Below, piece after piece: positions 1 through 24,142 of a stretch of 24,142 bases of DNA. Origin of the DNA: a virus (Duplodnaviria; Caudoviricetes); the IMG/VR virus record IMGVR_UViG_3300017764_000105, positions 1-24,142 of that record; one strand, given 5' to 3'. Positions within the stretch are counted from its first letter, which is position 1. Each line of letters starts with the position of its first letter. A program made the translations under genes and the position numbers. Below the pieces are notes generated by a model. That model did not search any database and had not been told where the DNA came from. It saw nothing but the letters and a program-made list of their open reading frames with translations.

Positions 1-118
1 GACCTACAAAAATTATAGTAGTGTCTGCATCTGTATTAGCTGATAACCATTTTGCCATATTATAATGGCCTGCATGTGGTGGTTTAAACCCACCAGGTAA
101 AAGTGCGATTTTTGACAT
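1..118 (-). CDS. N-terminal fragment of a cytidylyltransferase-like (HIGH-motif) nucleotidyltransferase; runs off the window edge
   Basis: Not in the ORF track. Manual translation from ATG at 118 gives MSKIALLPGGFKPPHAGHYNMAKWLSANTDADTTIIFVG. The hydrophobic strand followed by GGFKPPHAGH matches the G-x-F-x-P-x-H-x-G-H signature of the CTP_transf_like family. Confidence 0.8.
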   Translation of the reverse strand, partial: MSKIALLPGGFKPPHAGHYNMAKWLSANTDADTTIIFVG

Positions 119-128
119 TAATTGTACA

Positions 129-145
129 GTTTATTATAAATATAA
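129..145 (-). promoter_or_regulatory. Candidate phage late promoter TTATATTTATAATAAAC (copy 1)
   Basis: Intergenic, 10 nt upstream of the ATG at 118. An identical 17-mer lies at 6553-6569 with the same spacing. Confidence 0.6.
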
Positions 146-149
146 ACCT

Positions 150-1073
150 TTACGACAAGGCTAGCCTCTTTTTCATTAATGTAGAGGTAGTAAGTTTTAT
201 TGCGTTGTGAAGCAATTTTGTAAAGTTTTTAAAACCAAGTTCAGATGGATCTTTATCACCCATTTCTATAAGATAGACTTTTTTCCCATAAGACATAAAA
301 GTTTCAGCATGGTTAAAAGCATCCTTTAAAGCATCTTCATCTAAAGCAAGATATATTTTTTTTACGTTAGATTTAATAATTTTTTTCATTAAAGTTGTAG
401 ATAATTTTTTTCCAAATAAAGGAATCGCATTACGTTTTATAGCCATAGCATCGAACGCACCTTCACATAAAATCACGGGTAAATCCCAGTTTATATACAT
501 TTCAAACCCAATTATGTCCTTGGTACTGGAAGCCAACTTATGCTTAATATACGCGTTTTTATCAAACGAACGACCTACATAATAATTTAAGAAACCATCT
601 TTATCATATGAAGGTATTACAACCATATTTCTTAAAGGACCTTCCTCACAATAATGTAAATCATATTTTACTACGTCTTGTTGAGTAATTCCTCTTTGGT
701 TTAAATAATGTAATGCATGTCTTGATAAAACTGCAGAACTAGACATTATGGGGGTTACTCCTTGGGGAAATTGTAAAGTATTAGTGTCAACTTTTTGTTT
801 AATTTGTTTTTTAAAATTGTATTGTTGATCTATTTCTTTTAAAGCTCCAAATGCAGCTCCAGGTGCGTTGGATTTTTTAAGTAATTGAAAGGCTCTATGA
901 CCTTTATAACCACAAACCCAACATTGAAATTTTTGTGATAATAAATTAAACGTTAATTTTTTCTTATGGTGGTTACAAGAAGGACAAGTAAAAACAGCTT
1001 CGTCTCCTCCACGAGCAGATTTACTTCTACCTAAAATTGATTCTAATAATTTTTTTAATAGATCTTCTTTCAT
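150..1073 (-). CDS. dnaG: Phage DNA primase (DnaG type: Zn-binding domain plus TOPRIM)
   Basis: N-terminal CPSC..HH...CWVC zinc motif. Catalytic-core features YLNQRGI, VVIPSYD and YYVGRS. TOPRIM motifs ILCEGAFDA, PLFG, YLALDEDA (DxD) and KDPSE. Confidence 0.92.
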   Translation of the reverse strand: MKEDLLKKLLESILGRSKSARGGDEAVFTCPSCNHHKKKLTFNLLSQKFQCWVCGYKGHRAFQLLKKSNAPGAAFGALKEIDQQYNFKKQIKQKVDTNTLQFPQGVTPIMSSSAVLSRHALHYLNQRGITQQDVVKYDLHYCEEGPLRNMVVIPSYDKDGFLNYYVGRSFDKNAYIKHKLASSTKDIIGFEMYINWDLPVILCEGAFDAMAIKRNAIPLFGKKLSTTLMKKIIKSNVKKIYLALDEDALKDAFNHAETFMSYGKKVYLIEMGDKDPSELGFKNFTKLLHNAIKLTTSTLMKKRLALS

Positions 1074-1699
1074 TCCCAGGTAACATCTTCAAATATAGGA
1101 GATTTCATTTCTGTTTCTATTTTTTCTATTTTTTTAAAAAAATTAGGTAAATCCTCATCACTTATTTTTTTATATTCTATAAACATTTTAACTCTTATAT
1201 CTCCCCTTTGAACCCTAAATAAGTCTTCTTCATTTGTTTTTTCTTTTTTATCACCAAAATAAATATAAGTAAAGCCCCCATATTCTTTAAGTTTAAAATT
1301 TATGTCATTAAAAATAAATCCATTTTGAATAAGTTCATTATATAAAATTGTTTGACCTTGAGAAAGGGGTTTATATACTATACAAGTATATTGAGGGTAT
1401 TGTTTGAAAAAATTAAAAGAAATATCTCTTAATTTTGCTAAAAATTCTAATGTTTCTGTTCTGTTGTTTTTTAGTTTATTATTAAATCTTATAGATTCAT
1501 TATTATTCATTTCAAAATTTCCCCATATATAATTTTTATTTTCTGCTCTTATAGGTCCAAAATTTCCTATTACTCCTATATCATCATAAAGTCCTTCAGT
1601 TTCTAAAAATGAAATTCCCAATTTAGTACTATCATGTAAATCAAATTCACACGCAAATCTTCTTTTATTTTCTATTCTACTTATTTCTTTTATTTCCAT
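1070..1699 (-). CDS. Hypothetical protein (209 aa)
   Basis: Long ORF in very AT-rich DNA, overlapping both neighbours (ATGA overlap with the primase start; 10-nt overlap with the GIY-YIG stop). No confident family. Confidence 0.7.
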   Translation of the reverse strand: MEIKEISRIENKRRFACEFDLHDSTKLGISFLETEGLYDDIGVIGNFGPIRAENKNYIWGNFEMNNNESIRFNNKLKNNRTETLEFLAKLRDISFNFFKQYPQYTCIVYKPLSQGQTILYNELIQNGFIFNDINFKLKEYGGFTYIYFGDKKEKTNEEDLFRVQRGDIRVKMFIEYKKISDEDLPNFFKKIEKIETEMKSPIFEDVTWE

Positions 1700-2124
1700 G
1701 TTTTAAAATCTTTATCATAAAACTTACCTAATATATTATCATTAAGAAATTTAGGTGTTTCTAAAACTTCTAATATAAATTGATATTTACATTCTAAATA
1801 TGTAAGTTGTTTTTTATTAAAAGCCACTTGTAAGATGTTTCTTTCTAGATCTTCTTTATTTGCGTCTTTTATAAAACTATGAGAACCATAGTAAGTTTTC
1901 CAATCGCTTTCCTTTTGTACCTGTTTGTACATGGGAGGACGGCCTTTTCCTTCCCAAAGTGCTTTTTCTTTTTTACCTAATTTTTTCTTTAAATTATAAA
2001 TAAAAGATTTTTTACCAATGTACTTCTTTCCTGTTGGGACATGAGTTGTTTGGTAAATAAAACCGAATGCTCCTTCTGGGAGGTCAGTTATTTCATTAAT
2101 TTGTTTTCCTATATAATACCACAT
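1690..2124 (-). CDS. GIY-YIG family nuclease (Seg-like catalytic domain only)
   Basis: GFIYQTTHVPTGKKYIGKK (GIY-x-YIG), WKTYYGS, conserved Glu in LTYLE and Asn in FLNDNI. No C-terminal DNA-binding extension. Confidence 0.85.
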   Translation of the reverse strand: MWYYIGKQINEITDLPEGAFGFIYQTTHVPTGKKYIGKKSFIYNLKKKLGKKEKALWEGKGRPPMYKQVQKESDWKTYYGSHSFIKDANKEDLERNILQVAFNKKQLTYLECKYQFILEVLETPKFLNDNILGKFYDKDFKTWK

Positions 2125-2148
2125 AACAATTAATGTATGAAAGAGATT

Positions 2149-4752
2149 TTAGGTATCCCAGCGAAGTATGAAAGTTGTGTCAGTTTCATCTGACATTCTA
2201 ACAGGTTGTCCTAATTTACCAACCACTAATAATTCATAATTATCATCATATAAACCAATAGTAGTTACGTAAGGATTCCAAATAGAACCTGTAGCAAAAT
2301 TTGCTATATTTTCGTGCTCTTCATTTGTTATACATCTAGCCGAAACATTATTTGTAAAATTATATTCTTGTTCGTCTGCAGTACATTGGTATTCATTTTC
2401 AACTAAAGGTAGAGTGTTTTTAAAAGAAATAGATGAAGTTATATTATGATGTTTAAAATGATGGAAATAATGGGGATTTGTAATAGTAATTAATCCCATA
2501 CTATAAAATATATTACCTACTATAGGAGTACCTATATATTTTGATTCATAATAATTTTCTTCTATTTCACTATTTTTTAAAGCTCTAGGATAAATTGCAA
2601 TGTTTTGTAAGGATCCTGTGTAGAAGTTTTGTATTCCTCCTTGACATCCTATATACATGTTAGATTTATTTTGAGTTATTCCTAATTCTTTACCACATAT
2701 AGATCCCGATTTAATAGATTCTAATTCTGATACTTGTAATACTCCATCCACATATATACTCATTACTGATTGTGAATATTGGCATACTACATTATAAATA
2801 GAACCCGTTCCCACTGTTAAAGGTCCTGTTGAAACAGTAACTGGATCTAATCCATTACTTCTTCTAAAACATAAAGAATTATATGTTGAATTATTTTGTG
2901 TTACTGTTCTGCTTTGACCAGATGCTATTAAACTTGATACACTTGTGCAATTATTGGATATACTATCTATAAACTGTTGTGCTGTTAAATAATCTACACC
3001 ATGATAATTTTTAACTGGATCTGAATTCCACCCGGGGATTGTTGATGTTGATGGGATACTAGGATGACTAGAATTATCTAAAAATCCTAATAAAATATCT
3101 CCTGTAGTTGGTGGTGTTCCTATATTAGTGGGGTATAAAGTAGAAACAGGTCCATTTAAAACCCCATTATTATCCGTGAATGTATTTCCGGGTATTCCTA
3201 AAGTAGATAATGGTGGTGTTGTAGAAGTATCTGAGGTGAAATAATCAAATAGATCTTGATTTGATATTGATTGTAATGTAATTGATCCTGGAGTACTATT
3301 AGTATACTGACCTAAAGTATTATTCCAAACCCACCCAGAAGGTGCTTGTGTTTCTCTATTAAATTGATTTCCATATCCTGATAACCATGGACTAGGAGGT
3401 GAAGCAATAGCTACTGCTATTCCCCCCGTACAAGATATACTTGATGTTGTAATAGGAGAAGTTGCTACTTGTTGGGTAGTACATCCTTCATTAGATCCTG
3501 ATAAAAATATTTCAAAAGGATATTGAGGTTCAGATTCTATTTCTACTTCTTGATTTGCTCCTGATACATTTAAATTTAATGCTTTTATTGCTTTAGCTTC
3601 TAAAGAAGATGCATTTACTGTTTTTGTTTTGCTTTTTCCTATTATATGAAATTCAGAACTTGAAACATTTCCATCACATTTAAAAGGAGCAGGTTTTAAA
3701 TTAAATGTAATAGTAAAATCATCTCCTGGATTAAAATCAAACTTTTCATTATGAGGAGATCTTAAATAACTTCCTCCTTTTTTTCCATGACCTGCTACTA
3801 TTCCTGGGTCGTTTCTTTTTAATACATTTAAAGAATGAGGAGTTTGACAATGAAAATCCATAAATGTATGATGAGTATAATCTGTTTGGTTTCCTAATAT
3901 TATTTCACTAATTGAGTGAGAATGAGGGATAAGTCTATAATTAGGAAAATAGGGATATTTAGTAAATCTAATATTATTATAATCTACTAATCCATGATAG
4001 TAACTATCTTCATATACATCTTCCATACTGTATGCTGGTACTTTACATCCTGCACTATCAAATTCTGGTAAAGTAGAAAATAATCCTAAACCTTTAGGAT
4101 CATAATGTATTGAATGTGTAGTATAATCTGGTATATGCTCACCATGTTTTGTTTTAGTTAAATCTAAAAATCTATATGAATTTATAGGGTTAAGATAAAA
4201 AATTCTATCATCTTTGAAATATTCTGGATAGTTATAAGTTAAAGAATTAGGAAAAGATTCTGTAGTAAATGCTTGTGATCCTGATCCTAAATTTGTTTCT
4301 AAATGAATTATATTACCTAAACCATCATCTATAAATCTACCTGTTAGTTGTATTTTATTTCCTAAACTAGCTGTTGCTCTAAAATCTTTTACTTTAGTTA
4401 TTGTTTCTAATTGTAGAGATTTTTGTTTAATTTGAACTCCATACATGTTTTGGGGTATAGAATAAACATAAACTTCTTCATCTAATTGTCTATGTTGTTT
4501 TAAATAATGAACATTACCAAATTTATTAGCTACATCTACGGGATAATCCCCATAATATAAATGTTCTAGTTGTTTATGAGCACAAGTTGAAGCTCCATAT
4601 TCTTCTTTTGCACTTTGGCTCCATGAAGCTGTTACAAAATAAGTGTGTTTTATAGAGTCAGATTTACCTTTTAAGGTATAAGTGTACTGTTTATGTGCAT
4701 TAAAGGGTACAACCGCTATATCTGATGCCTTTAATTTCTTGTATACAAACAT
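2149..4752 (-). CDS. Virion/baseplate-associated structural protein with a LamG/concanavalin-like domain interrupted by an insert, and a tail-collar-like C-terminus
   Basis: LamG-like motifs FDFNPGDDFTITFNLKP, YNVVCQY..MSIYVDGVLQ, MYIG...FYTGSLQNIAIYPRAL..EI. C-terminal YVTTIGLYDDNYELLVVGKLGQP is paralogous to the 357 aa neighbour. Confidence 0.75.
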   Translation of the reverse strand: MFVYKKLKASDIAVVPFNAHKQYTYTLKGKSDSIKHTYFVTASWSQSAKEEYGASTCAHKQLEHLYYGDYPVDVANKFGNVHYLKQHRQLDEEVYVYSIPQNMYGVQIKQKSLQLETITKVKDFRATASLGNKIQLTGRFIDDGLGNIIHLETNLGSGSQAFTTESFPNSLTYNYPEYFKDDRIFYLNPINSYRFLDLTKTKHGEHIPDYTTHSIHYDPKGLGLFSTLPEFDSAGCKVPAYSMEDVYEDSYYHGLVDYNNIRFTKYPYFPNYRLIPHSHSISEIILGNQTDYTHHTFMDFHCQTPHSLNVLKRNDPGIVAGHGKKGGSYLRSPHNEKFDFNPGDDFTITFNLKPAPFKCDGNVSSSEFHIIGKSKTKTVNASSLEAKAIKALNLNVSGANQEVEIESEPQYPFEIFLSGSNEGCTTQQVATSPITTSSISCTGGIAVAIASPPSPWLSGYGNQFNRETQAPSGWVWNNTLGQYTNSTPGSITLQSISNQDLFDYFTSDTSTTPPLSTLGIPGNTFTDNNGVLNGPVSTLYPTNIGTPPTTGDILLGFLDNSSHPSIPSTSTIPGWNSDPVKNYHGVDYLTAQQFIDSISNNCTSVSSLIASGQSRTVTQNNSTYNSLCFRRSNGLDPVTVSTGPLTVGTGSIYNVVCQYSQSVMSIYVDGVLQVSELESIKSGSICGKELGITQNKSNMYIGCQGGIQNFYTGSLQNIAIYPRALKNSEIEENYYESKYIGTPIVGNIFYSMGLITITNPHYFHHFKHHNITSSISFKNTLPLVENEYQCTADEQEYNFTNNVSARCITNEEHENIANFATGSIWNPYVTTIGLYDDNYELLVVGKLGQPVRMSDETDTTFILRWDT

Positions 4753-4764
4753 CGGATATCATTT

Positions 4765-5838
4765 TTAGTAGTCAATTTTTACTTTTATTAAGCTTTCTTT
4801 TGTAAAATCTTTTGCTAGTGGTTTACTTAATTTAGCTACAGCTAATAAATCCCCATTTTCATTATATAAACCAACTGTTGTAATATATACTGTTGGTTGG
4901 TCTGCCATAGATTGGAATCTTAGATTTCCTTGAGTATCTATAAAAGAGGGATTTGTTGTATAATTAAATTCGCTGTTTTTAACTCTTGTAAAATAATATT
5001 GAGAGGTAACTTTTTCTTCACTATCACAAATAAAGTTAGATCCATATTGAATAGCATTTAATAGCTTATGAATATTAAAACCAGGTGAATTTATAGTATG
5101 GTTAGGGGTTAAATTTGTTGTGAAATTTGCATTTGTACTTCCTCCTAAATTAGCTGATAAAGCTGAAGGATTTAAAACAATAAAACCAGCATCAGGATAA
5201 AAGAAACCATAAGATCCTAATTGTTCATTTCCTATTCCTGCTGATAGGTTACTTTTTTGTGGGGATATTGCTTGGCCACTTGAACCCGAAACTATATCAT
5301 ATTGTCTTCCACACATAGTCATTTTTGCTGAACCTGTAGTTGTAACACTATTATCAGTTAATTGAATTAATGCTCCTGTGTCTGATTCTCCTAAAAATAA
5401 ATTAAGTGTTCCTGGTTTTAAATTTTGTTTATAATTTTTTCTTTCAATATTAATTACCCAAACATCTTGTGGTGTAAAACCATTGAAATTAAATTCTTGT
5501 AATTCATCTCCAAAAACTAATTGTCTATAATGGCTGTAATTCCATTTAGTAGCACTATAACCAAATGATCCTGTGTCATTTGTAAAATCTAAAGATCCTG
5601 AACCATCTCTGTGACCATATGCTATTGAGTATTCTTTTGAACTAGAAATAGATCCTGTATGCATGTTATAAACATCCATGAAAAAATTACCTTGGGATGA
5701 AGGTAATGTTTGGTCTGATTGCATAGAGGATGTAAAAGCTGTTCCTAAATTATTTGTGTTATCAGCCCATGTTGAGGTTGATATTCTTTTAGTATCAATT
5801 ACTATATCTTCTGAATTAAATCTTATTAATGTTGACAT
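4765..5838 (-). CDS. Virion/baseplate structural protein, paralog of the 867 aa protein
   Basis: EFNYTTNPS and YITTVGLYNENGDLLAVAKLSKP match EYNFTNNVS and YVTTIGLYDDNYELLVVGKLGQP of the 867 aa ORF. The motif resembles the C-terminal part of phage tail-collar fibre (P2 gpH N-domain/DUF3751) domains. Confidence 0.7.
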   Translation of the reverse strand: MSTLIRFNSEDIVIDTKRISTSTWADNTNNLGTAFTSSMQSDQTLPSSQGNFFMDVYNMHTGSISSSKEYSIAYGHRDGSGSLDFTNDTGSFGYSATKWNYSHYRQLVFGDELQEFNFNGFTPQDVWVINIERKNYKQNLKPGTLNLFLGESDTGALIQLTDNSVTTTGSAKMTMCGRQYDIVSGSSGQAISPQKSNLSAGIGNEQLGSYGFFYPDAGFIVLNPSALSANLGGSTNANFTTNLTPNHTINSPGFNIHKLLNAIQYGSNFICDSEEKVTSQYYFTRVKNSEFNYTTNPSFIDTQGNLRFQSMADQPTVYITTVGLYNENGDLLAVAKLSKPLAKDFTKESLIKVKIDY

Positions 5839-5849
5839 TCTTTATTATT

Positions 5850-6542
5850 TTATTTAAGGAATATTCCTGTTTCTCCTTGACTTCCTTTGGTTGCTATTAC
5901 TTCTTTTGAAATTTCAACTGGAATTGTTGTTCTAGCTCCAGAATCAATACCTTCTATAGTAATAGTAGTAGATAATTTTGTATTAGATCCAAATAATGAT
6001 GTACTATTAATAGCACTTAAAGTAAAAGACATACCCTTCATAGTTTCACTTAAAGCAGAATCACTAAATGGTCTTCTTCTTGTTACTTTTCCTTTTTGTC
6101 CTACTCCTACAAATGATTGCATTAATCTTCTATCTGCAATTGTAGCCATATACCCTGAAGGTTCTTTTAGATTAGCTACACCTCCAAAATTAAGAGTAGT
6201 TGGATTCACATTTGTTGTTGAACCAAGAGATAATTGAATTTTAGACACATTAGCTGTTACAATAGGTAATTTAGTTGTTCCTCTTGGTAAAGTAACTAAT
6301 TTATGAACCATAATGTTGTTTTCATCTGGAAATGCTTCTAATAATGTTCCATTTTCAATAGCTTCTCCCGCAAATTGTGATCCGTTAGGATGAAATTCAT
6401 TAAATAATGAATAATCTATTTCATCATCTGCTAATGCAAATTGTGTTACTCTGAAAGAACCATCATTTCTAGCTAATAATTCGCGTCCTCTTTTAGTTAA
6501 GACTGCGTCTACTATAACTTGTGTGTTGTCTAAATATCCCAT
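5850..6542 (-). CDS. Virion/baseplate structural protein (tail-collar-like N-terminus)
   Basis: N-terminal AVLTKRGRELLA...FRVTQFALADDE resembles the LT.xG...LA....IT.(F/M)AxGD start of P2 gpH/DUF3751-type domains. Sits in the structural cluster downstream of the 17-bp motif. Confidence 0.7.
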   Translation of the reverse strand: MGYLDNTQVIVDAVLTKRGRELLARNDGSFRVTQFALADDEIDYSLFNEFHPNGSQFAGEAIENGTLLEAFPDENNIMVHKLVTLPRGTTKLPIVTANVSKIQLSLGSTTNVNPTTLNFGGVANLKEPSGYMATIADRRLMQSFVGVGQKGKVTRRRPFSDSALSETMKGMSFTLSAINSTSLFGSNTKLSTTITIEGIDSGARTTIPVEISKEVIATKGSQGETGIFLK

Positions 6543-6552
6543 TGTTTTTATT

Positions 6553-6569
6553 GTTTATTATAAATATAA
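6553..6569 (-). promoter_or_regulatory. Candidate phage late promoter TTATATTTATAATAAAC (copy 2)
   Basis: Intergenic, 10 nt upstream of the ATG at 6542; identical to 129-145. Confidence 0.6.
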
Positions 6570-6583
6570 TGTTTTTTTGTTTC

Positions 6584-9500
6584 TTAATAATCTTTACCCT
6601 TTATTCTTCTTTTTAATTTGTAAAACCATCCTCTTCTTTTTCTTTTCTTTAATTTTACTCTAGGGGGTAAATAAGTTCCTTTTTTAATTGATCTATCTTT
6701 ATATTTTGGTGCTTTTTCTTTTTCAATTAAACCTGCTTTACTTAAATAGTAATCTAAATTTGCTTTAATTCTAGGATTTAAAGTATCGGGTATAAGTATA
6801 AATCCTTTTTGGCCTACGCCCTGTGGTAGGTCTACTCCCTTATTTATGTCTGTTAATATAAAATTTGGTTTTTCTTCTGATTTAGAAATAGTCCATTTAT
6901 TTAAACCTGGCCATCCTTTTCTTTCTCTAAAGTCTATATATTTAGTTCCTGTGTAAAAATGTCTATAATTATTTCCATACATGTAAGCTGTCCAAACAGC
7001 TGCACTATTATATACCCAACTTCCATTTGTACCTCCTGTCCCATTAGGATCGTTTTGTCCCCCATTTCCATCATTTATAAATTGTATTCCACTAGTATCT
7101 CCTACTTCTACAAAAGGAGATCCATTCATAAATCTAGGAGCATTAATACCCCCTGCATATAATCCACCTATGGGACCATATCCACTCATTATTCCCTGAT
7201 AATCTGGTCTATTTGTGTCTTGTTTAGTCCAAGGATTACCTGTATCAGGATTAATTGGATTAGCTAAAGACCAAGACACTGCTGGTTCAGAATAATCATA
7301 CCATCCCATTCCTATTTCTGCTGCATCCCCCATTCCGGCTAATAAATTATGTGCGTTTCTTACTCCTACTTTTTCGGGTGTATTAGAATACATCATGCTT
7401 CCAAAAGTAACTAAAGGTCTAACATAATTTAAATAATAACTATAACTCCCTACGTTAGATGGATCTCCTGAAGTTGCATCTGCATAATTTAAAGAAGGAG
7501 TTCCAGGATATCCTGGTACGTTTCCATCTCTACGCTCTAAGTAAGGGTGGTCTTCTCTATGAAAACTTTGATTAAATGATTTATCAACAAATTTAGCTTC
7601 ATTAAGTGTTAAAATATATAAATCATCTTGTTTATGGCATTCATCCATAAATATTTTCATACTTGATGTAACATCTCCAGCACAACTTTCAGATACCCAC
7701 TTTATATTTTTTTCTCCTCCTTTACCAAACCACCAATCTGCTGATGGGTTTTTGTCATTTATTTCAAATGTTCCTGATAATACTCTTCCTAACATTTTAG
7801 TATTAGAACTATCTGCAGACATACCTCCTACTGGTCTATGTACTGGAAGAAATTTAAAAGTATAATATCTCATACCTCCTGGTAATGGATCTAATCCAAA
7901 AAAGTTACTTACTCCTGGACCTGAATTCCAACTACCCTCAATTCCTTTTTCTTGGTGTTTAGGAAAATCTAATTCATTTCTTCCAAAATCCATACCTGCT
8001 CTTTTAAAACCTCCAGAAAAGAAACCACCTTCTCCTCCTCCAATATCACTAGCTAAATAATAATAACCACCATCATTAGCATCAACTGGAGCTTTTCTAA
8101 ATTGAGCTCCCTCATTTATTTTTTCAGAACTTCCATGAGGGAATAAAGCTGGATTAGAGGTACCAACATGACCATGTCCAGTACTTGATAGATAACTTCC
8201 TCCGTTTAATTCAAAGTTTCTTCCTGTTCCTGGATAATGTCCTGAGGATGTATGATGAGCTGATTCTGTTGTGTAAGATGCTATTTCTGAAAAGTATCCT
8301 CTATTCCAATGTACACCATAACTTGATCTTAAATTATTTTCTTGATCATAATCTAATAATTTCATTCTAAAATCTGTAGACCAAGGAAAAGTAGACTGCA
8401 TTAAATTTTGGAATGTTCTGTCTTCTCCTTCTGATTTTATTTCTTGTACAAAGAAGGAATCATCAGTAGAATTAAATATATAAGCTTTTTCTAATTTAAG
8501 GTATGAAAAATCAGGACCTGGTCCTGGGAATACATCACTTTGTTGATAACCATACACTGTATTTCCAAAGAATACTGCATTTGAATAATTTTCAATTACT
8601 GGTGTTTTGCCATAAGTTAAATCTCCATCTGATTCTCTTTCAGGAATAATTGCTGATCTAGAAACAAAAGTTTGATTATAACCCCATGTTGAATCAATAT
8701 TAAGTTGAGCAACACCATTTACTGGAGTTCCATCTATGTCTACATAACTAAAAGGACCTTGATGAACATATTCTCTTTCTTCATATCTAATTTGATATTC
8801 TGAAGATAATCTATTATTTCCTGTTACCTGTTCATTTTGTCCTGGATCTATTCCTAAAAAGAAAGGACCCCCATTTAATCCTTTAGGATCTATTGGGTTT
8901 AATTTTATATGAGTAGGAATTAAGTCAAAAGTAGATTGTTTTCTTTCTATTTTTTCTGGTTCTTGAGTATATGAGTTTATTTTGTAAAAAGAAGTTGGTA
9001 CTAAAGGTACATCATATATTTTAGGTCCAAAAGGTGGATAAGGTAAAGATTTATTTGCTTTTTGATAAGTTTGATCTGTTCCTGCAGCAGTAGTTGCTCC
9101 TCCGGGTCCACAAGATTTTGGTGGGTATTGTTCTCTACCTGCATAATCTTTAAATTCTGATTGCCATTGACAAGATCTTTGAGTTATTCCAAATAATGTT
9201 GTTGCAATACCATTATCTATTCTTTTTTCAAAAGGATTACCTACTTTATATGTGTTATTTAAAGTTACATTAAAAGAAGAAGTTAATATAAATTGTAATC
9301 CATCTATACTGGTATCTAAATTAGGATTTTGAATAGGACCTATTTCTTTTCCTTCATCCATTTCATCTGTATATTCATTGTAATATAAAGATCTTAATTT
9401 GGATCCTTCCCATCTTGCTCTAGTCCAACCTTTTTGATTTAAAAGACCATCATTAAAACATACATTATAAAATTTACCAAATGTAGGTACAGGTTGTACA

Positions 9501-9814
9501 CTAGGATTAGCTGGTGGTGCTGGGGGTGTAGGTGTAGTTTTTCCTGGAGAAGTACCTGGTATATGAACAGGATCTCCTGTTGGAGGGTTGACTGGATCTC
9601 CTGTTGTATTAACAATTACATCAGGGAAGCAATCTATAGAAGATGTTTGATATATTGTTGTATTTGTAGGTGTAGTAGGAGTAGGAGGGATTACACCTGT
9701 GTATTCCCAATAATTTTTACCAAAATCCCAACTCCACCCCGCAGGAGGTGTTGATTCTCTATTAGTTTGGCTTCCCCAACTATTATTCCATACGTTTTGT
9801 GGTACCTGTGCCAT
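6584..9814 (-). CDS. Putative virion structural protein (1076 aa) with N-terminal Trp-rich module, Pro/Thr linker and highly basic C-terminus
   Basis: Long ORF in the structural cluster; Gly/Asn/Tyr-rich. Shares a Trp-rich module with the 867 aa protein. No enzymatic motif recognised. Confidence 0.65.
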   Translation of the reverse strand: MAQVPQNVWNNSWGSQTNRESTPPAGWSWDFGKNYWEYTGVIPPTPTTPTNTTIYQTSSIDCFPDVIVNTTGDPVNPPTGDPVHIPGTSPGKTTPTPPAPPANPSVQPVPTFGKFYNVCFNDGLLNQKGWTRARWEGSKLRSLYYNEYTDEMDEGKEIGPIQNPNLDTSIDGLQFILTSSFNVTLNNTYKVGNPFEKRIDNGIATTLFGITQRSCQWQSEFKDYAGREQYPPKSCGPGGATTAAGTDQTYQKANKSLPYPPFGPKIYDVPLVPTSFYKINSYTQEPEKIERKQSTFDLIPTHIKLNPIDPKGLNGGPFFLGIDPGQNEQVTGNNRLSSEYQIRYEEREYVHQGPFSYVDIDGTPVNGVAQLNIDSTWGYNQTFVSRSAIIPERESDGDLTYGKTPVIENYSNAVFFGNTVYGYQQSDVFPGPGPDFSYLKLEKAYIFNSTDDSFFVQEIKSEGEDRTFQNLMQSTFPWSTDFRMKLLDYDQENNLRSSYGVHWNRGYFSEIASYTTESAHHTSSGHYPGTGRNFELNGGSYLSSTGHGHVGTSNPALFPHGSSEKINEGAQFRKAPVDANDGGYYYLASDIGGGEGGFFSGGFKRAGMDFGRNELDFPKHQEKGIEGSWNSGPGVSNFFGLDPLPGGMRYYTFKFLPVHRPVGGMSADSSNTKMLGRVLSGTFEINDKNPSADWWFGKGGEKNIKWVSESCAGDVTSSMKIFMDECHKQDDLYILTLNEAKFVDKSFNQSFHREDHPYLERRDGNVPGYPGTPSLNYADATSGDPSNVGSYSYYLNYVRPLVTFGSMMYSNTPEKVGVRNAHNLLAGMGDAAEIGMGWYDYSEPAVSWSLANPINPDTGNPWTKQDTNRPDYQGIMSGYGPIGGLYAGGINAPRFMNGSPFVEVGDTSGIQFINDGNGGQNDPNGTGGTNGSWVYNSAAVWTAYMYGNNYRHFYTGTKYIDFRERKGWPGLNKWTISKSEEKPNFILTDINKGVDLPQGVGQKGFILIPDTLNPRIKANLDYYLSKAGLIEKEKAPKYKDRSIKKGTYLPPRVKLKKRKRRGWFYKLKRRIKGKDY
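9570..9606. repeat. Short direct repeat GGATCTCCTGTTG x2 (24-nt period), encoding TGDPV twice in a Pro/Thr linker
   Basis: ggatctcctgttg at 9570-9582 and 9594-9606; protein TTGDPVNPPTGDPVH. Confidence 0.6.
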
Positions 9815-9822
9815 TTATTATT

Positions 9823-9839
9823 GTTTTATATACATATAT
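9823..9839 (-). promoter_or_regulatory. Variant candidate late promoter ATATATGTATATAAAAC
   Basis: Intergenic, 8 nt upstream of the ATG at 9814. Matches the 17-mer at 13 of 17 positions, with core TATGTATA instead of TATTTATA. Confidence 0.45.
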
Positions 9840-9846
9840 ATTTTTA

Positions 9847-12800
9847 TTAACTACTATAACTACTTCCTCCACTTCCCCCACTAGTTGTTGTTGTTGATGA
9901 TTTTTGAACGCTAACAGTTTGAGTACCTTTTATTGATACACCAAGTCCTGATCCTTTTGAGGGATTAACTGGATTTATTCCTACCGTAGGATTTATACCT
10001 GGGTTTGTAGGATCATTACCAAAATTAAATTGTGGTGGTTTAGATACATAATAGTATTCTTTACTAACTATACAATCTACATAATTACCATATAATGGAT
10101 CAAAATTGTCATATAAAGTAATATAAGGATTACATTCATCTGAAGCATATTTGCTTTGACTCATGTATAAATTATCACTTGCTGTTAGAGCTCCCATCCA
10201 AGGGAAATAATTTTCATTTACTTTATCTGATATATTAATACATGCTTCGTAGTGTTTAACTTCTCCTTCTAAATCTAAATAAGGTAAAAGATGAGCTTCT
10301 TTTTCTAATCTTTCAAATGTTGGTATTTGTCTTGCAAATTTTTGTCTTTCTAAATAATGTGGTTCAATTAATAAACCAGTTTTTAAATTAGCTTTTGCTG
10401 GAACAAATTGTTCTACCATTTTAAATAAAGTATGATCTATATATTGAATTAATTTTATATAATCAAAGAAATTTTGTCTATAGCTGTTTAAATATTTTTT
10501 AAAGTATTTTAATTTTAATTCTTCTAAATCTGGATATTCTGCTAAACTTTGGTGTGTTGGATCTCCTATATAATCATCCATTCTAAATGCTCCTAAAGTA
10601 TAAACAATATCTTCATTTATTTCTGCTTGTGGTGAGAAAAATACTCCTAAATCATTATAATCTAAAGGTTGTCTGTCTAATGTAGATGTTTCTGTTTTTA
10701 TATCAAAAGATAATATACTTCTATCTATAGATCCCGAATCTATTCTGACTTTTTCACTTGTAGTAGAAATACCTACAGTGTCTGGTGTTAAATGTCTATG
10801 AGTTTCATATACTTCATTAAATGATTGACTTGTAATAGAACTAGATATACTTGAAGATTCATATAAACTAAATAATGGATGTGGATTGAAATTTTGAATT
10901 ATTCCTAACCCATTATTATTATAAGAAGCAGAATCTACTTTATTATTACTTCCTAAAGGTAATCTTAAATGAACATTTTCCCAAGATGAACTAACAGTAT
11001 TACCTGCATATTGGAAAGGATCTAAAGCATGTTTAGTAAGAGTATCATGTGTTAAGAAATCTTTAACATGGTATTTAATTTCTTGTAAAGATCCTGAATA
11101 TGTAAAACTATTTACACTACCACTTGTATTACTATTAGTAGGAACCCCACAAAAATATGCTGTTGATGCTGGAAGTGTATTATTAGCTAAATTATAAGCG
11201 GTATCTCCAAAAGATGCTGCTCTTTCATATTCACTAAAAGTAGCTGAAGCTGTTAGATGGGTAACATGACCTAAGAAATTAGATTGATACGCTCCAAAAT
11301 ATACTTCACTATTACTTCCTGATTCTCCTTTTGTTCCTATAAATATATTCCAAAAGGCTCCATTATAAACAGGGAATATATCTGTACTTCCTACTACTGA
11401 TCCATTTTTATATAAATCTAATGAACCAAAGTTTCTAAAATCATCCGAAGAAGAAACATCACTACCTGTGTATGGTCTTAATATTAAGTGAGGAGTTGTT
11501 TGTGGTTGTGATTCATTATATAAACTAAATAAATGTGAAGCTGTTGGTATTGTTATAACAGGATCACAACATGCTTCTAAAGATGAATATTCTGGTTTGT
11601 CTAATCTGTGGGGTTTAATTCTAAATTCTACCATTTTAGCAGAACTTGAAGGAATTATATCGAAAGTACTAGCAGAAACAAAATTAATAATTGTTTCATA
11701 AGTATCTGCTGAACATTCACATCTACTACTAGATACTTCTCCTGCTACTAAACATCCTACTTCTATAGACGATGATTCAGGACAACAAATGCATGATTCA
11801 AATTCTATGTCTCCATCTAATGATTCTCCTCCCGTTGTTTCAGGAATACAAACACAAGCTCCTCCGTCTATTTGTCCATATAATGGTATATTTCCTGCTG
11901 TACTTTGTGTTTCTTCCGTTACTATAGGATCTCCAGGTATATCTTCACAATTAGCTGCTTGGTAATTAACTATAATATTAGCGCTATAAGTTATTTCTAA
12001 AGTAGAATTAAAATAATTTAATATATCTGTTATGTCATCTTGATAAGTAAATATATCTACTTGTTGTTGTGTTGATCCTGTTGTTGTTTCATTACAAGGA
12101 CAAGTTTCTACTTTTGTTTCAATTGAATATCTAACTATTGTTCCCTCATATCTTGGATGGTTACTTTCTAAAGTATTAATTGTATTTAATACTTGGGCTA
12201 AAGTCATTGTATTATCAAACTGATTTGCATCGCCTTCAGCATTACAAGCTGCATTTAAATGACCTAGGAAACCATCCCAATCTTGAGCTGTTGGTGATGC
12301 TTGATTAGGAGTTCCATTTTGGGGTTGAGTCATTATAGTTCCAAAATACCCATTTTGAGCAAACTGGGTTGTTCCTGTGTCTAAAAAAGATTGACAAACT
12401 AATTGGAATTCTTTAATATATCTTTGTGCATTTGTAGCACATGAATGTCCTGCAATAGGTGATGTTGTATCTTCAAAGAAATAATTTGCTGCTGTCTGAC
12501 TAGGAGCATTATCAATTAACCATTGAGTATGAGAAGCAACTGTTCCTGCAGGAGAGGTAGTAGATTCAAATATTTCATAAAACATTGATTGTGTTTCATT
12601 TGTATTGCCTGTTATATTTGACCACGTTCCTGAATTACAAGGTTCAGTATAATTTTGAACTGTTGTACCTGGGATAGTTGTGAAACTTAAACTATTTAAA
12701 GTATCAATAAATGTATGCCAATTAGTATAAGTACCTCCTGCACTTGAGAAGGTTAAAGAAGGTAATGATGTGAAAGTAAAATCAGTTACAAAACAATATA

Positions 12801-15800
12801 CTCCTCCTCCTGCTGGTAAATTTTCACCTGTACAATTATTATAAGGTGCTAATGTTTCATCTAAAGTATCATTTGTAAAATAATATCCATTTAAGTTTTG
12901 TCCATGTCCATTATCTATTAACCAATTTAATTGTTGTGTTGCGTTTCCTATTACATTTGATCCAGCAGCACTATTATTAAATATTTGAGATTGTGCGTCA
13001 AATATATTAATAGGTGTACCAGGAGTTGTTGTGGTTATTACTCCAGGTGTGCTTAATGTTGCTACTGAGCTTGATAATTGATTCCATGTAGTATATGTAC
13101 TTATGCTAGCTCCATTATTATTTAAAAAATCAATACCTGTTAATCCATCTTCTTGGATTTTTTGATTTAAAAAAGTACTCCAACTTCCATAAAAAGTAGA
13201 ATCGGATGAATATTGATTAGTTGTTGATGAAGGATCTATTAAAGCATTTTGATAAAATCCTTCAACTGTATATAAACCATATTGGTTTATTTCTGTTGAA
13301 GTAGAACCTGTACATAATATATTTACTTCTACTTCTGTTATTGTTTCTGTTATGCATAAATCTGAAGTAGATACAAATTCATCAAGATCTACAGCTAATT
13401 GTGTTGAAGACATATTTGGGAAAGATACATTAATTCCCCAACCATATTTATCTAATTCCCCAAATCCTTGATCAAAATAAGGGTTTGTAGTTTTTAATGC
13501 GTTGTAAGTAACTGTCCCACCCCATGGAGCTACAAGTCCTGCATAAATACCACCATTAAGTGTATCTACAGTTCCAGGAACACCAAAACTCATAATTGTA
13601 GATGGGGGATTAGCTAATCTTCCATCATTATTATCTCCACTAGTTATTGATGCTAGTGCTGATAATATTGTTTGTGAATATAAAGAAGTAAAATTCTTAG
13701 GGGCACTTTCATTAGGAGTTGGATACATGAAACATGCTACATTTCCTGTTGTATAATTGTTGTAAAGAGTTGTATATTCAGTCCAATCATCTTGGAAAGA
13801 ATCAAAACTTGTACTTTTAGGTTCATCATCACCAAATAGAGGATCCAAATAATCAATAGTATTAACATTAGGATTAGTAGTTAAATTTCCTATAGGTCCC
13901 TCTGTCCAATCATTAACATATCTATTATCAGATTCATCTATAAAACAAATAGCTAAAACGTCTCCTGTTGGAGGTCCTAATGTTGATAAAGTATTAGAAG
14001 ATGCCCATGTACCACTATATACATTTACAGTTGGATCTGCCTCCATTAAAGCTAATGTTGGTTCGATTTTATAATGGGCATTACTAAGATTTCCACCACC
14101 ATTATAATACTTAGTAGTATCTCCAAAACCTTCTAACATTCCAGTTCCCCATTTTAACCATCTTTCTCTTGTTGCAAATATATGATAAACAGTTTTATTA
14201 TATCCTTGGTTTTGTTGTAAATCTAAAACCCAATCATTTACAGCATTAAATGCTGTTACTTTAGCAGCATTCCCCATTGAAGTATTATCATAAAACACAT
14301 ATAAATCTGCATTAACAGAACAGTCTTCTTCTTCCGTTGTTATTTCTTGGAATGATTGATCTACTAATTGAAATTTTAAAGTATTTAAATTTGATGCTGC
14401 AAAACCATTTGCAGAATCAGAAATAAATTGCATGTATTCATTATAATTTGAAAATACTCCTTGTGGTTGAGGGATGGTAAATTCACCTGTAGTTGAATCA
14501 GGAAAATATTGAATTCCCGTAGTTGTTGATATTAAAGGATCTGTAAAGTTTAAAATTCCATTAGTTACTTCTACTATTATAGAATTAGAAGTATAATCTA
14601 TTGAAGTTACAGTTAAAGTACACCCAGAATTATTTGATTGTATAAGAGAATCTCCTACAATAAAAGGTTCATTACCTTGGTCAAAACTAGATCCAGTTAT
14701 AGATATAATTGTATTATTATTAAGTACTAAATTATTAGGACAAACATCTGCACATATACATTCATCTACTGCTATAGGACCTTCTATTTGAGATTCTAAT
14801 CTTGTATCTCCTAAAGTTAAAGCATATCCTAAATTTTGACCTTCTGTTATATAATCTGTGTATTTTGAAAAAGAAGTTGAACTAATTGAAGGATTCATAA
14901 AAAACTCATCAACAGTAAATAACATGTTTCCATTTTCATCTAAACATATATTTGGATCAGTATATTGTGTTACTGAATAATCTGCACATAAAGTTTCACT
15001 TAAAACTTTTCCTAAAGCATTTTCAAATTCAATACCAGTAAATGCATTTTCTTGGACTGCTTCAGAAGTTACAACCCACCCATAATTTTGTAAACCACCA
15101 TACCCATATTGTGGATCATATCCTGTAGGAGGTGAGAAACTTGTTTCATTTTGCCAACTTGAAATAGCATAAGGGTTTGTGTTAGACCCACCACTACTAT
15201 CTAATGCATTAAGATATATAGCATTATTAGCAGGTGGAGTAGTTGATAAGTACTCATGGCCTGTTTCTAACATACCTGGGTTAGCTGCACTACCCGTTAG
15301 TATAGAACTCCATACATGTAAAGGAAAAGCTAATTGTGTAGTTTGAAAAACAGTTGTGCCATCTACTCCTAAATATCTATTAGATGAGGGATCTGAAAGG
15401 CTTAAACCTTCAGGAGCAGAAGGATACATAAAATTAATTAAATCTCCTTGATTTTCATATTCATTTGCTGTTCTGTCTATGTTTTCAAAATAGGTTTTAA
15501 TAAATAATTCATAATCTACTCTCCAATCTTTTTGACCTTGACTAGTACCATCTTGTATTTTAGCTTGTGTTAAACCTACATTACCAAATGTTGGATTTGT
15601 TGAAGTAGATGATTGGTGGTATTGTCTTTTTCCACTATTAGATGTTTCTGAAGATTCATCATAAAAATTAAATACTAAAGCTTTATCTGTTGCATTTTGT
15701 AATGATGGGGCAGGTCCTCTCCAAGTCCATGATGTTCCCCCAAATGATCCTGCTGAGTTAGGTACTTCATCATCATACATTCCATTACCATCATTAATAA

Positions 15801-18800
15801 CTGATTTTACAGGAACTACTTGTCCCTGAATTACTATTGTTCCAGTTTCAACAAATTGATATATTTCTTTAGATCTAGTATTACCTGTTCCATTTTTGAC
15901 AAGTTTATGCCATATATGACTCCCCCCAAAGGCTTTTTCACCTCCTGTAATGTTACTTTGATTAGAATTCCAATAACCTGATACACCTGCTTGTTTTGAT
16001 ATATTATCATTATCACTATGAATAGTAGTAATAGAACCAAAACCACCATTTTGTAAGTGATCTCCAATATTTGTAAAAGGTAATCTAGCACAATCTAACC
16101 ATCTTTCATAAGAATTAACCATATGATAAACAGTACCTGTAAAATTAGCTCCTTGTTCTGCTACCCAATTTTCCACAGTTTCTACTACATTTTGGAATAC
16201 TGTTGCTGTCATTGAAGTACCATCATAAAAACAGTATATTGTTGCATCTAAAGGGCAAGTTTCTTGGAATGTTTGGGTTAAACTATCTGGGTCAACAGGA
16301 AATTTAAATCCATCTACTGCTATATTTTGTATATTATTTGTTTGTTCAGAATAATATTCTAAGAAATCAACCATACCTGTATTTCCGGATCCAGGAGTAG
16401 GAAAACTACCATCAGATGTTAATGGATTTGTTATTAAAGTTTTATGTTGGCAAGATCCTTCAAAAGATCCTGTAATTAATGCTGCTGTTAAATTTGAAAA
16501 ATTAGTAGGAGGTGTTTCAATACCATGCCCATCTACATTTAATTGATTTACAAATGTTTGATAATTAGTATATAAAACAGTGTCTAAAGGTAATATAGAT
16601 TGGTCTTTTCTAAAACCAACAACTCTTCTAATAGGTAAACCATTAGATCCTATACATTGATCTTCTACAAAAGTTCCCCAAGGTAAAGGTTCGTCTGATT
16701 CAAAATAGTAATCATCTATATTTTGACCATAAAAACCATTATCAAAATCAGTAAAATAATCTACAAAATCTGCTGATGTTTCAAATGATCCATTTCCTTC
16801 TGGATTAATAACCATTCCATCACAAGAGCCTGTTGTAGTTGTTATTTCTGTTTTTTCACAAAGTCCAGTACACTCATTAAATAAATAACCTTCTGGACAT
16901 TCATTTGTTTGTGTATTAAATTCTCCTCCCCCACATGTTGTGCTTGTAATAGAATTAATAGTAATTGTTACGTCAGCTTGGTCAAATTGTTCTGTTCCTA
17001 GAGTGCTATAAAAATGCACTCCTCCTTGATCTACTACACCTGGTGTATGTAAGTCAGTTGCTGTAAAAGTAACATTAAATGTATCATTGTTGCAATTAGT
17101 TCCTCCATTAAACATCTCCTCAATATAACAGCTACCTAGAGTAGTAGTAGTTCCTCCCCAATTGTTATTTGGATTTCTATCAAAAAGTAAAAGTCCTTTA
17201 CTAGAATTTGAACCATCATTACTAATTGTATAATTTATAGTATATTCACATCCAATAACTAAATTATGAAAAGAATTTATCCATCTTCTCCAATTAGGAT
17301 AAGCAGGATCGTTAGTGTTTGTACTAGTTGGATAATTATTTTTAATGGTCATTTGGTTTGGACCATCTACTTGCCAATAATCTGTGTCTCCACTACCTAT
17401 AGTAAAATCAACATAAGGTGTAAGTTGATTAGGACCTGGATCACTAGTAAATATGATATTGTTTTTATAAGCGTCTTCTAAATCAGTGTATGTTATGCCA
17501 TTTAATGTAATACCATTATTATCTATGTTTTGAAAATCAGCATCTGAATTAAAAGTACCTATTGGGAAAGGTCCTACTATATCACATCCAAAGGATGCTA
17601 CATTTTCATCATTTTTTCCTTCTAAAACTATTGTGTTATCTCCTGCTATTAAATTTACTTTATAAACCCACCAATAATTAAAATTACTAGTTGAACTTGT
17701 ATCTTTTTCAATTAACATTTCACCATTTACAGCAAATCTTATTCTATTATCTCCTGCTAGACCTATTAAATATTCTCCATCAGCAGGTACATTTATACAT
17801 TTTGAAAATCCTATCCATTGGTTTGTAGGATTCATTAAAGTGTTATTTCCTAACCATGGATTAGTTCCATCCCAAACTCCTATATTATTTAACCTTCCAT
17901 CATTTTGACTAGTACCCCCAAAATAAGTGTTTGACTGATCAATATTATATGTAGTAGTTGTTGTAGTATCTGAATAAAATTTTACTCCAAACTTTCCATA
18001 ATTAGAATTTTGTGCTCCTTGTCCTAAAGGTATACTAGAATTAACTGTTGGTAATTGAGTTAAAACATTTGATGTAGTAATAGTACCTGTTGTAAATTCA
18101 TTACACCCACAAGATGAAGATGCAGGAAAATGAGTTATAATATCTGATGCTTTTAATTCAGACCATTTTGTATCTACATTTATTCCTGGTATGTTTGAAT
18201 TTATTATACCATCAGCATTTAACGCGTTAATAAACGTGGTATAATTGGTATAACACGCGTCACTTGTGCTTGACACATCACTACAATTAGAACTACAATA
18301 ATTTAAAATTTCGCTTGGATCTAAATAACCTTGTTTATTTGATGCCTGAATAGTTGTACTAGTTACAAAAATTTGGTTATTAGGATGTGAAAAAACATAA
18401 TCACTATTAGTAGGACCATAGTTGTAGGCATTACCATCGGAAGTTACGTAAGCACTTCCATCATAAATGTGTGTGCCTGCTGCATAAGGAATTGCTTGGG
18501 CTAAATAATTATCATAAGTAGAATCTCCAGTAGATCCTTGAACTATATAATCTGTAAATTGTGTAGTAGTAACACTAAAAGATAAATTAGCACCATCTAC
18601 ATAGAAGTCTAAAACTGCACTACAAGAATTATTAGATGTTGTTACTATTTCTCCTCCTGTTGAGTCTGTACCCCCTATAAGCCCACTTGCTGTTATAGAC
18701 ATAAATGCGGCATCTCCCCCCATATTAAGGGCAGAACCTTGTATAGGATTGTTAGTATTAGATCCTGTTACTACTGTTGTTATTTCTAATGCATATCCAT

Positions 18801-21800
18801 CTCTTTGAGGGACTGAGTCTAAATTTATAGCATTAAAATTGGGGTTGGCATTTATTGCATTTGTAAGATCTTGACCTATTGAATTTACTGAACCTCCTCC
18901 TGTTAAAGTAAAAGTATGAGCAGTACCATCTGCTGATGTTAATATTACTGTTTCTCCATTATATAAACTATTATTTCCCCCAACTGTATTAGGAATAGTT
19001 ATTGTACCTACTGCTGTTGTTCCTGGAGAAACTGTTGTTGGAGTTACTATTGTTTTTATATTTACACAATCATCTGCTTTAAAACATTCTATAACAAATA
19101 AACCATAATCATTTATTCCTTTACATTGAAATTCCCCTAAATATAAAGGAATAGCTGACGGAGTTAGTGATTCAAAACTATATAAAGAGATATCTATATC
19201 AGTATATCCATTTGTTACGTCTGTAACAAAATCCATAAATTCTGCTTCATCCTGAAATAATCCATTATTTATTAGATTACCTGATCCATCTGCTGCTATT
19301 CCGTTTTCTATTAATGTTTTACTTGAACATGTATTAATACCAGGTATAACTGTTGTAATTGATGTTGAATTGTTTGTTCCTCCTCCTGCATTAAAATCTA
19401 CTTTTGTTAAAAATTCAACTTCAGGAAATTGTTGTGGGTTACCACAAGCTGGAGTTAATGTATCTTCAAATAATGTACCTTTTATTTCTGTATTACCATC
19501 TATACCTTGTAGATGTTGGGTTATCATTATTTCAATATCTAAATTGTATTTTTCATGAGCAGGATCATATAAATCTTCTCTTACAAAAACAGAAGCTGAA
19601 AATAATGTATGTGCGTCTATAGCTCCTGCTAGACTTTGAGCTGTTTCTAAACCACTTTCTCCATGTAATATAAAATCATAATTAGAAGTAAAAGTATGAA
19701 CAGATAAATCTGTGGCTGTTAATTCTACTGTTTTAGGAAAAGGTGCATTAAATAAATCTTTTACAGCTCCTATAGAAAATATTATTTTACCCTCTGATCT
19801 ATTTGGTTTACTTTCTACTGTTCCTGTGAATAAAGAAGAAGAAGATGCCCATGGTGCTTTTATGAAATATCCTTCTAAATCTGAACTTCCCGCTAGGGCT
19901 CTTGAGAATTTTTCATAATTAAATGTTTTATAAGTAGTTTCATCTGTTGTAGGTCCTCCATATTCTTTTATATTTAATATAGTTTCAGGAACCCCATAAC
20001 AATTCATAAGAGCTTTTATTCCTCTTTCTGTTCCTTTTGTTTTTAAAAGATAAGGTAAATTATGATATAATCTTTTCCAAACTTCTTTTGTAATATCTCC
20101 TTTAGGCATTGAACTACCTCCATTATCACATGTTACTAAAGAAGAAGTTATCATAGTTTGTCCTTCAGGGGCTTGATATGTCCCAAAAGAACCAGCCTTA
20201 TTTGCAGAAGTTCCTATTATATATTCAAATAATTCTTCATTTTCAAATTGATCAAAAGCTTTTATTCCTAAACTGCTTAAAGCAGTAAATACTAAATCTT
20301 TTGAAATACCTTTTTTAAGAGAACTATTAGCATTTCTAATTTCTGTAATGTGGTCTATATATAACCATATTTGGTCAAAATAATGACCAACCATATTTGT
20401 AAAGGTTACATAATTTTCATTTTCTTCTCTTTCGGCAATATGCTCAGGTATTGTTCTAATTAAACTATGTTTATTAGCTCCATCAAATCTAGAAGCAGAT
20501 AATATTTGTCCTCCATAATCTATATTTAATTCATTTGTACTTCCAAACCATTCAACTGCTTCTGAGGAAGTAGTAGGTCTTAAATTATAAGGTTTAAGAA
20601 ATACTTCACAGTCAGATAATCCTACTTGAAGCCAATAAGAATCTGGTTGTAAAGTAGAACCTGTTACTTGTAGAGTTCCTATACCAAAATCAGGTACTTT
20701 AGGCCATGCATATGGATGAAATTCATAATATAAAAATCTTTCATAATTATCAAAATTACTTTTTATTTTTGATATTTTAGATTCAATTAAATTTTTATTA
20801 CCTGTAACTGTAGCAGAACCTGATATACTACCTTGGATTGTATTTATTTCATCTATTTGTCTTTGGTATAATTCTAATAGTTCTAACTTATATTTAAAGT
20901 TTTTTAATCTTTCTTCAGCACTACCAAAATGTGTAAAATTTTCAAAATGGAATCCTGTTTCTAAAGATCCTGTAGATGTATTTGTATAATCTATAGATAA
21001 TTCTATACTCCCACTTAAATGATTTAATACTGTGTATAAAGAAGATGAATTTGTATTAGAGACAAAGTCATTAAAATTTTTATATTTAGAAGGTATAGAA
21101 TCATTTAAACGTGTATCTATTCTAAAATTAGGTCCTTTTATATCAATACCAAACTCTGGTAAATCAGGTTCCCCTAAATCTATAGAAAATTCTATTGGTT
21201 CTACTATATCTTCTACTATTCTAAACTTTTCACCTACTTCTAAGTCTAAAGGTAAAGGTTCATATAATTTAATACCTATTTCTCCCTCTTGGTATATAAT
21301 ATTTGTTGCTAAAACATTATTATTTTCTCCAAAATTTAAAGTAAAATCTCTAAAAAAATTAGTTGATGCTAATCCTCTTGTAAAATCACCAATATGTTTT
21401 TCTATATTAGCATTACCTATTTGGTCTGATATAAATTCACATTTTAATTCTAATTTAGAAGGAGATAGTTCTTTTATTATAAATACTTTATTTAAAGTAT
21501 CTATTATTTTTGCTCTTTGTAATCTATAAACAACTATATATTGACCTGTTGTGTAACCTAAGTCTCCTACTTTTTTATAAGGATCTACAAATATTGTATT
21601 AGTTAAAGTAGAAGCATCGCTTCCATCATCTTCTATATTTTCAGGAACAGTATATTCTAAATAATTTTCTATAGAAGTTATATGACGACCCCCCATATCA
21701 AACATATGGAATTCAACATAATCATTTTCTCTTCCAAATTTTCTACCTACATTAAGAGGATTTAAAGATTCTGCATCTATTTGAGATATTTTTGGAATTA

Positions 21801-21822
21801 TATTTTTATTATCTATACTCAT
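9847..21822 (-). CDS. Giant baseplate wedge-like protein (3991 aa) carrying a ~2,700 aa nested multi-domain adhesin-like insertion
   Basis: RLYHNLPYLLKTKGTERGIKALMNCYGVP...IKEYGG resembles the KGT motif of P2 gpI / T4 gp7-type wedge proteins. C-terminal LamG-like motifs (VEFRIKP, FWNIFI, YSGSLQEIKY) and QFVPAKANLKTGLLIEPH. The centre contains Cys-bracketed repeats plus VWA-like, PA14-like and CBM-like domains. Confidence 0.75.
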   Translation of the reverse strand: MSIDNKNIIPKISQIDAESLNPLNVGRKFGRENDYVEFHMFDMGGRHITSIENYLEYTVPENIEDDGSDASTLTNTIFVDPYKKVGDLGYTTGQYIVVYRLQRAKIIDTLNKVFIIKELSPSKLELKCEFISDQIGNANIEKHIGDFTRGLASTNFFRDFTLNFGENNNVLATNIIYQEGEIGIKLYEPLPLDLEVGEKFRIVEDIVEPIEFSIDLGEPDLPEFGIDIKGPNFRIDTRLNDSIPSKYKNFNDFVSNTNSSSLYTVLNHLSGSIELSIDYTNTSTGSLETGFHFENFTHFGSAEERLKNFKYKLELLELYQRQIDEINTIQGSISGSATVTGNKNLIESKISKIKSNFDNYERFLYYEFHPYAWPKVPDFGIGTLQVTGSTLQPDSYWLQVGLSDCEVFLKPYNLRPTTSSEAVEWFGSTNELNIDYGGQILSASRFDGANKHSLIRTIPEHIAEREENENYVTFTNMVGHYFDQIWLYIDHITEIRNANSSLKKGISKDLVFTALSSLGIKAFDQFENEELFEYIIGTSANKAGSFGTYQAPEGQTMITSSLVTCDNGGSSMPKGDITKEVWKRLYHNLPYLLKTKGTERGIKALMNCYGVPETILNIKEYGGPTTDETTYKTFNYEKFSRALAGSSDLEGYFIKAPWASSSSLFTGTVESKPNRSEGKIIFSIGAVKDLFNAPFPKTVELTATDLSVHTFTSNYDFILHGESGLETAQSLAGAIDAHTLFSASVFVREDLYDPAHEKYNLDIEIMITQHLQGIDGNTEIKGTLFEDTLTPACGNPQQFPEVEFLTKVDFNAGGGTNNSTSITTVIPGINTCSSKTLIENGIAADGSGNLINNGLFQDEAEFMDFVTDVTNGYTDIDISLYSFESLTPSAIPLYLGEFQCKGINDYGLFVIECFKADDCVNIKTIVTPTTVSPGTTAVGTITIPNTVGGNNSLYNGETVILTSADGTAHTFTLTGGGSVNSIGQDLTNAINANPNFNAINLDSVPQRDGYALEITTVVTGSNTNNPIQGSALNMGGDAAFMSITASGLIGGTDSTGGEIVTTSNNSCSAVLDFYVDGANLSFSVTTTQFTDYIVQGSTGDSTYDNYLAQAIPYAAGTHIYDGSAYVTSDGNAYNYGPTNSDYVFSHPNNQIFVTSTTIQASNKQGYLDPSEILNYCSSNCSDVSSTSDACYTNYTTFINALNADGIINSNIPGINVDTKWSELKASDIITHFPASSSCGCNEFTTGTITTSNVLTQLPTVNSSIPLGQGAQNSNYGKFGVKFYSDTTTTTTYNIDQSNTYFGGTSQNDGRLNNIGVWDGTNPWLGNNTLMNPTNQWIGFSKCINVPADGEYLIGLAGDNRIRFAVNGEMLIEKDTSSTSNFNYWWVYKVNLIAGDNTIVLEGKNDENVASFGCDIVGPFPIGTFNSDADFQNIDNNGITLNGITYTDLEDAYKNNIIFTSDPGPNQLTPYVDFTIGSGDTDYWQVDGPNQMTIKNNYPTSTNTNDPAYPNWRRWINSFHNLVIGCEYTINYTISNDGSNSSKGLLLFDRNPNNNWGGTTTTLGSCYIEEMFNGGTNCNNDTFNVTFTATDLHTPGVVDQGGVHFYSTLGTEQFDQADVTITINSITSTTCGGGEFNTQTNECPEGYLFNECTGLCEKTEITTTTGSCDGMVINPEGNGSFETSADFVDYFTDFDNGFYGQNIDDYYFESDEPLPWGTFVEDQCIGSNGLPIRRVVGFRKDQSILPLDTVLYTNYQTFVNQLNVDGHGIETPPTNFSNLTAALITGSFEGSCQHKTLITNPLTSDGSFPTPGSGNTGMVDFLEYYSEQTNNIQNIAVDGFKFPVDPDSLTQTFQETCPLDATIYCFYDGTSMTATVFQNVVETVENWVAEQGANFTGTVYHMVNSYERWLDCARLPFTNIGDHLQNGGFGSITTIHSDNDNISKQAGVSGYWNSNQSNITGGEKAFGGSHIWHKLVKNGTGNTRSKEIYQFVETGTIVIQGQVVPVKSVINDGNGMYDDEVPNSAGSFGGTSWTWRGPAPSLQNATDKALVFNFYDESSETSNSGKRQYHQSSTSTNPTFGNVGLTQAKIQDGTSQGQKDWRVDYELFIKTYFENIDRTANEYENQGDLINFMYPSAPEGLSLSDPSSNRYLGVDGTTVFQTTQLAFPLHVWSSILTGSAANPGMLETGHEYLSTTPPANNAIYLNALDSSGGSNTNPYAISSWQNETSFSPPTGYDPQYGYGGLQNYGWVVTSEAVQENAFTGIEFENALGKVLSETLCADYSVTQYTDPNICLDENGNMLFTVDEFFMNPSISSTSFSKYTDYITEGQNLGYALTLGDTRLESQIEGPIAVDECICADVCPNNLVLNNNTIISITGSSFDQGNEPFIVGDSLIQSNNSGCTLTVTSIDYTSNSIIVEVTNGILNFTDPLISTTTGIQYFPDSTTGEFTIPQPQGVFSNYNEYMQFISDSANGFAASNLNTLKFQLVDQSFQEITTEEEDCSVNADLYVFYDNTSMGNAAKVTAFNAVNDWVLDLQQNQGYNKTVYHIFATRERWLKWGTGMLEGFGDTTKYYNGGGNLSNAHYKIEPTLALMEADPTVNVYSGTWASSNTLSTLGPPTGDVLAICFIDESDNRYVNDWTEGPIGNLTTNPNVNTIDYLDPLFGDDEPKSTSFDSFQDDWTEYTTLYNNYTTGNVACFMYPTPNESAPKNFTSLYSQTILSALASITSGDNNDGRLANPPSTIMSFGVPGTVDTLNGGIYAGLVAPWGGTVTYNALKTTNPYFDQGFGELDKYGWGINVSFPNMSSTQLAVDLDEFVSTSDLCITETITEVEVNILCTGSTSTEINQYGLYTVEGFYQNALIDPSSTTNQYSSDSTFYGSWSTFLNQKIQEDGLTGIDFLNNNGASISTYTTWNQLSSSVATLSTPGVITTTTPGTPINIFDAQSQIFNNSAAGSNVIGNATQQLNWLIDNGHGQNLNGYYFTNDTLDETLAPYNNCTGENLPAGGGVYCFVTDFTFTSLPSLTFSSAGGTYTNWHTFIDTLNSLSFTTIPGTTVQNYTEPCNSGTWSNITGNTNETQSMFYEIFESTTSPAGTVASHTQWLIDNAPSQTAANYFFEDTTSPIAGHSCATNAQRYIKEFQLVCQSFLDTGTTQFAQNGYFGTIMTQPQNGTPNQASPTAQDWDGFLGHLNAACNAEGDANQFDNTMTLAQVLNTINTLESNHPRYEGTIVRYSIETKVETCPCNETTTGSTQQQVDIFTYQDDITDILNYFNSTLEITYSANIIVNYQAANCEDIPGDPIVTEETQSTAGNIPLYGQIDGGACVCIPETTGGESLDGDIEFESCICCPESSSIEVGCLVAGEVSSSRCECSADTYETIINFVSASTFDIIPSSSAKMVEFRIKPHRLDKPEYSSLEACCDPVITIPTASHLFSLYNESQPQTTPHLILRPYTGSDVSSSDDFRNFGSLDLYKNGSVVGSTDIFPVYNGAFWNIFIGTKGESGSNSEVYFGAYQSNFLGHVTHLTASATFSEYERAASFGDTAYNLANNTLPASTAYFCGVPTNSNTSGSVNSFTYSGSLQEIKYHVKDFLTHDTLTKHALDPFQYAGNTVSSSWENVHLRLPLGSNNKVDSASYNNNGLGIIQNFNPHPLFSLYESSSISSSITSQSFNEVYETHRHLTPDTVGISTTSEKVRIDSGSIDRSILSFDIKTETSTLDRQPLDYNDLGVFFSPQAEINEDIVYTLGAFRMDDYIGDPTHQSLAEYPDLEELKLKYFKKYLNSYRQNFFDYIKLIQYIDHTLFKMVEQFVPAKANLKTGLLIEPHYLERQKFARQIPTFERLEKEAHLLPYLDLEGEVKHYEACINISDKVNENYFPWMGALTASDNLYMSQSKYASDECNPYITLYDNFDPLYGNYVDCIVSKEYYYVSKPPQFNFGNDPTNPGINPTVGINPVNPSKGSGLGVSIKGTQTVSVQKSSTTTTSGGSGGSSYSS
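11713..19329 (-). repeat. Six diverged, nested protein-level repeats (hub modules R1-R6) within the 3991 aa ORF
   Basis: Recurring ordered motifs: opening C; (D/E)F.DY.(T/S)D..NG or QWLIDN; Y.F; mid C; V..F; YTNY.TF.N.L; closing G.(I/V)...CxC. Copies open at about 19329, 16824, 16452, 14742, 13020 and 12639. Confidence 0.75.
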
Positions 21823-21824
21823 AT

Positions 21825-23738
21825 TTATGTTAACGGTTTCAATTTATGTATTGATTTTCCTTCCCAAATTCTACTTTTTACTCCTGGATATTTACCTGGC
21901 ATAGGAGCCCATTCAAACTCTTTAAGTTTCCAATTAAATCTAGAATTTGGTTTAAAAGCTCCACCCATAAGTATAGGATTACTTAATCTTTGTTCATATA
22001 ATCTCCATTGACCTGTTTCTTTTCCTTTAACTACTTTATTTGCATTGTTTACTTTAAAGGTCCAATACCAATTACCACCTGAAGACTTAAATCCTAACAT
22101 CATTGCATCTATTGCTTCTTTATGGGTGTGGTTTTTAATTAATCCTGTTGGATTATTTACATACCTTCCTGGAGGGCTTTTTGGTTGTTCTTCAGCTCCA
22201 TAACCTGCTGCTTCTCCCATACCAGAAGCTGCTAAATAAGCCGCTGTATTATTACCTAAACCTGTTCCTGTATTATTAGTACTATTATCTACCTGTGTTT
22301 TTATTATTTCATTATTTGTTGATGCTTTATTTTCATCTAAAAACCTTGCAATTGTATTTTGTTTAGGACCAAGTTGAGCCATTTCGTCTTTAGTAAATGT
22401 ACTTCTAGCACTTTCTACACCTACTATTTCTTTTAATTTTTCAGTAGATATTTCTAAATTTTGTAAGTTTCCATCAGGATCTACTGATTCTAATATAGAT
22501 GTATATCTTAATATTTGTTTTCTTAATCTAGTTAATCTTCCCCCATATGCTCTTCTTTGTATTCTAGCTTCTTCTCTTTCACCTGTATCTGATAAGTTAG
22601 TAGAATCAAATTTATATCTAAAGAATAATTCTTGTAAATATTCTTCCTTAGCTAATAATTGTCTGGTTTCTCTATCTAATGCTACCAGATAATCTTCTAC
22701 AGTCGCATAATTAGAAGGATCTGCTTTAAAGTCATCTGGATCTAATTCTATTAATTTTTTCTCCTCTTCTTCTTTTCTTTTTTCTTCATCTCCATATAAA
22801 TCTTCAGATCTAAATTTAGGTCCTGTTTCTAAACCTTTAATAACATCTTCTGTTACTAGAATAATAACTTCTTCGTTTGGTTCTTCAACAGAATGACCAT
22901 TAACCCTTTTAAGTATATTAAATACTTCCATATTGTCAATAGCTCTTTTCTGACCTTTATCCATATAATAGACTGTAGCATTATCTGGGTGTTTAAGGAA
23001 AGAACCATTTTGACATATTGGGTGTTCTTTATCTGAAATATCCTTTTCTGCTAGTTCTTTTTCTAATTCTACTATTCTATTTGTTAAATCTATAACTTCT
23101 TGTTGAGAGGGATCTACATAATTAGTTAAGTATCCTGAGCTTTGTGCAATCAACATTGTATGTGAATTTTCTCCTTCTTTAGGTATATCATAAAATAAAC
23201 TTTGATAATTTTGAAAAAATTTAGGAACTGTTATTTGGTTTGCAGCTGTACTTTGAAAAAATTCTTCAAAATGGGTACTTACCATTTTTTTAAAATCAGA
23301 AGTTTTATACATAGGTTGTATAAGTTGGATTTTTTCTGGTACTCCTAATATTTTATGTTTATGTGAAAGACCACGTATATTATTTTCTACAACAACACCA
23401 TTAGGCCAAAATCCTACATAGTCATGAGTATGAGATATACCCCCATGACTATTATTTGCCCCTGAACCATCAAGATTCATTTGGGATTTTTGTAATTCAT
23501 CTGTTAATTCTGTGTCATTGTAAAAATCAGCTCCTATTAAATGAGGTAGTATTTCAACAGTATCATCTTCATATACTATAAATTCGTGTCTATGGGTTAA
23601 TTGTTCAAGATTTGAACCTAATGCGACTATTGAATTTAGTGTTTGAAGATTAGCAAAAGAAGTGTATCCCCTATGTTTTATTTTTTTCATAGTGGAAGTT
23701 TCACCTTGTTGTATTAATTTAGGATCAAATCTAGCCAT
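21825..23738 (-). CDS. Hypothetical, probably virion-associated protein (637 aa) with three HxH motifs and coiled coils
   Basis: Long ORF coupled to the upstream gene (TAATG overlap) and 2 nt from the downstream gene. HRH, HTH and HKH motifs; heptad-like EVIDLTNRIVELEKELAEK segment. Confidence 0.65.
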   Translation of the reverse strand: MARFDPKLIQQGETSTMKKIKHRGYTSFANLQTLNSIVALGSNLEQLTHRHEFIVYEDDTVEILPHLIGADFYNDTELTDELQKSQMNLDGSGANNSHGGISHTHDYVGFWPNGVVVENNIRGLSHKHKILGVPEKIQLIQPMYKTSDFKKMVSTHFEEFFQSTAANQITVPKFFQNYQSLFYDIPKEGENSHTMLIAQSSGYLTNYVDPSQQEVIDLTNRIVELEKELAEKDISDKEHPICQNGSFLKHPDNATVYYMDKGQKRAIDNMEVFNILKRVNGHSVEEPNEEVIILVTEDVIKGLETGPKFRSEDLYGDEEKRKEEEEKKLIELDPDDFKADPSNYATVEDYLVALDRETRQLLAKEEYLQELFFRYKFDSTNLSDTGEREEARIQRRAYGGRLTRLRKQILRYTSILESVDPDGNLQNLEISTEKLKEIVGVESARSTFTKDEMAQLGPKQNTIARFLDENKASTNNEIIKTQVDNSTNNTGTGLGNNTAAYLAASGMGEAAGYGAEEQPKSPPGRYVNNPTGLIKNHTHKEAIDAMMLGFKSSGGNWYWTFKVNNANKVVKGKETGQWRLYEQRLSNPILMGGAFKPNSRFNWKLKEFEWAPMPGKYPGVKSRIWEGKSIHKLKPLT

Positions 23739-24142
23739 TATCTAACAACTTTAAAATAATAATCTTCATCATAAATATTAATACCATCATTATTATCTAC
23801 TCTAAACATTAGTTTATAATAACGTTCTGGTTGTAATCCTTCCATAAATAAATCAAAATACATACCATCACTATCAGCACTTAATTTTGTATAATTTGTA
23901 TCAAAAGGGATTATTATTTCATCAGTTGTTGCATCACGTAAACCATAATAGCTAGTAGTAGGTAAATATTGTATATTTAAAAAATTTGAACTTGTTACAA
24001 AAGCTCTATCTGGATATCTTTTTCTTGTAGTTAATCTAAAACGTTGTTTTGATTTTCTTTGAAATTCTTCCTTATTATTATATAATGATAAAAATATATC
24101 TCCACTAGTTAAAGTAGTACCACTATGAGAATAAGATGAATC
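23738..24142 (-). CDS. C-terminal fragment of a putative virion structural protein; runs off the window edge
   Basis: Not in the ORF track. Open frame of 134 sense codons, DSSYSHSG...RFRLTTRKRYPDRAF...IIIPFDTNYTKLSADSDGMYFDLFMEGLQPERYYKLMFRV...YYFKVVR*, whose TAA overlaps the ATG of the 637 aa gene. Confidence 0.75.
   Translation of the reverse strand, partial: DSSYSHSGTTLTSGDIFLSLYNNKEEFQRKSKQRFRLTTRKRYPDRAFVTSSNFLNIQYLPTTSYYGLRDATTDEIIIPFDTNYTKLSADSDGMYFDLFMEGLQPERYYKLMFRVDNNDGINIYDEDYYFKVVR

Follow-up and report, generated by a model that had tools for sequence, protein, structure and literature searches.

A probable phage baseplate protein with a predicted branched arm of nested, cysteine-bracketed hub domains

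How can a phage structural protein take up some 2,700 residues at one point of its chain, and how would these be arranged? The question is raised by a 3,991-aa open reading frame (P0001; 9847..21822, on the (-) strand, as are all features below) within the window, i.e., the whole 24,142-nucleotide stretch of Caudoviricetes DNA that was analysed. The protein is an ortholog of Immutovirus immuto gp109 (YP_010114574.1), and its backbone is also orthologous to WWT39511.1 of Microcystis phage Mel-JY01 (~31% identity), with a conserved gene order after the baseplate genes. Its N-terminal conserved backbone (residues 1-638; 19909..21822) matches immuto gp109 with 31% identity over residues 16-638, and in gp109 the match to the C-terminal conserved backbone (residues 3693 to ~3870; 10213..10746) starts 7 codons past the end of the N-terminal match. 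Immuto gp109 lacks both the insert, hereafter the arm, and the whole LamG-like domain that hosts it, and the Mel-JY01 protein has ~200 residues at the arm site and no arm; both are annotated as hypothetical. The arm is missing from most orthologs. The gene lies in a baseplate gene module: in a near-identical contig (L001), baseplate-wedge genes of the gp25 and gp6 types (phrog_261, E 4e-16; phrog_219, E 2e-20) lie three and four genes upstream, and immuto shows the same order of wedge genes and gp109. Judged by this synteny, the 3,991-aa protein is probably a member of the baseplate. Homology to T4 gp7 was not detected (hhalign 0.4% across 15 columns; four sub-profiles no better than shuffles), PHROG and PDB searches gave no match that would place the protein in the gp7 type, and PA14 was its sole match in Pfam and PHROGs.

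An earlier note on this DNA had proposed that nested domains occupy one loop of this protein. All the motifs and coordinates that it quoted were found in the sequence: W658 of YFIKAPW ends at 19849 and K3396 of KMVEFRIKP starts at 11637, with 2,737 residues between them, and the start points within the insert lie at 19329 (C832 of hub R1), 18255 (CYTNYTTFINAL, where R1 resumes), 16824 (C1667 of R2) and 14742 (C2361 of R4). The outer bracket proved to be a true insertion, since 16 of 43 related loci hold just 11-31 residues at the W658/K3396 site; five hold 2,697-3,125, and the remaining 22 are without a motif match (three begin the insert but are truncated with their contig, and the other 19 are diverged or cut). 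The flanking segments, residues ~639-658 ending in YFIKAPW (19849..19908; not in immuto gp109) and residues 3396 to ~3640 (10903..11637), are contiguous in plain orthologs, where the first adjoins the KxVEFRIKP segment. Residues ~650 and ~3400 would accordingly belong to one domain, as the earlier note expected; its LamG label is weak: profile PF13385 matched 1 of 19 plain orthologs at E 0.064, and hhalign gave 0.2%.

Within the insert, the proposed six copies of one hub domain, R1 to R6, were borne out by alignments of rejoined segments and by self-comparison. A sliding phmmer search of the protein against itself matched R1 with R2 (E 4e-8), and R1 residues 1188-1232 resume in register with R2 (1748-1787). 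Once the hubs were rejoined by script, alignment probabilities were 98% for R1-R2, 97.6% for R1-R4, 89% for R2-R4, 88% for R2-R3 and 96% for R5-R6, with non-hub controls at 2% or less; direct matches between R1-R4 and R5-R6 stayed below 10%. A hub family built independently from other phage proteins was matched by four of the six hubs. R2 corresponds to positions 7-106 of its 132-position profile (E 5.5e-7) and ends at 106, and the matches of R1 and R4 are limited to the second half (10-51%). The CBM control scored 9% against this outside family and was contaminated, because some orthologs hold a hub in that socket.

R1 comprises C832-C919 (19066..19329), identified by self-comparison and rejoined alignment, and C1190-C1240 (18103..18255), the part in register with R2, whereas R2 itself extends without its last strand from C1667 to S1790 (16453..16824) according to the outside profile. 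R3 is complete by hub alignments (C1791-C2357; 14752..16452) and is split by a VWA-like domain. R4 is represented by its first parts (C2361 to residue 2500; 14323..14742, from hub alignments), with a small beta-barrel in the N-loop socket, and by a third part (residues 2824-2925; 13048..13353, from the rejoined alignment). R5, in which the first Cys and the second Cys of the CxC are both missing, begins at residues 2939-3052 (12667..13008; outside profile and ortholog model) and ends in a closing helix and strand, both confident in the ortholog model (residues 3255-3294; 11941..12060). R6 is complete (C3062-C3243; 12094..12639) by the outside profile, the alignments and the ortholog model, and is missing in 3 of 11 aligned orthologs.

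As to the passengers held by the hubs, PA14 was the one label of the earlier note recovered in Pfam; VWA, CBM, sheath and LamG are resemblances only. S1 (residues 659-831; 19330..19848), which that note had missed, directly precedes R1 as its tandem neighbour and aligns both with S2 and with ortholog copies of the S type (family D5); S2 (residues 920-1066; 18625..19065) occupies the first socket of R1 and is missing from it in the L053/L054/L006/P0015 clade. Library searches with S1 gave no significant match. For the S-type domains, PHROG and PDB sequence searches revealed no homology to sheath proteins: the best PHROG, matched by 2 of 11 members (E 0.003), is a tail fibre family, and no PDB sequence matched below E 0.29. 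U is an alpha/beta passenger bracketed by C1067 and C1180 (18283..18624), whose ortholog copy folds alone (pLDDT 70-92) and whose model gave no clear match in a fold search (best Z 3.1). The PA14-type module (residues 1241-1655; 16858..18102; PF07691, E 2e-5) scores 24.9 bits on residues 1241-1651 against a cut-off of 24, over profile positions 37-97 of 147, and 21.1 bits on the whole protein. It has a socket of its own, in which ortholog comparison places a putative 'CBM-like' passenger (residues ~1466-1630; 16933..17427) and in which other orthologs carry a complete hub. VWA-like domain 1 (C1856-C2279; 14986..16257) is homologous to VWA-like domain 2 (C2501-C2823; 13354..14322) and to two domains of a 2,948-aa protein of L063, and we take both to resemble VWA. 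The canonical MIDAS motif of VWA domains is D-x-S-x-S; both copies read D-x-T-S-M, which is not canonical, and none of 11 family members matched Pfam, nor was a PDB sequence match found. The small beta-barrel (residues ~2371-2448; 14479..14712), whose ortholog copy folds (pLDDT 58-82), matches the pyruvate-kinase barrel, which is a common fold, at Z 6-7, and is tandem-duplicated in one clade (socket of 90 vs 163-170 aa). The hub, U and S-type families are unannotated, and standard pipelines miss them because the domains are split.

Three closers are predicted to provide the last strands of R4, R2 and R1, namely c1 (GQIDGGACVC, 11848..11877), c2 (GDIEFESCIC, 11785..11814) and c3 (GEVSSSRCEC, 11713..11742, the least secure), respectively. 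The motif that they share with the end of R3, G-x-[IV]-x4-C-x-C, has just these four occurrences in the protein and is kept in all 11 aligned long orthologs (at c1 in 10 of 11). In a profile test, c1 and c2 added 5-9 bits, much like R3's own last strand, and were equalled by 0-2 of 120 random segments; the residues immediately after R1 and R2 added none. Closer c3 was weaker, being equalled by 25, 21 and 2 of 120 random segments on three scaffolds, and on R1 it rose above background with the R4 template only (1/100; the other two gave 68/100 and 45/100), so that its assignment to R1 is favoured by one of three templates. By PSSM, c1 lay at the 58th percentile and was not singled out. The profiles are blind to which closer fits which hub, any closer completing any hub, and the order of the closers is taken from the assumption that pairings do not cross. 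Conservation of the hubs (R1>R2>R4; 0.73, 0.66, 0.55) parallels that of the closers (c3>c2>c1; 0.79, 0.72, 0.64), a trend confounded by position, and in a comparison of co-divergence the pairs for R1 and R2 were not assignable.

Orthologs had been expected to differ in their nesting trees. Passengers are indeed gained, lost and swapped at fixed sockets, but the trunk is constant: R1>R2>R4>R5 is invariant among the full-length long orthologs found, none of which is without a trunk level, so growth is seen at the leaves alone, and trunk and closers are kept throughout. Between constant flanks, sockets measure 257-286 vs 122-124 aa in R1, 20-23 vs 153 in the N-loop of R2, 306-371 vs 21 vs 617-650 in the middle of R4 and 280-287 vs 94-97 in R5. 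In L047, VWA-like domain 2 was lost together with both its Cys, and one clade carries tandem pairs of S domains and of barrels. Closers are 83-100% identical in the near clade and 75% in P0013, and passenger identity ranges from no match to near-identical, in combinations that differ between orthologs. No long exact DNA repeats were found at socket borders, which gives no sign of a dedicated recombinase or of a mechanism driven by repeats; among the 20 largest of 36 families, the similarity is that of diverged coding sequence (60-86%). The earlier statement that the arm grows by insertion rather than tandem addition is overstated, as S1+R1, S2+U, PA14+R2 and R3+R4 adjoin in tandem inside sockets. 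At the sequence level, copies of one domain family lie inserted in each other over several levels, and the comparisons demonstrate the insertion, the repeats and the differing socket contents of relatives.

AlphaFold modelling of L047 gave mostly pLDDT 70-89 for the first part of R5, R6 and the closing part of R5, with strands at the Thr-rich flanks and three helices each in R5 and R6 (DSSP); with R5 closure judged from model confidence and secondary structure, the model supports R6 lying inside R5. R4 and residues 617-717 of this model fell below pLDDT 50 (pTM 0.34), as did R1 in the L053 model. None of the closers, all three below pLDDT 50, is docked in any model. Fold searches with the 717-residue model returned barrel matches only, and an ESM Atlas search with one compact hub and P0020 gave no usable match. 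Together, hub rejoining, the profile tests and the ortholog sockets support a single chain in which nested hubs open and close like balanced brackets and sockets branch (three in R4, two each in R1 and R2), the R1 closer being the weakest of the three.

We hold it to be fairly probable that the insert consists of six Cys-bracketed hubs and their passengers, forming a nested, branched arm with exchangeable binding modules on the probable baseplate protein. R1 would hold R2, which holds R4, which holds R5, which holds R6, with R3 as a side branch. Each hub is predicted to be an alpha/beta domain of ~130-180 residues with its N and C ends together, ending in a strand and a CxC whose two Cys may bond with the first and the middle Cys of that hub. 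Passengers would be joined to the hub loops by two-stranded stalks rich in Thr, frequently with two paired Cys at their base. Inner modules would finish folding first, and the chain would then return via three short linkers to supply, one after the other, the last strands that R4, R2 and R1 lack. Any disulfides would have to await lysis, and the four Cys may instead bind metal. Recombination between related phages may swap passengers in sockets while trunk and closers stay, and the arm would display binding modules for attachment to host or particle surfaces.

A shallower nest, which we consider unlikely, would have R1 closed locally by PASSSCGC (1233-1240), its own CxC and one missed in the earlier note, so that the LamG-like loop contains R1, the PA14 module and R2 one after the other; the c3 region with its four Cys (3347-3370) would be a separate small knot, and the nesting R2>R4>R5>R6 would be kept. 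The CxC at 1238-1240 is invariant (11/11) and lies as far past R1's last helix as that of R3, c3 fits the outside hub family weakly, and the Cys count balances with either closer. However, PASSSCGC is disfavoured as R1's closer, as it never rose above background in the profile tests (97, 82 and 106 of 120; 68-92 of 100); it ranks at the 31st vs the 90th percentile (PSSM), its Pro falls at a conserved hydrophobic position, the L053 model, in which R1 is unfolded, has no strand there, and c3 keeps its G-x-[IV]-x4-CxC in 11/11 (GEIDISTCDC in P0015). Less likely still is a reading in which the closers do serve as last strands of hubs, but in another order or across chains (domain swapping in an oligomer), so that the arm would be interlocked and not tree-like. 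Wedge proteins are present in several copies, and in the profile tests every closer completed every hub, both of which count in favour of such swapping. Against it, the linkers between closers (11 and 14 residues) suit a return path past stems with adjoining ends, they are unchanged where two S domains are added N-terminally, and the order of conservation agrees with last-in-first-out. Swapped elements are described for recursively inserted HABAS domains in the available part of an account of the RNA polymerase insert SI3 (PMC11515920), a further point for this alternative.

Just as improbable, in our estimate, is a nest as described whose arm does not bind receptors and instead acts as spacer, decoy or decoration (drag, shielding, particle sticking), or carries near-neutral passengers. 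Its absence from most orthologs, PA14 as the sole library match, the non-canonical metal-site motif of the VWA-like domains and the filling of leaf sockets by hubs themselves would fit such a role. Yet the ~12 kb frame is open in 10 of 10 long database proteins, another large phage protein carries the same modules, and most of the variation lies at the tips and is mosaic, as in receptor-binding proteins. We regard it as very improbable that the domains form a plain linear series, or that the assembly is at fault, and that the closers are Cys-rich linkers by chance: AlphaFold leaves R1 and R4 unfolded, but independent assemblies share the same open frame, split hubs rejoin into full-length alignments and passengers are lost cleanly between hub halves. 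The ortholog indels in sockets largely refute a fixed series.

Returning to the nested arm, its modules are found beyond this gene. The same hub and VWA-like families occur in another large phage's unannotated Cys-rich repeat proteins, namely L063:4661-13507, P0020 and P0022-P0025, and a hub inside R2 of L046 shares 58% identity over 128 aa with a hub of the unrelated protein P0022. These proteins share with the 3,991-aa protein hubs inserted into a host module but differ in that their hubs are complete and lie one level deep within small Cys-rich repeats, as beads on a string. Of nine representative matches, four were orthologs and four hubs of other proteins; the ninth, P0021, was dropped as a repeat artefact. 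L060 was also dropped as a related locus (a motif match by chance), and the insert of an 867-aa ORF, hub-like by eye, was without score in the profile test. We tentatively entertain a broader reading, in which the hub would be an undescribed mobile, multi-socket, Cys-stapled adaptor fold that, by means of its last strand and staples, takes inserts of >2,000 residues, further hubs among them, and aquatic phages would build plug-and-socket single-chain adhesive trees by trading hubs and passengers between genomes and unrelated genes. Socket swapping in a baseplate side arm is suggested as a route of host-range variation besides tail-fibre tip exchange. If the fold is confirmed, the arm would be a naturally branched scaffold by which a single chain achieves multivalent display, and a testable folding case, with last strands arriving 1,500-2,100 residues late.

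A literature search of partial coverage, without supplements, gave no account of the 3,991-aa protein or of a phage adhesin whose domains nest recursively in their own kind, in keeping with the earlier claim that none is described; the architecture type itself has precedents in the available parts of three papers (PMC13114784, PMC11515920, PMC6088184). There, contractile tail sheath proteins appear as 'Russian doll' domains I-IV, successively inserted and least conserved on the outside (PMC6088184). They resemble the arm as phage tail proteins with successive insertions, but their chain is unbranched and comprises no more than four domains, all different, with no self-nesting of one family in what is described. 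Closer is SI3 of the cyanobacterial RNA polymerase beta' subunit (RpoC2), in which HABAS/sandwich-barrel hybrid motifs are inserted recursively (PMC13114784, PMC11515920): as far as those texts describe it, one family is inserted into its own copies some six levels deep, with nodes that branch and with expansion particular to certain lineages. The 3,991-aa protein likewise has six levels below the backbone (LamG-like, R1, R2, R4, R5, R6). SI3 differs in its size (~640 residues vs ~2,700 here) and in its beta-sheet unit, which the phage hubs do not match; here a phage structural protein is the host, a helix-containing, Cys-bracketed domain without a library match is the unit, and the passengers on the hubs are foreign and vary among close relatives. 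In its available part, a 2026 survey of domain insertion presents the six levels in RNA polymerase as a showcase of complexity and finds inserts usually smaller than their hosts (PMC13114784), whereas hosts of ~140 residues would here carry inserts of up to ~2,100. Recursive nesting itself is known, and the new part is the multi-socket, cysteine-bracketed, mobile hub.

The giant ORF that carries the arm (3,991 aa; 9847-21822, minus strand) has a backbone orthologous to gp109 of Flavobacterium phage immuto and to a Mel-JY01 protein (~31% identity), and its neighbour genes are conserved in both phages. Contig L001, which is near-identical, has baseplate-wedge genes three and four positions upstream, but homology to T4 gp7 was sought and none was detected, so the earlier note's label of baseplate protein rests on gene order. 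The sole gp7 alignment pairs two C-terminal RLxDxIGxPR motifs (window residues ~3759-3771 with gp7 1009-1023, 0.4% probability), suggestive at most. A 1,076-aa ORF (6584-9814, minus strand), whose N-terminus is rich in Pro and Thr and whose C-terminus is rich in Lys and Arg, gave no Pfam or PHROG matches, and the structural module is followed, likewise in Mel-JY01, by a DNA primase and a SegE-type GIY-YIG protein (150-1073 and 1690-2124, both minus strand).

The motifs quoted in the earlier note were each found where it had placed them. Viral contigs were scanned with the ORF's conserved N-terminal region, yielding 43 loci, in which the spacing between the YFIKxPW-type and KxVEFRIKP-type motifs was 11-31 residues in 16 and 2,697-3,125 in five, compared with 2,737 in the window; the other 22 had no motif match, three of them starting the insert before being cut off. 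Since short and long spacings both occur, the outer bracket is a true insertion, as had been claimed. An assembly artefact was ruled out by independent assemblies with the same ~12 kb open frame. Residues ~650 and ~3400, proposed to form one LamG-like domain, adjoin in the same 16 loci, but the LamG label is weak (one weak match among 19 plain orthologs, which have no arm). Furthermore, the gp109 match skips from residue 638 to 3693 with seven codons between, indicating that the LamG-like domain hosting the arm is itself dispensable, one further level beneath the earlier parse. Separately, a plain-type ortholog (L040:8699-15472) has other inserts in different loops of this domain, by eye one domain within another; the inner domain was undetected by the S-domain profile. 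This ortholog also appears to be fused to the module's next gene. In the window's 867-aa ORF (2149-4752, minus strand), a Pfam-supported LamG domain holds a Cys-flanked insert of ~190 residues (2905-3483), which is present in L056 and L057, absent from L051, L054 and L058, and without a score against the hub profile.

Within the arm, a Cys-rich hub domain recurs as R1-R6. Sliding self-comparison matched R1 849-920 to R2 1673-1743, with R1 resuming in register at 1188-1232, and a profile search over 1.84 billion representatives gave nine matches, of which four are compact hubs that sit in unrelated proteins. In another large phage, a protein of 2,948 aa (L063:4661-13507) contains Cys-rich repeats with five complete hubs in them, along with two VWA-like domains whose family is that of the window's; its 1,740-aa neighbour (L063:13540-18762) has two hubs and a Hint domain. 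Against a 132-position profile built on 17 outside hubs of this kind, R6 was complete, and R2 and R5 ended at position 106. We then aligned 11 long (arm-bearing) orthologs, leaving out P0006, P0010, P0014, P0016-P0019, L002, L006 and L050 as redundant or partial, and rejoined the hub pieces by script. Matches to the outside family reached 75-98% for R2, R3, R5 and R6 and 10-51% for R1 and R4, with eight of nine non-hub controls at <=0.5% and the ninth contaminated. R1-R4 matched one another at 88-98%, mostly reaching the last column, and R5 matched R6 at 96%; the two groups matched directly at <10%, being linked solely via the outside family.

R3 ends with the motif G-x-[IV]-x4-C-x-C, and a 55-residue stretch at the insert's end contains three more copies (closers c1-c3); the motif is kept in all 11 orthologs, c1 in 10. 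Added to three scaffolds, c1 and c2 gained 5-9 bits, comparable to R3's own last strand, whereas residues directly after R1 and R2 gained nothing; c2 and c3 ranked high under a PSSM, which did not pick out c1. At the sequence level, these tests show the closers as hub last strands, but are silent on which hub each serves, and they miss true cases, as R5's own closer scores poorly. The last-in-first-out order (c1 to R4, c2 to R2, c3 to R1) comes from non-crossing and short linkers; conservation declines in a matching order, though confounded by position. A shallower nest, in which R1 has a local closer, would suit the intermediate score of c3, equalled by 25, 21 and 2 of 120 random segments on the three scaffolds; on R1, however, where three templates were used, c3 exceeded background for one and the local PASSSCGC segment for none, and we consider this reading unlikely. 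That closers pair in swapped order or between chains is somewhat less probable still. Structure prediction gave support to part of the nest: in a model of L047 spanning R4 to the closers (717 aa, built from 12 sequences, pTM 0.34), the barrel, the first part of R5, R6 and the closing helix and strand of R5 mostly had pLDDT 70-89, supporting, by confidence and secondary structure rather than by contacts, the predicted fold with R6 inside R5, while R4 and all closers fell below 50; the Thr-rich flanks contained strands. In a compact R1 model from L053, U alone folded. Fold searches barely probed the hub and found no clear match for the U model; their only match was for the barrel, to a fold that is common.

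Sockets, the loops that take inserted domains, gain, lose and exchange contents between constant flanks. One clade lacks S2 in R1 and has two S domains after R1 instead; the PA14 socket holds a CBM-like domain in 5 of 16 compared orthologs and a complete hub in those of the others that were read through; the R2 N-loop has an additional complete hub in L046 and P0011; the R4 barrel is doubled in one clade; L047 lacks VWA2 together with both flanking Cys; and R6 is absent from 3 of 11. Identities are mosaic: R6 of P0016 at 69% against 29-35% in others, U of L048 at 96% yet its VWA1 at 25%, and the extra hub of L046 at 58% to a hub in unrelated protein P0022. No full-length relative lacking R1, R2, R3, R4, R5 or any closer was found. 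This speaks against growth by insertion rather than tandem addition, as does the failure to find any arm of intermediate size; tandem addition and insertion are equally evident. A linear domain series is very improbable. Three sequences (L007:8681-20656 at residues ~2690-3320, L053 and P0015) carry ~620-650 residues in the R4 middle socket in place of VWA2, which by eye look like another hub with a barrel inside (profile support weak, 8 bits). L047:347-12142 has ~270 extra residues within VWA-like domain 1 (~1945-2210), so passengers can carry sockets too. In P0016, the start of VWA2 is seemingly missing in frame (residues ~180-200), by deletion or assembly error.

The most likely reading is a nest, deep and branched, whose building block is a mobile hub that is as yet unannotated. 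The chain most likely descends through R1, R2, R4 and R5 to R6, adding side branches on the way, and returns by giving every open hub its last strand, each closer presumably docking on its hub. A hub's first and middle Cys would pair with its CxC, which fits the joint absence of two Cys in R5, and passengers would be swapped by recombination between related phages and genes. On the virion, the arm would sit at the baseplate rim and display several binding modules from there, probably for adhesion; a non-receptor role is improbable.

A literature search of partial coverage gave no account of the 3,991-aa protein or of a recursively nested phage adhesin, in keeping with the novelty claimed for the architecture, although recursive nesting is known elsewhere. 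RNA polymerase SI3 has been described as a branched, recursive nest of one domain within itself (PMC13114784; PMC11515920), and tail sheaths as built by Russian-doll insertion (PMC6088184).

Follow-up and report, generated by a model that had tools for sequence, protein, structure and literature searches.

A mobile four-cysteine hub domain, likely nested five deep within its own copies, in a likely phage baseplate protein

The window analyzed here, a stretch of 24,142 nucleotides at positions 1 to 24,142 of Caudoviricetes virus record IMGVR_UViG_3300017764_000105, encodes a 3,991-aa protein in which cysteine-containing segments recur at widely separated positions. The initial annotation had proposed that the region 11713-19329, which runs exactly from C832 to C3370, is built from a new "hub" domain that tolerates insertions in at least five loops and serves as a portable branching adaptor. 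We find that the hub is a new, mobile, self-nesting domain within a known kind of system, namely baseplate proteins with inserted binding domains. On the reading that we consider reasonably probable, six mobile hubs of ~130 aa and four Cys, likely nested five deep, form a disulfide-stapled branching joint that displays binding domains from a likely baseplate protein (Table 1).

Table 1. Features of the host gene and its inserted hub tree, in window coordinates.
Feature	Position	Strand	Details
Host gene	9847..21822	-	3,991 aa with 64 Cys; Immutovirus gp109 orthologue; likely baseplate wedge (gp7/BW3-position) protein
Conserved N-terminal core	19867..21822	-	aa 1-652; common to short orthologues
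Whole insertion	11641..19818	-	aa 669-3394; host loop between two strands of a putatively LamG-like domain
First inserted beta-rich domain	19453..19818	-	aa 669-790; related to aa ~935-1052; direct repeat D1 + sequence
R1 part a	19069..19329	-	aa 832-918; opening C832, mid C900
Insert at site C of R1	18253..19068	-	aa 919-1190, bounded by C919 and C1190; comprises two unnamed domains
R1 part b	18112..18252	-	aa 1191-1237; helices 2 and 3
PA14 domain region inside site E of R1	17413..18105	-	aa 1240-1470; PF07691 match
Exchangeable slot Y	16933..17415	-	aa ~1470-1630; unnamed beta-rich domain here
R2 main part	16453..16824	-	aa 1667-1790; C1667, C1723
R3 part a	16258..16452	-	aa 1791-1855; C1791
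VWA-like insert 1 at site B of R3	14986..16257	-	aa 1856-2279; Cys-flanked; YDGTSM motif
R3 part b	14752..14985	-	aa 2280-2357; C2293, CIC 2355/2357
R4 opening strand	14713..14742	-	aa 2361-2370; C2361
Insert at site A of R4	14470..14712	-	aa 2371-2451; unnamed
R4 part b	14323..14469	-	aa 2452-2500
VWA-like insert 2 at site B of R4	13354..14322	-	aa 2501-2823; Cys-flanked
R4 part c	13018..13353	-	aa 2824-2935; mid C2837
R5 part a	12640..13017	-	aa 2936-3061; no opening Cys; mid C2997
R6, complete, innermost, at site D of R5	12094..12639	-	aa 3062-3243
R5 part b	11938..12093	-	aa 3244-3295; closes A-N-C3292
Closing strand assigned to R4	11848..11937	-	aa 3296-3325; CVC; assigned by sequence order under the nesting
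Closing strand assigned to R2	11785..11847	-	aa 3326-3346; CIC; assigned by sequence order under the nesting
Closing strand assigned to R1	11713..11751	-	aa 3358-3370; CEC; assigned by sequence order under the nesting
Rest of LamG-like domain and conserved C-terminal core	9850..11640	-	aa 3395-3991

About 2,740 aa are inserted into the host protein at one short loop. In the 16 of 61 orthologous ORFs in which sequence patterns found both flanking strands, this loop measures 7-32 aa in 13 short ORFs versus 2,697-2,918 aa in 3 long ones. The uncut orthologous ORFs encode 919-1,575 aa in 60 of 61 cases, with 0-5 Cys and no hub in all 61, so that the hub region is an insertion and not part of the core. 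The N-terminal core matches Immutovirus gp109 at 31% identity over 94% (E 3e-80), and the LamG profile gives a weak match to the host orthologues (E 0.064, in 1 of 20). We rejected an assembly artefact or chance: a near-identical ORF is present in L001 and in P0006 (14 members), and shuffled sequences fall below the observed scores.

The genomic neighbourhood suggests what the host protein is. In the related genome G004, genes matching GPW_gp25 (E 3.5e-12) and Baseplate_J (E 1.3e-4) lie four and three genes upstream of the host gene, respectively, and Immutovirus has the same gene order. The host gene is thus encoded after gp25 (BW1) and gpJ/gp6 (BW2), the position of BW3/T4 gp7, and its product is likely a baseplate wedge protein, presumably located in the virion; a 20-sequence profile found no known baseplate subunit among PDB sequences or in Pfam. 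Orthologous N- and C-terminal cores make up Immutovirus gp109 (YP_010114574, 1,265 aa; Flavobacterium phage vB_FspM_immuto_2-6A) and Mel-JY01 WWT39511 (1,336 aa), whose genes, as in the window, sit behind baseplate assembly and wedge genes; both proteins are annotated as hypothetical and have neither a hub nor a nested insert.

Within the insertion, six hub copies (R1-R6) follow one pattern: an opening Cys, a mid Cys and a closing CxC. All the Cys motifs listed in the initial annotation are present in the ORF, with mid Cys in QCKG (C900), QCIG (C1723), ICLD (C2293), LCTG (C2837) and SCAT (C3128), to which we add the mid Cys of R5 (NCTG, C2997). Closing CxC motifs stand at 2355/2357 (R3), 3241/3243 (R6), 3323/3325 (R4), 3344/3346 (R2) and 3368/3370 (R1), and R5 does close with a single Cys (AANCED, aa 3289-3294); its reported lack of an opening Cys extends to all 14 orthologous proteins examined. 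With inserts spliced out, the copies are homologous beyond chance, giving Smith-Waterman z scores against 300 shuffles of 21.2 (R1-R2), 10.4 (R1-R4), 10.3 (R2-R3), 7.5 (R1-R3), 6.6 (R2-R5), 6.1 (R2-R4) and 3.5 (R5-R6); R6 against R1-R4 reaches no significance in the same test (z -1.4 to 1.2). Of the six window hubs, five score above all 200 shuffles with a profile made solely from 15 copies in crAss-like phages (see below); this profile fails to recognise R4, whose score is reached by 25 of 200. Aromatic residues are conserved across copies, and the Cys columns are near-invariant where aligned (79/79, 150/154, 79/79 and 77/77), a figure biased upward in that copies without a Cys may fail to align there; with columns so uniform, the covariation proposed for them is not computable.

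Five sites accept insertions, each where the initial annotation had placed it. Site A (occupied in R4) follows the opening strand, site B (in R3 and R4) the K-F strand, site C (in R1) the V..F strand, site D (where R5 takes up R6) the YTN(Y/W) helix and site E (in R1, R2 and R4) the last helix. The closing strands stand in reverse order (R6, R5, R4, R2, R1), which implies the nesting R1>R2>(R3, R4>R5>R6). The hub is thus likely nested five deep inside itself, the assignment of closing strands to R1, R2 and R4 following from this order. When R2 (aa 1665-1790) and its putative closing strand (3326-3356) were modelled as a complex, the score was 0.03 and was used neither for nor against this assignment, and a model of R3 with VWA-like insert 1 had low confidence (pLDDT 37), making it uninformative on reassembly around an insert.

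For a compact hub, AlphaFold2 predicts a small alpha/beta module (pLDDT 92.9, pTM 0.84) with three long helices, four main strands and a strand at each terminus. Foldseek matched this model to no known fold in the PDB (best E 0.62) or BFVD (best E 0.30, TM 0.43), and a wider structure search of 48,161 chains returned no match (best Z 2.5), with death-domain entries at Z 2.5 or less taken as noise; the 130-aa hub may be a new fold. Neither split nor compact copies significantly matched Pfam, PHROG or NCBIfam, at a sensitivity that leaves room for a remote family. The ESM Atlas gave no usable match, antichymotrypsin matches (E 0.28 or worse) were taken as noise, and a search of openly accessible literature found no matching paper.

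How the four Cys might be joined can be judged from copies that have lost two of them. All 14 proteins examined close R5 with A-x-C, and the orthologous hub in slot Y reads GPCNC-SPGT with an opening Cys (P0009) versus SPVTC-RPGT without one (P0012). Two independent two-Cys variants thus lose the first Cys of CxC along with the opening Cys, which argues, from two evolutionary events, that those two are paired; the more probable pairs are the opening Cys with the first Cys of CxC, and the mid Cys with the second. The initial annotation had paired the opening Cys with the second Cys of CxC, leaving the mid Cys for the first. Its staple between N- and C-termini would hold under either pairing, and its choice of partner is probably inverted: in a profile register test, 9 of 12 sequences favour loss of the first Cys, 1 is tied and 2 (P0015 and G004) side with the earlier pairing. 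We consider that pairing unlikely. In the model, isolated beta-bridges at V50 and L131 would, if antiparallel, place the first Cys of CxC next to the mid Cys, but the bridges may also be parallel, and the register scores, the Ala at the first position of all 14 R5 closings and the Y-hub alignment oppose it. We find it improbable that the four Cys instead bind metal (Zn) in a domain that folds in the reducing cytoplasm. Phage proteins do fold in the cytoplasm, and near-invariance of four Cys would suit a metal site, but lasting two-Cys variants have Ala or Val in place of the lost Cys rather than His or Asp; the hub pattern of C, C, CxC contains no CxxC pairs, and neither paired CxxC knuckles nor four retained ligands, as in a Cys4 zinc site, are found. 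Cargo-flanking Cys pairs, moreover, disappear together (P0008), and hub proteins carry other Cys repeats of extracellular type.

Among the cargo domains, PA14 is recognised by PF07691 on aa 1240-1470 (E 8.9e-6, 26 bits against a cut-off of 24; 21.1 bits when the whole protein is searched). Two inserts had been labelled VWA, a label that is weakly supported: in the pLDDT-37 model, insert 1 weakly matches many integrin I/VWA chains, aligning 44-54 residues at rmsd 2.1-3.8 and E 0.5-2.8, with no Pfam match, no PDB sequence match and no canonical DxSxS MIDAS motif in either insert. An invariant Y-D-x-T-S-M followed by a later D-E is present in 7 of 7 aligned sequences, and its D-x-T-S-M may be a variant metal site. 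The beta-rich domain of slot Y has no match in Pfam or PHROG.

Orthologues differ by gain, loss and exchange of whole copies and cargo, bearing out the proposed portability of the hub. L003 and P0011 have an extra complete hub in R2, after the opening strand, and seven orthologous proteins have a complete hub in place of the beta-rich domain in slot Y. R6 is missing in P0015 and G004, and VWA-like insert 2 is cleanly missing, along with both flanking Cys, in P0008. In P0013, P0015 and G004, the R4 site A insert is duplicated and the R1 site C insert has other content.

The hub also occurs in two protein families of crAss-like phages, which belong to another phage order; the 123-kb genome G006, for example, has a Crass_capsid match at E 8e-32. 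One family, of 13 proteins, ends in Laminin G (PF13385), which, like the PA14 cargo of the window, is a known domain that the hub itself does not match. P0021 has hubs within hubs at sites B, C and E (126-255, 811-997, 339-460 and 470-620). The third kind of hub protein, a protein of G006 with 174 Cys, carries the same VWA-like domain. Most hubs of the crAss-like family are free of cargo, as would suit a hub that itself binds.

On the reading that we favour, the chain would leave the baseplate protein by one loop and run outward through the N-terminal parts of R1, R2, R4 and R5 to R6, and the returning chain would supply closing strands that complete R6, R5, R4, R2 and R1 in turn. The adjoining ends of each hub would be locked after cell release by two disulfides (opening Cys to first Cys of CxC, mid Cys to second), with further Cys pairs stapling each cargo domain; phage Milano offers a precedent for baseplates and fibres cross-linked by disulfides (PMC10811340). 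With entry and exit adjacent, a hub or cargo could drop into any of the five loops and leave its host unbroken. The product would be a tree-shaped single polypeptide whose tips, displaying one PA14, two VWA-like and other unnamed binding domains, vary between phages, most likely for a first, reversible attachment to host surface polymers.

An alternative that we think rather unlikely assigns ligand binding to the hub, as a small adhesin or lectin present in many copies for avidity, with nesting a by-product of adjacent termini; such a role would be compatible with a scaffold role. The cargo-free tip copies (R6, X, Y and most crAss-like copies) are indeed highly divergent, a hub takes the place of the beta-rich domain in slot Y, and aromatic residues are conserved; these aromatics, however, sit in core-like helices and strands, the split copies R1-R5 bear cargo, and no lectin fold was matched. 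Domain swapping, in which closing strands complete the hubs of neighbouring subunits to make an oligomeric cross-linked net around the baseplate, seems to us very improbable. The insert has an odd Cys count in 6 of 10 proteins (even in 4), so not every Cys is paired within the chain, and baseplate wedges are oligomeric; the baseplate, spike and fibre proteins of the myovirus Agrobacterium phage Milano are extensively Cys cross-linked into inter-chain disulfide nets (PMC10811340). The passages on this network describe bonds that are largely between subunits and mention no repeat domain or nesting. Against swapping in the present protein, compact copies are complete in one stretch, and fold-back would account for closing strands that follow one another in strictly reversed order.

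Among other known systems, baseplate proteins of the "evolved" Dit/BppA type have one or two carbohydrate-binding modules inserted in a loop. The window protein, itself a likely baseplate protein with conserved cores, likewise has binding domains within one loop, but as a 2,740-aa tree on a dedicated self-nesting joint. In the Gram-positive pilus tip adhesins RrgA/GBS104/SpaC and in integrin beta (PSI>hybrid>I), a VWA-type domain stands at the end of nested, fold-back, covalently locked domains, and the hub system would work similarly; the sequence order of the hubs implies such completion by distant segments, with the split-hub model of low confidence. Pilus adhesin stalk domains, however, are all-beta and Ig-like with isopeptide bonds (CnaA/CnaB), and integrin beta is eukaryotic, whereas the hub is predicted to be alpha/beta rather than all-beta Ig-like, has Cys and five ports, and nests in its own copies.

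More tentatively, as something possible rather than probable, we propose that the hub is a new fold acting as a recursive, five-port, disulfide-locked joint, and that cassettes of hub plus cargo, the VWA-like domain among them, are exchanged between the baseplate of an Immutovirus-like myovirus and virion proteins of crAss-like phages. If so, tree-shaped single-chain adhesins would offer a combinatorial route to host-attachment diversity undescribed for tail fibres. Phage attachment proteins vary by end-to-end domain swaps or by one or two loop insertions; insertion at five loops, including self-copies five levels deep, would build multivalent adhesins by a different route, found in two unrelated phage groups. 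Compact hubs of 130 aa should lend themselves readily to structure determination, the two-Cys variants offer a direct test of the disulfides, and a natural scaffold with several insertion ports would be of interest to protein engineers.

The hub family is rare, which limits its ecological weight. No hub was found in 50,697 phage records, and no isolate is known for the clade. A search of genome contigs with P0037 found no relative, at a reach of close relatives that leaves room for Bacteroidota cellular proteins, and neither did a search of metagenome contigs, of equal reach, with one compact hub. The first hub profile gave 11 matches in 1.84 billion representatives, among them the short proteins P0022-P0025.

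Every long open reading frame (ORF) of the window, a 24,142-base record, sits on the minus strand. The hub, an approximately 130-aa domain with an opening Cys, a mid Cys, and a closing CxC, occurs in a 3,991-aa ORF, where the span singled out by the initial annotation corresponds to residues C832–C3370. The first 660 residues of this protein resemble gp109 of Flavobacterium phage vB_FspM_immuto_2-6A (Immutovirus; 31%, E = 3e-80) and also match five further phage records. Both Immutovirus and a close relative of the window have the orthologous gene behind baseplate assembly and wedge genes, with upstream genes identified by profile as gp25 (E = 3.5e-12) and Baseplate_J (E = 1.3e-4). Because of this gene order, the product is likely a baseplate wedge protein; profile searches with the protein itself gave no match confirming that identity. 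Judging from Immutovirus only, the phage would infect a Flavobacterium-type host; the gene module of the Flavobacterium Immutovirus also occurs in a phage recorded on Microcystis (L005, PP395634).

Locations of the hub copies and other features (all window features on the minus strand)
Feature	Location	Description
3,991-aa ORF	window 9847–21822 (-)	likely baseplate wedge protein
Other ORFs	(-)	primase; GIY-YIG protein; 867-aa LamG protein; three conserved unknowns
867-aa protein	window 2149–4752 (-)	LamG domain (E = 4e-8) broken by a Ser/Thr/Gly-rich, Cys-flanked segment with a faint echo of hub motifs; no score there with hub profiles
Cys cluster	window 16825–16935 (-)	small, invariant CPEGY..N.CT..C between slot Y and R2; presumably EGF-like
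DNA repeat D1	window 18625–19818 (-)	two related beta-rich domains, aa 669–790 and ~935–1052
R1	aa 832–918 + 1191–1237 + 3358–3370	hub copy
R2	aa 1667–1790 + 3333–3346	hub copy
R3	aa 1791–1855 + 2280–2357	hub copy
R4	aa 2361–2370 + 2452–2500 + 2824–2935 + 3296–3325	hub copy
R5	aa 2936–3061 + 3244–3295	hub copy
R6	aa 3062–3243	hub copy

The six-copy repeat is real. Pairwise z-scores between copies reach 21 (R1–R2), with R6 tied to the others through R5 only (z = 3.5), and with a profile built from 15 crAss-like copies alone, R1, R2, R3, R5, and R6 outscore all 200 shuffles; R4 does not. All five insertion-tolerant loops proposed in the initial annotation are present in the ORF (sites A–E, after the opening strand, the K-F strand, the V..F strand, the YTN(Y/W) helix, and the last helix, respectively). 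Since the closing strands run R6, R5, R4, R2, R1 along the chain, the sequence would imply the nesting R1 > R2 > (R3, R4 > R5 > R6). The nested place of R6 is shown by its clean absence, CxC included, from the related protein P0015 and genome G004; we assign the last three closing strands to R4, R2, and R1 on nesting grounds.

The hub-bearing stretch is an insertion into the host protein. A C-terminal query retrieved 79 viral loci, in 75 of which the orthologous ORF was identified by sequence patterns. Among 61 ORFs without a cut start, 60 span 919–1,575 aa and one 426 aa (L040:9788–11065, possibly a split or frameshifted gene); all have 0–5 Cys and no hub, and hubs at these loci are confined to L006–L008 and L011/L012. 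Among the 16/61 ORFs with both flanking strands recognizable, to which this comparison is limited, the host loop measures 7–32 residues in 13 short proteins versus 2,697–2,918 in 3 long ones. A search of proteins turned up ten long orthologues. From its sequence, the domain flanking the insertion may be LamG-like (weak hit, E = 0.064, 1/20 orthologues).

Comparison of orthologues establishes the hub as a portable domain. In locus L003 and protein P0011, an additional complete hub stands behind the R2 opening strand. The window, P0006, P0008, P0010, and P0014 have an unnamed beta-rich domain in slot Y (aa ~1470–1630); L002, L003, P0009, P0011, P0013, P0015, and G004 have a hub there, and these hubs fall into four sequence types. 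Cargo varies as well. PA14 scores above the Pfam cut-off, and two VWA-like inserts are mutually homologous and Cys-flanked, with an invariant Y-D-x-T-S-M plus a later D-E; they lack the canonical DxSxS and gave no profile match. Weak Foldseek hits drawn by a poor model were biased toward integrin I and VWA chains, which aligned over ~46 residues. Domain-family searches named none of the remaining inserts. In P0008, the second VWA-like domain is missing, and so are the two Cys that flank it; in P0015, R3 carries a VWA-like domain of the second type and R4 an unrelated insert. A long further insert inside the first VWA-like domain of P0008 (aa ~1985–2170) adds a nesting level. Big unrelated inserts occupy R4 site B in P0015 (aa ~2540–3060) and L011 (aa ~1900–2600), and look as if they include a very degenerate hub. 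In P0015 and G004, R1 site C lacks the second D1 domain, and two copies instead precede PA14.

For modeling, we used a compact copy from a relative (L011:2636–3031, 132 aa, 16-sequence alignment; pLDDT 92.9, pTM 0.84), which has predicted strands at 6–12, 37–41, 58–69, and 122–129 and helices at 15–28, 87–98, and 109–117; all five insertion sites fall between these elements in the model. Foldseek gave no match at E ≤0.001 in PDB or BFVD, and VIA-align against 48,161 chains gave a best Z of 2.5 (unmatched models typically reach 7–8). This lack of matches does not by itself prove a new fold. R3 with its insert modeled too poorly to interpret (pLDDT 37).

In a 130-position model of 164 segments, Cys fills the four columns in 79/79, 150/154, 79/79, and 77/77 aligned residues, counts that favor copies that align; two lineages retain two Cys only. 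R5 lacks the opening Cys and closes with A-x-C in 14/14 proteins. All four Cys are present in the P0009 Y hub, which ends GPCNC-SPGT, while its orthologues without the opening Cys end PVTC-RPGT (L002) and HVIC-TQGT (L003), the alignment placing the retained residue at the second Cys of CxC. Because two-Cys copies without the opening Cys keep that second residue, the first Cys of CxC is quite probably the partner of the opening Cys, leaving the second for the mid Cys. The initial annotation had paired the opening Cys with the second Cys; this reversed arrangement now seems rather improbable, given the R5 and Y-hub closings and a comparison of 12 two-Cys closings with 78 from four-Cys hubs, whose scores favored retention of the second Cys in 9, the first in 2, and neither in 1, although ten of the 12 are R5 rows representing a single event. 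A metal site is a distinctly unlikely reading of the hub Cys: Ala or Val replace lost Cys and cargo-flanking Cys vanish in pairs, which favors disulfides. Phage Milano (PMC10811340) offers a precedent for disulfide-rich baseplates. The Cys count of the insert is odd in 6/10 proteins; therefore, some Cys are free or bonded between chains.

On balance we lean toward hubs being disulfide-stapled, fold-back joints that would branch the chain into a tree-shaped adhesin carried by the baseplate. That the hub is itself a binding unit seems doubtful, and would be compatible with a joint role; closing strands swapped between chains are less probable even than a metal site. RrgA-type pilus tips and integrin beta are nested fold-back adhesins, and baseplate proteins with inserted binding modules are known; the proposed tree would work like both. 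The hub, however, falls outside the former group, being predicted alpha/beta where theirs are Ig-like. The system is a variant on known kinds of adhesin and baseplate protein, and its domain matched no family or fold tested. In literature outside subscription journals and bioRxiv supplements, we found no paper on such a hub.

Searched exhaustively with a 16-sequence hub profile, 1.84 billion representatives yielded 11 hits, among them a second protein family; 50,697 annotated phage records held no match to the R2 hub or to a protein of this family. Its 13 members (1,600–2,400 aa) carry C-terminal LamG domains along with several hubs and small W-x-C...G-x-G-x-Y...C repeats. One of them is encoded by a 123-kb genome that also specifies a portal, a terminase, and a crAss-type capsid protein (PF23898, E = 8e-32). 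In P0021, of this family, hubs sit within hubs at site B (126–255), site C (811–997), and site E (339–460, 470–620). The gene immediately upstream of the crAss-like hub protein (L092:7141–9996, L091:2604–4994) has a start resembling a signal peptide and encodes >10 GC(T/M)DxxAxN(Y/F) Cys repeats; none of the libraries scanned gave a family match. A third kind of hub protein, P0039 of the 123-kb genome (3,247 aa, 174 Cys), has one clear hub (36 bits), shares the VWA-like domain with the window protein, and matches nothing in Pfam, PHROG, or NCBIfam. It is encoded at L100:7337–17077 (-) in the structural module, has a relative in L104, and contains several possible degenerate hubs and many GC(T/M)DPxAxNY-type repeats. 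In the short proteins P0022, P0023, P0024, and P0025, hubs lie within a loop of a small W-x-C...C...G-x-Y...C repeat; because P0022 and P0024 resemble the extra R2 hub of L003 (hub X), these may form a fourth family.
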